Assembly: GCA_963770745.1 (NCBI GenBank)
Contig: CAVYRA010000001.1
Coordinates: 123,020 to 187,019, forward strand
DNA length: 64,000 nucleotides
Source of the DNA: an uncultured Rikenellaceae bacterium
Lineage (GTDB): Bacteria; Bacteroidota; Bacteroidia; Bacteroidales; VadinHA17
Reading direction: 5' to 3'
Shown here: positions 1-64,000 of the stretch, piece by piece
Layout: the number at the start of each line of letters is the position of its first letter
How positions within the stretch are numbered: the stretch's first letter is position 1
The notes under the pieces: generated by a model
The model's input: the letters and a program-made list of their open reading frames with translations, nothing else
The model's database searches: none
What the model was told of the DNA's origin: nothing
Translations under genes and position numbers: made by a program

Positions 1-1446
1 TTCAATGACCGCATCGACATAACCGCGTGAGGCAGCCACATAAGGGTTGGCAAACTTTTCCTTGTACTCCTCCACCTTCTGGCGGCGCACCTCATCGGGA
101 TTGGCTGCAGTGGTTATCTCCTTGCGGAATATGATGTTTGCGGCACCTTCCGGCCCCATGACTGCGATCTCCGCCGTAGGCCACGCAAACACGAAGTCGG
201 CACGCAGGTGACGCGAGCTCATTGCAATGTATCCCCCTCCGTAAGCCTTGCGCAGTATAACCGTCAGCTTTGGGACGGTTGCTTCGCTGTAGGCATACAG
301 CACCTTGGCGCCGTGCCGTATCACCCCGGCATGCTCCTGGTCAATGCCGGGCAGGTAACCGGGCAGGTCGACGAAGGTGATTAGCGGAATGGAGAAGGCG
401 TCACAGTAACGGATGAACCTGGCCGCCTTGTCTGACGAGTCAACATCAAGCACACCGGCCATCACCAGGGGCTGGTTGGCAACAAAACCTACTGTCCTGC
501 CGCCCACGCGCCCGAAGCCGATGACCATGTTGGCGGCATACAGCTCCTGTATCTCGAAGAAATCGGAGTTGTCGGCCACCGCCCTTATGACCTCCCTGAC
601 ATCGTAAGGCAGGGTGGCGTCACCCGGGACTATCCTGTCAATATCATAGCTGCTGTCCGGTGGCAGCGTCTCAATGACCTTTGCCCTCACCTCATTGTTC
701 TTCGGTATGAAAGAGATCAGCCTCTTGATCTGGCTGAAGCACTCTTCCTCTGACAGGGCAAAGAAATGAGCATTGCCGGAGACCTCACAGTGCACACGCG
801 CACCGCCAAGCGCCTCCATGGAGATCTCCTCACCGAGTACGGTCTTTATGACCTCAGGACCGGTGATGAACATCTTGGATATATTCTCAACCACAAAGAC
901 AAAGTCAGTCAGGGCCGGGGAATATACTGCTCCGCCGGCACAAGGTCCGAGAATGACTGATATCTGCGGTATCACACCGCTTGAGATGGTGTTACGAAAG
1001 AAAATCTCACCATAACCGGCAAGCGAATTTACACCCTCCTGTATTCGTGCACCTCCCGAGTCATTGATACCGATAAGGGGAATCCTCATCTTCAGGGCAT
1101 GATCCATTATCTTGGTGATTTTGCGCGAGTGCATCAATCCAAGCGAACCGCCGGCTACGGTAAAATCCTGAGCGAAGATGGCAACCGGGTTGCCGTGAAC
1201 CGTTCCGGTGCCTATCACCACCCCGTCACTGGGCAGGTGCTTCTTGTCCATCCCGAAATCACGCGCGTCATGCTCAACGAACATATCATACTCATTGAAC
1301 GAGCTGTCATCTAGGATAGCCATGATACGCTCACGGGCAGTGTTCTTGCCCATGGCCTTCTGTTTCCCGATAGCCTCCTCACCGCCGCCGAGAAGCATCT
1401 TCTCACGTTTCTCCTTCAGTTCCCTTATCTTTCTCTCAAGTGCCAT
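1..1446 (-). CDS. Acyl-CoA carboxylase carboxyltransferase (propionyl-CoA carboxylase beta / methylmalonyl-CoA carboxyltransferase family), 3' end runs off the window
   Basis: Not in the ORF track because it has no stop in the window. ATG at 1446 reads MALERKIRELKEKREKMLLGGGEEAIGKQKAMGKNTARERI, with motifs AQDFTVAGGSLG, DSGGARIQEG, GPCAGGAVYSPA, VDLPGYLPG and RKAYGG. Confidence 0.92.
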   Translation of the reverse strand, partial: MALERKIRELKEKREKMLLGGGEEAIGKQKAMGKNTARERIMAILDDSSFNEYDMFVEHDARDFGMDKKHLPSDGVVIGTGTVHGNPVAIFAQDFTVAGGSLGLMHSRKITKIMDHALKMRIPLIGINDSGGARIQEGVNSLAGYGEIFFRNTISSGVIPQISVILGPCAGGAVYSPALTDFVFVVENISKMFITGPEVIKTVLGEEISMEALGGARVHCEVSGNAHFFALSEEECFSQIKRLISFIPKNNEVRAKVIETLPPDSSYDIDRIVPGDATLPYDVREVIRAVADNSDFFEIQELYAANMVIGFGRVGGRTVGFVANQPLVMAGVLDVDSSDKAARFIRYCDAFSIPLITFVDLPGYLPGIDQEHAGVIRHGAKVLYAYSEATVPKLTVILRKAYGGGYIAMSSRHLRADFVFAWPTAEIAVMGPEGAANIIFRKEITTAANPDEVRRQKVEEYKEKFANPYVAASRGYVDAVIE

Positions 1447-1539
1447 AATTTAACCTCTTATACCTGTAAAAACACATCTTCAAAAAAGCAGCGCAATATA
1501 GACAAATTTTTATTTGTGCACATTCCCAATGAGAGTGTG

Positions 1540-2679
1540 CTATTTGGGTGCATTCCAGTAAACACCCATGGCAATGAATGAGTATATTATATTTGGGATC
1601 CACATTGCCAGGGCGGGGTTCAGGTCTCCCTTGAGTGAGAACTGAGAGGCAAACTGCATGAAAAGGATATATGAGAAGGTAAGGACCAGCCCCAGACCGA
1701 TCTGCATCCCTATCCCTCCCTTTATCTTGCGCGAAGAGAGGGAGACCCCGATGAGTGTCAGGATGAAAAAGGCAAAAGGTGATGCATAGCGCCTGTGCTT
1801 CTCATTGAGATAGAGCTTGATCTCGTCTGAGCCCTGCGACTTCAGCACATCTATGTAATTATGGAGCTCGCCGTAAGTCATAGTAAATACAAACTCCGGT
1901 GACCGCGTAAAATCGTTAGGCCCCACATTCAGCACGGTATCTATCCTCCTCCCCGAAGAGAGTCTCTCGCCAAGGCTGTCGGTCTCCCTGATGTAGTACC
2001 ACCATGCTCCCCACTTGTTGGTGGTGCTGTCCCACCGGATCATGTTCGCTGTCATCTTAGACTCGAGCCTTCCCTGGTCGTCAAACTTCTCCATGCTGAA
2101 ATTGCGTCCGCTCTGCGAGATCTTGTTGTACTGCTCCATGTAGATATAGACGTTGGGATAGACCTGCCGGTGAACGGATGAGACATTCATCTTTCTGAAG
2201 TCGGAGCTGCGGTAGTACTTCTCTTCAAAGTCAAGCCTGGCGATGTTCGAGTGGGGCAGGACGTAGTTCTGCAGCATGAAGGCGGCCAGTGCGATGAAAG
2301 CGGCCGAAATAAAATAGGGAACCATCAGCCTCCTGAAGCTCATCCCGCTGTTGAGCATGGCTATGATCTCGGTGTTGACCGCCATCCGTGAAGTAAAAAA
2401 GATCACCGAGATGAAAACGAACATCGGGGCAAAGAGAGTCGCAAAATAGGGAATGAAGTTCAGGTAGTAGTCGAAAATTATCGCTTTCAGGGGAGCCTGT
2501 TTCTGAATGAAGTCATCGATCTTCTCGGAGAAGTCAAAGATCACTGCAATACCCAGTATGAGCACCAGTGAGAAGACAAATGTGCCAAGGAACTGTCTGA
2601 TGATATACCAGTCCAGTATTCCCGGGGCAAGTTTCCTCAGGCTCTCTCTGAAATTCTTCGAACTGTCTCTTCCTTCCAT
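1540..2679 (-). CDS. LptF/LptG (YjgP/YjgQ) family LPS export permease
   Basis: ILDWYIIRQFL N-terminus, EIIAMLNSGMSFRRL motif, 3+3 TM layout. Start uncertain because it overlaps tgt by 43 nt. Confidence 0.88.
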   Translation of the reverse strand: MEGRDSSKNFRESLRKLAPGILDWYIIRQFLGTFVFSLVLILGIAVIFDFSEKIDDFIQKQAPLKAIIFDYYLNFIPYFATLFAPMFVFISVIFFTSRMAVNTEIIAMLNSGMSFRRLMVPYFISAAFIALAAFMLQNYVLPHSNIARLDFEEKYYRSSDFRKMNVSSVHRQVYPNVYIYMEQYNKISQSGRNFSMEKFDDQGRLESKMTANMIRWDSTTNKWGAWWYYIRETDSLGERLSSGRRIDTVLNVGPNDFTRSPEFVFTMTYGELHNYIDVLKSQGSDEIKLYLNEKHRRYASPFAFFILTLIGVSLSSRKIKGGIGMQIGLGLVLTFSYILFMQFASQFSLKGDLNPALAMWIPNIIYSFIAMGVYWNAPK

Positions 2680-3767
2680 GATCCGAATGTACCGTCAAGT
2701 ATTCTCTCTCTTGCCTCCCTCACCAGGCTGAGGTAAAATGAGAGGTTATGTATTGTTGCAATCTGTGCCCCGAGCATCTCTCCCGATATTACCAGGTGGC
2801 GCAGGTAAGCTTTTGAGTAGGTGCGGCTGATGGATGAATCTGATCCGGCATCAACCGGTGAGAAGTCTTTTGCCCAGCGCTGGTTCCTTATGTTTATCAC
2901 CCCCTCGCGAGTGAACAGCATGCCGTTGCGGCCGTTGCGGCTGGGCATCACGCAGTCGAACATGTCAACACCGCGGGCGATGGCTTCAAGGATGTTGGCA
3001 GGAGTACCCACACCCATAAGGTAGCGAGGCTTGTCGGCGGGCAGTATCTCATTTACCACCTCTATCATCTCATACATCACCTCAGCAGGCTCGCCCACAG
3101 AGAGGCCTCCTATTGCGTTCCCGGGCATCTCCTTTGCCGCAATATTTTCAGCCGATATGCGCCGCAGATCCTTATATATGGCTCCCTGGACTATGGGGAA
3201 CAACATCTGTTCAGCACCGTAGAGCGGCTCGCCGGCGTTCATCTGATCAACGCACCTGTCAAGCCACCGGTGGGTCAGCTCCATCGACTTAAGGGCATAA
3301 CTGTGGTCACAGGGCCAGGGGGCGCATTCATCAAACGCCATTATTATATCAGCTCCTATGACTCTCTGAATGTCAATAACCTTCTCCGGCGTAAAGAGAT
3401 GTTTTGAACCGTCGATATGTGACCTGAATATCGCACCCTCCTCCGTCAGCTTCCTGTTGGCGGCCAGTGAGAAGACCTGGTACCCGCCACTGTCGGTAAG
3501 CAGCGCCCTGTCCCATGTCATGAACCGGTGCAGGCCGCCGGCCTCCCTTATGATGTCAGTGCCGGGCCGGAGGTACAGATGATAGGTGTTGGCCAGTATC
3601 ACGGGGGCATTGATCTCCGACTTAAGATCGCGGTGAAGTACACCTTTGACCGTGGCTCCGGTGCCTACAGGCATAAAGACAGGTGTTGGGATTTCGCCGT
3701 GGGCCGTGCGCAAAACGCCCGCCCTGGCAGATGTCGATCCGTCTCTCCTCTCAATGCTGAACATCAT
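2637..3767 (-). CDS. tgt: Queuine tRNA-ribosyltransferase
   Basis: TPVFMPVGT, LTDSGGYQVFSL, PRYLMGVG and DMFDCVMPSRNGRNG motifs. Confidence 0.97.
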   Translation of the reverse strand: MMFSIERRDGSTSARAGVLRTAHGEIPTPVFMPVGTGATVKGVLHRDLKSEINAPVILANTYHLYLRPGTDIIREAGGLHRFMTWDRALLTDSGGYQVFSLAANRKLTEEGAIFRSHIDGSKHLFTPEKVIDIQRVIGADIIMAFDECAPWPCDHSYALKSMELTHRWLDRCVDQMNAGEPLYGAEQMLFPIVQGAIYKDLRRISAENIAAKEMPGNAIGGLSVGEPAEVMYEMIEVVNEILPADKPRYLMGVGTPANILEAIARGVDMFDCVMPSRNGRNGMLFTREGVINIRNQRWAKDFSPVDAGSDSSISRTYSKAYLRHLVISGEMLGAQIATIHNLSFYLSLVREARERILDGTFGSWKEETVRRISERA

Positions 3768-3905
3768 TTCCCGCTGGTGGTCACAAAAGTAAGCTTTCTG
3801 GACCTGATTATGAACAGACGGTTATCAATTTGAGAAAACGGCGCCGTAATTGTTGAAAAGATTCTTGCAACCATTATCCAATTCTTTATAATATTGCTGC
3901 CAGCA

Positions 3906-5054
3906 ATGTTGACTTTCATGATCGTTTCCACTGAACCGACGCATATAATCCTGCTTTCTCTGCTGATAATCATGGCTTCCGTCCAGGGTTGGTATTGGCT
4001 CGGGTATTATCGCAGGGCTGCATTTGCAAAGGCTGATGAAAAAAAGCCCGCCCCGAAGCTTCCACCCCTCTCTGTGGTAATATGCGCACGCAATGAGGCG
4101 GAGAACCTCGCAAGGTTCCTTCCGGCGGTCATGGAGCAGGACTACCCTTCCTACGAGGTTGTGGTGGTGAACGACTGTTCGGAAGACAACACCTATGATG
4201 TCCTGGGGGAGATGATGAATCGTTACCCTCATCTCAGGGTATCAATAATCCAGAGAGATCCCGGCTTCACCCACACAAAGAAGCTCGCAATGCTTATCGG
4301 CATCAAGGCCGCGAAGAACGAGCTGCTGGTCTTCACTGACGCCGACTGCCGTCCGGCATCACCCAACTGGCTGCGTGAGGTTGCTGCGGCAGCCCGACCG
4401 GAAACTGATATAGTAATCGGCTACGGAGGATACATTGCTGAGGAGGGCCTCCTCAACAGCTATATCCGTTATGAAACGATGTTCACCGGAATGCAGTACT
4501 TCGGTATGGCACTGGCAGGCAAACCCTATATGGGAGTGGGACGGAACCTGGCGTACAGAAAAAGCTTCTTCTTCGACAGGGGAGGATTCGGACCCCATAA
4601 CCATATCATGTCAGGCGATGACGACCTGTTTGTCAACCGGAACGCCACAGGCGACAACTGCAGCCTGATGCTGTCACCTGATTCCTTTACGTTGTCAGCA
4701 GCACAGAAGAGTCAGGGAGCATGGATCAAACAGAAGAGAAGACACTTCTCGGCAGCCACCTATTATAAGATGGATGACAAGATAAGGCTCTTCTTCGAGC
4801 CCTTCAGCAGGGTCTCATATTACGGACTGCTCTTAACCCTCCTGATAATGCTCGTATCATGGCCCGTAGTGCTTTTCATTGCAATGGCACGACTTGTCAT
4901 GAGGGCGGTTGTAATCCGCAAGGCTGCCGCAACATTCAAAGAACCCCGGTTGTGGGTTATTTCGCTCTTTTTTGATATCTTGGCACCGTTTGTAACGGCT
5001 TTCCTTTTCGTCACAACAATCAGAAGAGGCAAGGGCAGAGAGACATGGAAGTAG
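3906..5054 (+). CDS. Glycosyltransferase family 2 (membrane)
   Basis: SVVICARNE, VNDCSED, FTDADC, SGDDDLF and QKRRH (QxxRW-like) motifs, with C-terminal TM helices. Confidence 0.9.
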   Translation: MLTFMIVSTEPTHIILLSLLIIMASVQGWYWLGYYRRAAFAKADEKKPAPKLPPLSVVICARNEAENLARFLPAVMEQDYPSYEVVVVNDCSEDNTYDVLGEMMNRYPHLRVSIIQRDPGFTHTKKLAMLIGIKAAKNELLVFTDADCRPASPNWLREVAAAARPETDIVIGYGGYIAEEGLLNSYIRYETMFTGMQYFGMALAGKPYMGVGRNLAYRKSFFFDRGGFGPHNHIMSGDDDLFVNRNATGDNCSLMLSPDSFTLSAAQKSQGAWIKQKRRHFSAATYYKMDDKIRLFFEPFSRVSYYGLLLTLLIMLVSWPVVLFIAMARLVMRAVVIRKAAATFKEPRLWVISLFFDILAPFVTAFLFVTTIRRGKGRETWK

Positions 5055-5644
5055 CAAGCGGCCTATCGGAGAAAGCGCAACATGACCTGAAAGTCATTGA
5101 CCGTGCATTGAACGGTGACAGCAGGGCATACACCGAACTGCTCAACAGGTACCGTGATTCAGTCTATTATGTAATGCTCCGGATGGTAAGCAATCCCTCC
5201 GACGCGGAGGACCTTACCATTGAAGCCTTCGGCAAGGCCTTCAACAGCCTTGCAAAGTATGTCCCCTCGCACGCTTTCAGCACATGGCTCTTCCGCATCG
5301 CCACCAATAACTGCATCGACTTTATGAGGCGCAAGAGCCAGACACCCAGGCCTTTCGACCACGATGAGGGTGAGGAGGACGAGATGGAGGCTACCGTCGC
5401 CTCTGACACGAGAGGACCCGACGAACTGATGATAGACCGGGAGACAGCAGCCTCCCTCAACAGGATAGTTAAGACGCTTAAGCCACGCTACCGCAGGCTG
5501 ATCGAACTGAGATACTTTGAGGAATATTCATATGAGGAGATAGCCAGCGAACTGAGCCTTCCCATAGGTACGGTCAAGGCGAGGCTCTTCAGGGCAAAAG
5601 TCCTTATACTGAACATGGTCCGCAGTAAAACCAGCGGCATTTGA
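5045..5644 (+). CDS. ECF sigma-70 family RNA polymerase sigma factor
   Basis: DAEDLTIEAF, FSTWLFRIATNNCID and SYEEIASELSLPIGTVKARLFRA motifs. Confidence 0.93.
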   Translation: MEVASGLSEKAQHDLKVIDRALNGDSRAYTELLNRYRDSVYYVMLRMVSNPSDAEDLTIEAFGKAFNSLAKYVPSHAFSTWLFRIATNNCIDFMRRKSQTPRPFDHDEGEEDEMEATVASDTRGPDELMIDRETAASLNRIVKTLKPRYRRLIELRYFEEYSYEEIASELSLPIGTVKARLFRAKVLILNMVRSKTSGI

Positions 5645-6264
5645 CCACCATAGCCGAAAAATACTTCCCCTCACTGACAGAGGAACAGCGCCGGCAGTTT
5701 TCGATTCTGCCATCACTGTACAGGGAGTGGAACGAAAGAATAAACGTCATCTCCCGGAAGGATATCGACCATTTTGAGGTAAATCATCTGCTTCACTCCC
5801 TGGCAATCGCACGCTTCATCTCCTTCCTCCCCGGAACAGCTGTGATAGATATCGGAACCGGAGGCGGACTGCCGGGTATACCGCTGGCAATACTCTTTCC
5901 TGAAGTGAGGTTCACCCTGATCGATTCAATCGCAAAAAAAATAAGGGTCGTCAGCGAAATAACCGCCGCCGCGGGCATAGGCAATGTCCTGGCACGCGCA
6001 GTCAGGTCGGAAAATACTACCGGCTCATATGATTTTATCATAGGCAGGGCTGTGACGGAGACGGAGCAGTTCGTGAAACTGACCAGGCATCTCTCCTCCC
6101 CCCGCTCATTCAATAACATTAAGAACGGCTGGATCTTCCTCAAGGGTGGTGACCTCGAAAGTGAACTGCGGCTTTTTCACTCTTCCGCCGCCGTTGTACC
6201 GATAAGCAGCTGGTTTGACGAACCTTACTTCGAGACCAAAAAAGTCGTCTACCTTCCCAGGTGA
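5641..6264 (+). CDS. rsmG: 16S rRNA (guanine(527)-N7)-methyltransferase
   Basis: WNERINVISR, HLLHSL and DIGTGGGLPGIPLAI motifs. TTG start overlaps the upstream TGA (TTGA). Confidence 0.95.
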   Translation: MTTIAEKYFPSLTEEQRRQFSILPSLYREWNERINVISRKDIDHFEVNHLLHSLAIARFISFLPGTAVIDIGTGGGLPGIPLAILFPEVRFTLIDSIAKKIRVVSEITAAAGIGNVLARAVRSENTTGSYDFIIGRAVTETEQFVKLTRHLSSPRSFNNIKNGWIFLKGGDLESELRLFHSSAAVVPISSWFDEPYFETKKVVYLPR

Positions 6265-6308
6265 AATAAAAAAAATGCGCCTCTCCTTTTCTTATTTCAA
6301 AAAATCAC

Positions 6309-6316
6309 TACCTTTG
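6309..6316 (+). promoter_or_regulatory. Bacteroidota sigma-A -7 box (TACCTTTG) for rpmH
   Basis: Matches the TAnnTTTG consensus, about 45 nt upstream of the rpmH ATG in an AT-rich gap. Confidence 0.7.
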
Positions 6317-6360
6317 CAGTCTTTAAAACCGGAAAGTAAACAACAAAATTATAGGAACAG

Positions 6361-6519
6361 ATGAAAAGGACATTTCAGCCATCAAGAAAGAGGAGGACAA
6401 ACACTCACGGCTTCAGGGAGAGAATGTCAACACCAAATGGCAGGCGCGTTCTCGCTGCCCGCAGGGCAAAGGGAAGGAAGAAGCTGACCGTCTCTGACGA
6501 GATGGGCCACAAGGACTGA
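6361..6519 (+). CDS. rpmH: 50S ribosomal protein L34
   Basis: Missed by the ORF track (52 aa). Reads [52 protein letters not shown]. Confidence 0.97.
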
Positions 6520-6540
6520 AAGGCTGACAGAGAATAAACA

Positions 6541-6577
6541 GGCCGTCTTAATGAACAATTAAGGCGGTTTTTTATTT
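6541..6577 (+). terminator. Intrinsic terminator after rpmH
   Basis: Hairpin GCCGTCTTAAT-GAACA-ATTAAGGCGGT followed by TTTTTATTT. Confidence 0.8.
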
Positions 6578-6596
6578 CTACTGTGTCACTGTCATG

Positions 6597-6604
6597 TAAA
6601 TTTG
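6597..6604 (+). promoter_or_regulatory. -7 box (TAAATTTG) for mqnE
   Basis: TAnnTTTG about 15 nt before the ATG at 6620. Confidence 0.55.
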
Positions 6605-6619
6605 TAAATATTTCGCGAA

Positions 6620-7729
6620 ATGAAAGATCTGATCCTGAAGAATGCCGGACCGGAAATCAGGGAGATAGCTGAGGCAATCCTTGACGGCAGACGGATTACT
6701 CCGGACGAAGCGCTGATACTCTACCGCAGGGCTGATCTCTCACTAATGGCCCTGCTGGCAACCGGAGCCAAGAGAGCAAAGAGCGGCGACGCCGTCTTCT
6801 TCAACCGCAATTTTCACATTGAGCCTACGAACATATGCGTCTACAACTGCCGCTTCTGCTCATATCACAAGCCTGAGGGCGACCCCGACAGCTGGGAGCT
6901 GTCGGAGAGCGAGATACTCGATATCGTCAGGCGCTTTGACGGTATTCCGGTCACCGAAGTGCATATCACCGGCGGCGTGCACCCGTCGCGTGACATTCAC
7001 TACTACGGAAACATCCTCGCCTCAATACGGAGGATGAGGCCCGACATAAGCATCAAGGCCTTCTCAGCCGTTGAGCTCGACTATATGATACGGAAGGCGG
7101 GAATGACATACAGTGACGGACTGAAGGTTTTGCGCGATTATGGCCTTGACTCCATCCCCGGCGGCGGTGCGGAGATCTTCGATGAGTCGCTCCGTCGAAA
7201 GATATGCCGCGAGAAGGCTGATGCCGCCACTTACCTCGCCATCCATGAGGCAGCCCATAACCTGGGAATATCATCAAACGCAACCATGCTCTACGGACAC
7301 GCCGAGAGCCCTGAACAACGCATAGACCACCTGCTCAGGCTGAGAGAGCTGCAGGACCGCACAGGAGGATTCAATGCATTCATCCCGCTCAAGTTTAAAA
7401 GAGCCAACAACCGGATGAGCGAGCTTGCAGAGGTGCCGGTGACGGAAGACATGCGCAACTATGCACTCTCGCGCCTCTTCCTCGATAACTTCAGCCACAT
7501 AAAAGCCTACTGGCCAGCCATCGGCAGGAACGCGGCACTGATGAGCCTTGCCTTCGGGGCCGATGACCTCGATGGCACCATCGATGACACCACCCGGATC
7601 TATTCCATGGCAGGTGCCGAGGACCTTAACCCGGGCCTCTCAACAACCGAGCTGGTAGCCATGATACGGTCAGCAGGCTTCAGACCGGTGGAACGCGACA
7701 CAAACTACCGCACAGTTAAGGAGTGGTAA
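6620..7729 (+). CDS. mqnE: CofH/MqnC/MqnE-family radical SAM enzyme, most like aminofutalosine synthase MqnE
   Basis: TNICVYNCRFC (CxxxCxxC), TEVHITGG, IPGGGAEIF, NATMLYGH, HIKAYW and FGADDLDGT motifs. Confidence 0.8.
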   Translation: MKDLILKNAGPEIREIAEAILDGRRITPDEALILYRRADLSLMALLATGAKRAKSGDAVFFNRNFHIEPTNICVYNCRFCSYHKPEGDPDSWELSESEILDIVRRFDGIPVTEVHITGGVHPSRDIHYYGNILASIRRMRPDISIKAFSAVELDYMIRKAGMTYSDGLKVLRDYGLDSIPGGGAEIFDESLRRKICREKADAATYLAIHEAAHNLGISSNATMLYGHAESPEQRIDHLLRLRELQDRTGGFNAFIPLKFKRANNRMSELAEVPVTEDMRNYALSRLFLDNFSHIKAYWPAIGRNAALMSLAFGADDLDGTIDDTTRIYSMAGAEDLNPGLSTTELVAMIRSAGFRPVERDTNYRTVKEW

Positions 7730-7755
7730 TAACCCGCACTCTCACAATATAATTT

Positions 7756-7763
7756 TATCTTTG
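7756..7763 (+). promoter_or_regulatory. -7 box (TATCTTTG) for the PASTA/T9SS/RluA operon
   Basis: TAnnTTTG about 35 nt upstream of the ATG at 7798. Confidence 0.55.
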
Positions 7764-7797
7764 ACCCAGCGTTAATAATCTAATACTTCGTCACACG

Positions 7798-8655
7798 ATG
7801 AGCGTCAAGGAATTTTTTAAAAGCCGGGTCTTCTGGAAGCAGCTGGCTCTGGCATTGGTCATCGGCGTTGCCATTATCCTCATCCTGATCATCTGGCTTA
7901 ACATCTACACCCGGCACGGTCAGTCGAGACCCACACCCGAGATAAGAGGTCTGACCATAAGCGAGGCACGGCATGTAGTCAATAAAAACCGGATGAAACT
8001 GCAGATCATTGACTCTGTATACACCGCCTTCGTCCCCCGCGGTTGTATTGCGGAACAGACTCCCCTGCCGGGCCACCGTGTTAAGAAAGGACGTACAATA
8101 CAGGCTACAATAAACGCGTTCAACCCCGAGATGGTCGCCGTGCCTGACCTCGTGGGACTGCCACGCCGCCAGGCCTTGTCACTCATCGAAACGGCAGGCC
8201 TGCAGATAGGACAGCTGAACTATGTGTCAGATCTGACCGTCGACTTCGTTCTAAGACAGACACTTCACGGCCGTGATGTCTCCCCGGGCGATTCAGTCCA
8301 GAAGGGGATGGTCATAGACCTCGTCCTCGGCAGGGGACTGAGCAGCCAGCGCACCCCTCTGCCACGACTCACAGGTACAACACTCGATCAGGCCAGAAAT
8401 GAGATCCTCGGGTCATCACTCAACCTCGGAGCTTATGTCTTTGATGCCACGGTGCTGACGGCGGAAGACTCAATTAATGCTTTCGTCTACAAACAGAATC
8501 CCGAGTACCATCCTGATGCTTCAGTGCAGCTCGGGTCAGCGGTCTATATATGGCTTACAACCGACACCCTAAGGATATTGCCTGGCACCACCGAAATTGA
8601 CACCCTTAACCCCGAAGGCGACACTGTCCCCGGGGGAACAGATTTAGCACTCTGA
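7798..8655 (+). CDS. PASTA domain-containing membrane protein
   Basis: N-terminal TM, YTRHG, and three PASTA-like repeats (PEIRGLT, PDLVGLP, PRLTGTT). Confidence 0.85.
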   Translation: MSVKEFFKSRVFWKQLALALVIGVAIILILIIWLNIYTRHGQSRPTPEIRGLTISEARHVVNKNRMKLQIIDSVYTAFVPRGCIAEQTPLPGHRVKKGRTIQATINAFNPEMVAVPDLVGLPRRQALSLIETAGLQIGQLNYVSDLTVDFVLRQTLHGRDVSPGDSVQKGMVIDLVLGRGLSSQRTPLPRLTGTTLDQARNEILGSSLNLGAYVFDATVLTAEDSINAFVYKQNPEYHPDASVQLGSAVYIWLTTDTLRILPGTTEIDTLNPEGDTVPGGTDLAL

Positions 8656-8657
8656 GA

Positions 8658-10508
8658 ATGAGGCATAAATGGTTCATATATATTTTGATTACAACGCTGA
8701 CATCCATTCATGCCTCAGCCCAGGAGGTTATTACCGGTCTTTCACATAATATTCAACTGGCCGGTGCCACAGCCGGGCCAAGGCTTAAGGGAACTGCTGC
8801 AGAAGAACCGGTACAGCTCCCCTTCAGAGATGACTTCTCCGCAGACAGCCTCTTCCCCTCTGCTGACAGGTGGAGCGACATACTTGCATTCATCAACAAC
8901 ACTTTTTCGGTCAGGCAGCCGTCACAGGGTGTGGCCACCCTTGACTGCCTCGATGAGCGGGGACTGCTCTATGAGGGGGCTTCGCAGTCTGTCTTTGCCG
9001 CTGACCGCCTCACCTCACGGGCCATCAACCTGGAATACCCGCCCTCTGACAGCATATGGCTCAGTTTCATGTATGAGGCCGGTGGCATTGCTGACATGCC
9101 TGAGAGCGATGACAGCCTGACACTCAGCTTCTGGGCTCCACTGGAAGAGAGATGGTACAGCATATGGCGCTCCGCCGGCGGCCCTACTGACGGATTCCGT
9201 CACGTTATGATACCCGTAAAAGATAGCAGGTACCTGGCTAACGGGTTCAGATTCATGTTTATGAACTATGCCTCCCTGGCCGGAGCACTCACTGAGCCAT
9301 CACAGGCAGGCAACGCCGACCAGTGGAATATTGACCATCTGTTCCTCAATAAAGGACGAAGATATAATGACACGGTCCTCCATGATGTCGCCCTGACTCT
9401 TCCTCAGAGATCACTGCTGAAGGAATATGAGGCAATGCCCTGGCGACACTTCAGACAGGCATACCTCTCTGCAATGAGCCCCACGGCAGCCATCAATTAC
9501 CGTAATAATGACACAATCGTAAGAAATGTCACACGACAGGTCTCCATTAAAAACACTGTCACCGGCGTTGTGGTGCGCGACTTCAATGCCGGGGCAACCA
9601 ACGTCAGCCCCCGGTCTGATGTGAGGTATGATGCACCGCTTCTTTATACCTATGAATCCGCCGGTTCCGACTCGGCTCTTTTCGAGGTCACAGTCTCACT
9701 GATCACAGACGACTTTGACCCGAAAAAGAATGACACCATCAGGTTCAAGCAGCGTTTCACCGACTATTTTGCCATCGACGACGGCACAGCTGAGGCCGGG
9801 TATGGCATCAATGGTCAGGGCTCGCGCAATGCCATGGCGGCACTGCGGTTCAGATCGTTCATCCCGGACTCTGTCACTGCCATCAACATCTGCTTCAATG
9901 ATGCCTATAATAACCAGAACCAGAGGGGCTTTGAAATCATGGTATGGGCCGATGACAACGGTCAGCCAGGCGTGCTTCTCGGCAGTACTAACGGTCCGGT
10001 AGTGGATCCGGGCACAGACCTGAACGGGTTCATAAAATATCTCTTTAACAAGCCCGTCAGGGTTTCAGAATACTTCTGGGTAGGCTGGAAGCAGCAGGCA
10101 GAGGTCTTCATCAACGCCGGTCTCGACCTGAACACCCCTCCCGCCGGAAGACAGTATTTCATGCTCAGCGGAAACTGGCAGGCCAGCCAGGCGCCCGGGA
10201 CAATCATGATGCGCCCGGTGATGAAAGGATCCGGCACGCCTACATCATCAGAGGGAGGAACGCTGGTTAACAACCTCTTCAGACTCTTCCCCAACCCCTC
10301 ATCAGGTGCGGTGACACTGGTGCCATCCGACGGAGCCCCTGACGATTTTATCATTGACGTTGTCTCATCATCAGGAGCTCTGGTCTTGTCACTTGACCGC
10401 ACCGACCGTCCTGACCTGCGCAGGCTCGCGCCGGGAAATTACATGCTGTTGATCAGGACCCGTGACGGAAGGCCGATCTCCCTCCTGAGGGTAATAATAG
10501 TTAAATGA
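8658..10508 (+). CDS. Secreted protein with T9SS type A C-terminal sorting domain
   Basis: Signal peptide ending ASAQ, LPFRDDFS motif, and C-terminal LFPNPSSG...LAPGNYML...VIIVK. Confidence 0.8.
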   Translation: MRHKWFIYILITTLTSIHASAQEVITGLSHNIQLAGATAGPRLKGTAAEEPVQLPFRDDFSADSLFPSADRWSDILAFINNTFSVRQPSQGVATLDCLDERGLLYEGASQSVFAADRLTSRAINLEYPPSDSIWLSFMYEAGGIADMPESDDSLTLSFWAPLEERWYSIWRSAGGPTDGFRHVMIPVKDSRYLANGFRFMFMNYASLAGALTEPSQAGNADQWNIDHLFLNKGRRYNDTVLHDVALTLPQRSLLKEYEAMPWRHFRQAYLSAMSPTAAINYRNNDTIVRNVTRQVSIKNTVTGVVVRDFNAGATNVSPRSDVRYDAPLLYTYESAGSDSALFEVTVSLITDDFDPKKNDTIRFKQRFTDYFAIDDGTAEAGYGINGQGSRNAMAALRFRSFIPDSVTAINICFNDAYNNQNQRGFEIMVWADDNGQPGVLLGSTNGPVVDPGTDLNGFIKYLFNKPVRVSEYFWVGWKQQAEVFINAGLDLNTPPAGRQYFMLSGNWQASQAPGTIMMRPVMKGSGTPTSSEGGTLVNNLFRLFPNPSSGAVTLVPSDGAPDDFIIDVVSSSGALVLSLDRTDRPDLRRLAPGNYMLLIRTRDGRPISLLRVIIVK

Positions 10509-10520
10509 CAGAAAATCAAA

Positions 10521-11552
10521 ATGGCTGAAGAGGAACTGCCTGAATTGCAGGAGCAGGAGCTCTATGAGCACTATCGCTATGTGGTTGACCCAGGTCAGTC
10601 GTTGCTCCGCATAGACAAGTACCTTGCGGCACGCATTGAGAATGTGTCACGCACCCGCGTGCAGGCAGCCGCGCAGGCCGGAAACATACTTGTCAATGAG
10701 GCACCGGTAAAACCCAACTACCGTGTAAAGCCACTGGATGTTATTCAGATACTGCTTCCCAACCCCCCTCGTGAGATAGAACTCATACCGCAGGATATAC
10801 CGATAAGCATCATCTACGAAGACGATGACCTGATCGTCGTTGACAAGGCTGCCGGCATGGTGGTACATCCGGCATACGGCAATTACTCAGGTACACTGAT
10901 GAATGCGTTGATGTATCATTTCAGGGACCTCCCCCTCTTTCAGTCGGGCGAGGTGAGGCCGGGACTGGTGCACCGTATTGACAAGAACACCTCCGGGCTC
11001 CTTGTCGTAGCCAAGAACGAGTATGCCCACAACAGGCTCGCCAGGCAGTTCTTCAACCGCACCACTGGCCGTCGCTACCTGGCACTGGTGTGGGGCACAC
11101 CTGACCCCGATGAAGGAACAGTAACAGGTCATGTGGGACGCAACCTGCGCGACCGGAAGATCATGCAGGTCTTCGCTGACGGCAGCCAGGGAAAGCATGC
11201 GGTGACGCACTATAAGGTCATTGAGCAGCTCGGGTATGTGTCGCTCATCGAGTGCCGTCTCGAGACGGGGCGCACTCACCAGATAAGGGTCCACATGGCA
11301 TGGTTCGGTCATCCGCTCTTCAATGACGAGGAGTATGGCGGTCAACGTATCCTTAAGGGCACCACCTTCACCAAATACCTGCAGTTCGTACGCAACTGCT
11401 TCGCCCTCATCCCGCGCCAGGCACTGCATGCACAGACCCTGGCCTTTGATCACCCGGTCACCGGCAAGCGGCTCTCCTTCGAATCACCCCTACCGCCCGA
11501 TATGGAAGCGGTTCTGGCTAAGTGGAGGGGTTATACGGCTGGCAGAGACTGA
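10521..11552 (+). CDS. RluA-family pseudouridine synthase with S4 domain (RluD-like)
   Basis: RIDKYL S4 domain, VHRIDKNTSGL, LETGRTHQIRVH and RQALHA motifs. Confidence 0.93.
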   Translation: MAEEELPELQEQELYEHYRYVVDPGQSLLRIDKYLAARIENVSRTRVQAAAQAGNILVNEAPVKPNYRVKPLDVIQILLPNPPREIELIPQDIPISIIYEDDDLIVVDKAAGMVVHPAYGNYSGTLMNALMYHFRDLPLFQSGEVRPGLVHRIDKNTSGLLVVAKNEYAHNRLARQFFNRTTGRRYLALVWGTPDPDEGTVTGHVGRNLRDRKIMQVFADGSQGKHAVTHYKVIEQLGYVSLIECRLETGRTHQIRVHMAWFGHPLFNDEEYGGQRILKGTTFTKYLQFVRNCFALIPRQALHAQTLAFDHPVTGKRLSFESPLPPDMEAVLAKWRGYTAGRD

Positions 11553-11553
11553 G

Positions 11554-11611
11554 GAATTTGCGATTGTCGATTGTCGATTGTCGATTTAATCAAATTTGCG
11601 ATTTGTGATTT
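11554..11611 (+). repeat. Left arm of CGATTnn heptamer inverted repeat flanking the four-helix-bundle gene
   Basis: gaatttg cgattgt cgattgt cgattgt cgatt (11554-11586), then taatc and further degenerate units (aaatttg cgatttg tgattt). Confidence 0.9.
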
Positions 11612-11658
11612 AATTAGAAATGTTCTCATTTTCCATATTATAGTAAAGTGGAATAATT

Positions 11659-12021
11659 GTGGAAATGAAAGAGCAAATCCAATTGCGGTCGAAGAAATTG
11701 GCTATTGGAATCGTAAGGTTGTGCGGTATGCTGCCAAAAACTGAGTCCAACAAGATAATAAGCCGTCAGCTAATAAGGGCATCCTGCTCTGTGGGGGCTA
11801 ACTATCGTGCGGTGTGCAGGGCAAAATCACCTGCTGATTTTATCAATAAACTTAGTATAGTTGAAGAAGAAGCCGATGAGAGTATTTTCTGGCTTGAGCT
11901 TCTCGGGGAACTTGAAACCCGATTTTTGGACACTATCTCAGTTTGTATCCGGGAAATGACAGAAATTCTCTCCATAATCGTGGCAGCCAGGAAAACTTCA
12001 AAACAGAGGTTTCAGTCCTAA
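11659..12021 (+). CDS. Four helix bundle protein (23S rRNA intervening-sequence protein / TIGR02436-like)
   Basis: 120 aa with QLIRASCSVGANYRAVCRAKSPADFINKLSIVEEEADESIFWLELL signature. Visibly more AT-rich than neighbouring genes. Start GTG 11659 or ATG 11665. Confidence 0.92.
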   Translation: MEMKEQIQLRSKKLAIGIVRLCGMLPKTESNKIISRQLIRASCSVGANYRAVCRAKSPADFINKLSIVEEEADESIFWLELLGELETRFLDTISVCIREMTEILSIIVAARKTSKQRFQS

Positions 12022-12052
12022 TCGACAATCGCAAATCGGCAATCGACAATTC
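12020..12052 (-). repeat. Right arm of CGATTnn heptamer inverted repeat
   Basis: aatcgac aatcgca aatcggc aatcgac aattc, an imperfect reverse complement of 11554-11586. Confidence 0.9.
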
Positions 12053-12858
12053 TACCAGCTTCCGCCTGCCCCGCCACCGCCGAACCCGCCGCCGCCAAAG
12101 CCGCCGAACCCGCCGCCGCCACTGCTGCCACCGCCGGAGAATCCTCCCCAGCTGCCGCCATGCGACCGCCCGCCACCCATCATGCTTAGAAGAAGCCATA
12201 GAGGCAGGTTGCCTGAACCGCTCTTCTTCAGATGCTTGTTGTTTGAACTGCCGGAAGAGACAATCACGATAAATATGATAAGAATAATGAAGAAAATTAT
12301 GCCGGGCACTGCTGGTGACGGTGACCCTCCTGCATAACTCTGATAGGAATACTCTCCGGCAGCAAGGGACATCAGCACATTTGTGCCGGCATCAAGCCCT
12401 CCGTAATAATCGTTCTCGCGAAACCGCGGCAGTATCTCCCTGTCAATGATATCGGCGGCTGCAATGTCAGGAATGGCCCCTTCAAGGCCGTAGCCCGTGG
12501 CAATGAAGATTTGTCCCGTGGACCTCTCTGATTTGGTTTTGACAAGTATGAGCAACCCGTTGTTGAAGTCGCCCTGTCCTACTCCCCAATCCTTCGCCAC
12601 CCTGTATGCAAAATCTGACCGGTCATACCCCTGAAGATCATTTACAACCACCACGGCAATCTGGTTCGATGTCGAATCATTGAATGCAACCAGCTTATTC
12701 TCCAATGCCTGTGTTTCGGAGGCAGAGAGGACGCCTGCAAAGTCGTTCACCAGGCGCGGGGGGTCAGGCCTGGCAAGGAGAGTCTGAGCCTCAAGACTGA
12801 GTGAGAAGCCAAGGAGCACTGTCAGGCATAAAACAGAACTCAGCTTATTCATTTTCAT
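12052..12858 (-). CDS. TPM domain-containing protein (YgcG-like) with Gly-rich tail
   Basis: VNDFAGVLS, QIAVVVV, WGVG and IATGYGLEGAIPD motifs, ending FGGGGFGGGGAGGSW. Confidence 0.9.
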   Translation of the reverse strand: MKMNKLSSVLCLTVLLGFSLSLEAQTLLARPDPPRLVNDFAGVLSASETQALENKLVAFNDSTSNQIAVVVVNDLQGYDRSDFAYRVAKDWGVGQGDFNNGLLILVKTKSERSTGQIFIATGYGLEGAIPDIAAADIIDREILPRFRENDYYGGLDAGTNVLMSLAAGEYSYQSYAGGSPSPAVPGIIFFIILIIFIVIVSSGSSNNKHLKKSGSGNLPLWLLLSMMGGGRSHGGSWGGFSGGGSSGGGGFGGFGGGGFGGGGAGGSW

Positions 12859-13307
12859 ACCCCCGGTTTATTAATGTCAAATGAGATGGTGTCAGTGAGC
12901 TCGTTTATGTCGTCCTTGGCATACGGGAAATGCTCCTTCATCTGTTCACCGGCCTTGATTATACCCTCGGTAAGGCCCTCGGTGAAGAGTTCCTCACTGA
13001 ACCTCTGCTTCATGTGATCACGTATGTTGTCCCAGAACCCGAGTGGCACCACGGCATTGATCCCCGTATCTCCGATGATGGCATACTTGTGTTCCTTCAA
13101 CGCTAAGTAGATTAGAACCCCGTTGCGATCGACCGTCCTGTGCATGCCCAGCTTCCTGAAGAGCCATGCTGCCTCATCGAGCACATCACCTTTGCATGAT
13201 GTCTCAATATGCACGCGGATCTCTCCCGAAGTAGCATGCTCGGCCTCACGTATGGCGCCGACAATAGCCTCCTGCTGCTCAGGGGTAAAGAATGTCGAAG
13301 CTTTCAT
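12855..13307 (-). CDS. TPM domain-containing protein
   Basis: AIREAEHATSGEIRVHIE, RNGVLIY and DDINEL motifs. Usual partner of lemA. Confidence 0.88.
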   Translation of the reverse strand: MKASTFFTPEQQEAIVGAIREAEHATSGEIRVHIETSCKGDVLDEAAWLFRKLGMHRTVDRNGVLIYLALKEHKYAIIGDTGINAVVPLGFWDNIRDHMKQRFSEELFTEGLTEGIIKAGEQMKEHFPYAKDDINELTDTISFDINKPGV

Positions 13308-13318
13308 CACACTGATTC

Positions 13319-13921
13319 TCAGAACTGAACCGTCGGCGCCACATCTGTGCCTTCACGGGCTTCAAAATAGGGCCTGTCGTTGAATTTAGTGAAGGAGGCA
13401 ATCAGGTTGTTCGGGAACTGCTTGATGAAGGTATTATAGTTCCTGGCAGCATCGTTGAAGTTGTTCCTGGCAACGGCAATGCGATTCTCCGTGCCCTCAA
13501 GCTCAACCTGCAGGTCACGGAAATTCTGGGTGGCCTTTAGCTCGGGATACCGTTCCACAACAACCATCAGGCGGGCGAGGGCAGAACTGACTTCGCCCTG
13601 GGCAGCCTGAAACTCCTGCATCTGTTCCGGAGTGATGTTAGACGGGTCAATGGTCACCTGCGTGGCCTTGGCCCTTGCCTCAATGACCCGCGTAAGGGTC
13701 TCCTGCTCAAATGCAGCGGCTCCCTTGACGGTGTTTACAAAATTCGGTATGAGATCCGCTCTCCTCTGATACTGCGTCTCGACATTGCTCCACTCTGTGG
13801 CCACCTTTTCATTCATCGGCACGATCTTGTTGTAGATCCCTACACCCCAGGAAATAAACAGCAAAAGGGCAACAAGTACAATCACTACTACCACAATTCT
13901 GCTAACAGGTTTCTTTTCCAT
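13319..13921 (-). CDS. lemA: LemA family protein
   Basis: QYQRRADLIPN, VVERYPELKA and LEGTENRIAVAR motifs. Start reassigned to MEKKPVSR at 13921, downstream of a TAAATTTG box at 13949-13956. Confidence 0.93.
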   Translation of the reverse strand: MEKKPVSRIVVVVIVLVALLLFISWGVGIYNKIVPMNEKVATEWSNVETQYQRRADLIPNFVNTVKGAAAFEQETLTRVIEARAKATQVTIDPSNITPEQMQEFQAAQGEVSSALARLMVVVERYPELKATQNFRDLQVELEGTENRIAVARNNFNDAARNYNTFIKQFPNNLIASFTKFNDRPYFEAREGTDVAPTVQF

Positions 13922-14079
13922 TTTCCGTTTGATAATTTGATTCAGTGTCAAATTTAAATAAAAAACAGTCTCGGTGACACAGGAGTAAACTCCCTGCCCT
14001 CGGTTTGTAAGCAGGTTTTTTTTATTTGCATATTCGCGCGATGGTAAATAGTGTATTTTTGGGGCAAAATTGCAGAGTA

Positions 14080-15048
14080 ATGAGGACCATAGCCATTGTT
14101 GCAGGAGGAAATTCATCCGAATACCCGGTTTCAGTCCGCAGCGCCCAGGGCGTTGCAAGGGCACTGGAAGGAAAATATGAGACTTATATCGTCACAATAA
14201 AGGGCACCGACTGGTTCTGGGAGGATTCGAAAGGCCGCGTTTATAGGGTAGACAAGAATGACTTCACCCTTATGCTTGATGATCAGCGCATCAGGTTTGA
14301 TGCAGCCTTCATCTCCATTCACGGCGATCCGGGAGAGAACGGTCCCCTGCAGGGCTATTTTGATATGACAGGGATACCCTACACAAGCTGCAATGCCTTC
14401 GTCTCTGCGCTGACATTCAACAAACAGGCCTGCAAGCTTTACCTGAACGAGTATGGCATCCCAATGACGGGCGGACTGCTTATCAGGAAGGGACAGCAGT
14501 ATGATGGCGACAAGATAGTAAGGCAGACTGGCCTCCCCTGCTTCGTAAAGCCCAACGCAAGCGGATCAAGCTTCGGTGTTACCAAAGTCAAGGAAGAGGG
14601 AGATTTTGCCAAAGCCCTTGAAATGGCTTTCGCCGAAGGTGATGAGGTGCTTGTGGAGTCATTCATGAAAGGAACTGAAGTGGCCTGCGGTGTGGTTAAG
14701 ACGAAACAGAGGAAGATAGTCATGCCGGTCACGGAGATTGTTCCCAAGAAGGAGTTCTTCGATTATGAGGCAAAATATATCGATGGTTTCTCTGAAGAGA
14801 TAACTCCGGCGAGGTTGCCGGAGGAGGTGACTGCCCGCATTCAGGATCTCTCGTCGGAGATCTATGACATCCTGGGCTGCCGCGGTATTGTCAGGGTCGA
14901 TTTCATTGTGACCGGAGAGGGTCCCCAGTTCCTGGAGATAAACACCATCCCGGGCATGACTGAGGAGAGCATCATCCCCAGGCAGGCAGCAGTGTTCGGC
15001 ATCTCCCAGACCGACCTCTACTCAATGGTCATCGAGGATTTATTCTGA
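14080..15048 (+). CDS. ddl: D-alanine--D-alanine ligase
   Basis: GGNSSEYPVS, IHGDPGENG, FVKPNASGSSFGV, FFDYEAKY and EINTIPGMT motifs. Start MRTIAIVAGG at 14080. Confidence 0.95.
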   Translation: MRTIAIVAGGNSSEYPVSVRSAQGVARALEGKYETYIVTIKGTDWFWEDSKGRVYRVDKNDFTLMLDDQRIRFDAAFISIHGDPGENGPLQGYFDMTGIPYTSCNAFVSALTFNKQACKLYLNEYGIPMTGGLLIRKGQQYDGDKIVRQTGLPCFVKPNASGSSFGVTKVKEEGDFAKALEMAFAEGDEVLVESFMKGTEVACGVVKTKQRKIVMPVTEIVPKKEFFDYEAKYIDGFSEEITPARLPEEVTARIQDLSSEIYDILGCRGIVRVDFIVTGEGPQFLEINTIPGMTEESIIPRQAAVFGISQTDLYSMVIEDLF

Positions 15049-15061
15049 TTCGTAATTCCTA

Positions 15062-15136
15062 ACAATACTTGATGGCCTACAGCCAAAAATTGCATTTTAA
15101 TCCCTTGTTCTACAATACTTTATGACCTACGGTCAA
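15062..15136 (-). repeat. Two REP-like GTA-loop hairpin units at 50-nt spacing
   Basis: Minus strand reads TGACC-GTA-GGTCA TAAAGTATTGTAGAACA, then a spacer, then TGGCT-GTA-GGCCA TCAAGTATTGT. Confidence 0.75.
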
Positions 15137-15143
15137 CTCCTCA

Positions 15144-15310
15144 CTATTGCCTACTGCCTATTGCCTACTGCCTCAAATGACTGATGACTGCTGACTGAAG
15201 ACTGAACTTCACTATTGCCTATTGCCTACTGCCTATTGCCTGAATTGACTGCCGGCTGAGGACTGAAGACTGCCGACTGGCCTATTGCCTACTGCCTATT
15301 GCCTACTACC
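15144..15310 (-). repeat. Composite heptamer tandem-repeat array (TAGGCA[A/G] blocks alternating with GACTGnn blocks)
   Basis: Plus strand shows (ctattgc/ctactgc)n x3 separated by tgactga/tgactgc/agactga and gactgcc/gactgaa runs. Confidence 0.9.
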
Positions 15311-17535
15311 TCTTTAGCCTCCACCAGCCGGGTAATAAATGCCGTTACCTCAGGTTGTTTTGAGAAATTGTATTTCGCACGCGTGGGACCCTTACCCACC
15401 TTGAGGGAGATGGCATTGTCAGGCAACGCCCCGAAAAGCTCCTCATCGGTCTTGTCATCACCGATGGCAAGAATGAAATCATTCTTCCCAGATGCGGTCA
15501 GTTTCTTTGCTGCAGTACCCTTGTTATACCCTGACATCTTCACCTCAACCACCTTATGTCCGTCAATGACTTGCAGCGGCATGTTAGTTATTGATTCCTC
15601 AAGTTCATTTTTCAGTTCTATAGCCCTGAGGGCTGCAAGATCCGGATCAGCATTGCGGTAATGCCATGAGAGGGAAGCCCTCTTCTGCTCCACGAAGGAG
15701 CCCTTGCATCTGTTGGTGAACCTGTTGAGAAGGGGAAGGATCCTCTCTTTCCATGAATCATCCTGTTCAAGAGACGACTCCCACTCCCCATCGGGATACC
15801 GGATGAAGGCCCCGTGCTCCGCCACAAGTGTCAGGTTAAGGTTGGAAAACCATTTATCGAGGAAATCCCTGTTACGGCCGCTAATGATTACAACATCAGT
15901 CACCGCTGCCAGCCTTTCGGTAAGCACTATCAGCTTCATTTCAGGTATGGCCATCTCGGGCAACTCTCTAATCGGCACAAGCGTGCCGTCATAATCAAGG
16001 AAGAGTAACGGGGCGCGCGCCTTGCAGAATGATTCTATGATCCCGTTTTCGATATCACGGTTGATAAGCCTGACCCTGAAACTCTGCCTGTCAGCCTTTA
16101 CCTTAACGGTTGTCCTGAGGATGTCATCGGCCCATGAGAATACATCATAATCGCGAAGCCTTCTTTTCATAGTTTCAATGCGCTCTCCCTTTTCTTCCTC
16201 ACTCATGGTCAGAGCCTGGTATATTGCATCTGCCACCTGCGAAATATCCGACGGGTTGACCAGTATCGATTCGCTCATCTCCGCAGCTGCTCCTGCCAGC
16301 TCGCTGAGTATGAGCATACCGTAATGCTGGTGCTGTGCTGCAACATACTCCTTGGCCACCAGGTTCATCCCGTCACGGAGTGGTGTCAGCAGTCCGACGT
16401 CGCTGTGCGAGTATAGGGCGACCAGCTCATTAAATCTCAATGACTTGTACTGATATATAATTGGATTCCAGTCCAGGGTGCCGTATTTGCCGTTTATGCG
16501 TCCTACCGTGGCCTCAATCTCCTTCTTCATCTCCTGGTAGCGGACAATGGTATCACGTGAGGGAACCATCACCATGTTGAATATCACCCTTCCCCTCATG
16601 TTACTGTAACGCTCAAGGAAAAGCTCAAAGGCAGCCAGCCTGTTGAGGAATCCCTTGGTGTAATCAAGCCTGTCAACTGAGAAGATTAGCAGGCGGTCAC
16701 GCTTTTGCTTGCGTATCCGCGAAATGAATTTTTCCGTCTCAGGCAGCAGGACGGCATCATTGAATTTTTTATAATCAATGCTTATCGGAAATGCATCAGC
16801 CCGTGAGTATATCTCGTCTGACATAACGGTATTGAGCGAAATGTCATAGCCGAGAGACCTTCTTACCGATTTCAGGAAGTGCTGTGCATAGTCATGAGTA
16901 TGAAAACCTATCAGATCAGCCCCTAAAAGTCCCTTCAATATTGCTGCCTGGTAGCCGTCCGGCATAATTCGGAATACCTCATATGACGGGAAAGGAATAT
17001 GCAGAAAGAAGGCTATCGACGCCTCAGGGAACTCCTCCCTGACCATTCCCGGCATCAGGAACAGCTGATAATCATGTATCCAGATAAAATCGCCCGGTCT
17101 GATTATCTTCTTCAGCTCCCTTAAAAAGAGCTGGTTTGCCTTACGATAGTTTTCGAAATAACCCTGTCCGAAAACCGCCATGGAAGGGAAATAATGAAAC
17201 AAGGGCCAGATGAGGTCATTGCAGAAACCGCCGTAGAACTTCTCATTGACACTGTCAGGTATCTTTACCGGCACAAGTTCGAAAGTCTCCTTCACCTCAT
17301 CAAGTGAGTTCATCTTTTCGGCAGCGTGTTCACCTTTGCCTACCCAAACGGTCTTATCCATTACGGAGGCGCTATCAGTGTTTCTCATCCTGTCGGTCAG
17401 TGAGAGCACTGCAGAGACCAGCCCTCCGGTGTTCTGAACTGCCGTGAGGTTACCGTTTCGCTCTTTAAGGGTGAACGGGAGCCTGTAGGCAACGATTACT
17501 ATTCTCTTGAATTCCGGTAGTCTGCTGTTTTCCAT
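15289..17535 (-). CDS. Bifunctional trehalose-6-phosphate synthase/phosphatase (OtsA-OtsB fusion)
   Basis: GT20 motifs (WIHDYQL, FFLHIPFP, VDRLDYTKG, PLRDGMNLVAKEY) plus HAD motifs (FLDYDGTL, IGDDKTDE). Start reassigned to MENSRLPEF. Confidence 0.95.
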   Translation of the reverse strand: MENSRLPEFKRIVIVAYRLPFTLKERNGNLTAVQNTGGLVSAVLSLTDRMRNTDSASVMDKTVWVGKGEHAAEKMNSLDEVKETFELVPVKIPDSVNEKFYGGFCNDLIWPLFHYFPSMAVFGQGYFENYRKANQLFLRELKKIIRPGDFIWIHDYQLFLMPGMVREEFPEASIAFFLHIPFPSYEVFRIMPDGYQAAILKGLLGADLIGFHTHDYAQHFLKSVRRSLGYDISLNTVMSDEIYSRADAFPISIDYKKFNDAVLLPETEKFISRIRKQKRDRLLIFSVDRLDYTKGFLNRLAAFELFLERYSNMRGRVIFNMVMVPSRDTIVRYQEMKKEIEATVGRINGKYGTLDWNPIIYQYKSLRFNELVALYSHSDVGLLTPLRDGMNLVAKEYVAAQHQHYGMLILSELAGAAAEMSESILVNPSDISQVADAIYQALTMSEEEKGERIETMKRRLRDYDVFSWADDILRTTVKVKADRQSFRVRLINRDIENGIIESFCKARAPLLFLDYDGTLVPIRELPEMAIPEMKLIVLTERLAAVTDVVIISGRNRDFLDKWFSNLNLTLVAEHGAFIRYPDGEWESSLEQDDSWKERILPLLNRFTNRCKGSFVEQKRASLSWHYRNADPDLAALRAIELKNELEESITNMPLQVIDGHKVVEVKMSGYNKGTAAKKLTASGKNDFILAIGDDKTDEELFGALPDNAISLKVGKGPTRAKYNFSKQPEVTAFITRLVEAKEVVGNRQ

Positions 17536-17546
17536 TTCATCTTTTT

Positions 17547-19328
17547 TTACAGGAATACGGGCCTGTCCAGCCTTGCCGCAATCCGATATATCGCATTCAT
17601 CAGTCCCACATGGCTGTATGTCTGGGGGAAGTTGCCCCACTGGCTGCCATCAAGTCCGGCATCTTCACTGAAGAGCCCAAGATGGTTGGAGTATTCAAGC
17701 AGTTTTTCAATGGTTCTGGCTGCTTCATCTACCTTGCCGGTGGTTGCCAGAGCTTCGGCATACCAGAAGGCGCACACAAGGAAGGTTGTTTCTGGTTTAC
17801 CGAAGTCATCATCATGAATATACCTGTAGAACAAACCCTCCTCTGTCTTCAGGTGCTCAGCCAGCGCAGCAAGATGCTCACGCGCCCTGTCCCCCGAAGG
17901 GTCAAGATAATTCATTGTCACAAGGTGAATGGTGGCGGCATCATAGTTATTGTTGCCAATGGCCTGCATGTATGCCTTCAGATCGGTGCGATAGCACAGT
18001 TCGATCTTCTCCGCAGCCCTGGCGGCGAGCTTCCCTGCCTTGGCCCTGAGGTCATTGTCTGAAAAGTAGGCGGCGATCTTCTCTGCAGCCTTACTCCCTG
18101 CCCAATGGAACAAAAAGGTGTAGCAGTTCTCCTGCATCCTGTTACGGAACTCCCAGATCCCTGCATCTGGCTTCTCCATCGTCTCCTCAATGCGGCTGAG
18201 GAGCCAGTAGATGACCTCTCTCGACTTCTTATAGGAGAGGTAATTGAGCCTCCTGTCAATATAGAGCGGCAGGAGACTGGCAAGAACCTGCCCGTAGATG
18301 TCATACTGCTCCTGGTAATAGGCATCATTGCCAAGGTGCACCGGCCTGTTCCCCATATATCCCTCAAGATCAAGTTCTTTCTCTTTCGGGACAGCTGTGC
18401 CGGCGATGGAGTACATGGGATTTATCTTCACCTTCTCTGACAGAATGATATTCTGGATATAGAGAAAATATTTCTCCAGTTCGTCGAAGTGCCCGAGATT
18501 GTTGAAGGCGTTAAGTGTATAGTACGAATCTCTCATCCAGCAGTAGCGGTAGTCCCAGTTCCTTCCGGCACCCGGCGCCTCCGGCAGGCTGGTGGTGCCT
18601 GAAGCAATAATGGCCCCGGTATCCTCAAACTGATGAAGCTTAAGTACCAGTGCTGACCTGATGATCTCATCCTGAAAGATATTGGGTATGGAGGTGTTTT
18701 TGATCCAGTGTCCCCAATATTTGGAGGTCTTCTCCAGAAAATCGTCAGCCGTAGCCTCAAGCGGTGCCTCCAGCGGAACACCGTATGTAAAGGCCATGTA
18801 ACATGTTTCATTTAGTATAAACGGCTGATTATTTATGATATAGGTAAGAGGCATATTTGTTGTAAGCCTGACCTGTGTATCAAAATTAAGGAACCGGATA
18901 TGGTTGCTGCCCGCTACGATCTGAGGTTTGAAAGCCCCGTAACTCCCTACCGGTTCACACTTCACGGTAATAAACGGATTGCCGTCAATAAGCTCTATCT
19001 TGCGGATGAGCATCAGTGGCCGGTAATACCTGTCGTACTGGTAGAACCGTGGGGCAAAGTCGGTAACCCTGAATTTGCCGTCATCTGATATGAATTCAGT
19101 TGTAAGGATATTGGTATTCTTCAGGTATGTCTGGAAGGTATAAAAATCCTTCCCCGCCGGTTTGATGGAGAACTCACCACCTTTAGCGTCGTCGAGCAAT
19201 GATCCGAACAGAAAGCTGCTGTCGAACCTCGGCATGCACATCCATTTTATCTCTGCTGTCTTGTTTATATAGGCAAGAAATGAACAATTGCCTATCACTC
19301 CCATGTCATACTTATGAATGGATTCCAT
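17547..19328 (-). CDS. Glycoside hydrolase family 15 (trehalase/glucoamylase-like)
   Basis: TTSLPE, RNWDYRYCWMRD, DAGIWEFR and GNFPQTYSHVGL motifs. Confidence 0.92.
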   Translation of the reverse strand: MESIHKYDMGVIGNCSFLAYINKTAEIKWMCMPRFDSSFLFGSLLDDAKGGEFSIKPAGKDFYTFQTYLKNTNILTTEFISDDGKFRVTDFAPRFYQYDRYYRPLMLIRKIELIDGNPFITVKCEPVGSYGAFKPQIVAGSNHIRFLNFDTQVRLTTNMPLTYIINNQPFILNETCYMAFTYGVPLEAPLEATADDFLEKTSKYWGHWIKNTSIPNIFQDEIIRSALVLKLHQFEDTGAIIASGTTSLPEAPGAGRNWDYRYCWMRDSYYTLNAFNNLGHFDELEKYFLYIQNIILSEKVKINPMYSIAGTAVPKEKELDLEGYMGNRPVHLGNDAYYQEQYDIYGQVLASLLPLYIDRRLNYLSYKKSREVIYWLLSRIEETMEKPDAGIWEFRNRMQENCYTFLFHWAGSKAAEKIAAYFSDNDLRAKAGKLAARAAEKIELCYRTDLKAYMQAIGNNNYDAATIHLVTMNYLDPSGDRAREHLAALAEHLKTEEGLFYRYIHDDDFGKPETTFLVCAFWYAEALATTGKVDEAARTIEKLLEYSNHLGLFSEDAGLDGSQWGNFPQTYSHVGLMNAIYRIAARLDRPVFL

Positions 19329-19461
19329 AGTGTGTCAATATTAAATCAGGCTGCCCCTGCCAGGGTACGGCAGCTAAGTGTACCGGTCCCCGGGAGGGGG
19401 TGGCTACAAGATACTCAATTATTCGGATATGAACCCGAAGTGCCGCCTGAAGACTTCACTG

Positions 19462-19527
19462 AGCCCTCCCTGCAGTCTGGCTCCTTCGCTCAAATGACCC
19501 ACCGGGTCATTTCTTGTCGCTCGGCCC
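19462..19527 (-). other. Intergenic structured element with perfect 9-bp hairpin
   Basis: AAATGACCC-ACC-GGGTCATTT (19492-19512) within AGGGCCGAGCG...GGGAGGGCT on the minus strand, directly after the gcvP heptamer array. Confidence 0.5.
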
Positions 19528-19528
19528 T

Positions 19529-19552
19529 CTATTGCCTACTCCCTACTGCCTA
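19529..19552 (-). repeat. TAGGCA[A/G]-type heptamer array at the gcvP 3' end
   Basis: Minus strand: taggcag tagggag taggcaa tag. It contains the gcvP stop codon. Confidence 0.8.
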
Positions 19553-22430
19553 AATTGAACGTCTCAAACCTGTACGAATCTATCGGCGCGCAGGTACACA
19601 CCAGGTTACGGTCACCGTAACCGTTATCAACCCTCCCCACCGTTGGCCAGAACTTGTTCTCGACGGTCCATTTAAGAGGATAGGCTGCCTTCTCCCGCGG
19701 ATAGGCATGTGCCCAGCTGTCGGAAATGACTGCGGCAGCAGTATGTGGTGCATTCTTAAGTACGTTGTCCACCCTGTCAGCCGACCCATTCTTTATCTCA
19801 TCGATCTCCCGCCATATGTTCTTCATGGCATCGATGAACCTGTCGAGTTCAGCCTTTGGCTCTGACTCCGTAGGCTCAACCATGAGTGTTCCGTGCACAG
19901 GAAATGAGAGTGTGGGAGCATGGAAGCCGTAATCCATCAGCCTCTTGGCGATATCCGACTCATCCACGCCTGACTCCTTGAATCCCCGGCAGTCGAAAAT
20001 CATCTCATGTGCACAACGGTTGTTTTCCCCGGTATAGAGGACCTTGTACATGCTTCCCAGGGATGCGGCAATATAGTTTGCGTTCAGAATGGCATACACC
20101 GTTGACTTTGTAAGCCCTTCAGCTCCAAGCATCATCACATAGGCATGGCTGATGGTCAGGACATGTGCGCTGCCAAACGGTGCTGCCGCCACAGCAGTGA
20201 TACCATGGCTGCCACCGGTCTTCACAACCGGATGCGACGGGAGAAACTCCGCCAGCTTCGTGTTGCAGAGGATGGGACCCATGCCCGGACCGCCACCACC
20301 GTGAGGTATGGCAAATGTCTTGTGCAGGTTGAGATGGCAGACATCCGCACCGATGCGCCCCGGGCTCGTCAGCCCTACCTGCGCGTTCATGTTTGCTCCG
20401 TCCATGTAAACAAGACCACCGTTCTCATGAACTATATCCGACATCTCAACGATGGCCTCCTCAAAGACACCGTGCGTCGAGGGATAGGTTATCATCGCAG
20501 CGCTGAGGTTATCACGGTGCTCAACAGCCTTCTTCCTCAGGTCATCAACATTGATATTACCCTTCTCATCGCACTCTACAACAACTACCTTCATGCCGGC
20601 CATTGCTGCGCTGGCGGGATTTGTGCCATGGGCTGATGACGGGATGAGTGCCACATCACGGTGGCCCTCATTCCGGCTGATATGATACTGCCTGATGACC
20701 ATCAGTCCTGCATACTCACCGGCAGCGCCTGAGTTGGGCTGGAAAGATACCGCATCAAAACCGGTTATCTCCTTCAGTGCCTCTCCCAGCTCTTCCATCA
20801 CCTTATGATACCCCTCTGCCTGGTCGGCAGGAACGAACGGATGTATGTTCCCGAACTCCGGCCAGCTCATGGCGAACATCGAGGCAGCAGGATTGAGTTT
20901 CATGGTGCACGACCCCAGTGGTATCATGCCATTGGCAAGAGAAAAGTCCTTCCGCTCCAGCATCTTGATGTAACGCATCATGTCAGTCTCGCTGTGATAG
21001 CTGTTGAAGGTGCGCTCCTGCAGGAACGGCGATGTACGTTTAAATTTATCGTCAACACAGAAACAGTCACACAATTCTGTCACCTCCTCAGCCTTTTTAC
21101 CTGCCGCCTCGGCGAACACGGCAACGATGTCATTGATATCCCTGAGAGTGGTGAGCTCATCAGTGCTTATGACAGCACAGTTGGCGCACGGATACCAGAG
21201 GTTGATACCCTTGCTGAGAGCAATCTTCTGTATCATATCGGCAGTGACGCCGGTGACAGCCTGCACGCGAACCGTATCAAAGAACTGCTCATGTTTGATG
21301 GTGTATCCCAGTCCCTTCAGTGCTTTTGACAGTGTGCATGCCGCTGAGAAGATATTCATGGCGATGCGCCTGATTCCCTCCTGGCCGTGATACTGGGCAT
21401 ACATTCCTGACATGGTAGCCAGCAGAGCCTGTGCAGTGCATATGTTTGACGTGGCCCTCTCACGCTTGATGTGCTGCTCACGTGTCTGCAGAGCCATGCG
21501 CAGTGCCTGGTTGCCGTGGATATCTACGGACACTCCGATAATTCTTCCAGGCATGTTGCGCTTCAGCTCATCACTGGTGGCGAAGAAGCCGGCATGCGGA
21601 CCGCCGTAGCTCATAGGAAGGCCGAAGCGCTGATTAGATCCATAGACTATGTCTGCACCCCACTCACCCGGAGGTGTCAACAGGGCGAGGCTCATCAGGT
21701 CTGTTCCTACTGCAACAAGTGCGCCGGCACCATGCACCTTCTCTGCCAGCTCACGGTAGTCACGTATCTCACCGCAGGCAGCAGGATACTGAACAAGCAC
21801 CCCGAAAAGGAGGCTCTCAGGCTCAATCTGAGTATAGTCAACAAACTGTATATCAATATCAAGCGGTGCAGCACGGGTCACAAGCACGTCACGGGTCTGC
21901 CTGAAGACAGAGTTGTCAACAAGGAACCGGTTTGCACCGGCCTTAACCTTGTCACGCGAACGGGCATTGTACAACATGATCATCGCCTCTGCAGCAGCAG
22001 TCGCTTCATCGAGGAGTGAGGCATTGGCTATATCCATGGCGGTAAGGCTGGTCACCATGGTCTGGAAGTTCAGGAGCGCCTCCAGCCTGCCCTGGGAGAT
22101 CTCAGCCTGGTATGGGGTGTACGAAGTATACCATGCCGGGTTCTCAAGCACGTTGCGTATGATCACCGGCGGCACTGCCACCCCGTAATAACCCTGGCCG
22201 ATGAACGACCGGTACTGCTTGTTGCGCTTGCCCAGTTCCCTGATATGAGAGAGATACTCAATTTCACTCATGGCGGGAGGAAGGTTAAGAGGCCTGTCAA
22301 GCCTGATTGATGCCGGAACAGTCTGGTCTATCAGCTGATCGGTGGAATCAACGCCAATGGTCTTGCACATCTCAAGGGCTTCGCTGTCGCGCGGTCCGAT
22401 GTGACGGTTAACAAAATGATCAGATGTCAT
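19536..22430 (-). CDS. gcvP: Glycine dehydrogenase (glycine cleavage system P protein)
   Basis: YTPYQAEISQGRLE, REQHIKRERATSNICT, MIPLGSCTMKLN and HLNLHKTF (PLP lysine) motifs. Confidence 0.98.
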   Translation of the reverse strand: MTSDHFVNRHIGPRDSEALEMCKTIGVDSTDQLIDQTVPASIRLDRPLNLPPAMSEIEYLSHIRELGKRNKQYRSFIGQGYYGVAVPPVIIRNVLENPAWYTSYTPYQAEISQGRLEALLNFQTMVTSLTAMDIANASLLDEATAAAEAMIMLYNARSRDKVKAGANRFLVDNSVFRQTRDVLVTRAAPLDIDIQFVDYTQIEPESLLFGVLVQYPAACGEIRDYRELAEKVHGAGALVAVGTDLMSLALLTPPGEWGADIVYGSNQRFGLPMSYGGPHAGFFATSDELKRNMPGRIIGVSVDIHGNQALRMALQTREQHIKRERATSNICTAQALLATMSGMYAQYHGQEGIRRIAMNIFSAACTLSKALKGLGYTIKHEQFFDTVRVQAVTGVTADMIQKIALSKGINLWYPCANCAVISTDELTTLRDINDIVAVFAEAAGKKAEEVTELCDCFCVDDKFKRTSPFLQERTFNSYHSETDMMRYIKMLERKDFSLANGMIPLGSCTMKLNPAASMFAMSWPEFGNIHPFVPADQAEGYHKVMEELGEALKEITGFDAVSFQPNSGAAGEYAGLMVIRQYHISRNEGHRDVALIPSSAHGTNPASAAMAGMKVVVVECDEKGNINVDDLRKKAVEHRDNLSAAMITYPSTHGVFEEAIVEMSDIVHENGGLVYMDGANMNAQVGLTSPGRIGADVCHLNLHKTFAIPHGGGGPGMGPILCNTKLAEFLPSHPVVKTGGSHGITAVAAAPFGSAHVLTISHAYVMMLGAEGLTKSTVYAILNANYIAASLGSMYKVLYTGENNRCAHEMIFDCRGFKESGVDESDIAKRLMDYGFHAPTLSFPVHGTLMVEPTESEPKAELDRFIDAMKNIWREIDEIKNGSADRVDNVLKNAPHTAAAVISDSWAHAYPREKAAYPLKWTVENKFWPTVGRVDNGYGDRNLVCTCAPIDSYRFETFNLGSRE

Positions 22431-22686
22431 ATTCAAGTGAGTTATTTTTTTTGTTTCAGAAGGGACTGAGCGAAATTAGCATAAAGGCAGTAACAAAAAA
22501 AAGCATATAAATCATGATTCATCATAATAGAATCAAATTTAAGGTATGATAGTATATCGAAGTTTTGATTTTTTTAATTGTTGTGTTTGTAAACAGGAAA
22601 AAGAAATACAGTGATTTCGGGTAAACGAAGTGCGGTAAGTTTGGGTTCAAGAGTGCAGTGTTTTGAGCTTTGGAATCATTGGTGTG

Positions 22687-23322
22687 TTACACGAAAAAAG
22701 GATTACTCTTCATCTCTTCCCCGATTGTAGTCTCAGGGCCGTGCCCGGCATAGACAATAGTATCCGGAGGAAGAGTGAACAGCCGGGTCCGGATATTCGT
22801 CATGAGCTGTTCATGGTCGCCGCCAGGCAGGTCGGATCGCCCGATGCTGCCTGCGAACAGGGCATCACCGGTAAAAATAACTCCTTCCTTTTCCGAGTAA
22901 AAGGCAATCCCTCCCGGCGAATGGCCCGGGACAGCGATTACTTCGAAGCTTATGCCTGCCGCAGTCACCACTTCACCGTCGGACAGATAGCCCGCCGGCG
23001 CAGGCGGCTCCTCCATGTCGAGACCAAACATCAGGGCGTGGTTTGTGGCTCTTGCATGGTTACTGCTGTCACCGGCATGAAACCATGACCTCAATCCGTA
23101 TCGCTCAAGCATGAACTTGTTGCCGAAGATGTGGTCAAGATGACAGTGAGTGTTGAGGAGCATTAGCGGTATCAATGCCCGTGCCGTGAGAAAGTCCTCC
23201 AGCCTCTTCTCCTCGGCCGGTCCGTAACATCCGCAGTCTATTATGATGCAGCCTCCTGCATCGCCTTCCACGATATAAGTGTTGACCTGGATTGGTGAGA
23301 ATACCTCTTTATATATCTTCAT
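22687..23322 (-). CDS. MBL-fold metallo-hydrolase (glyoxalase II-like)
   Basis: THCHLDH, PGHSPG, FTGDALF and GHGPETT motifs. Start reassigned to MKIYKEV. Confidence 0.92.
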   Translation of the reverse strand: MKIYKEVFSPIQVNTYIVEGDAGGCIIIDCGCYGPAEEKRLEDFLTARALIPLMLLNTHCHLDHIFGNKFMLERYGLRSWFHAGDSSNHARATNHALMFGLDMEEPPAPAGYLSDGEVVTAAGISFEVIAVPGHSPGGIAFYSEKEGVIFTGDALFAGSIGRSDLPGGDHEQLMTNIRTRLFTLPPDTIVYAGHGPETTIGEEMKSNPFFV

Positions 23323-23326
23323 GTTG

Positions 23327-23989
23327 TCACTCTCTTTCGTTGCCATTTGCAATGCCTTTAAGCATGGGAACAAAAACAAAATTGCCGTGGGTGGTTATTT
23401 CCCAGTCATCTTCCCCCCGGCGGCAGTAAAGCGTCATCACCTGCGAATCACGGTCGCCGCACGGTACCACCAGGCGCCCGCCCGTACGTAACTGCCTGAG
23501 CAGCTTGTCAGGCACCTCTGCCGTTGCAGCCGTGATAATGATTCCGTCATATGGTCCGTACTGAGGCTGGCCCTCGTAACCGTCGCCGAGGAAAAAGTGG
23601 ATCCGGTACCCAAGCGAGCTGAGCATAAGCTGTGCCTTCCGGTAGAGTTCCCTCTGACGCTCAATAGTATAGACCTTCACCCCCATCTCAGCCAGTATGG
23701 CCGCCTGGTAACCGGAGCCGGTACCTATCTCAAGCACCTTGTCCCTCTTCCCGACGCCAAGCAGCATGGTCTGTACGGCTACCGTGTATGGCTGAGAAAT
23801 GGTCTGCCCGGCAGCAATCGGAAACGCCTTGTCCTGGTACGCATGGTTCAGGAACGCATCATCCATAAACAGATGACGCGGCACGCGCCCCATGGCCTCA
23901 AGCACCCTCTCATTACTGATGCCCTTGCTCCGCAGTTCCTCTATTAGCCTCTTTCTCTTACCTTTAGCCTCAAATGACTCTTCAATCAT
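23327..23989 (-). CDS. pcm: Protein-L-isoaspartate O-methyltransferase
   Basis: VPRHLF, GQTISQPY, VLEIGTGSGYQAA and FVFVPM motifs. Start reassigned to MIEESFE. Confidence 0.95.
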   Translation of the reverse strand: MIEESFEAKGKRKRLIEELRSKGISNERVLEAMGRVPRHLFMDDAFLNHAYQDKAFPIAAGQTISQPYTVAVQTMLLGVGKRDKVLEIGTGSGYQAAILAEMGVKVYTIERQRELYRKAQLMLSSLGYRIHFFLGDGYEGQPQYGPYDGIIITAATAEVPDKLLRQLRTGGRLVVPCGDRDSQVMTLYCRRGEDDWEITTHGNFVFVPMLKGIANGNERE

Positions 23990-24020
23990 TTCTGCATGAT
24001 TTTGGTCTAAAAATAACAGA

Positions 24021-24028
24021 TATCTTTG
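24021..24028 (+). promoter_or_regulatory. -7 box (TATCTTTG) for the sugar transferase
   Basis: TAnnTTTG about 20 nt upstream of the ATG at 24049. Confidence 0.55.
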
Positions 24029-24048
24029 CATATCGCTTGCGAACACTG

Positions 24049-25560
24049 ATGAAAAAATTAGCGCGCAGAATCAGACTGTCCTATATTTTAGCCGATTTTG
24101 CAGGCGCGGCGGTAGCTTGGGGACTCTTCTACCTGTTTCGCAAGTACTTTATTGAGACACGTTTATACGGCGATTATTTCCGGATGGAGCTGGGCAACAA
24201 GTTCTGGTTTGGGATATTTCTCATTCCGCTCTTTTTTCTTTCTGTGTTTGTCATGGCCGGGTTCTATTCCGACCCGCTGCGACGCTCACGGCTGCTTGAA
24301 TTCGGGAAATCACTCGTGGTAACCCTTGCATCAGTGGTAATCCTCTTTTTTGCGCTTATCCTTGATGATGCCATAGGCCATTACGCCACATATTACAGGT
24401 CATTCAGCGCTCTGTTCCTCCTTGTGTTTTTGCTGACATGGATTCCACGGTTCATAATCACCTCCCGGGTCTCCGATAAAATACACCGGCGCGAGGCCGG
24501 TTTCAGAACACTGATAATCGGCAGTAACGGTAAGGCGGAGAAGCTGGTAGGCGAGATAAAGAATGAAAAGATGCCGGCGGGGAATCTCCTGACAGGCTAT
24601 ATAAGCGTTAATGGCCCTGCAGGTGCCCGGATGACCGGAGAGCCGTTGGCGGGGGGGCGGCTGGCAGGGAGACCGTTTGCCGGGGAGAAGCCGGACGGAG
24701 AGCGGCTGATCGGAGAGATACTGGCCGGAGAGGTGCCATGCCTCGGAACTGCCGGAGATATCGTTAATGTCATTGAAAACTATGAAATTGACGAAGTCAT
24801 ACTGGCCCTGGAAGAGAGTGAGTATCATGTTGTGGAGAACATAGTAAATACCATTTGCTACCGCGATGTACTGGTCAAGGCGGTGCCGTCTATGAGGCAT
24901 GTCATAGCCGGGCATGTGGAGGCAGGTCCCATTTATGCCACGCCCCTGCTGCGGGTATCATACAGGGAGATGCCACACTGGCAGCAGATGGTCAAGCAGA
25001 CGCTCGACTATACTCTTTCAGCTGCCAGCCTTATTGTACTCTCCCCGCTGATGGCGATGCTGGCTCTCCTCATACGGTCATCTGGCAAAGGTCCTGTTAT
25101 CTTCAGGCAGGAGCGAATCGGCCGCCATGGCAAGCCGTTCATGATATACAAATTCAGGTCAATGGAAGACGACGCCGAGGCCGGCGGCCCGCAGCTGGCG
25201 GTGGAGGGTGATGCACGCATCACACCGCTGGGAAGGTTCATGAGGAAGCACAGGTTTGATGAGATGCCCAACTTCATCAATGTACTCAGGGGCGAGATGT
25301 CTCTTGTAGGACCGAGGCCGGAGAGGCGTCATTACATCGAAAAAATAAAGCAGAGGGCGCCCTACTACAACAGGGTTCTGGCTGTCAAGCCCGGCATCAC
25401 ATGCTGGGGACAGGTAAAGCTTGGCTATGCTTCAGACCTTGACAAAATGCTTGAGAGGCTTGACTATGACCTGCTCTACCTTGAAAATGTCTCTCTATAT
25501 CTCGATCTGAAGATTATTTTCTATACCCTGGGAACAATAATAAGAGGTAAGGGAATTTAG
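24049..25560 (+). CDS. Polyprenyl glycosylphosphotransferase (bacterial sugar transferase, WcaJ/WbaP-like)
   Basis: Reads on the + strand; the ORF track label '-' is wrong. Four N-terminal TMs, then FRQERIG, YKFRSM, DEMP, GEMSLVGPRPE and VKPGITCWGQV motifs. Confidence 0.93.
   Translation: MKKLARRIRLSYILADFAGAAVAWGLFYLFRKYFIETRLYGDYFRMELGNKFWFGIFLIPLFFLSVFVMAGFYSDPLRRSRLLEFGKSLVVTLASVVILFFALILDDAIGHYATYYRSFSALFLLVFLLTWIPRFIITSRVSDKIHRREAGFRTLIIGSNGKAEKLVGEIKNEKMPAGNLLTGYISVNGPAGARMTGEPLAGGRLAGRPFAGEKPDGERLIGEILAGEVPCLGTAGDIVNVIENYEIDEVILALEESEYHVVENIVNTICYRDVLVKAVPSMRHVIAGHVEAGPIYATPLLRVSYREMPHWQQMVKQTLDYTLSAASLIVLSPLMAMLALLIRSSGKGPVIFRQERIGRHGKPFMIYKFRSMEDDAEAGGPQLAVEGDARITPLGRFMRKHRFDEMPNFINVLRGEMSLVGPRPERRHYIEKIKQRAPYYNRVLAVKPGITCWGQVKLGYASDLDKMLERLDYDLLYLENVSLYLDLKIIFYTLGTIIRGKGI
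24619..24738 (+). repeat. In-frame degenerate 15-nt tandem repeat (8 units, xG(E)xx) inside the sugar transferase
   Basis: Encodes AGARM TGEPL AGGRL AGRPF AGEKP DGERL IGEIL AGEVP. Confidence 0.75.
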
Positions 25561-25561
25561 A

Positions 25562-26248
25562 TCAGTAGTAGATAGTAACTGTCCATGCTCCGGGCTTGTT
25601 TATCACGAATCTGACATCACAGTTCAGCAGGGCTGCATGGAAGGCATTCGGGGCACTGAAAGTGACCCTTCCCTCGAAGGGAAATTCAACATGCTCAAAT
25701 CCGATCATGGTGTCAGTTATGCTTTCCGATCCCGAGCTTCCGGTGAGCAGCAGATCAGTTATGGCGCCGCTTGACGCCTCCCCTCCCCGGGTAAATTTCA
25801 GCCTGATATAGGTGGGGGTTTTTCCCATCTTCATGCAAGTCACCCTCCCGACTCCCTGGCGGTACAGGATGGCGTAATCGGACACTGGATCCTCACCGAT
25901 GTAACGGTCTTTTTTCCAGACACCGGCAAGAATTGAATCCCTCCCCATGTAATTCGTCGTAAAGACACCGTAGCCATGACGCAGTCCCTTCTCCCACTCG
26001 CCCTCATACCTGTCACCGGTATACCAGATGTATGTTCCGATACCCTGAGGAAGACCCTTTCTGAAATCGCCCTTGTACTGGTCGACCCCAAAGGCTTCGC
26101 CGATGCCGTGCGCCAGTCCCTTATTACATTCTCCGGTATAGAAATCACCAATCTTCGGGGCAAGTACTTTACACGGGCCTTGCGGATGCACCGGCAGCCA
26201 GATCAGGGAAAGGAAACATGCTGCGATGAAAAGCACTTTCGCTTGCAT
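25562..26248 (-). CDS. Secreted MORN-repeat protein, paralog 1
   Basis: Signal peptide and YxGxFxxG/YEGEWEKGLRHGYG repeats, ending WTVTIYY. Confidence 0.8.
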   Translation of the reverse strand: MQAKVLFIAACFLSLIWLPVHPQGPCKVLAPKIGDFYTGECNKGLAHGIGEAFGVDQYKGDFRKGLPQGIGTYIWYTGDRYEGEWEKGLRHGYGVFTTNYMGRDSILAGVWKKDRYIGEDPVSDYAILYRQGVGRVTCMKMGKTPTYIRLKFTRGGEASSGAITDLLLTGSSGSESITDTMIGFEHVEFPFEGRVTFSAPNAFHAALLNCDVRFVINKPGAWTVTIYY

Positions 26249-26264
26249 AGTTCGTGGTTTTTGT

Positions 26265-26951
26265 TCAATAAAATATAGTCATCGTCCACGCTCCCGGCTC
26301 ATTGATAAGGAAACGCAGCTCGCAGTCCAGCAGGGCCGTATTAAACGCATTGGGTGCAGTGAACTTTATCCTCCCTTCAAAGGGGAAGTCAATATTCTCA
26401 TATCCGACCATATTGTTGGTCAGATTTTCACTGCCGGAGCTTCCGTTTGTCATCAGGTTACTGATGGAAACCGTTGACGACTCACCCGATCTGCTGAACT
26501 TAAACTTGACGTAGTGAGGGGTGGTCCCCATCTTCATAAGGGTTACCCTTCCCAGGTTACTTTTGTACTGAACGACATATGGCGGGAGCTTCTCCTGACC
26601 TGTATAGATATCGTTCTTCCATATGCCGGCCTGTAATGAATCTCTTCCCATGTATTTTATTGTATAGGTACCCTTTCCTTCTCGAAGGCCGCTCCTCCAT
26701 TGTCCTTCATATTTCTCACCCGTCTGCCAGACGTAGGTACCTGTTCCCTCCGGCAGACCTTTTCTGAACTCGCCCTTATACTGGTCAATTCCGAAAGCCT
26801 CGCCGGTACCGTTTGCGAGTCCCTGTTTACATTCTCCGGTATAGGAATCCCCGATTCGGGGAAGGAGTACCTTGCAGGAATTCTGGGCATAAATTGTGCC
26901 GATCGATATCGGGACAATGAGCATTGTCATTAACAGGACTAACTTTTTCAT
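26265..26951 (-). CDS. Secreted MORN-repeat protein, paralog 2
   Basis: Start MKKLVLL, YKGEFRKGLPEGTG and YEGQWRSGLREGKG repeats, ending WTMTIFY. Collinear with 25562-26248. Confidence 0.8.
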   Translation of the reverse strand: MKKLVLLMTMLIVPISIGTIYAQNSCKVLLPRIGDSYTGECKQGLANGTGEAFGIDQYKGEFRKGLPEGTGTYVWQTGEKYEGQWRSGLREGKGTYTIKYMGRDSLQAGIWKNDIYTGQEKLPPYVVQYKSNLGRVTLMKMGTTPHYVKFKFSRSGESSTVSISNLMTNGSSGSENLTNNMVGYENIDFPFEGRIKFTAPNAFNTALLDCELRFLINEPGAWTMTIFY

Positions 26952-27025
26952 GTATTTAGTTATGTAATTACAGAATAACCGCCGCAAAAACTGCGCCACA
27001 TAAAGTTACGGTTTTTATTTAAACA

Positions 27026-27051
27026 GAAAGAGAGCCGCAGGGGCTCTCTTT
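27026..27051 (-). terminator. Hairpin terminator downstream of susD-like gene
   Basis: GAAAGAGAGCC-GCAG-GGCTCTCTTTC, a perfect 11-bp stem followed by TGTTT on the minus strand. Confidence 0.75.
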
Positions 27052-27070
27052 CATATCATCATACAATGTG

Positions 27071-28744
27071 TTATTTCACATCGGTCACTGTGGGAATCGG
27101 ATTCTTGCGGGTATGCCACCACATCTGGCTCTGAATGCCGCTCGTGCTGAACATGCCTTCATTAATCTGCTCAATTTTCTCAGCAATCTGGGCAGCAGCT
27201 AAATTATCCGTATTGTAAGTCTGCTCGCTCAATGCGTATTGCAGCCTGATCGGAAGACCCAGGTTCGGATAATATGATCCTTCAAGTTCATATTCGAATA
27301 TCCTGGCTGGGAAACCGGTCCTTCTGACCTCTGCATAAGCCTCTATACCCTGGCCGAATATTGAAGCCCATTTCTGTTCGCAGATCTTCTGGAACTTCGC
27401 GGCCGTGGTACCAGACCATGCTACAAGCGGATTGCTTAGATAGGTGGTGTAATTAACAGGGTAACCGGTAGAACCGACAGTAATGTCGCCGGAGAAGCCC
27501 CATGAGGGATACACCGTACTGCCGTTAGCCAGACCCCATCTTGCCATTGAAGCAGCAATACCAGCCTCGTATGCAGTCTGAGCAGGTCCATCCTGATTGG
27601 TCCTGAGGTAATGCTCTGCCTTGAGGAATTGAACCTCGTCATAGGTCATAACCTTGGAAGTTGCAGACTCATCAAAAGCGATTGCAGTTCCGAGCATTGA
27701 GACCTCCGGAAATATGGCAGCAACAATACCACGACCATTCTGGAACCCAACATAGTCAAGAGTTCCTGAAGTTACCGAGTTAAGTGTTGGTGCGGCATAT
27801 ACATGCAGTCTCGGGTCATTGCGGGCCTCGAGCCAGTCAACCATGGTTTCGGAAATGGCCTGGTCCTTCCTTGCAAACAGGGTGTTAAATATCGGATTCC
27901 TGTACGGAATTCCCGGCCATACCAGTTCGGCGTTCTCAGCATTCGAGGTAAAAATCGGATACTGAGTAGGGTTAGCCAGTATGGCAGCCATCCTTGTGTC
28001 TGCATCAGACATAGCTGCAGCACCTGCAGTTGTTGTGACGGTACCGCCACCGGCCATGTTGTAAGTGAATGACCATGGAGTGCCTGCAGCACGGTTGAGC
28101 ATCCTGAGCTTCAGTGAGTTGGCAAACTTCCTCCAGAGAACGGGGTCACCGCCATAGAGAATATCACCACCTCCGAAGTTAAGGGTTGTTCCTGTCAGCA
28201 GGACATTAGCCTCCTCAAGCTCTGCGAGGAGAGCAGGATAGATTTCCTCCTGGAGATCATACTTCGGTGTCATTATACCGTCCTGGACCAATCCCTGCAA
28301 AGCCTCACTGTAAGGGACATCGCCCCAGCCGTCAGTCAGGTACAGAAATGTCCACACTCTCAAAACCTTTGCAGCACCCATAAGGCGATCATTGCCTTCT
28401 TCAGCTGCTTTTGCCATTACAATCTCAAGGTTTTTGAGTTCACTTGTATAAGGACCTTCAAAATATCCGGACAGGTCACGAGGCATGTATTTATCTTCAT
28501 CAATGTACTGAATCTTGCACCACTGCTGCGACCAGTTACCCAGGTAGGTATGCTGCATCCAGCCGCCAAGCTGACGGTTGACTGCGTTATATACTGCATT
28601 GGTGAAGATATTTATTGCAGGTACATCCACCGGGTTGTTGGGATTTTTGTTCATCTCTTCAAAACCCTTCGTGCATGAGGAGAGAAGACCCACTATCAGT
28701 AGCAAACCCAGTATTAATTTTTGTGTTTTCATTATGTATTTCAT
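27071..28744 (-). CDS. SusD/RagB family nutrient-binding lipoprotein
   Basis: Lipobox LLSSC, NKNPNNP, WGDVPYSEAL, WRKFANSLKLR and EVRRTGFP motifs. Start 28744 or 28732. Confidence 0.92.
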   Translation of the reverse strand: MKYIMKTQKLILGLLLIVGLLSSCTKGFEEMNKNPNNPVDVPAINIFTNAVYNAVNRQLGGWMQHTYLGNWSQQWCKIQYIDEDKYMPRDLSGYFEGPYTSELKNLEIVMAKAAEEGNDRLMGAAKVLRVWTFLYLTDGWGDVPYSEALQGLVQDGIMTPKYDLQEEIYPALLAELEEANVLLTGTTLNFGGGDILYGGDPVLWRKFANSLKLRMLNRAAGTPWSFTYNMAGGGTVTTTAGAAAMSDADTRMAAILANPTQYPIFTSNAENAELVWPGIPYRNPIFNTLFARKDQAISETMVDWLEARNDPRLHVYAAPTLNSVTSGTLDYVGFQNGRGIVAAIFPEVSMLGTAIAFDESATSKVMTYDEVQFLKAEHYLRTNQDGPAQTAYEAGIAASMARWGLANGSTVYPSWGFSGDITVGSTGYPVNYTTYLSNPLVAWSGTTAAKFQKICEQKWASIFGQGIEAYAEVRRTGFPARIFEYELEGSYYPNLGLPIRLQYALSEQTYNTDNLAAAQIAEKIEQINEGMFSTSGIQSQMWWHTRKNPIPTVTDVK

Positions 28745-28761
28745 AATCAGATGCATTTAGG

Positions 28762-31700
28762 TTAGAAATCAAGTCTGATATTGAATCCGTACGATCTAGT
28801 AGAAGGTATAGCGTTGTTCTCTGCGCCAACAGAAGTGTTACCGGCGCTGTTGCTAACCTCAGGATCAATATGAGGAATGTTCGAATGGATAAGCCACAGG
28901 TTGCGGCCCACCACTGACAGGTTCAGGTTCTTAACCCCGATCTTTCTCAGGAAGTCAACGTTATTGAATGAATAACCTGCAGAGACTTCACGAAGCTTTA
29001 CAAAGCTGCCGTCAAATGTATTCAACTCAGTCTTGGCATAATAATCATAACCCCATCTGTTTGCACTAACATAAGTTGTGTTTGCAACCGGAGCTGTAGC
29101 ATTCGAGCCGTCAGCGTTGATGAACTGTATTGTTCCGTCAGCGAGAACCTTACCGTAAACAGCGTCCTCAATGAGAACTCCGCCTCCGTCTGCAACTGCA
29201 TCCCTGATGTTCTTGCCATTGGCATTTGTAACTGCGGTTTCTTCAAGGATACCGGTATACATCCCGAACATGTGAGTGATCGAGTTGATCAGACCGCCTT
29301 TCCTGAAGTCAACAAGGAAGCTGAAGTTCAGGTTCTTATAGTTGAATGAGTTATTAACACCGCCGAACCAGTCAGGGTAAATGTTACCCAGGTCTGTTCT
29401 GGCACCGGAACGAATGTACCTGCCAGTGGTGGTAACAAGAGGTCTGCCTGAGTACATGTAGTGTGACAGCTGTGTCTCCTCTGCATCGTAATAGACAGGT
29501 GTTGCATTCTCACGCACTATGGCATAGCCCCAGAGTGTACCGTACTCCTGGCCGGGGATTGCATATACATATGCGCCCCAGCTGGCATCATACAGATAAA
29601 GGTATTTCATGTCACCGTACAGCTCAACAACCTTGTTTTCATTGGTTGACCAGTTGACGGTCACGTCCCATGAGAAGTTCGGAGTCTGGACCGGTGAAGC
29701 CATCAGTTGCAGCTCGATACCCTGGTTCTGCAGGTTACCGGCGTTGATAGTCTGAGAGCTGAAACCGGTTGTACGTGATACAGCGATGTTCATGATCTGG
29801 TTGATTGTATTCTCCCTGTAGACGGCTGCATCAAGAGACAGCCTGTTGTTGAAGAACCTAACCTCGAGACCTGCTTCCTTTGAACGCTTCCTCTGAGGTT
29901 TCAGTCCCAGCGGAGGAATAGTGCTTGTATAACCGAGTGACGGGTTGCCGTTGTAGGGATCGCCTGCGCCGTATACACCATTGAGTGAATAAGCACCTGC
30001 GGTACCACCCACTTCCGCATAACTGGCCCTCAGTTTAAGGAAGGATAGAACCTTGGAGTCAAACCCGAAGGCATCAGATATAACCCATGAGAGGGATGCT
30101 GACGGATAGAAATAGGAGTTATTATCAATAGGCAGGGTTGATGACCAGTCATTTCTTCCTGTGAGGTTGAGGAACAACCAGTTTCTGAACCCGAAGTTGG
30201 CCGTTCCGAATACACTCTGCAGCTCGGTGTGTGTCTCGCTGAGGCCTGTTGTGGCTGCAGCAGCAGCGTTGCTTACAGAATAGAGATCGGGAACAATCAG
30301 GTCAGGAACAGTGGTCCTGTGATACTGATAATCATATTTGTTGTATTCAGCACCGACGGCAGCGTCAAAAGCGATGTCACCGAAAGTCTTGACAAACTCA
30401 AGCCTGGCGTTGGCGTTAACCTCCTGCCTGCGGTTTGAATAAGCGTCAAAGCCACCTTCGGGGTCACCGGCACCGATATCTCCCTTGGCTGTTCTCTGCA
30501 TGATATCTTCAACAGACCAGTCTGAACCGGCCATGGCCCTGAAGGTCATCCAGTCAGTGAATTTCCATGCAAAGTTGATGTTGCCGATCATCCTGTCCCT
30601 GTTCCTTGAGTTGGTGCTCTTGTTAAGGGTCCAGTATGGGTTGTTGTGGTAGCTGTGGTTCCAGCTGAATGGCAGGCCGGTCTTCGGGTCTGTCTCATTC
30701 CACTTCTCCTTCAGCACCTCCATGTCAACCTGGCGTCCGAACCACTGCATCAGTGACTGCATCGGGTTCCCGGCGTTATAACCGTTCTCTGCGATGTTGT
30801 CACTTTTGTTGCTGATGTAGTTTGCCGAACCTCCTACAGTGATCTTGCTTGTAACAGCCAGTTCCCCGTTTAAGGCTATAGAGTTCTTTACAAGGTCCGT
30901 GTTGGGAAGGATACCCTTGATATCCTGGTTTGAGAGTGAAAGACGGAAGTTAGCGCCTTCCCTTGCACCTGCAATAGAAAGGTTTGTAGTCCGCTTGAGA
31001 CCTGTCTCAAAGAAATCCTTGATGTTGTTCGGGTGAGCTATCCAGGGCGTCGGGGTCCGGATATCAGTTTCAGGATCATACGGACTGTCAAACTGAGGAA
31101 TCAGTCTTCCGTCAAGCCGGGGTCCCCAGCTTTCATCAACACCGTCGTTGATACCACCGTAATTACCGTCTACATATTCAAATTCTCCGCCACCACCCTG
31201 TCCGTAAAGATTCTGGAACTTGGGAAGAACCAGCGGGTTTTCAAACATTACGTTCTCTTCAAAGGTTACACCAAGACCGGGCTGGCCTGTACGTGACTTA
31301 CCTGATTTGGTGGTGATAAGTACAACGCCGTTGACGGCTCTTGAACCGTACAGTGCGGCTGCACTTGCTCCCTTGAGTACGCTGATGTTCTCAACGTCTG
31401 AAGGGTTGATGTCACTTGACATGTTACCGTAGTCCATCCCGCCGTATGAGCCGGCATCCGAGGTGGAGTTACTGATAGGCACACCGTCAACAACGAACAG
31501 AGGCTGTGTGTTGCCGCTTGCTGAAAGCGAGTTCACACCCCTGATAAGGATCCTCACGCCCGATGCAACACCACCGTCGGTGTTGGAGATCTGAACGCCG
31601 GATAACTTACCCTGGAAAGCGTTAACAATGTTAGATACTTTTGCCTTTTCGATGCTTTCGCCGCCAAGGTCCTGGACTGCATATCCCAGCGCTTTCTTCT

Positions 31701-32046
31701 CGCGTGATATACCCAGGGCGGTTACAACAACTTCTTCAAGGCCAAGCATGTCAGTTACCATAACGACATTGATGGTAGAACGGCCACCGATTTCCTCGGT
31801 TACCGGTTTCATGCCGACAAAGGTAAAGAGAAGCTGAGAGGCGTTGGCTGGCGCTACAACGGTATAAGTACCGTCCGCACCAGTCAGGGTACCAACTGTG
31901 GTACCTCTTACTGTCACACCGGCACTCGGTATGGGCAAGCCATCGTCCGCTGACGTAACAGTACCTTTAATCGTCACCGTCTGTGCCATCAGGGCAGTAC
32001 AGCCCATGAACACAAACAGTGATAGCAACAGTTTGAGTCTGTTCAT
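28762..32046 (-). CDS. SusC/RagA family TonB-dependent outer membrane receptor
   Basis: EEVVVTALGISREKKALGYAVQ, QPLFVVDGVP, VLKGASAAALYGSRA and C-terminal YGFNIRLDF. Confidence 0.97.
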   Translation of the reverse strand: MNRLKLLLSLFVFMGCTALMAQTVTIKGTVTSADDGLPIPSAGVTVRGTTVGTLTGADGTYTVVAPANASQLLFTFVGMKPVTEEIGGRSTINVVMVTDMLGLEEVVVTALGISREKKALGYAVQDLGGESIEKAKVSNIVNAFQGKLSGVQISNTDGGVASGVRILIRGVNSLSASGNTQPLFVVDGVPISNSTSDAGSYGGMDYGNMSSDINPSDVENISVLKGASAAALYGSRAVNGVVLITTKSGKSRTGQPGLGVTFEENVMFENPLVLPKFQNLYGQGGGGEFEYVDGNYGGINDGVDESWGPRLDGRLIPQFDSPYDPETDIRTPTPWIAHPNNIKDFFETGLKRTTNLSIAGAREGANFRLSLSNQDIKGILPNTDLVKNSIALNGELAVTSKITVGGSANYISNKSDNIAENGYNAGNPMQSLMQWFGRQVDMEVLKEKWNETDPKTGLPFSWNHSYHNNPYWTLNKSTNSRNRDRMIGNINFAWKFTDWMTFRAMAGSDWSVEDIMQRTAKGDIGAGDPEGGFDAYSNRRQEVNANARLEFVKTFGDIAFDAAVGAEYNKYDYQYHRTTVPDLIVPDLYSVSNAAAAATTGLSETHTELQSVFGTANFGFRNWLFLNLTGRNDWSSTLPIDNNSYFYPSASLSWVISDAFGFDSKVLSFLKLRASYAEVGGTAGAYSLNGVYGAGDPYNGNPSLGYTSTIPPLGLKPQRKRSKEAGLEVRFFNNRLSLDAAVYRENTINQIMNIAVSRTTGFSSQTINAGNLQNQGIELQLMASPVQTPNFSWDVTVNWSTNENKVVELYGDMKYLYLYDASWGAYVYAIPGQEYGTLWGYAIVRENATPVYYDAEETQLSHYMYSGRPLVTTTGRYIRSGARTDLGNIYPDWFGGVNNSFNYKNLNFSFLVDFRKGGLINSITHMFGMYTGILEETAVTNANGKNIRDAVADGGGVLIEDAVYGKVLADGTIQFINADGSNATAPVANTTYVSANRWGYDYYAKTELNTFDGSFVKLREVSAGYSFNNVDFLRKIGVKNLNLSVVGRNLWLIHSNIPHIDPEVSNSAGNTSVGAENNAIPSTRSYGFNIRLDF

Positions 32047-32352
32047 AGATCAGAGTTTAAGTTTAACAATAGGTTTAGGTTAACAACTTCCTCGTTTGGT
32101 TCAGCGATCACAAGGTGTACGCTTCGCGTCATTTGGAAGGGGATAAATATAGTTAATATTTGCCGCTAATGAATGATTTATTGCTTTTTTTCACTTGTAA
32201 TATAGAAAATTGCACATTTCAGGAAAATGAAAATTCCTCAATCAGGCCGTAATCAATGATCAGACCGGAAGAACCCCGTCAGCCGACAAGAGGGAGGCAT
32301 TCCGGTAAATCAAAGCTATTTTGTACCTTTATTGACGAAACAATATGTAAAT

Positions 32353-33006
32353 ATGAAAGCAGCAGTAGTACTTGCCGGTTGCGGCGTGCAGGACGGTGCC
32401 GAGATCCATGAGGCAGTGATGACATTATACGCGATTGACAGATACGGCGGCACATACCAGATCTTTGCGCCTAACGTGATGCAGCACCATGTAATCAACC
32501 ATATCACCGGCGAAGTGATGAAAGAGTCAAGAAATGTTCTGACGGAGGCCGCCCGGATTGCACGGGGAGAGATCAAAGCCCTGACGGAATACCGGGCAGG
32601 TGATTTTGATGCACTGATCTTCCCGGGAGGGTTCGGAGTGGCCAAAAACCTGTGCACCTACGCCTTTGACGGCCCCGAATGCCATGTCGACAGGGTTGTT
32701 GAGGAGGCAATACGCTCAACACATAAAGCGGGCAAACCCATCGGAGCGCTATGCATATCACCGGTTCTTATCACCAGGGTACTGGGTGATGTGACTGTCA
32801 CCATTGGAAATGATGACCCGACGGCTGCCGACATAAAAGCGTTGGGAGGAACACATGAGAAGAAACAACACGGAGAAGTGACTGTAGACCGTAAGAACCG
32901 TCTTGTCTCTGCGCCCTGCTATATGCTCAATGCCTCTCTTTCAGATATAGCAAGCGATGCCGATGCGGTCATCCGTGCAATTAAAGAGCTGCTCGGTGAG
33001 AGGTGA
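32353..33006 (+). CDS. elbB: Glyoxalase ElbB (DJ-1/ES1 family)
   Basis: VLAGCGVQDGAEIHE, EAARIARG, FPGGFGVAKNL and LCISP motifs. Confidence 0.92.
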   Translation: MKAAVVLAGCGVQDGAEIHEAVMTLYAIDRYGGTYQIFAPNVMQHHVINHITGEVMKESRNVLTEAARIARGEIKALTEYRAGDFDALIFPGGFGVAKNLCTYAFDGPECHVDRVVEEAIRSTHKAGKPIGALCISPVLITRVLGDVTVTIGNDDPTAADIKALGGTHEKKQHGEVTVDRKNRLVSAPCYMLNASLSDIASDADAVIRAIKELLGER

Positions 33007-33663
33007 TCAGAGCCTCCCGGCCTCAATCTCCCTGATAACCTGTTCTATGAGGTAGTCATCACCGGCAGCGTCGTATGATGATTTCAGATTAGCCCCGAAA
33101 ATGCGGGCAATACTCTGCCAGAAGGTGGCGGAGAATTTTCCCCTGTATTGTCTTATGAGATCATATGAGGTGACCTGCGTCTCCCGGTCTATAAGCTTGA
33201 TCAGTATCTTTCCCTGTGAGAAGGTCAGCTTCTTCATATCATCCTCATAGGCGTTGAAAAGTTCCTTTTCGTACTGCTGAAGGAAATTGCGTTTGGCTTT
33301 TTCATCCGGCATCGTCTCAAGCAGCCTGTTGATGCGCCCGAACTCGTCCCTGACCAGCATTGCATATGGATATACCCGTCGTACATTATATACCAGGCGG
33401 GCATGCCTGCGGTAGTCAAACCTCACTCCGCGCGGCATCTTTCCCACAACGACAATCTCCTTCAACTCAACATACGGATACGTCTGTCCGTCAAAGGTGG
33501 CTGTCCTGACCGCCTGGTATACGCCAAGCAAAGTGTCAGCATTAACCTGTGCGACAGTGACCGTGGCAGGGGAAACCGTGACAGGGTTTACTGAATCTCG
33601 CTTCTGACCGTTACCGGTTTGACAAAAAAACAGGAAAAGCAATATGCCGGGAAGCCTTCTCAT
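33007..33663 (-). CDS. DUF4294 domain-containing protein
   Basis: RLVYNVRRVYPYA, KKLTFSQGKILIKLIDRET and FWQSIARIFGANLK are typical of Bacteroidota DUF4294. Confidence 0.85.
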   Translation of the reverse strand: MRRLPGILLFLFFCQTGNGQKRDSVNPVTVSPATVTVAQVNADTLLGVYQAVRTATFDGQTYPYVELKEIVVVGKMPRGVRFDYRRHARLVYNVRRVYPYAMLVRDEFGRINRLLETMPDEKAKRNFLQQYEKELFNAYEDDMKKLTFSQGKILIKLIDRETQVTSYDLIRQYRGKFSATFWQSIARIFGANLKSSYDAAGDDYLIEQVIREIEAGRL

Positions 33664-33768
33664 AAATCTCCTGCAAATTTAACCAATTGTCGTGCCAAAG
33701 GTTCAGGGCACCACAAAACTGATCAATATCATTAAGGCTATACGGCAATCTCATATCTTTGTTGCTTT

Positions 33769-34413
33769 ATGAAACCAACCCCCCGTATAGAAGAGCTTGA
33801 AGATGGCGCACGCTATGAAAAGGTCCTGACTTTGCATTACGGAGAGATAGCGCCTTTCGTCATCAGCCATCTCACACGGTTCAGTATGCCCATGGCACTT
33901 ATCTGGTTCACTGCCGCGGTATCTATCTTTCTTTCAGTATGGTTCTGGCCCGGGTTCAGACACCCGGCGGATGATCCGCAGTTAATCAGGGGACTGGCAG
34001 CAGGACTGCTCTTGATCCCGTTGCTGATGATACCTGTTCATGAAGTGCTGCATCTGGTACCCTTCAGACTTGCCGGAGCCAGGGATATCCGCCTCGGAGC
34101 GGATCTGCGCCAGGGAATATTTTATGTCACGGCTCACCGGTTTGTTGCCGGGAAGAGGCTTTTTACGCTGGTCGCCCTCACACCATTCATAACGATTGGC
34201 GCAGGCTTGCTCATCGCAATGGCGTTCTGCCCATTATGGTGGAAGTGGGTGCTGGCCATGTCACTAACGGTCCATACAACAATGTGCGCAGGCGACGCTG
34301 CACTGCTCGGATGCATGAGCGGATTTAAAAACCGTGATGCATACACATGGGATGACGCCGACAGGAAGGAAGCCTACTTCTATGTGCCGCATAACAGGGA
34401 ATATGATCACTGA
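33769..34413 (+). CDS. DUF3267 family putative membrane zincin peptidase
   Basis: HEVLH (HExxH) inside hydrophobic segments and a CAGD motif. TATCTTTG box at 33754-33761. Confidence 0.7.
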   Translation: MKPTPRIEELEDGARYEKVLTLHYGEIAPFVISHLTRFSMPMALIWFTAAVSIFLSVWFWPGFRHPADDPQLIRGLAAGLLLIPLLMIPVHEVLHLVPFRLAGARDIRLGADLRQGIFYVTAHRFVAGKRLFTLVALTPFITIGAGLLIAMAFCPLWWKWVLAMSLTVHTTMCAGDAALLGCMSGFKNRDAYTWDDADRKEAYFYVPHNREYDH

Positions 34414-34468
34414 GTACCACTGACCTGTGTCAGTAATTTCACTATTTTAAGCCCCGAAAAAGATCCTC

Positions 34469-35908
34469 ATGAACTACTTCTCACGTACAATAAAGAAATT
34501 CCCCAGTCTCTTCTGGATCTCCAACCTCATTGAACTTTTTGAAAGATGGGGATGGTATGCCTTCTACAACGGTTTCTTTGCCATATACCTCACCTCGTCA
34601 CAGGAGTCGGGCGCGCTGGGCTTCTCAAACGTTGAGAAGGGAACCATCATGGGAACCGGATCCATGATCCTCTACCTCCTGCCGGTGATAACAGGCGCCA
34701 TCGCTGACAGGGTGGGATACAAAAAAGTGCTCATCGTCGCTTTCCTGACTTATATTCTCTCTTTCCTCATGCTGAGCAGGTTCGAGACCTTTGGCTCCAT
34801 CTTCGCCGCTTTCATCCTCCTTGCCGTTGCGGGAGCCCTCTTCAAGCCAATCATCTCAGGCACGGTAGCCAGGGTGACCAACAGGGAGACTGCCTCCCTC
34901 GGGTTCGGTATATTTTATATGGTGGTTAACATAGGCGGATTCATTGGCCCTTTTGTTGCCAGCCTGATGTACAAGAACAACTGGGACATGGTTTTCTATA
35001 TGTCGATGGCGGCAATGGCCCTGAACCTCATTCTTGTCATCACCCTTTACAAGGAACCGGCGGTGACAGGGACCGGGAATACATTCCTGCAGAATATCGC
35101 GATAGCATTCAAAAACATCGGGGTAACACTCACCGACTGGAGGTACGTTCTGTTCCTATTAATAATAGGTGTATTCTGGACCGCCTACAACCAGCTCTAT
35201 TATTCGTTCCCGGTATTCCTTGAGACATGGGTGAACCTCGATAAGATGTCAATGACTCTGGGTCTTGATCCGGGCACCATCACAACGGTGACAATTTCAA
35301 GCCTGGCATCGTTCTTCATAATCCTCTTCCAGCTGGTTATCTCCTCTGTCACTGCCAGGGTAAGACCCCTGAATTCCATCATGACCGGGATCTTTATCCT
35401 GGCATTCGGCCTGGGTATGATGTTCGCAAACCTTAACCCATGGATCATTGTGCTTGGGGTGCTGATCTTCGCTATCGGTGAGATGGCCTCATCTCCCAAG
35501 GTGCAGGAGTACCTCGGCGGCATTGCCCCCGCAGACCGCAAGGCACTATATATGGGAACCGCCTTCCTTCCAATCGCCCTGGGTCATCTCGGAGCCGGAT
35601 GGATATCGGGTAAGCCGTACGAGATGATGGCAGATAAAGTATTCCTGCTGAAAAAGGCGGTGACTGAAAAGGGATTTGACATTCCCGATATATCAGCCAC
35701 CTTCACGCAGACCGACTATGTCACCAGGGCACAGGAGCTGTTCGGTATGGATGCTCAGCAACTGACCCGATACCTGTGGGAGACCTATAACCCTTCAAAG
35801 GTGTGGATACTCTTTACAGCTATAGCCATTGCCGCCAGCATTATGCTCTTCCTGTATGACAGGTTCATTTTGCATGGCGGGGAAGTGAATGGACATGGCA
35901 GGCAATAG
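34469..35908 (+). CDS. MFS transporter, POT/peptide-transporter-like
   Basis: ELFERWGWY (ExxER motif), GAIADRVG and FYMVVNIGG, with about 12 TMs. Confidence 0.88.
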   Translation: MNYFSRTIKKFPSLFWISNLIELFERWGWYAFYNGFFAIYLTSSQESGALGFSNVEKGTIMGTGSMILYLLPVITGAIADRVGYKKVLIVAFLTYILSFLMLSRFETFGSIFAAFILLAVAGALFKPIISGTVARVTNRETASLGFGIFYMVVNIGGFIGPFVASLMYKNNWDMVFYMSMAAMALNLILVITLYKEPAVTGTGNTFLQNIAIAFKNIGVTLTDWRYVLFLLIIGVFWTAYNQLYYSFPVFLETWVNLDKMSMTLGLDPGTITTVTISSLASFFIILFQLVISSVTARVRPLNSIMTGIFILAFGLGMMFANLNPWIIVLGVLIFAIGEMASSPKVQEYLGGIAPADRKALYMGTAFLPIALGHLGAGWISGKPYEMMADKVFLLKKAVTEKGFDIPDISATFTQTDYVTRAQELFGMDAQQLTRYLWETYNPSKVWILFTAIAIAASIMLFLYDRFILHGGEVNGHGRQ

Positions 35909-35961
35909 GCAGTAGGCAATAGGTCCGATCAGGCAATAGGCAGTAGGCAATAGGCAATAGT
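35901..35961 (+). repeat. TAGGCA[A/G] heptamer array at the MFS gene 3' end
   Basis: ggcaataggcagtaggcaatagg-tccgatc-aggcaataggcagtaggcaataggcaatagt. It supplies the TAG stop. Confidence 0.88.
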
Positions 35962-35970
35962 GAAATTAAT

Positions 35971-36046
35971 ACGCCGTAGGCGTTAAAGTATTGTAGAACA
36001 GAATAATAGATAGAAATTAATACCCTGTAGGGGTTAAAGTATGGTA
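35971..36046 (+). repeat. Two REP-like GTA-loop hairpin units at 51-nt spacing
   Basis: ACGCC-GTA-GGCGT TAAAGTATTGTAGAACA, then ACCCT-GTA-GGGGT TAAAGTATGGTA. Both are preceded by GAAATTAAT. Confidence 0.78.
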
Positions 36047-36051
36047 CCATC

Positions 36052-37131
36052 ATGAAAACGAAAATCTTCCTCCTGAGTCTCCTGCTCCTGGGCACAATGA
36101 CGCTGTCAGCCCAGAGGCGAATCCTGAACCTGCCTGAACTGCCGGGTTACGTAACCATTAAATGCGACTTTCACTCCCATACCGTATTTTCAGACGGTAA
36201 CGTATGGCCTACGCAGAGGATCGGAGAAGCATGGAGGGACGGACTCGATGCGATTTCGATCACAGACCATATCGAATATCAGCCTAAAAAGCAATACATT
36301 CCTTCAGACCATAACGCGGCTTGGAATATTGCAAAATCAACGGCTGACAACTACAATATTATCCTGGTTCACGGCACCGAGATAACACGGAAAATGCCTC
36401 CCGGACACCTGAATGCACTCTTCATCACCGACGCTGATTCCATCAACCGTCCTGACTTCATGGAGGCGGTGGAAGCTGCAATAAGCCAGGGAGCCTTCAT
36501 CCAGTGGAACCACCCCGGATGGAAGAGCCAGGAGCCGGACGGTATTCCAAAATTTTATCCTGTACACAGTGAACTCATTGCCAAAGGATGGTTGCACGGA
36601 ATCGAGTATGCAAATGAACATGAATTCTATCCCCTGGTGATGGATATGTGCCGCGATAACAAACTCGCCGTTATGGGCAACAGCGATATCCACGGTAACA
36701 TAAGTGAAGAATTCACCGCTCCGGAGTACTCTCACCGCCCGATGACACTGGTCTTTGCAAAGGAACGTACCTCTGAATCAATTAAAGAGGCAATGTTTGC
36801 CGGACGCACTGCCGTGTGGTACGGCGATAATCTTGCCGCCTTTGAGGAGTATGCCATGCCATTGTTCAGATCAGTGGTCACCGCGGGGATACCCTTCAAA
36901 GACGACGGCAAAAGCATATGGTTTGAACTCATCAACAGCTCTGACCTGCCCATGGTACTGAACGACGGACCCGAAGGTGCGCCCGCGGAGCTGAAACTTC
37001 CGGCATCAGGTGTGGTTGTGGTGAAGGCAGACAGGAAATACCTGTCGGAACCCATACCCTATAACGTCAGTAATATCATCACCGGCAGCAACTCGGTGCT
37101 GAGGGTTGAAATAATGCCTGCGAAAAAGTGA
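36052..37131 (+). CDS. Secreted PHP-domain phosphoesterase
   Basis: Signal peptide, DFHSHTVFSDG, ITDHIE, WNHPGW and GNSDIH motifs. Confidence 0.85.
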   Translation: MKTKIFLLSLLLLGTMTLSAQRRILNLPELPGYVTIKCDFHSHTVFSDGNVWPTQRIGEAWRDGLDAISITDHIEYQPKKQYIPSDHNAAWNIAKSTADNYNIILVHGTEITRKMPPGHLNALFITDADSINRPDFMEAVEAAISQGAFIQWNHPGWKSQEPDGIPKFYPVHSELIAKGWLHGIEYANEHEFYPLVMDMCRDNKLAVMGNSDIHGNISEEFTAPEYSHRPMTLVFAKERTSESIKEAMFAGRTAVWYGDNLAAFEEYAMPLFRSVVTAGIPFKDDGKSIWFELINSSDLPMVLNDGPEGAPAELKLPASGVVVVKADRKYLSEPIPYNVSNIITGSNSVLRVEIMPAKK

Positions 37132-37138
37132 TCATGGG

Positions 37139-40381
<3,243 letters not shown>

Positions 40382-40418
40382 TCACTTACGTTTAGATAAA
40401 ACACCGCCAAGGGATATG

Positions 40419-41024
40419 CTATTGATTTCCGCCCTTCTGTCCGCTGCCGATATCCCCGGGACTGTTAATGTTTGTGAATGCCTTTATGGTTTTTACTGTG
40501 CGCGGCAGGTCGAAGTATCTAGTTTGAACCAGCTTGTAATAGTCGATGACTGCCGGACTGCCCCCCGATTTCAGGTATCGCACCAGTCCGCCGTGAAGGC
40601 TTCGGCTGTAAATCGAGTGCAGCGGTTCTGTCAGTTCACCGATCCTGGCTGCCAGGATCTCAGCCGGTTCCCTGCGCATCACCGCCGCCTGTTCCCTGAT
40701 GAGCTCGCCTGAGAGCCAGGGCATGTCACCCCCGAAAACAAACAACAGAGGTGAGGAGGAGGCCTTCATCGCCGCTTCTATTCCTCCGAGCGGCCCCAGC
40801 CCCGGGAAATTGTCCTCAACAGGGATAACCCCGGTTGGCATGGGGCTGCTCCCCGGCCATCCGGCAAGTATAATCTCGCTGAAAAGTGGTTCAAGAAGAG
40901 CTATGGTACGACTGATGATCGGTACTCCCTCTATCTCAATCAGAGCCTTATTGATACCACCGAAGCGCGAGGCCTTACCGCCGGCCAGTACGGCAGCCGA
41001 TATTTCAGGAAAAGTCTTTTTCAG
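40419..41024 (-). CDS. mobA: Molybdenum cofactor guanylyltransferase (MobA-like NTP transferase)
   Basis: VLAGGKASRFGGINKA, GPLGGI, GGDMP, EPLHSIY and NINSP motifs. Start probably the CTG overlapping the fhs TGA. Confidence 0.8.
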   Translation of the reverse strand: MKKTFPEISAAVLAGGKASRFGGINKALIEIEGVPIISRTIALLEPLFSEIILAGWPGSSPMPTGVIPVEDNFPGLGPLGGIEAAMKASSSPLLFVFGGDMPWLSGELIREQAAVMRREPAEILAARIGELTEPLHSIYSRSLHGGLVRYLKSGGSPAVIDYYKLVQTRYFDLPRTVKTIKAFTNINSPGDIGSGQKGGNQ

Positions 41025-42691
41025 AATAGTCCGCTTATCTGTCCCTGGTCGTTGATGTCTATCTTCTCTGCTGACGGCACCGATGGCAGTCCCGGCATTC
41101 TCATGATTGCGCCGGCGATAGGGACAATAAATCCTGCTCCTGATGAGAGCTCCACCTTCCGGATGCGAACCGTAAAGTCCCTTGGCCTGTTGCGCCGGGA
41201 CTGATCGTCTGAGAGAGACTTCTGGGTCTTGGCGATGCATACGGCAAGATTCCCCAGCCCCAGGTCTGCTATCTTCTTCAACTGATCTTTGGCTTCAAGG
41301 GTGTACTCGACATTCCTTGCACCGTACATCAGCGTGGTGATTGTCTCAATCTTTTTTTCAAGCGGCCAGGCGAGGTCATATAGCGGGGTGAAACAGTCGG
41401 TGCAGGCAACAGCCGCCTCAATGACCGCTTCGGCCAGCTCGACGGCTCCCTTGCCTCCTTCTGCCCAGGCAGTATTGACAGCTACCCTGACATTATGTTC
41501 TTCACAGTACCGCTTCAGGAGATCTATCTCTGCCTGGGTATCGGAACTGAAGCGGTTCACGGCAACTACCGGCCTGAAACCGTAATAATGCATGTTCTCA
41601 ATATGCTTGTCGAGGTTCTCAAAACCTTTGGCCAAAGCTTCAAGGTTCTCGTTGGCCAGCTCTGAGAGTTTGACGCCGCCGTGATATTTCAGCGCCCTGA
41701 TTGTGGCCACAATGACTACTGCATTGGTCTTGAGTTTGCCCACCTGCGACTTGATGTTAAAGAACTTCTCGGCGCCAAGTTCACTTGCAAACCCGGCCTC
41801 AGTGACAACGTAGTCACTAAGGGAAAGGCCGATCTTCGTTGCAAGGATGGAGTTGGTTCCCTGGGCAATGTTTGCGAATGGTCCGCCGTGTATAATAGCA
41901 GGGGTGCCTTCAAGGGTCTGGACCAGGTTGGGCTTGAGTGCGTCCTTGAGAAGGGCGGCCATGGCTCCCTGTGCCTTCAGGTCACGTGCAAAGACAGGTT
42001 TGCCGGCATAAGTGTACCCTATGAAGATGTTGCCAAGCCGCTCCTTCAGATCACTGATGCCTGTGGCAAGGCAGAGAATGGCCATCACCTCCGAAGCGGC
42101 CGTGATGTCAAAACCGGTCTCCCTGGGCACACCCTGGGTAGTTCCGCCAAGACCGATGACAATATCCCTGAGGGAACGGTCATTCATGTCCATCACCCTC
42201 TTCCATGAGATCGTCCTGGGGTCAAGGCCCAGGTTGCTTTCACCGGCCTGTACATTGTTGTCAATCATGGCCGATAACAGGTTGTGAGACTTCTCTACTG
42301 CCGAGAGATCACCGGTAAAGTGAAGGTTAATGTCCTCCATAGGTATCACCTGCGAAAATCCGCCGCCGGCAGCACCGCCCTTTATGCCGAAGACCGGCCC
42401 CAGCGAAGGTTCACGCAACACAACCGTTGCCTTCTTGCCAAGAAGGTTAAGCCCCTGGGCAAGTCCGATCGATGTGGTGGTCTTGCCCTCGCCGGCAGGT
42501 GTGGGTGTGATGGCGGTAACAAGTATCAGCTTTGCCTTTGCCGCTTTCTTCTCGTCAATCAGTGAAAGCGGCAGTTTGGCTTTGTACTTTCCGTAGAGCT
42601 CGAGGTCATCTTCAATCAGGCCAAGTTTAGCGGCAACCTCTGTAATGGGCCTGATAACGGCACTCTGAGCAATCTCTATATCTGTCTTCAT
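41021..42691 (-). CDS. fhs: Formate--tetrahydrofolate ligase
   Basis: TAITPTPAGEGKTT, LREPSLGPVFGIKGGAAGGG, HGGPFANIA and MRMPGLP motifs. Confidence 0.98.
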   Translation of the reverse strand: MKTDIEIAQSAVIRPITEVAAKLGLIEDDLELYGKYKAKLPLSLIDEKKAAKAKLILVTAITPTPAGEGKTTTSIGLAQGLNLLGKKATVVLREPSLGPVFGIKGGAAGGGFSQVIPMEDINLHFTGDLSAVEKSHNLLSAMIDNNVQAGESNLGLDPRTISWKRVMDMNDRSLRDIVIGLGGTTQGVPRETGFDITAASEVMAILCLATGISDLKERLGNIFIGYTYAGKPVFARDLKAQGAMAALLKDALKPNLVQTLEGTPAIIHGGPFANIAQGTNSILATKIGLSLSDYVVTEAGFASELGAEKFFNIKSQVGKLKTNAVVIVATIRALKYHGGVKLSELANENLEALAKGFENLDKHIENMHYYGFRPVVAVNRFSSDTQAEIDLLKRYCEEHNVRVAVNTAWAEGGKGAVELAEAVIEAAVACTDCFTPLYDLAWPLEKKIETITTLMYGARNVEYTLEAKDQLKKIADLGLGNLAVCIAKTQKSLSDDQSRRNRPRDFTVRIRKVELSSGAGFIVPIAGAIMRMPGLPSVPSAEKIDINDQGQISGLF

Positions 42692-42783
42692 AGGGGAGTG
42701 ATTGTTTGGGATAAATTTAAGATTTAATTCAGTTTCATTAGAACAATTATTTCTTGTGAAAGTTTAGTTCAACAAAAGGAGAC

Positions 42784-44148
42784 TTACAATATTTCTTTAA
42801 AGCCAGGCTGTTTTTCCATTCGCATGCGCCACGACTGCGGGTAGCCGTTATTCAACCTGTTTCCAAGGTTATTGACAAAACCCAGGGGAACCCCCCGGTA
42901 ATTCACGAGTACTCTCCCCAGGGGCATCGACGCTACAGGCTGCATCTCGAGCCTGAGAAATGAGACAGCCTCATCATATGACAGTCCCTGCTCAGGCCAC
43001 GAACCGCGCTTCTGTCGCACAGACATGGCAAGGTCATGAGCCGGAACAAGGTCATCATTCTTCAATTCGCCAATCATGGTACCCGACTTTATTACAGTCA
43101 GCCTTTCGCTCAGATGGCTTAATACATCCGTATCGGTGGCCAGCGCCATGATCCTGTTGCCAGCCATGATCACCCTGCCGCGGTCAAAGTCAGCCAGTGG
43201 CTCCGCCCTGCTGAATGCCGCAGCAGAGGGTCTTAAGACTCTCTTTCGGTCATAGCGGAGTGATGCTGCGGTCACATCTGGCTTGCGTACCGCCGCAATG
43301 AAAAAACCCTCTCCCCGAACCTTATCCGGATGAAAGCCATAGCCTTGCATGCCACCGTGGCTGATGACGGTGACACCGCTGGTACCGGACAGGTCGGCAG
43401 TCAAAGACTCCGCTCCCGTAGTCTCCGTGATCCACGAGATATTCTCCTCATTCTCGGCAGGATTGAAGGTGCAGGTCGAGTAAATCAGTATGCCTCCGGG
43501 TCTGAGTGCAGGCCAGGCCTCCATCACTATCCTGCGTTGCCGATCGCTGCAAAGCCTGCCATTTGAAGGAGACCACTCTTTCACTGCCGCAGGAGAACGG
43601 AACATACCCTCCCCCGAGCAGGGGGCATCGGCCACAATGACGTCAAAGAAGCCCGGTAGTGTGGCAAAACGTGCCGGATCGTTCTGAGTAACAACGGTGT
43701 TCCCCATGCCCCATTTCGTGATGTTCTCCGTCAGTACGGCAGCCCGTGCCCTGATCACCTCATTGGCCACAAGCAGACCGTCATCTGCGAGGAGCGCCGA
43801 GAGATGGGTGGACTTGCCTCCGGGGGCTCCGCAAAGGTCGAGGACACGCAGCCCGGTCATTCCGGCTGTCAGCTGCCGGAAGAGTTCCCCGGCAAACATG
43901 CTGGATGATTCCTGAGGATAATATACACCTGCATGAAAGAGGGGATCAGGCGTGAAGAGAGTCTTCCCCGGAAGATAATAACCATCCGGCTCCCAGCTTA
44001 CTTTCTCGTACCCTGTAACGGGGTACGGCCACTTGTGCCGATTGACCCGCACGGATGTCTCCGACGGCCGGTTAAGAGCATCCGCAAGTCCGGTACTGTC
44101 AATGTATGGCTGGTTTCTTATCCGTTCCAGGAACTCTTCAGGAAGCAT
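42784..44148 (-). CDS. RsmB/NOP family rRNA cytosine-C5 methyltransferase (RsmF-like)
   Basis: LDLCGAPGGKS, DAPCSGEGMFR and YSTCTFNPAENE motifs. TATCTTTG box at 44167-44174 on the minus strand. Confidence 0.92.
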   Translation of the reverse strand: MLPEEFLERIRNQPYIDSTGLADALNRPSETSVRVNRHKWPYPVTGYEKVSWEPDGYYLPGKTLFTPDPLFHAGVYYPQESSSMFAGELFRQLTAGMTGLRVLDLCGAPGGKSTHLSALLADDGLLVANEVIRARAAVLTENITKWGMGNTVVTQNDPARFATLPGFFDVIVADAPCSGEGMFRSPAAVKEWSPSNGRLCSDRQRRIVMEAWPALRPGGILIYSTCTFNPAENEENISWITETTGAESLTADLSGTSGVTVISHGGMQGYGFHPDKVRGEGFFIAAVRKPDVTAASLRYDRKRVLRPSAAAFSRAEPLADFDRGRVIMAGNRIMALATDTDVLSHLSERLTVIKSGTMIGELKNDDLVPAHDLAMSVRQKRGSWPEQGLSYDEAVSFLRLEMQPVASMPLGRVLVNYRGVPLGFVNNLGNRLNNGYPQSWRMRMEKQPGFKEIL

Positions 44149-44220
44149 CCTCGTCTGTTATGCAGGCAAAGATAAGCATTGAGGCCATACCGGTATATAA
44201 TAATAATACGGCCCCGCGGA

Positions 44221-44838
44221 TCATGCGATGAGCTCACGCCCCGAGTCCCGGAGCAAACCAAGCGACCATTTAATGATTACTGCTGAGCTGATAAGCGCTG
44301 CAATGGCATCAACATAGGAGAGACCCCATATCATTGCTACCACCAGCCCGATTATGGCCGCCACACTGGTAACAGCATCGGCAAGCACATGAATATAAGC
44401 AGCCCTGATGTTGTTGTCCCTCTCCTCATTGTCATGGTGCAGCAGGAAAGCGCTCAGAATGTTAACACCAAGACCGATGAAAGCGATGATGATTGCTTCC
44501 TTGTATTCGATGACACGCGGATTGATGAACCTCCCTACGGCACCCGCGATGATCATGCCTGCAAAAATCAGCAGTATGAGTCCGCTTGTATACCCGGAGA
44601 GTGTCAGCACTTTGTCACGGCTTCCGGTGAACGAAGGGTTGGCGGAGAGCTTCTGAACAAGCACATAAGCAGCCCAGCTCAGACCGATGGCAAGCACATG
44701 CGAACCCATGTGTATACCGTCAGCCAGAAGAGCCATGGAGCCTGTGAGCAACCCGGCAATGATCTCAATGACCATCGTAACCGCTGTGAGGATGACAACC
44801 CACCCGGTCCTTTTCCTGTTTCTTTCAATTGCTGTCAC
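44221..44838 (-). CDS. CDF family cation efflux transporter (DmeF-like, short)
   Basis: SMALLADGIHMGSH and NIRAAYIHVLADA motifs, six TMs, GTG start, no C-terminal cytoplasmic domain. Confidence 0.85.
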   Translation of the reverse strand: MTAIERNRKRTGWVVILTAVTMVIEIIAGLLTGSMALLADGIHMGSHVLAIGLSWAAYVLVQKLSANPSFTGSRDKVLTLSGYTSGLILLIFAGMIIAGAVGRFINPRVIEYKEAIIIAFIGLGVNILSAFLLHHDNEERDNNIRAAYIHVLADAVTSVAAIIGLVVAMIWGLSYVDAIAALISSAVIIKWSLGLLRDSGRELIA

Positions 44839-44868
44839 GTCTAATAAACGAAGAGTCCAGCCTTTTGT

Positions 44869-47502
44869 TTATTCAGCAACCTTCGTTTCCTTGCCGGTCA
44901 TCCTGAAACGCGCGATCATAACCCGGCCCGGTTCCCCGGCGACTGCCCCTGAAGATCCAGGCTGCATGCCACCAACGGCAACGGTGAACCATCCCGGTTC
45001 AATAACCCTCGCTTCCCTGTCGTTGATCAATGAGAGCTGCTCCGCCTTCAGCGTGAACTCCAGAGTCCGGCTCTCACCGGCTGCAAGATGCACCCGTTTG
45101 AATCCTTCGAGCTGACGCACAGGACGCGGCGTAGAGGCCTTTTCATCAGTCAGATAGAGCTGTACAACCTCATCTCCGGCCATCTTGCCGGTATTGGTGA
45201 CGGTAACTTCCACCCTGACATCACTGCCTGCAGCCATTTTTTCCGGTACCCTCAGGTTACTGTAGGTAAATGATGTGTAACTCAGGCCATAGCCGAACGG
45301 ATACAGTGGGGTACCCGTGAAATAGCGGTATGTGCGGTTTGCCATATCATACTCCTCAAACGGCGGCAGCTGGTCAACGGAGCTGTAGTATGTCACCGGA
45401 AGCCGCCCTGCGGGATTGTAGTCACCGAAAATCACGTCAGCCACGGCACTGCCTCCCTCAACGCCAGGGTAACCGGCGAGAAGCACTGCTGCCGCCTTCT
45501 CCTGCGCCTGCAGTGATGCCACGGGACTCCCGTTCATCAGCACAACAACCACCGGTTTGCCGGTTGCAAGAACGGCAGCCAGCAGCTTCTCCTGCATTGC
45601 CGGGAGGTTAAGATTGGTGCGGTCGCCACCCTCAAACCCGTCTATCTTTATTCCCATCTCCTCCCCCTCAAGTCGCTGAGACAACCCCAGGGCAAGAATT
45701 ATTACATCAGCATCTGAAGCCTTTGCGACCGCTTCTTCAAGTATGTTTTCCCGGGGTGTTGCCCACAACAGTTTTACATCAGCATCACCGCTGTAGTTTC
45801 TGTAATAAAGCTCGATCCTGTACTTTTCCCCCGCCTTGAGTTCCAGAGGAATCTCCTTATGGAATCCGTGATGTTCACCGCGGAAAGACATCACCTTTTC
45901 TCCGTTAAGCAACAATTCGTAAGACGAAGAGGCCCAGGTCCCGAGATGGTATGTCCCGGTGGCTGGCGCAACGAGGTCCGTCACCCAGTGTATGCCGAAG
46001 TCATCTGCCGGCATCAGCCGGTGAGGCGAGTCATTGTCCCAGTAAAAATCAATGTTGTCATCAACCCTGGTAAAAAGAGGCTCGCCCTCCATATCCCGAT
46101 TGTCATAATATTTTCCGAGAGCTCCCTGCCGTCCGTCTGGTGTTCTGAGAAAGCAGGAAGGAACAGGGAAGAGATTGTGCACACCGGGGGCGAGATCGCT
46201 ACCCTCAGCATATGTCACATCAATGCATGCTGCAGCCTTGGCTCTGATACCCTCCAGCACCGTGACAGGGTCCTTCGGTATGCCGTTATAGTTGCCCACC
46301 AAAGCTTCCCAGTTATCGGCATTGGGTCCGACGACCGCGATCGTTCTTATATCCTTGCCGAGAGGAAGTATCCCATTCTCATTTTTGAGAAGGACTATCG
46401 ATTCACGGGCAGCCTGGCGCGCCAGCGACCTGTTATAGTCCGAGCAGTTAACCTGGTAAGGGATCTGGGCATATTCAACAATAGTGTCCGGATCGAACAT
46501 TCCCAGCCTGAAGCGTGCCGTCATCACTCTCTTAACGGCCCTGTCAATATCCGATTCGGTGATCAGTCCGCGTCTGTAAGACTCCATAAGGTGGTTGTAG
46601 TCTACGCCGCACTCCAGGTCGGTGCCGGCCTTAAGGGCCTGGGCGGCTGCTTCGGCGGCATCCTTCGCATAGCCCTGATATTTATAGAAGTCAGATACTG
46701 CCCAGCAGTCGGAAACAATATATCCGTCAAATCCCCATTCGTTTCTGAGGATTCCGTACAGTTCGTCGTTAGCGCATGCCGGATGGCCCCGGAACTGGTT
46801 GTAGGCTCCCATGACGGAGTACACCCCACCCTCTTTAACCAGGGTGCGGAAAGCAGGCAGATAGGTCTCACGCAGGTCGCGCTCACTCACCAGGGCATTG
46901 AATTGATGCCTCAGAGGCTCGGGACCTGAGTGTACCGCATAATGCTTGGCAGTGGCAACCGTCTTAAGGTACCTGGGATCTGAACCCTGCATGCCCTGCA
47001 CAAAACGCAACCCGAGACGCCCGGTCAGGTAAGGATCCTCGCCGTAGGTCTCATGTCCCCTGCCCCACCGAGGGTCACGGAATATATTTATATTGGGAGA
47101 CCAGAATGTGAGACCGTGGTATATGCCATGGTCTCCCCGCCTGATAAATTCGTGATACTTGGCCCTTGCCTCATCGGAGATGGCATTGGCCACATCAAGC
47201 ATCAGATCTTCATTCCAGCTGTTGGCAATTGTGATCGACTGCGGGAAGACGGTGGCATATCCCGCGCGTGCCACCCCGTGCAGCGCCTCATTCCACCAGT
47301 TGTACTCCGGAACACCCAGCCGCGGTATGGCAGGAGCGGTGTACAACAGCTGGGCTGCCTTCTCCTCAAGGGTCATACTGCCCACCAGGGCATCAACACG
47401 CTCTTCATAGGATAGGTCAGCATTAAACCATATGTGATTCTGGGCATTCTGTACCTGGATGACGGACATTCCGATCATCAGGAAAAGCATTCTCTTTTTC
47501 AT
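44869..47502 (-). CDS. GH3 beta-glycosidase (beta-xylosidase/glucosidase) with PA14 insert
   Basis: WWNEALHG, RDPRWGRGHETYGEDP, KHYAVHSGPE and VSDCWA motifs, with C-terminal Fn3-like domain. Confidence 0.93.
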   Translation of the reverse strand: MKKRMLFLMIGMSVIQVQNAQNHIWFNADLSYEERVDALVGSMTLEEKAAQLLYTAPAIPRLGVPEYNWWNEALHGVARAGYATVFPQSITIANSWNEDLMLDVANAISDEARAKYHEFIRRGDHGIYHGLTFWSPNINIFRDPRWGRGHETYGEDPYLTGRLGLRFVQGMQGSDPRYLKTVATAKHYAVHSGPEPLRHQFNALVSERDLRETYLPAFRTLVKEGGVYSVMGAYNQFRGHPACANDELYGILRNEWGFDGYIVSDCWAVSDFYKYQGYAKDAAEAAAQALKAGTDLECGVDYNHLMESYRRGLITESDIDRAVKRVMTARFRLGMFDPDTIVEYAQIPYQVNCSDYNRSLARQAARESIVLLKNENGILPLGKDIRTIAVVGPNADNWEALVGNYNGIPKDPVTVLEGIRAKAAACIDVTYAEGSDLAPGVHNLFPVPSCFLRTPDGRQGALGKYYDNRDMEGEPLFTRVDDNIDFYWDNDSPHRLMPADDFGIHWVTDLVAPATGTYHLGTWASSSYELLLNGEKVMSFRGEHHGFHKEIPLELKAGEKYRIELYYRNYSGDADVKLLWATPRENILEEAVAKASDADVIILALGLSQRLEGEEMGIKIDGFEGGDRTNLNLPAMQEKLLAAVLATGKPVVVVLMNGSPVASLQAQEKAAAVLLAGYPGVEGGSAVADVIFGDYNPAGRLPVTYYSSVDQLPPFEEYDMANRTYRYFTGTPLYPFGYGLSYTSFTYSNLRVPEKMAAGSDVRVEVTVTNTGKMAGDEVVQLYLTDEKASTPRPVRQLEGFKRVHLAAGESRTLEFTLKAEQLSLINDREARVIEPGWFTVAVGGMQPGSSGAVAGEPGRVMIARFRMTGKETKVAE

Positions 47503-47545
47503 CAGTGAGCATATCTTTTTTAACGATGTTAAAGTTAGGATTTAT

Positions 47546-47553
47546 TACCTTTG
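47546..47553 (+). promoter_or_regulatory. -7 box (TACCTTTG) for the oxidoreductase-DUF1080 operon
   Basis: TAnnTTTG about 48 nt upstream of the ATG at 47602. Confidence 0.55.
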
Positions 47554-47601
47554 GGAACAGCCCTGGCAGAACTTTCAGAATATCATAACAGCAATAATAT
47601 T

Positions 47602-48948
47602 ATGAGCAACAGAAGAAACTTTGTGAAAAACAGCCTCCTGGCTTCAGCCGGAATCGCAGGACTCGGATCGGTGACATCAGCATACGGCATGCCCGGCAGA
47701 AAAGTGAGTCCGTCAGACAGGATACGTGTGGCACTCATCGGTGGTAAAAACATGGGATGGTCCAACCTTGAGACATTCCTTAAATTTCCGCAGGTGGAAT
47801 GTGTTTCGATATGTGACATTGATGATGAGTGGCTTTACAAGAGAGCCTCTGATGTTGAGAAGATTGCCGGCAAAAAACCCGGGCAGCTTGTGAAGGACTG
47901 GCGGAAAGTGACAGACAACCGTAATGTGGATGCAGTGATTGTTGCTACCCCTGATCACTGGCACTGCCTGCAGTCCATCGCTGCCATGGAGGCCGGCAAG
48001 GACGTCTATTGCGAGAAACCGCTTGCCAACTCCATCGACGAGTGTGACGCCATGGTCAGGGCTGCAAGGAAACATAACAGAGTGGTACAGACCGGGCAGT
48101 GGCAGCGGAGCGACCCGCACTGGCAGGATGCGGTGGCATTCATTCATTCCGGCAAACTGGGCCGTATCAGAACCGTCAAGGTGTGGGCCTACATGATCTG
48201 GAAGAAGACCCTTCCCATTCAGCCTGACGGCCCCGTGCCGGCCGGGGTGGATTATGAGATGTGGCTCGGTCCGGCCAGGCACCGGCCTTTCAATCCGAAC
48301 CGTTTCCACTATAATTTCAGGTACTTCTGGGACTACGCCGGGGGACTGATGTCGGACTGGGGAGTGCACCTTCTCGACTACGCCCTGCTTGGGATGAAAG
48401 CTGACCTTCCCAGGGCAGTCTATACCGCAGGTGGCAAATTTGCCTACCCGACTGATGCCATGGAAACGCCCGACACATTGCTGGCTTCGTATGTCTATGA
48501 CGATTTCACCATAAGCTGGGACCATGCCTGCGGTATCAAGGACGGACCCTACGGTCGCGAGCACGGGCTGGCGTTCTTAGGCGAAAATGGAACACTGGTG
48601 CTTGACCGCAATGGATGGGAAGTGATCGCCGAGGTGGATTCTGCACCGCGGATGGAAGCTGTGCCCCTCCGGACAAAATCAGAGACGGTGGAAGGACAGG
48701 CGGTTGCAGGCGGCGGGCTTTCAGCTCATGTGGCAAACTTCCTCGATTGCATGTCAACACGGAAACTGCCGAATGCCGATGTGGCCATCGGGGCGCAGGT
48801 GGCAAAGATGACCCATCTTGCGAATGTATCATGCAGGCTGGGGAAACCTCTGACCTGGAATAGCGCCGCCGGCAAATTCGGCGAGAATGATGCCAATGAA
48901 CTGATCAGGCCATACTATAACGCACCCTGGAAATTCCCTGAATACTAA
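47602..48948 (+). CDS. Gfo/Idh/MocA family oxidoreductase with Tat signal
   Basis: MSNRRNFVK twin-arginine signal, ATPDHWH, YCEKP and DWGVHLLD motifs. Confidence 0.92.
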   Translation: MSNRRNFVKNSLLASAGIAGLGSVTSAYGMPGRKVSPSDRIRVALIGGKNMGWSNLETFLKFPQVECVSICDIDDEWLYKRASDVEKIAGKKPGQLVKDWRKVTDNRNVDAVIVATPDHWHCLQSIAAMEAGKDVYCEKPLANSIDECDAMVRAARKHNRVVQTGQWQRSDPHWQDAVAFIHSGKLGRIRTVKVWAYMIWKKTLPIQPDGPVPAGVDYEMWLGPARHRPFNPNRFHYNFRYFWDYAGGLMSDWGVHLLDYALLGMKADLPRAVYTAGGKFAYPTDAMETPDTLLASYVYDDFTISWDHACGIKDGPYGREHGLAFLGENGTLVLDRNGWEVIAEVDSAPRMEAVPLRTKSETVEGQAVAGGGLSAHVANFLDCMSTRKLPNADVAIGAQVAKMTHLANVSCRLGKPLTWNSAAGKFGENDANELIRPYYNAPWKFPEY

Positions 48949-48965
48949 CCTAAACTTTTGTAAAT

Positions 48966-50315
48966 ATGAAATCAAAACTGGTACTGATATCGCTCTCCGT
49001 CATACTGACATTTGCCGGATGCGGGAAAAGCGACTGGCAGGAGCTTTTTAACGGCAAGGACTTCTCAGGCTTCGTACAGCTGGGCGGACAGGCCCGATAT
49101 ATCGTTGAGGATGGGATTATGGTCGGAATCTCCACCGCCGGTACTCCAAACAGCTTTATGTGCACCGCAGAGGAGTACTCCGACTTTATCCTTGAGTTTG
49201 AGGTGAAGGTCGACACCCTTCTCAACTCCGGCGTACAGATCAGGAGCCACAGCCGGGATGCCGGCAGCAACGTGCTTGTCTACGGCTACCAGATAGAGAT
49301 TGACCCTACCGACAGAGGATGGAGCGGCGGCATCTATGACGAGGCAAGGAGAGGATGGTTATACCCTGTCACCCCCAATAACGCAGGTGCTGTGAAAGCA
49401 TTTGACCGTTACGGCTGGAACAGTTACCATGTGGAAGCAATAGGCAGCAGGATCAGGACATGGATCAACGGAATTCCCGTTGCAGACCTTGTTGACGATG
49501 CCGATGCTTCAGGATTCATCGGTTTCCAGGTTCATGCCGTGAGAGATGAGCTGGCAGGTACCCGGGTAATGTGGAGGAATATCAGGATTGTCACTGAGAA
49601 TTTTGAAAAATACCTGAATACCGATACTGATGCAATCTACCAGGCTAACTTCATACCGAACACGCTGACTGACAGAGAGGTGAGCGACGGCTGGCAGATG
49701 CTGTTTGACGGCACCACGCCGGCAGGATGGAGAGGCGCTCATCAGAAAGAGTTTCCGGAATCAGGGTGGGTCATTGAAAACGGATGCCTTAAAGTGCTTG
49801 CCTCGGGAGGCGCTGAGTCAAAGGGCGGCGGAGACATAGTCACCCTGAACCAATACGGTAACTTCGACCTGTTCTTTGAGTTCATGATAACCGAAGGGGC
49901 CAACAGCGGAGTTAAATACTTCGTCACTGAAGATTATGCAACAACAGGCTCTGCAATCGGCCTGGAATACCAGATCCTTGATGACCAGAGGCATCCCGAT
50001 GCAAAAATGGGGCGCGACGGTAACAGGACCGTGGCCTCGCTATATGATCTCATACCTGCGGCCAACAAGCGCTTCAACGGCGTGGGGCAATGGAATGCAG
50101 CACATATCGTTTCATTAAACGGCCATGTGGAGCACTGGCTCAATGGCTTCAAGGTACTGGAATATGAACGGGGCAACGAGGCATACCGCCAGCTGGTTCA
50201 GGAGAGCAAGTACAAGGATTTCACCGGCTTCGGCGAGGCAGAAAAGGGCCATATCCTGCTCCAGGATCACGGCAATGAGGTCTCTTTCCGCTCTGTTAAA
50301 ATACGGGAACTGTAA
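48966..50315 (+). CDS. Tandem DUF1080 (3-keto-glycoside-processing family) lipoprotein
   Basis: Lipobox FAGC and two repeats of LFNG/LFDG...NSG...YQI...G(F/H)I-Q-H. Confidence 0.88.
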   Translation: MKSKLVLISLSVILTFAGCGKSDWQELFNGKDFSGFVQLGGQARYIVEDGIMVGISTAGTPNSFMCTAEEYSDFILEFEVKVDTLLNSGVQIRSHSRDAGSNVLVYGYQIEIDPTDRGWSGGIYDEARRGWLYPVTPNNAGAVKAFDRYGWNSYHVEAIGSRIRTWINGIPVADLVDDADASGFIGFQVHAVRDELAGTRVMWRNIRIVTENFEKYLNTDTDAIYQANFIPNTLTDREVSDGWQMLFDGTTPAGWRGAHQKEFPESGWVIENGCLKVLASGGAESKGGGDIVTLNQYGNFDLFFEFMITEGANSGVKYFVTEDYATTGSAIGLEYQILDDQRHPDAKMGRDGNRTVASLYDLIPAANKRFNGVGQWNAAHIVSLNGHVEHWLNGFKVLEYERGNEAYRQLVQESKYKDFTGFGEAEKGHILLQDHGNEVSFRSVKIREL

Positions 50316-50325
50316 AGCGCTGTTA

Positions 50326-50356
50326 AGGCAATAGGCAGTAGGCAATAGGCAATAGT
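50326..50356 (+). repeat. TAGGCA[A/G] heptamer array downstream of DUF1080 gene
   Basis: aggcaat aggcagt aggcaat aggcaat agt. Confidence 0.88.
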
Positions 50357-50357
50357 A

Positions 50358-50423
50358 GAATTTGCGATTTGCGATTTGCGAATTTTGATTAATCGACAAT
50401 CGAAAATCTGAAATCGAAAATTC
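50358..50423. repeat. 66-bp imperfect palindrome of CGATTnn heptamers (two 33-bp arms, no insert)
   Basis: gaatttg cgatttg cgatttg cgaattt tgatt | aatcgac aatcgaa aatctga aatcgaa aattc. Confidence 0.88.
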
Positions 50424-50433
50424 TTAAGCCCTT

Positions 50434-51564
50434 CTACCTGACCGAAAACCGAAAGGTGGTGCTTGACAGAAACGGCTCGTCAGGGGTAAGCACAACCGAC
50501 GGAAATGCTGGCTGGTTCGGACTGTCAGGAAAATGCTGCGTCTCAAGACAGAAGCCGGAGCGGTAGTTGTAAACCTTGCCACCGTGTCCTGTCTGCGTGC
50601 CGTTAAGGAAGTTGCCAGTGTACAGCTGTACGCCAGGCTGATCTGTTATGACTTCCAGCAGTCTGCCCGTTGAGGGATCATAAACCTCTGCATCAACCGC
50701 CTCAACGTTGTCAAGCACATAGTTGTGGTCATAACCCCCGCCAAGAACCAACTGGTCATAAGCATCACCTATCCTCTCCCCAATCAGGTGAGGCGTACGG
50801 AAGTCAAACGGGGTGCCCTCAACCGGTCTTATCTCACCCGTGGGAATGAGCGTCGAATCAACGGGAGTAAAGGCAGAGGCCCTGATCAGGGCTTCATGAT
50901 CAAGGATGTCACCCACACCCGCTCCGTGCAGATTGAAGTATGCATGGTTGGTGATATTGATAACAGTATTCTTGTCAGTAGTCACCTTGTAATCCATAAT
51001 GATCTCGTTGGCGTCGGTCCAGGTGTATACCACCTCCGCAATCACATGGCCCGGATAGCCCTCTTCCATGTCAGGCTTATGGTATGTGAACTTAACGGCC
51101 GGGAAGTCTGTGCCCTTGAGTACCTCAGCATCCCACGCACGGCTGTGCCAGCCGGTGGGTCCGCCGTGCAGGGTATTCGGACCATTATTAAGTGCAAGGG
51201 TATACTCAACTCCGTCGAGAGAAAATTTGCCCTTTGCAATACGATTGGCATACTGGCCCACTACCTTGCCGAAATAAAGGTCTCCCTTGGCATAGCCGTC
51301 AAAAGAATCATATCCGAAGGTGACATTCTCACGCTTGCCGTCGCGGTCAGGCACACTGATCTCAACAATCACTGCCCCGTAATTTGAGAGCTTGATGAAA
51401 TCACCATTTTTATTTGTGAGCGTGTAAAGGAAGACATCCTTCCCTTCAAAGGAGCCGAAGCTTTCAGTAGTAATCATCTCTTTTGCTTTATTATTACCGC
51501 ACGAGGCCATGCCAAGCATGACAAGTGCCATTGCTGATATCAAAAATAGCCGTTGTCTTTTCAT
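50434..51564 (-). CDS. galM: Aldose 1-epimerase (mutarotase), lipoprotein
   Basis: YANRIAKG, LHGG, NITNHAYFNL, GYDHNY and CLETQHFPDSPN motifs, lipobox MASC. Confidence 0.93.
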   Translation of the reverse strand: MKRQRLFLISAMALVMLGMASCGNNKAKEMITTESFGSFEGKDVFLYTLTNKNGDFIKLSNYGAVIVEISVPDRDGKRENVTFGYDSFDGYAKGDLYFGKVVGQYANRIAKGKFSLDGVEYTLALNNGPNTLHGGPTGWHSRAWDAEVLKGTDFPAVKFTYHKPDMEEGYPGHVIAEVVYTWTDANEIIMDYKVTTDKNTVINITNHAYFNLHGAGVGDILDHEALIRASAFTPVDSTLIPTGEIRPVEGTPFDFRTPHLIGERIGDAYDQLVLGGGYDHNYVLDNVEAVDAEVYDPSTGRLLEVITDQPGVQLYTGNFLNGTQTGHGGKVYNYRSGFCLETQHFPDSPNQPAFPSVVLTPDEPFLSSTTFRFSVR

Positions 51565-51636
51565 TGTTACTCTTTAATTAAAGATCACCAAATATACAAT
51601 TTATGTCTTTGCAATGAGGAACCCTGTCCCCCTTAA

Positions 51637-52263
51637 TTATTCAACCGTAAGCACGATAATTGACCCGGCCGGTACCATGACGCTGACCATGTTCTTCTTT
51701 ATCTTTGCATCTTTGAAGGCCTTCGGCTTTACCTCCTCCGGTTTCTCGAAGGTATTGTGAGCCGTCAGTGCCGGTGTGTTCAGAATCCTTCCCGATACAT
51801 CCTTGTACTCGCCTCCGCGAAGGTCAATAAGAATTTCGACCGCCCTGGAGGGATCAATATTTACGATGGACATGTTCACCTTTCCATCCTTATCCCTTGA
51901 GGCAGAGGCGCTGACAGCCGGAAGTTCCTTGCCATCCATCCAGTGGTACTCATCGGCAAAGCATCCGCCCGGCCAGCGCAGGTTGGGTATATGCGTCTTT
52001 TTGAGGGCCTCCACCACATCATTTCTGATTCCCCTGGTGTTCGGGATGGCAGCCCCTTCCCCCACCCAGTAACCTCCATAGATGCACCGCCCGAGGTGCT
52101 CCGAGAAATGACCGTAGATATGCCGGCTGATAGTCTCTGTGCCAAGATCAGTACTGATAATGATGTTTGCCTTACCTGTCTCTCCTGGTGACTGCGCATT
52201 GACAGCAGCGATCATTGCAAAGAGAAAAAGGAGGCTTGTTAAAAGAGTTATGTAATTCTTCAT
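51637..52263 (-). pseudogene. GH51 alpha-L-arabinofuranosidase with large in-frame internal deletion
   Basis: N-terminal [16 protein letters not shown] and [17 protein letters not shown] are fused directly to C-terminal [11 protein letters not shown]...[12 protein letters not shown]. Only 208 aa, catalytic region absent. Confidence 0.85.
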
Positions 52264-52309
52264 ATCCCGGAGTTATTATGTTTTATTCATTTTTCGATGA
52301 CATTTTAAA

Positions 52310-54286
52310 TTAATTCTGTCCCGTATGCGGAAGCCAGACTCTCATCTCTCCCTTGCCCCTGTTGTTCCAGAGATGGTAAGGGATCAGGGTCAGCATAAGA
52401 GGCTCACCCGGGTTTACGGTTCCGTCAGACGCAGTTACAGCCCTGTAACCGGTAGTTTTTATCAAATCGGTTCCGTTCAGCAGTTCCCGGCTGAATTCCG
52501 ATGTGAAAGCCGGCTTCGCAGCAATAAAGAGTTCAAGCACCTTCCCGTCCTGATTATCGGGCCACTCGGCACAGAACATCAGTGGTCCCTTCTGGATGGC
52601 ATATTTACCCGCATCTTCCTTAACCCTGTCATCTGCAACAACAGTCCTGACGGGCATGGGAAAGTAGAGATCAATCCTGTCACCGCTCTCCCACTTTCGC
52701 CTGACAGTGACATATCCGTCAACCAAAGAGAGCTCAGGCACCTCACCGTTCACCAGGAGCGAGAAATCCTCAGCAACCGTATCGGCAAAGGTGTAAAGCG
52801 CACCGGGCATGGCTTCGTTGCGTGCCCATCCCGGGATACGTATGTGCAGGTCAAAATTGCCTCCCTTTTCCGGATTGACCGTCATGGTCACCTTGCCGTC
52901 CCAGGGGTACAGTGTCTCCTGGGTAACCGTCACATCATTCTTCCCGAAACTGATCCGGGCCTCGTTTGATGCGAAGAGGTTCACATACAGGTCATCGTCA
53001 GTGACCGAATAGATATAACCCGGGATTGCCGGGATAAACCTGCATATGTTTGAGGGGCAGCAGGCGCATCCGAACCAGGGTGAACGTGAGTGCCGTCCGT
53101 CGGACTCAAGCGGATTGGGATAGAAGAACCGGTCTCCGGAGAGACTGACACCCGAGAGAGCCCCGTTGTAAAGAGTCTTTTCCAGGATGTCAAAATACCT
53201 GCCTTCGCCGTGCATCGAGAACATCCTGTGGTTGAAAAAGATACTCCCTATGGATGCACAGGTCTCGCAGTATGCGGTCATGTTCGGAAGATGGTACGGC
53301 TCGGCGAAGCCTTCGTTGCCGCCCGAAGCGCCTATGCCTCCGGTTATGTACATCTTCCTGTGAACGAGGTCTTCCCATATCCTGTTGATGGCATTGACAT
53401 AGGCTTCGTCCTTAAGGATTGAAGCCACATCAGCCATGCCTGAATACATATATGTTGCACGCACAGAATGGCCAACCGCCTCAGCCTGGTCAACCACCTT
53501 CATGTGGCTCTGCGCATATTCATCACCGTCGTCGCGTGAGCCGCGGGCATCAAGGAAGAACTTTGCAAGATCAAGATATCTTCTCTCACCGGTGGTCCTG
53601 TAAAGCTTCACAAGACCCATCTCTATCACCTGGTGCCCGGGATAGCTCACAAAGGCATCCCACCCGAAGTCCCTGTCAACCAGATCGGCTGATTTCAGGG
53701 AAATATCGAGCAGTTCCCTCTTCCCGGTGGCCTGATAGTATGCAACGGCAGCCTCATACATATGACCCAGGTTGTACAGCTCATGGCTGAGGATATTGGT
53801 TTTCTCCCATCTCCCGCCCTCAGCCCATTCATGAAGCTTACCGTAACCCATTTCCGCAATTGTGCGGTTGGTGTAGAGGTATCCGTCATCCTCCTGGGCA
53901 AGTCCGATCTTCCATATCAGAGAATCAACATATGCCTCCAGTTCCGGATCGGGGTATGTCTGCAGCGAATAGGCTGCCCCCTCAATAATCTTAGTCACAT
54001 CGGAGTCATCAAAAGGATAGATCGTCTGGAAAGCGCCGGTGTCAAGTGCGCCGGCAATCTCGAAGTTTTTTACCCTGCCGGTTGATTCGCAGTAACCGAA
54101 TGCGATGGGGATGGTCACTTCATGGTTCTTCTCAATCCGCGGTGCCCAGAAGCTGTCAGTCATCTTCACCGAGGTGAAAGGTACAGGCCTGATGGGATAG
54201 TTCTCATCCTCACCCGCACCTGTGCATGATGTCACGACAAGCAAAACGATTGCCGCAACCAATGATATTCTTTCCTTTATCTTCAT
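52310..54286 (-). CDS. GH127 beta-L-arabinofuranosidase, lipoprotein
   Basis: HELYNLGH, GHQVIE, GHSVRA, YCETCAS and WFGCACCP motifs. Confidence 0.92.
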   Translation of the reverse strand: MKIKERISLVAAIVLLVVTSCTGAGEDENYPIRPVPFTSVKMTDSFWAPRIEKNHEVTIPIAFGYCESTGRVKNFEIAGALDTGAFQTIYPFDDSDVTKIIEGAAYSLQTYPDPELEAYVDSLIWKIGLAQEDDGYLYTNRTIAEMGYGKLHEWAEGGRWEKTNILSHELYNLGHMYEAAVAYYQATGKRELLDISLKSADLVDRDFGWDAFVSYPGHQVIEMGLVKLYRTTGERRYLDLAKFFLDARGSRDDGDEYAQSHMKVVDQAEAVGHSVRATYMYSGMADVASILKDEAYVNAINRIWEDLVHRKMYITGGIGASGGNEGFAEPYHLPNMTAYCETCASIGSIFFNHRMFSMHGEGRYFDILEKTLYNGALSGVSLSGDRFFYPNPLESDGRHSRSPWFGCACCPSNICRFIPAIPGYIYSVTDDDLYVNLFASNEARISFGKNDVTVTQETLYPWDGKVTMTVNPEKGGNFDLHIRIPGWARNEAMPGALYTFADTVAEDFSLLVNGEVPELSLVDGYVTVRRKWESGDRIDLYFPMPVRTVVADDRVKEDAGKYAIQKGPLMFCAEWPDNQDGKVLELFIAAKPAFTSEFSRELLNGTDLIKTTGYRAVTASDGTVNPGEPLMLTLIPYHLWNNRGKGEMRVWLPHTGQN

Positions 54287-56256
54287 TATTTTCTGTTTGT
54301 CTGTTTAATCCATACTGTCATCTCTCCCCTGCCCCGGTTGGCCCAGGAATAATAGGGAACCGCCTTCACCTTCCTCTCCTCTCCGGAGGGTGCTTTCGCT
54401 GTGAATGAGAGCGTCCCTACCCCGCCCAGCAGGTCAGGTTCGAAGGCGAATTCCACACTGGTTTCAGGATCGACGGTCAGCTCCCTCACCGGACCGTTGT
54501 CTGCCTCCTCAAGGCAGTAAACCAGCGGTCCCACTCCCAGGGCCACGCTCCCCCTGTCAGCCTCAACCTCATCCCTTGCCTCAATGAACCGTGGTTCCAT
54601 CGGCAAAGTGACAGCCACAACGTCTCCCCTGTTCCATTCCCTCTCAATGACTGCAAAACCGTTGACATGCCTTACCGGAGTTCTTTTACCGTTGATTTGG
54701 ATCCGAATCCCTTTGTCAGGGCGGCCTGTGTATCTGTACAGGCCTCCCGTGAACGGTGCATTACCGGTCCATGCCGGAATGCGTATCCCGAGGCTGAACA
54801 GGCTGCCGTCACTGTCGGGGTCAACACTGATTGTGACATTGCCGCTCCACGGATAATCTGTCTCCTGTTTCAGTACGATCTCTCCGCCGATGGTCGACAG
54901 TCTGGCCTGTGAGCTTATGAAAAGGTTCACATTCACCCCTTCGTCGGACAGTGACCAGACATACTGTTTCAGGGCAGGCATGAAGCGCGCTACATTAACA
55001 GGGCAGCAAGAGCAATCGAACCAGCCGGCACGTTCAAAGCTGCCGTCTGATTCCAGCGGGTTGGGATAGAAGAAGTGACATCCGTCGCCCCCTATGCCTG
55101 ATATCAGGCCGTTGTAAAGAGTACGTTCCAGGACATCGAGATATTTCGCATCACCTGTCGCCCTGTAAAGCCTGTGGTTCCAGAAAACATTTGCCACCGA
55201 TGCGCAAGTCTCAGTATAGGCTGTCATATTGGGCAGCTCATAGGACTCACCGAAAGCCTCGCCCTGTTCTTTCGATCCGATGCCGCCTGTGATGTAAATT
55301 TTGCCCCGGATGACATCTTCCCATATCCGCTGCGATGCTTTTAGATACCGGTTATAGCCGGTTGCTTCAGAGAGATCTGCCATGGCTGTGTACATATAAC
55401 CTCCCCTGACTGCATGGCCTACAGCCTCAGCCTGATCAAGAACCGGCCTGTGCATTTGGAGGTAAACCGAGTCATTGTATACCTCGAACCTGCTTCCTTC
55501 CGGATGGTGTACATAGGCACCCGGCCTGCCCCGCACATCGAGGAAGAACTGTGCCAGCTCCAGCCATTTTCTCTCACCGGTAAGCCTGTATAGCTTGATC
55601 AGACCTATCTCTATCTCCTGGTGGCCGGGGGCAACTTCTCTCTTGTCCCAGCCAAACTCATTATATACCAGTTCCGCATTCCTGAGTGCAACATTTATGA
55701 AGGTATAAGTGCCGGTGGCCAGATGATGCGCCACTGCAGCCTCGTACATGTGGCCGGCGTTGTAGAGTTCGTGGCTGACACGTTCGTCAATCCATCTCTC
55801 CCGACCAGCGCCCGGAGCCATATTGACCGGGTCTATCGTCCGTGTGGTATACAGATAACCGTCCTTCTCCTGGGCAGCAGCTATCAGTGTGACGAGGCTG
55901 TCAACATACCGTCGCAGCTCAGGGTCAGGTGTTTCCATCAGCGAGTAACAGGCTCCCTCAATGATCTTGAAAACGTCAGAGTCATTGTACCGTGCACCTG
56001 TGTGCTTCCCTTTCTTCAGTCGGCCTGCTATGGCGAAATTGTCAATGCGGCCGGTCTGCTCACACTGGCTGAAGACATAGGGAATGGTGCTGACCCTGTT
56101 AAGTTCGATTTTTGGCGACCAGAATTTATCCGTGATAATAACCTCACCCGGTGCAGGCGTTGCCAGCCATTGAATGATCTCATCCTCTTGCGGTGCCGGA
56201 CTGCACGAAGCGGCACACACCACCATTGTCATAATTATCAGATACCTTTTTTTCAA
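54286..56256 (-). CDS. GH127 beta-L-arabinofuranosidase, lipoprotein (second paralog)
   Basis: [27 protein letters not shown] and WFDCSCCP motifs. TTG start overlaps the araB stop. Confidence 0.92.
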
Positions 56257-57938
56257 CCTTTTGTCTCTTTTTTTATGAGTTTGAGCCGTTTCATGACATC
56301 ATTTGTGCCGCGGCCAAAATAATCATGCAGTATCCGGTATTCAGCGAAGAGTCTGTCATAGACCTCCGTATTCCGGGTTACCGGTTTGTATGAGTGATCC
56401 CTGACCTTCGCCATGACGGCGGCAGCCTCACGGATGCTATCGAATCCTCCCGCCTCCCTTCCTGCGGCCACTGCCCCGAACATTGCCGAGCCGAGCGCCG
56501 GCGCCTGTGGTGATCCGGAGATTCTGACCTCCCTTTTTATCACATCTGCATATATCTGCATAACGAAGGGATTCTTCTCTGCTATTCCTCCGGCGGCATA
56601 AAACTCTTTCACCGGTACACCGTTCTCTTCAAAGGTCTCGATGATCATTCTCGTACCGTAGGCGGTGGCCTCAATTAGCGCGCGGTATATCTCCTCGGGC
56701 TTTGTCGCCAGGGTCATACCCACAATCATACCGGTAAGATCAACATCGACCAGCACCGACCTGTTGCCGTTCCACCAGTCGAGCGCCACAAGTCCGCTCT
56801 CCCCCGGTTTAAGCCGTGCCGCCTTCTCTGTCAGGAGGGCATGGAGATCAATCCCCCTTGTATCCGCCTCTGTCAAATAGCCGGCGGGGATACAGTTCTC
56901 TGCAAACCACTGGAAATGATCACCCACGCAGCTCTGGCCGGCTTCATATCCGAAAAATCCTTCAATGATCCCGTCTTCAACCACCCCGCACATGCCCGGC
57001 ACCTCCTTTTCCACATCTCCCAGGAGCATGTGGCATGTCGAGGTACCTATTATTGCAAGCATCTTCCCTGATAAGGTGATACCTACGGCCGGGACAGAGA
57101 CATGAGCATCAACGTTGGCGACAGCCACGGCTGTTCCCTCTTTCAGTCCTGTCAGCTTTGCCGCCGCGGGGGAGATGACTCCGGCCTTCGTGCCGACGGG
57201 CATTAGGGTTCGCGAGAGCTTCTCATCAACAAGCTTCTCCATTTTCGGGTGGAGAGCCCTGAAGAATTCATCAGACGGATAGCCGTCATGCTTGTGCCAG
57301 ATAGCCTTGTATCCTGCGGTGCATGTATTGCGGGTCTCCTTGCCTGTGAGCTGCCATACAACCCAGTCGGCGGCTTCAATGAAACGGGCAGTGGCGTCAT
57401 AAATCACCGGATCTTCATTGACCGTCTGCCAGATCTTGGGTATCATCCACTCAGAGGAGATTTTTCCTCCGTAACGCCTGAGGAACTTCTCGCCTCTCTG
57501 CTCTGCAATGGTATTCAGCCTGTTAGCTTCATCCTGTGCAGCATGGTGCTTCCACAGCTTGATCCAGGCATTGGGTCTGCTTTTAAATTCATCAAGGAAA
57601 CAGAGCGGCGTACCGTCAGCCGTCACCGGGAGCATGGTACAGGCTGTAAAGTCAATTCCCACACCTACTATCTGGTCAGGGCTCACCGAAGCCATTTTCA
57701 TCACTTCGGGGATGGTGAAGCGGAACACATCAAGATAATCCTGCGGATGCTGCAGGGCCCAGTCCACTCCAAGGGAAGTGCCATCAGGGAGTTTCTCATC
57801 CATGACCCCGTGAGAATACTCATGAACTGCTACAGCCGCCTCTTCGCCGGTGGTGGTATCCACAAGCACGGCTCTGCCCGAGAGGGTGCCGAAATCTACT
57901 CCGATTGAATACTTATGCATCTTAATGTTTTCTGACAT
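56253..57938 (-). CDS. araB: Ribulokinase (FGGY family)
   Basis: [40 protein letters not shown] and LDWWNGNRS motifs. Start reassigned to MSENIK. Confidence 0.93.
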
Positions 57939-57939
57939 C

Positions 57940-58629
57940 TTATTTTTTCTGGCCGTAATAAGAATCGCTGCCATGCTTGCGAAGATAATGCCTGTCAAGC
58001 AGGTGTTTATCAATCTCATGAGGAGGACCAATACTGACGGTCAGTGCAGCAATCCGTGCCACCTCCTCGAGGATCACAGCAACATGCACTGCCTGGGCGG
58101 GGGTCACTCCCCAGGTGAAGGGGGCATGTGAGGTCACCAGGGCTGCCGGCATCGTAAGAGGGTCAACGCCACCCAATGCTTCTGCTATCAGCAGGCCTGT
58201 ATTGTACTCGTAATCTGTCTCCGTCTCTTCAGCCGTCAGCTTCCTGGTAGCCGGGACGGGACCGTGAAAATAGTCTGCATGAGTGGTTCCGAGGCAGGGA
58301 ATCGCCACGCCGGCCTGTGCCCACGCGGTAGCATGAGTTGAGTGCGTGTGTACCACCCCGCCTATTCCCGGGAAGGCTTTGTAGAGAGCCAGATGAGTGG
58401 AGGTGTCCGTCGATGGTTTCAGCGTCCCCTCGATGACGCTTCCGCTGAGGTCAGTGACCACCATGTCATTGACCGTCATTTCATTGTATGACACTCCTGA
58501 TGGCTTGATGACCATCAGTCCTGAAGCCCTGTCAAACCCGCTGACATTGCCAAAGGTCATGATGACAAGGCCATGCTTTACCAGGTCGAGGTTCGCCCTG
58601 AATACATCTTCCTTAAGCTTTTCAAGCAT
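57940..58629 (-). CDS. araD: L-ribulose-5-phosphate 4-epimerase
   Basis: [25 protein letters not shown] and RKHG..YYGQ motifs. Confidence 0.95.
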
Positions 58630-58674
58630 GATAATCTTTTTTAAGTTGTCGGGCCCGCCGTTGCAGAGTCCAGT

Positions 58675-59379
58675 TCAGCTTACGGCAAGGTTGAAAAAGA
58701 AGCCGTTCATGGCCAGCTCCCTGTACTTCTCTTCATTGAACCTGTAATACCAGGCACCTTTCTTTGATGTCTCCTTCTCCTTCTCCTCAAGTTTCTCAAG
58801 AAGGTTCATGGAGAGGATCTTTTTTCTGAAGTTGCGTTTGTCTACCTGTCTCTGATAGATAGCCTCATAAAGATTCTGCAGCTGCACAAGGGTGAATTTC
58901 TCAGGAAGTAGCTCAAATCCCACTGGCCGTACCCTGGCTGTCTTCACCAGGTCATTCAGAGCCCTGTCTACCATCATTCGATGGTCAAAGATCAGGTTCG
59001 GGAGGTCTGTCATTGATCTCCAGTGAGCTCCGTTCTGCCTGCGTATCTCCTGATCCAGTTCATGGATTCCGATGAGTGCGAAGTAGGCCGTTGAGATCAC
59101 CCTGGCACCCGGATCACGGGCAATCTCACCATAGGTATAAAGCTGCTCCATGTACAGGTCAGACAGGCCTGTCAGGCTGCAGAGCACCCGGCAGGCAGCA
59201 TCGTCAAGGCTCTCCCCTTCCTGCACAAATCCACCTGCAAGCGACCATTGTCCCAGTGCAGGCTCAAAGCTCCTCTTTATCAGAAGAAGTTTAAGCTCCT
59301 TGTCTGATATATCATACCCGAAGATGATACAGTCAACAGCAAGGTAATGGCTGGGATGTCCGGAATACAGATGGGTCAT
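58675..59379 (-). CDS. araR: NrtR-family Nudix/wHTH regulator, probable arabinose repressor AraR
   Basis: [34 protein letters not shown] and DKRNFRKK motifs, embedded in the ara operon. Confidence 0.8.
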
Positions 59380-60864
59380 AGGCCAATATTAAGATGATAG
59401 TAAATTTCGTTCCACCTGAGTTCCTTCTTAAACTGTCCTATCTCGCACTTGCCGTCAATCAGGACGAATTCCGTGCCGGTCATGGCAGCGAAGTCAGCCA
59501 GGTGCTCAGATGTAAGAGCCTGGCTGAATGAGGTATGATGCGCTCCGCCGGCATAGATCCATGCGGTTGCGGCAGTCTTCAGGTCCGGTTCCGGTTTCCA
59601 CAGTACGCTTGCGACCGGGAGCCTCGGCATGGGCGGGCATTCAACCACATTCATAGTATTGACGATCAGCCTGAAGCGATCGCCCATCTCAACCATGGAT
59701 GCGGCAATGGCCTTACCGGGCCTGGCTTTGAAAACAAGCCTGGCAGGGTCTGCCTTCCCCCCTATCCCGAGAGGATGCACTTCGAGCGCCGGTTTGCCGG
59801 CGGCAATTGAAGGACAAACCTCAAGCATGTGTGCACCAAGGACAGTCATGTTCTTCGGATCGAGATGATAGGTGTAGTCCTCCATGAAAGATGTACCTCC
59901 CTTGAGCCCCTCTCCCATCACCTTCATTGAACGCACCAGGGCCGCCGTCTTCCAGTCGCCCTCGGCACCGAAGCCGTAACCGTCGGCCATGAGCCTCTGA
60001 ACAGCCAGTCCCGGCAGCTGAACCAGTCCGTGAAGGTCTTCAAAATTGGTGGTGAATGCTTTAAACCCTCCCTTCTCAAGGAATGCGCGCATGCCGGCCT
60101 CTATGCGGGCGGCCTCTTTTACGGCCAGGTGCAGAGAGCACCTTTGCCGGAGCCTTGTATTCATCTCCATACTGTTTTACCAGTGCGCTTATCTGCCTGT
60201 CTGACACCTTGCTGACGGCATCAGTAAGGTCGCCGACACCGTAACCGTGCACCTGGTAATCGAGCTTTATCTGAGCAGATACCTTATTCCCCTCTGTCAC
60301 AGCAACATCCCTCATGTTGTCACCGAAACGGGCTACCTTAAGGGAGCGGGCATCGAGCGCCGCCATGGCAGCACGTGACCATGCTCCTATGGCGCTGAGC
60401 ACCTCCTTATCCTGCCAGTGCCCCACAACAACCTTGCGCTCAATCCTGAGCCGCGAGCAGATGTATCCGAACTCACGGTCGCCGTGTGCCGACTGGTTCA
60501 GGTTCATGAAATCCATATCGATCTCAGACCACGGTATGTCACGGTTAAACTGAGTATGGAAGTGAAGCATCGGTTTGTTCAGCCGCTTCAGCCCCGGTAT
60601 CCACATCTTTGCCGGGGAGAAGGTATGCATCCACGCGATAAGGCCGGCACACGACGGGGAGTTGTTGGCTTCAAGGCATATCGAAGTAACAGCATCGGAG
60701 GTAGTCAGTACAGGTTTGAAAACCACCTTCACGGGTATAGAAGCAGACGTGTCGAGCGCAGCCGCAATAGCCCCTGAATCGGAATTTACCTGACTGAGCG
60801 TCTCCTCGCCGTACAGATGCTGGCTGCCGGTGATGAACCACAGTTCAACTTTTTTCTTATCCAT
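59376..60864 (-). pseudogene. araA: L-arabinose isomerase, frameshifted near 60135
   Basis: N-half (GSQHLYG, WMHTFSPAKMW, NQSAHGDREFG) and C-half ([26 protein letters not shown]) lie in different frames. Confidence 0.88.
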
Positions 60865-60897
60865 AGCATTGAAAGTATAATGTAGTTAATTATCCCG

Positions 60898-62553
60898 TTA
60901 ATTCCAGAAATAGGCATAGAATGCCAGTATCACAGCAATTATAAAGCCGGAGGCTATCACATCCCACTTATTCCAGCTGGCACGGGTGATCGCCTTTTGC
61001 TCGGCTGAGGCAGACCCGAGATAGAGCCCGGCGATCTTCCTCTCATCAATCCTGGGGGTAAAGTAGCTGACAATTATCATCGTGACAATGACGATGGCAA
61101 AGTTGATGATCTCATAGTGCAGCCAGTTTGTTTCTACAAAAACCTGGTATATAGAACCGTCCGCGTCAAGAAATCCTTTGAAAACGGTAGCGATCAGGCG
61201 GGCCATGCCGATGGTGAAGCCTGTCAGAAGGCCTGTGAGACCGGCGGCAGGGGTCACTTTCTTTGAAAGTATACCAAGAAGGAATGCTCCGGCGATACCG
61301 GGAGCCAGCAGCGACTGGACATCCTGCAGGTATGCATAGAGCACTTTCCCGATTCCCTTCATGACAGGTATCCAGAGTATCCCGAGGATGACCACAACCA
61401 CAGTAGCTATCCGTCCTACCCTGACAAGCTCTGCCTCGGGTGCCTTTGGCTTGTACTTCTGGTAAAAGTCAATGGTAAAGAGGGTGGCAGAGGAGTTGAA
61501 CAGTGATGCCAGGGAGCTCATCAGTGCAGCAAGAATTCCGCCCACAACCAGTCCTTTGAATCCCATAGGAAGCAGCTCCTTTACAAGTGTCGAAAATGCC
61601 GAGTCGGAACTTGTAAGATGTATCACGCCCTGCTGATTGAGTGCATAGGCAATCATTCCCGGTATAAGGAAGATAAATACGGGGGACAGTTTCAGGAAAC
61701 CCCCGAAAATGGCACCACGGCGGGCCTGGGTCTGGTCGCGCCCCGAAAGTACACGCTGAACAATATATTGGTCGGTACACCAGTACCAGAACCCTATGAT
61801 AGCAGAACCGAGCAAAACGCCGGTCCACGGGTAGGTCGAATCCTTCGGAGATCTGATAAGCTGCGTCATGGTATCACCGAATTCATTGACGGGAACAGCG
61901 CGGCAGATATGCATCAGCTCATCCCATCCGCCCACTTTTATGAGCCCGGCTATCAGCACGGCAATAGATCCTGCAAGCAGAATGGGCGTCTGCAATACTG
62001 AGGTCCAGAGAACAGCCTTCATTCCTCCAAGGGCAGTATAGATACCAGTGATCACAACCAGCCCGATTGCGCTGATCCAGAAGAAATCAATGCCCCAGAC
62101 CGATTCAATTCCGAACACATCTTTAAATACAACTCCTCCGGCATATACGGTGACCGCCACCTTGGTGAGCACGTAGCTTACCAGTGATATAATGGAAAGT
62201 ACCGATCTGGATGCCTTATTATATCTCCTTTCGAGGAACTCGGGCATGGTGAAGACCCCGCTGCGCGCATAGAACGGGACAAACAGCCAGCCCAGCAGAA
62301 GGATGAGCCATCCGTGCATCTCCCAGTGCGCCATGGCCATACCTGATGATGCCCCGGCTCCGGCCAGCCCCACCAGGTGCTCTGACCCTATATTTGAGGC
62401 AAAGATTGAGGCGCCGATTGCAATCCACGTGGCATCACGCCCGGCAAGAAAGTAGTCAGTTGAGGTTTTGCTCTTTGAACGGATGGAAAGAACAATAAAT
62501 ACAACCAGAGCGAGGACAAACGCCCCCAGTACGATCCAGTCAAGTGTTAACAT
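60898..62553 (-). CDS. Sodium:solute symporter (SGLT-like), probable arabinose transporter
   Basis: YFLAGR, FASNIGSEH, WYWCTDQYIVQR and AALMSSL motifs. First gene of the ara operon. Confidence 0.92.
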   Translation of the reverse strand: MLTLDWIVLGAFVLALVVFIVLSIRSKSKTSTDYFLAGRDATWIAIGASIFASNIGSEHLVGLAGAGASSGMAMAHWEMHGWLILLLGWLFVPFYARSGVFTMPEFLERRYNKASRSVLSIISLVSYVLTKVAVTVYAGGVVFKDVFGIESVWGIDFFWISAIGLVVITGIYTALGGMKAVLWTSVLQTPILLAGSIAVLIAGLIKVGGWDELMHICRAVPVNEFGDTMTQLIRSPKDSTYPWTGVLLGSAIIGFWYWCTDQYIVQRVLSGRDQTQARRGAIFGGFLKLSPVFIFLIPGMIAYALNQQGVIHLTSSDSAFSTLVKELLPMGFKGLVVGGILAALMSSLASLFNSSATLFTIDFYQKYKPKAPEAELVRVGRIATVVVVILGILWIPVMKGIGKVLYAYLQDVQSLLAPGIAGAFLLGILSKKVTPAAGLTGLLTGFTIGMARLIATVFKGFLDADGSIYQVFVETNWLHYEIINFAIVIVTMIIVSYFTPRIDERKIAGLYLGSASAEQKAITRASWNKWDVIASGFIIAVILAFYAYFWN

Positions 62554-62598
62554 GATTCTTGCTTTGTTAGGTTAAATATTGAATATTAATTACCTGTA

Positions 62599-62657
62599 TA
62601 CAATACTTAATGGCCTACAGCCAACCCACTACTGCCTACTGCCTACTCCCTACTGCC
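62599..62657 (-). repeat. TAGGCAG heptamer array plus one GTA-loop REP-like unit upstream of the ara operon
   Basis: Minus strand: ggcagtagggagtaggcagtaggcagtagtggg-t-TGGCT-GTA-GGCCA-TTAAGTATTGTA. Confidence 0.8.
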
Positions 62658-62689
62658 TTTCTTATCAATATGCAAGTTATATAATTATT

Positions 62690-62710
62690 TAAATGTAATA
62701 TATACACTTT
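62690..62710. promoter_or_regulatory. Candidate AraR (NrtR-type GT-N7-AC) operator
   Basis: Imperfect palindrome AAATGT-AATATAT-ACACTT about 140 nt upstream of the symporter start. Confidence 0.6.
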
Positions 62711-62739
62711 TTGCAAAATTTATAATAAAAAATCGCTCT

Positions 62740-62774
62740 TTCATCTTTTCTTCATCTTCAGTTATATAAATTTG
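62740..62774 (+). promoter_or_regulatory. TTCATCTT direct repeat (11-bp period) plus -7 box TAAATTTG
   Basis: TTCATCTT at 62740 and 62751, and TAAATTTG at 62767-62774, upstream of the ORF at 62898. Confidence 0.5.
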
Positions 62775-62897
62775 CTGTGAATCAGTTCAATAATGCAGAT
62801 TTAAAATGAACTGAATAAAGTTAAAGGATCTTCGGGTATATTAAACCGGATAAAATATGAAACTTGCATGAGCAAGGGCTCAAAAATGGGATAACGA

Positions 62898-63356
62898 ATG
62901 AAAATGATTAAAAAAACAGTGCTTATAATGACGGTGACTCTGGTCGCTGCAATGCTTGTCTCAACTGGTGTCATAAATGCGCAGGAGGTAAAGGTTAAAC
63001 CTGATACGGCAACCGTGAGAGCTCAGGAGAGGGAGCAGCAAGCCCGGGAGCAGACGCAGAAACAGAACCAGGAGCAGGCTCAGAATCAGGGTCAGGCGCA
63101 AAATCAGACACAGGCTGAGAAACAGAACCAGGGTCAGGGTCAGTCTCAGGATCAGGGTCAGACGATGACAAACGCCGGGGCAAAAGCTCAGAAACAGGGT
63201 ACCAGTACAACCGGTGTCAAAAAGGTACAGAGTGCACGGCCTGACTGGAGTAAGGCGCGTGGCGCCCGTCCGCCATCTGTTGAACGGCCCTCGGGATCAA
63301 GGATACCCAAGGGCGCAGGTAAGCCGGGCGGCGCAAAGGGTCCGGGGAAAAGATAG
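62898..63356 (+). CDS. Secreted Gln-rich low-complexity hypothetical protein
   Basis: Signal peptide ending INAQ, QNQxQx repeats, and a basic Pro/Gly-rich C-terminus (GARPPSVERPSGSRIPKGAGKPGG). Confidence 0.75.
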   Translation: MKMIKKTVLIMTVTLVAAMLVSTGVINAQEVKVKPDTATVRAQEREQQAREQTQKQNQEQAQNQGQAQNQTQAEKQNQGQGQSQDQGQTMTNAGAKAQKQGTSTTGVKKVQSARPDWSKARGARPPSVERPSGSRIPKGAGKPGGAKGPGKR

Positions 63357-63376
63357 AGAATCTGAAAACGGATACC

Positions 63377-64000
63377 ATGAAGGGAAGGATATCTCTGACA
63401 GTTGCAATTGCCTGCGGTATAATGCTGCAGGCTTTCATCATATCTGCATCGGCACAGCCGGCAAATGACCAAACACACTCACCTGATACCATAGCCGGAA
63501 ACGGGAAGAACCCGGCATCCTCCCCTGATACCGCAGCCGCGAATGAAAATAAAACGGTCCATTCACTCTATACGGGTGCCGGCTACGGAAGCAACATGGT
63601 CTATCTGGGAACAACCATGTCACAGGATCACGGTTTCGGCTATACATCGCTCTCTTACGGGCTGAATGACAAACTGTATCTCTCAGCCACAGGGTATACC
63701 ATCAGTGGATTCACTCCATTCCTGGCTTTCTACAGCCTCGGACTGAGCTTCAACCATGCATTTAATTCATGGTTTGACATAAGCACGGGTCTTTCGCGAT
63801 ACGGTGTGGCCGAGTCACTGAGGGACACACTCTTCAGCAATTTTACCTATGCTGACGCCACCCTGGGCTTCGACTGGAGAATACTCTATTCAAAAATATC
63901 CCTCGGAGGCCTCTTTTCCGAGGGGAGTCAATTCTACCTGCAGACCAGGCATTCGAGATACTTTGAGACACCCTCTTTTGCAGGTGATAAGGCATTCTTT
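63377..64000 (+). CDS. Hypothetical exported protein, probable beta-barrel outer membrane protein (truncated at window end)
   Basis: Open frame from ATG 63377 (MKGRISLTVAIACGIMLQAFIISASAQ...) to the window end, with alternating aromatic beta-strand-like segments. Not in the ORF track. Confidence 0.7.
   Translation, partial: MKGRISLTVAIACGIMLQAFIISASAQPANDQTHSPDTIAGNGKNPASSPDTAAANENKTVHSLYTGAGYGSNMVYLGTTMSQDHGFGYTSLSYGLNDKLYLSATGYTISGFTPFLAFYSLGLSFNHAFNSWFDISTGLSRYGVAESLRDTLFSNFTYADATLGFDWRILYSKISLGGLFSEGSQFYLQTRHSRYFETPSFAGDKAFF

Follow-up and report, generated by a model that had tools for sequence, protein, structure and literature searches.

A gene for a small four-helix-bundle protein of the TIGR02436 family has a single home site in a genus of 65 genomes, the gap between the convergent genes for RluA and a TPM-domain protein, where it is present, absent, reversed or laterally replaced together with its heptamer arms, and the heptamer word of such arms goes together with the protein clade. 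We consider it somewhat probable that gene and repeats form a system comparable to RAYT and REPIN, in which a non-enzymatic pentamer would bind the arms, host machinery would move the DNA and gene-less units would be spread or kept.

The cassette between rluA and the TPM-domain gene

The locus was found in a window of 64,000 nucleotides, i.e., the whole stretch of DNA that was analysed. The convergent genes frame a gap of 499 bp with a heptamer array at each end, outside any rRNA gene, with the following features:

10521..11552, plus strand: rluA-family pseudouridine synthase gene, left host; its stop lies 1 base before the left arm
11554..11586, plus strand: outer left arm, four CGATTnn heptamers
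11587..11611, plus strand: inner left arm, TAATC and two more degenerate heptamers, common to the closest relatives
11612..11658, plus strand: AT-rich leader, travels with the gene in either orientation
11659..12021, plus strand: four-helix-bundle gene, 120 amino acids, TIGR02436 / PF05635, S23p/Avd-like fold
11673..11679, plus strand, second copy at 12031-12037: 7-bp microhomology, joined in a natural deletion allele
12020..12052, minus strand: right arm, inverted heptamer array, fused to the TAA stop of the gene and abutting the TPM stop
12052..12858, minus strand: TPM-domain gene, right host, convergent

The initial annotation had described a four-helix-bundle gene between two inverted arms, and both were confirmed: positions 11554-11586 and the reverse complement of 12020-12052 are identical at 28 of 33 positions, and the open reading frame 11659-12021 scored 75.4 bits against TIGR02436 (cut-off 24) and 46.7 against PF05635 (cut-off 33.8). 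The left arm runs further inward with two degenerate units at about 11594-11611. The 433-bp insert was also correctly described as richer in AT than its neighbours, with a GC content of 40.2 % (leader 22 %) versus 56.4 % for rluA and 54.5 % for the TPM gene. The long hairpin attributed to the arms agrees with their folding as RNA into an outer stem with a z-score of -3.98, a stability equalled by none of 100 shuffled sequences. A TAnnTTTn motif is located 28-44 bases before the start codon in 14 of 17 cassettes and is absent from the cassette of the window genome; read with the Bacteroidota promoter consensus, the leader may hold a promoter of its own for the gene. A sigma-70 scan, which does not suit this phylum, revealed no terminator-like site, and no recombinase gene adjoins the locus.

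The word TAATC at both inner boundaries (11587-11591 and 12019-12023) had been considered a possible duplication. The letters are present on both sides, but the right word is not an independent copy, because the right arm itself begins with four of its five letters; it is the stop codon fused to the first unit of the arm, a layout shared by several cassettes. Of 17 cassettes one, that of the window genome, carried TAATC at the upstream arm's inner end, which speaks against a duplication, while in G074 (G numbers denote genomes) the word occurs elsewhere in the leader. The left TAATC corresponds to the middle of a gene-less unit when that unit is read backwards, and a recent graft onto the left arm probably explains it better than a duplication does.

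The predicted structure of the 120-amino-acid protein consists of four helices (pLDDT 96.4). The structures 2RLD and 2GSC both match this fold with a TM score of 0.82, 2RLD with an E value of 5e-16 and five chains, and the match to the accessory protein Avd is weak (TM 0.65-0.67, E 0.07-0.24, 14-16 % identity). Judging from the five chains of 2RLD and from the Xanthomonas structure, as cited in PMC4990558, the product is presumably a homopentamer. The named relatives belong to the Bacteroidales. The window genome contains one intact gene of the family and, from another clade, one gene with an internal deletion; eight to eleven four-helix-bundle genes each were observed in G044, G069 and G043, several of them clustered within 20 kb in G044.

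Presence, orientation and exchange at the home site

All 65 genomes of the genus are metagenome assemblies, in which repeats may be collapsed or misjoined; the end of rluA was found in 59 of them and all 59 gaps were examined. Seventeen gaps carried the gene, nine in forward and eight in reversed orientation, counting one fragment at a contig end and two gaps containing Ns. The gene was absent from 42. CGATT-type remnants of 13-86 bp were present in 7 of the 59 gaps, in the remaining ones heptamer families of other types or short, unrelated spacers predominated, and one contig ends just past rluA. The alignment of this gap in relatives, proposed in the initial annotation, yielded presence and absence of the gene. 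A restored two-arm unit was not found in any gene-less rluA-TPM gap and the deletion allele described below joins at microhomology within the gene, so that an entry or exit at the centre of a ready-made palindrome is not supported.

Within the 65 genomes all 16 matches with at least 61 % identity were located in this gap, the next best matches having 38-39 %. Among the matches listed from two other collections, the genomes of which probably overlap, all eight loci with at least 66 % identity lay in the rluA-TPM gap and none of the 152 others did. The 16 near-complete cassette proteins form one clade (support 98/97) among 47 family proteins of the genus. Grouping of the reversed copies as one clade was rejected (p-AU 0.0004), and the orientation changed at least four times, both orientations being seen between species. 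Reversed copies may have arisen by inversion in place or by re-entry either way, two routes that cannot be told apart; a strand-changing joint was not detected in seven runs, all of them contigs of relatives and one an RNA run that left the gene uncovered, a search which cannot prove absence. Of the suggestion of a mobile cassette, the part concerning the site stands, with the gene present, absent, reversed and laterally replaced there, but the gene is not dispersing in the genus: all 16 genus matches with at least 61 % identity share this one position.

The gap is variable also between close relatives. In a relative with 22 differences over 936 rluA bases the stop codon is followed immediately by an AGGCA array (run X3, two contigs). 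The gene-less gaps of G001 (L017) and G020 (L021) are 480-520 bp long and contain heptamer arrays and several copies of a different palindromic repeat, the gap of G044 (L118) contains two mutually inverted copies of a different repeat, of CACAGAG type, and in G009 (L019) a one-unit arm remnant after rluA is followed by unrelated AT-rich DNA with an open reading frame on the opposite strand.

The gene tree is broadly congruent with the trees of rluA and TPM, with at least two clear lateral replacements. The cassettes of G022 and G068 group away from both of their own flanks, with AU p values from 1e-4 to 1e-66; the AU tests were run both ways, and the groups were picked after inspection of the trees but tested on the other partition. 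In G022, the host alleles end about 12 bases from the rluA stop and are found again from 33 bases into TPM, while in G056 and G078 about 70-80 TPM bases appear to be co-converted. The exchange thus ends at or near the arms. G017/G078 and G056 point in the same direction as G022 and G068, toward replacement. G050 was rejected as a lateral swap: it has only 24 conserved residues, and a similar full-length cassette is 72 % identical. The rluA tree of 56 rows was calculated without G010, G056 and G041, which have a short sequence; G050 was left out of the cassette trees, and G050 and G006 out of the dN/dS analysis. For G056 and G059 the rluA windows and the rluA dS values are void owing to a misplaced stop, and their left arms were read directly. 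The median dN/dS of 0.14 (17 usable of 105 pairs) indicates purifying selection on the gene.

Decay of the cassette was seen in public runs. A contig of run X1 joins codons 5-7 of the gene to the right arm via the 7-bp microhomology, with a loss of 358 bp, and the same deletion junction was present in run X2, from the same study, as a loose end beside an intact allele. The search for excision junctions recommended in the initial annotation gave three joints that mimic a precise excision (11579-12020, 11591-12020 and 11587-12021), but their sides of 22-26 bases, all under 30, fit other gene-less copies and they were discarded.

Gene-less hairpins, heptamer words and protein clades

In another convergent gap of the window the two-arm architecture occurs without the gene:

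50326..50355, plus strand: AGGCAAT heptamer array of a second family, adjoining the hairpin unit on its left
50358..50423: gene-less CGATT hairpin unit

This unit exists as first described and folds as a hairpin (z-scores -2.66 and -3.04), but it is not the empty partner of the cassette: the gene was present in none of 30 orthologous loci examined, out of 58 matching genomes and including 19 with the same left gene, and the unit belongs to a separate gene-less family of 20 copies. These 20 copies in the genome share an irregular right-arm variant that is absent from the arms of the gene, and owing to this common variant they are seen to have been copied from one another. Among the orthologous loci compared, a near letter-for-letter match of the unit was found in G046 alone. 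The arms are tandem non-palindromic heptamers. Since 77 CGATT-type arms at 54 loci were counted in the genome versus none in an equally long sequence simulated with a third-order Markov model, they are not due to chance. The gene-less unit resembles the upstream arm of the cassette joined to its stop-plus-downstream arm, which suggests that such units may have begun as deletion derivatives of a cassette of this kind.

Gene-less units are usually nested with other heptamer words (AGGCAnT, AAAGTCn, nnCAGTC). The arrays are placed directly behind stop codons in sense polarity, and 47 of 82 intergenic arrays were in convergent-stop gaps, which make up 312 of 1686 gaps according to crude ORF calls. 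At six further unit sites, compared in five close relatives, the unit was present at 9 of 28 orthologous positions, in four of the nine inverted; three orthologous positions were ambiguous, and others carry different heptamer families. No target duplication was seen by eye at the gene-less sites compared, and a gene-sized insert was lacking at the six other unit sites with both flanks found. Five left-right pairings of CGATT arms within 4 kb, taken as candidates for other cargo, proved to be arms of separate neighbouring units. Across the many gene-less units the gene was never found inside one, an absence for which arm homology alone does not account. Further arrays in the window are a mosaic of CTATTGC/CTACTGC and GACTGAn heptamers at 15136-15311, with a 68-bp higher-order repeat after a D-alanine ligase-like open reading frame, and more AGGCAAT / CTACTGC arrays of the second family at 35900-35960 and 62613-62658; a degenerate 6/12/18-bp repeat at 63049-63161 is probably low-complexity coding sequence.

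The expectation that family members elsewhere also have inverted heptamer arms was borne out in other clades of the genus and in distant relatives. Among the matches listed, GATTnnnGATT-type arms accompany 57 of 75 genome loci (39 with both arms) and 37 of 64 metagenome loci, versus 3 of 69 and 4 of 34 control positions, respectively; the genome loci are 80 minus three edge loci and two above 60 % identity, the metagenome loci 80 minus 16. This stricter type replaced an initial 'CGATT-like' pattern (63 of 77), which proved too permissive. The distant relatives with GATT-type arms have 44-57 % identity and an unchanged arm polarity, and they belong to Bacteroidota, Acidobacteriota, Verrucomicrobiota, Chloroflexota, Cyanobacteria, Planctomycetota and other phyla. 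In the genus the GATTnnnGATT type was present at 6 of 31 other family genes, three of the six representing the neighbouring clade; other clades have heptamer words of their own, among them AGGCA, CAGTC and AAGAATT, and some genes are without detectable arms.

Protein clade and repeat number are associated within the genus. Genomes with a gene of the CGATT clade (17) have a median of 53 CGAWT matches versus 10.5 in the 48 genomes without, while AGGCAR matches are unaffected (13 with, 16.5 without). The AGGCA-armed clade presents the mirror pattern, with medians of 78 versus 12.5 for AGGCAR and 11 versus 28.5 for CGAWT. Mann-Whitney tests on these array counts treat kin as independent; independent pairs on the rluA tree gave 6.2 to 0 for CGATT clade and CGAWT arrays (sign test about 0.03) and 2.5 to 0, not significant, for the AGGCA clade. 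The latter has one convergent home gap too, with 11 genes and a deleted copy in the window genome, which has 212 AGGCAR matches. All 11 genes have one and the same orientation, and because this clade keeps its orientation, flipping is not general. The internally deleted four-helix-bundle gene with AGGCA arms in this home gap is located at G000:C17 about 384440-384815 (L311).

The association has exceptions on both sides. Rich in CGAWT arrays without a gene of the CGATT clade are G005 (162), G070 (138), G046 (112), G071 (90) and G051 (79), all with a completeness of 93-98 %, and the diagnostic gene-less unit is most abundant in G046 (53), G070 (27, 15 of them exact) and G005 (25). The existence of such repeat-rich genomes means that the cognate gene is not continuously required. 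G068 possesses the gene and has only 6 CGAWT matches, and G023 has an AGGCA gene and two AGGCAR matches.

Known systems and competing explanations

The basic unit has been published once, inside rRNA: in Coxiella burnetii, the 23S rRNA intervening sequence (IVS) contains an S23p ORF, a stem of 28 bp and three or four heptamers (PMC4990558). The cassette shares with it the protein family, a unit of about 430-500 bp, terminal inverted repeats that pair over about 30 bp, tandem heptamers ahead of the ORF, indications of lateral acquisition and the decay of the ORF; unlike the IVS it is situated between two protein-coding genes that converge, is found in either orientation and is accompanied by dozens of gene-less counterparts in the genome. 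REPIN-RAYT systems are described as a single-copy gene in a fixed place with cognate inverted repeats (PMC3116915; 10.1101/2021.07.10.451892). The cassette has the single-copy gene, the fixed extragenic place and the many polymorphic hairpin units of about 70-100 bp in common with them. However, its gene codes for a four-helix bundle and RAYT is an HUH / Y1 tyrosine transposase, its arms are tandem heptamers where REPIN arms are short palindromes of about 14 bp, and the gene flips and is exchanged laterally, whereas RAYT genes are described as vertically inherited. In diversity-generating retroelements (DGR), Avd is a protein of related fold, the pentamer of which binds a nucleic-acid stem-loop, contacting the RNA with all five protomers (10.1101/2023.10.23.563531); unlike a DGR, the locus has no reverse transcriptase and no pair of template and variable repeats. 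From insertion sequences or MITEs with target duplication it differs by the lack of a duplication and by a gene-bearing element confined to one site in 65 genomes. The cassette misses one defining feature each of IVS, REPIN-RAYT, IS/MITE and DGR, and it works most like the first two.

Intergenic heptamers have been published without a cause. TAACTGA heptamers occur in Beggiatoaceae, Cyanobacteria and Bacteroidetes and their origin was called unexplained; the main text of that study contains no mention of four-helix-bundle genes (PMC4679880). The arrays described here resemble them in two to six tandem intergenic heptamers and a patchy spread across phyla, but TAACTGA repeats are mainly direct and precede start codons (PMC4679880), whereas most of the present arrays follow stops and are paired as hairpins. 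In the openly accessible main texts covered, no description joined the gene to heptamers beyond the Coxiella IVS. Direct tests at the present locus contributed the single home site, the measured flips, the flank-independent replacement, the deletion junction and the double dissociation of two clades. A very large protein family of unknown function is thereby linked to a specific DNA word and to the unexplained heptamers (PMC4679880), which opens a testable route to the 7-base repeats found in many bacteria, and one genus supplies several protein-heptamer pairs with built-in negative controls.

In the favoured RAYT/REPIN-like reading, the predicted pentamer likely recognizes its own heptamer arms as a hairpin in single-stranded DNA or RNA. 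Having no catalytic domain, it would mark the arms for host recombination or repair, and these host functions would carry out the exchange and inversion as well as the copying at the arms. Gene-less units would have arisen by deletion from a cassette and would now replicate non-autonomously, as REPINs do with RAYT, and the pentamer likely helps to spread or preserve such hairpins after stop codons. Lateral visits of the cassette could account for repeats in lineages now without the gene. If a non-enzyme indeed promotes exchange at the arms, the system would resemble REPINs but rest on a different chemistry, and would provide a small programmable tandem-repeat reader. A more far-reaching version, held tentatively and with less than even confidence, is that TIGR02436 proteins in general drive a transposase-less mobile DNA, each clade of the pentamer reading its own heptamer, homing its cassette into a single site through exchange at the arms and both seeding and rewriting gene-less hairpins throughout the genome, and that they may be the source of the heptamers of many phyla and of ORF-bearing rRNA IVSs.

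Several other explanations address the same observations. The protein may be a domesticated RNA regulator that binds hairpins at mRNA 3' ends, acting on termination, RNase III cleavage or stability; the arrays would serve as binding sites, multiplied through gene conversion and slippage and retained under host selection, the arms of the gene would be autoregulatory, and flips and losses would be side effects of inverted repeats. The position of arrays just after stops and in convergent gaps, the folding of the arms as RNA, the single-copy gene under purifying selection and the stem of the Coxiella IVS as an RNase III substrate (PMC4990558) are in line with this regulator, and it also predicts the correlation of gene and repeats. 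The content of the gaps, however, is swapped wholesale for other heptamer families in close relatives and the gene is absent from 42 of 59, a turnover that would be surprising for conserved regulatory sites; we regard the regulator as unlikely, though the most serious of the competitors. A passive passenger, i.e., a gene that merely lies in a repeat-rich gap while arrays evolve by slippage and conversion alone, would explain the repeat-rich genomes without gene, and inversion or deletion between short repeats needs no special protein. It leaves little room, however, for an arm word that goes with the protein clade at unrelated sites in many phyla, or for two clades that predict two different repeat families, and we rate it very improbable.

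Least probable of all is the proposal of the initial annotation, a cassette with a 5-bp duplication that enters and leaves ready-made palindromes at a TAATC centre. TAATC at both inner boundaries, the likeness of the gene-less unit to joined arms and the nesting of different families would fit, yet within the genus this model is largely refuted by the upstream inner TAATC in 1 of 17 cassettes, the lack of a second site of the clade in 65 genomes, the 0 of 30 filled 50358 loci, the six other unit sites without gene-sized insert and two joints which mimic precise excision with sides under 30 bases and fit gene-less copies. An Avd-like accessory role, with the pentamer handing heptamer-hairpin RNA or single-stranded DNA to a reverse transcriptase or transposase that is encoded elsewhere or visits on mobile DNA and copies the units, is judged quite unlikely, ranking between the regulator and the passive passenger. 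The likeness in fold to Avd, a protein that the DGR reverse transcriptase requires (10.1101/2023.10.23.563531), the units directly behind stops in sense polarity and an IS110 element inside an AGGCA array favour such a role. Against it, neither RVT_1 (PF00078) nor Y1_Tnp (PF01797) had a match in the window genome, which at 88 % completeness is not proof of absence, and a RAYT/IS200 enzyme or reverse transcriptase was rejected as mobilizer on these grounds. The gene-less sites compared by eye also lacked a target duplication.

The IS110 family targets palindromic repeats. It was dismissed as mobilizer as well, being present in 11 of 65 genomes; of the 11 inspected, none was situated directly within CGATT arms. 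The only IS110-family transposase of the genome (G000:C7 about 30380-31765, L398) is located in an AGGCA array directly after a stop codon; this element has short inverted ends, and the copies in G006 and G075 end near AGGCA arrays too.
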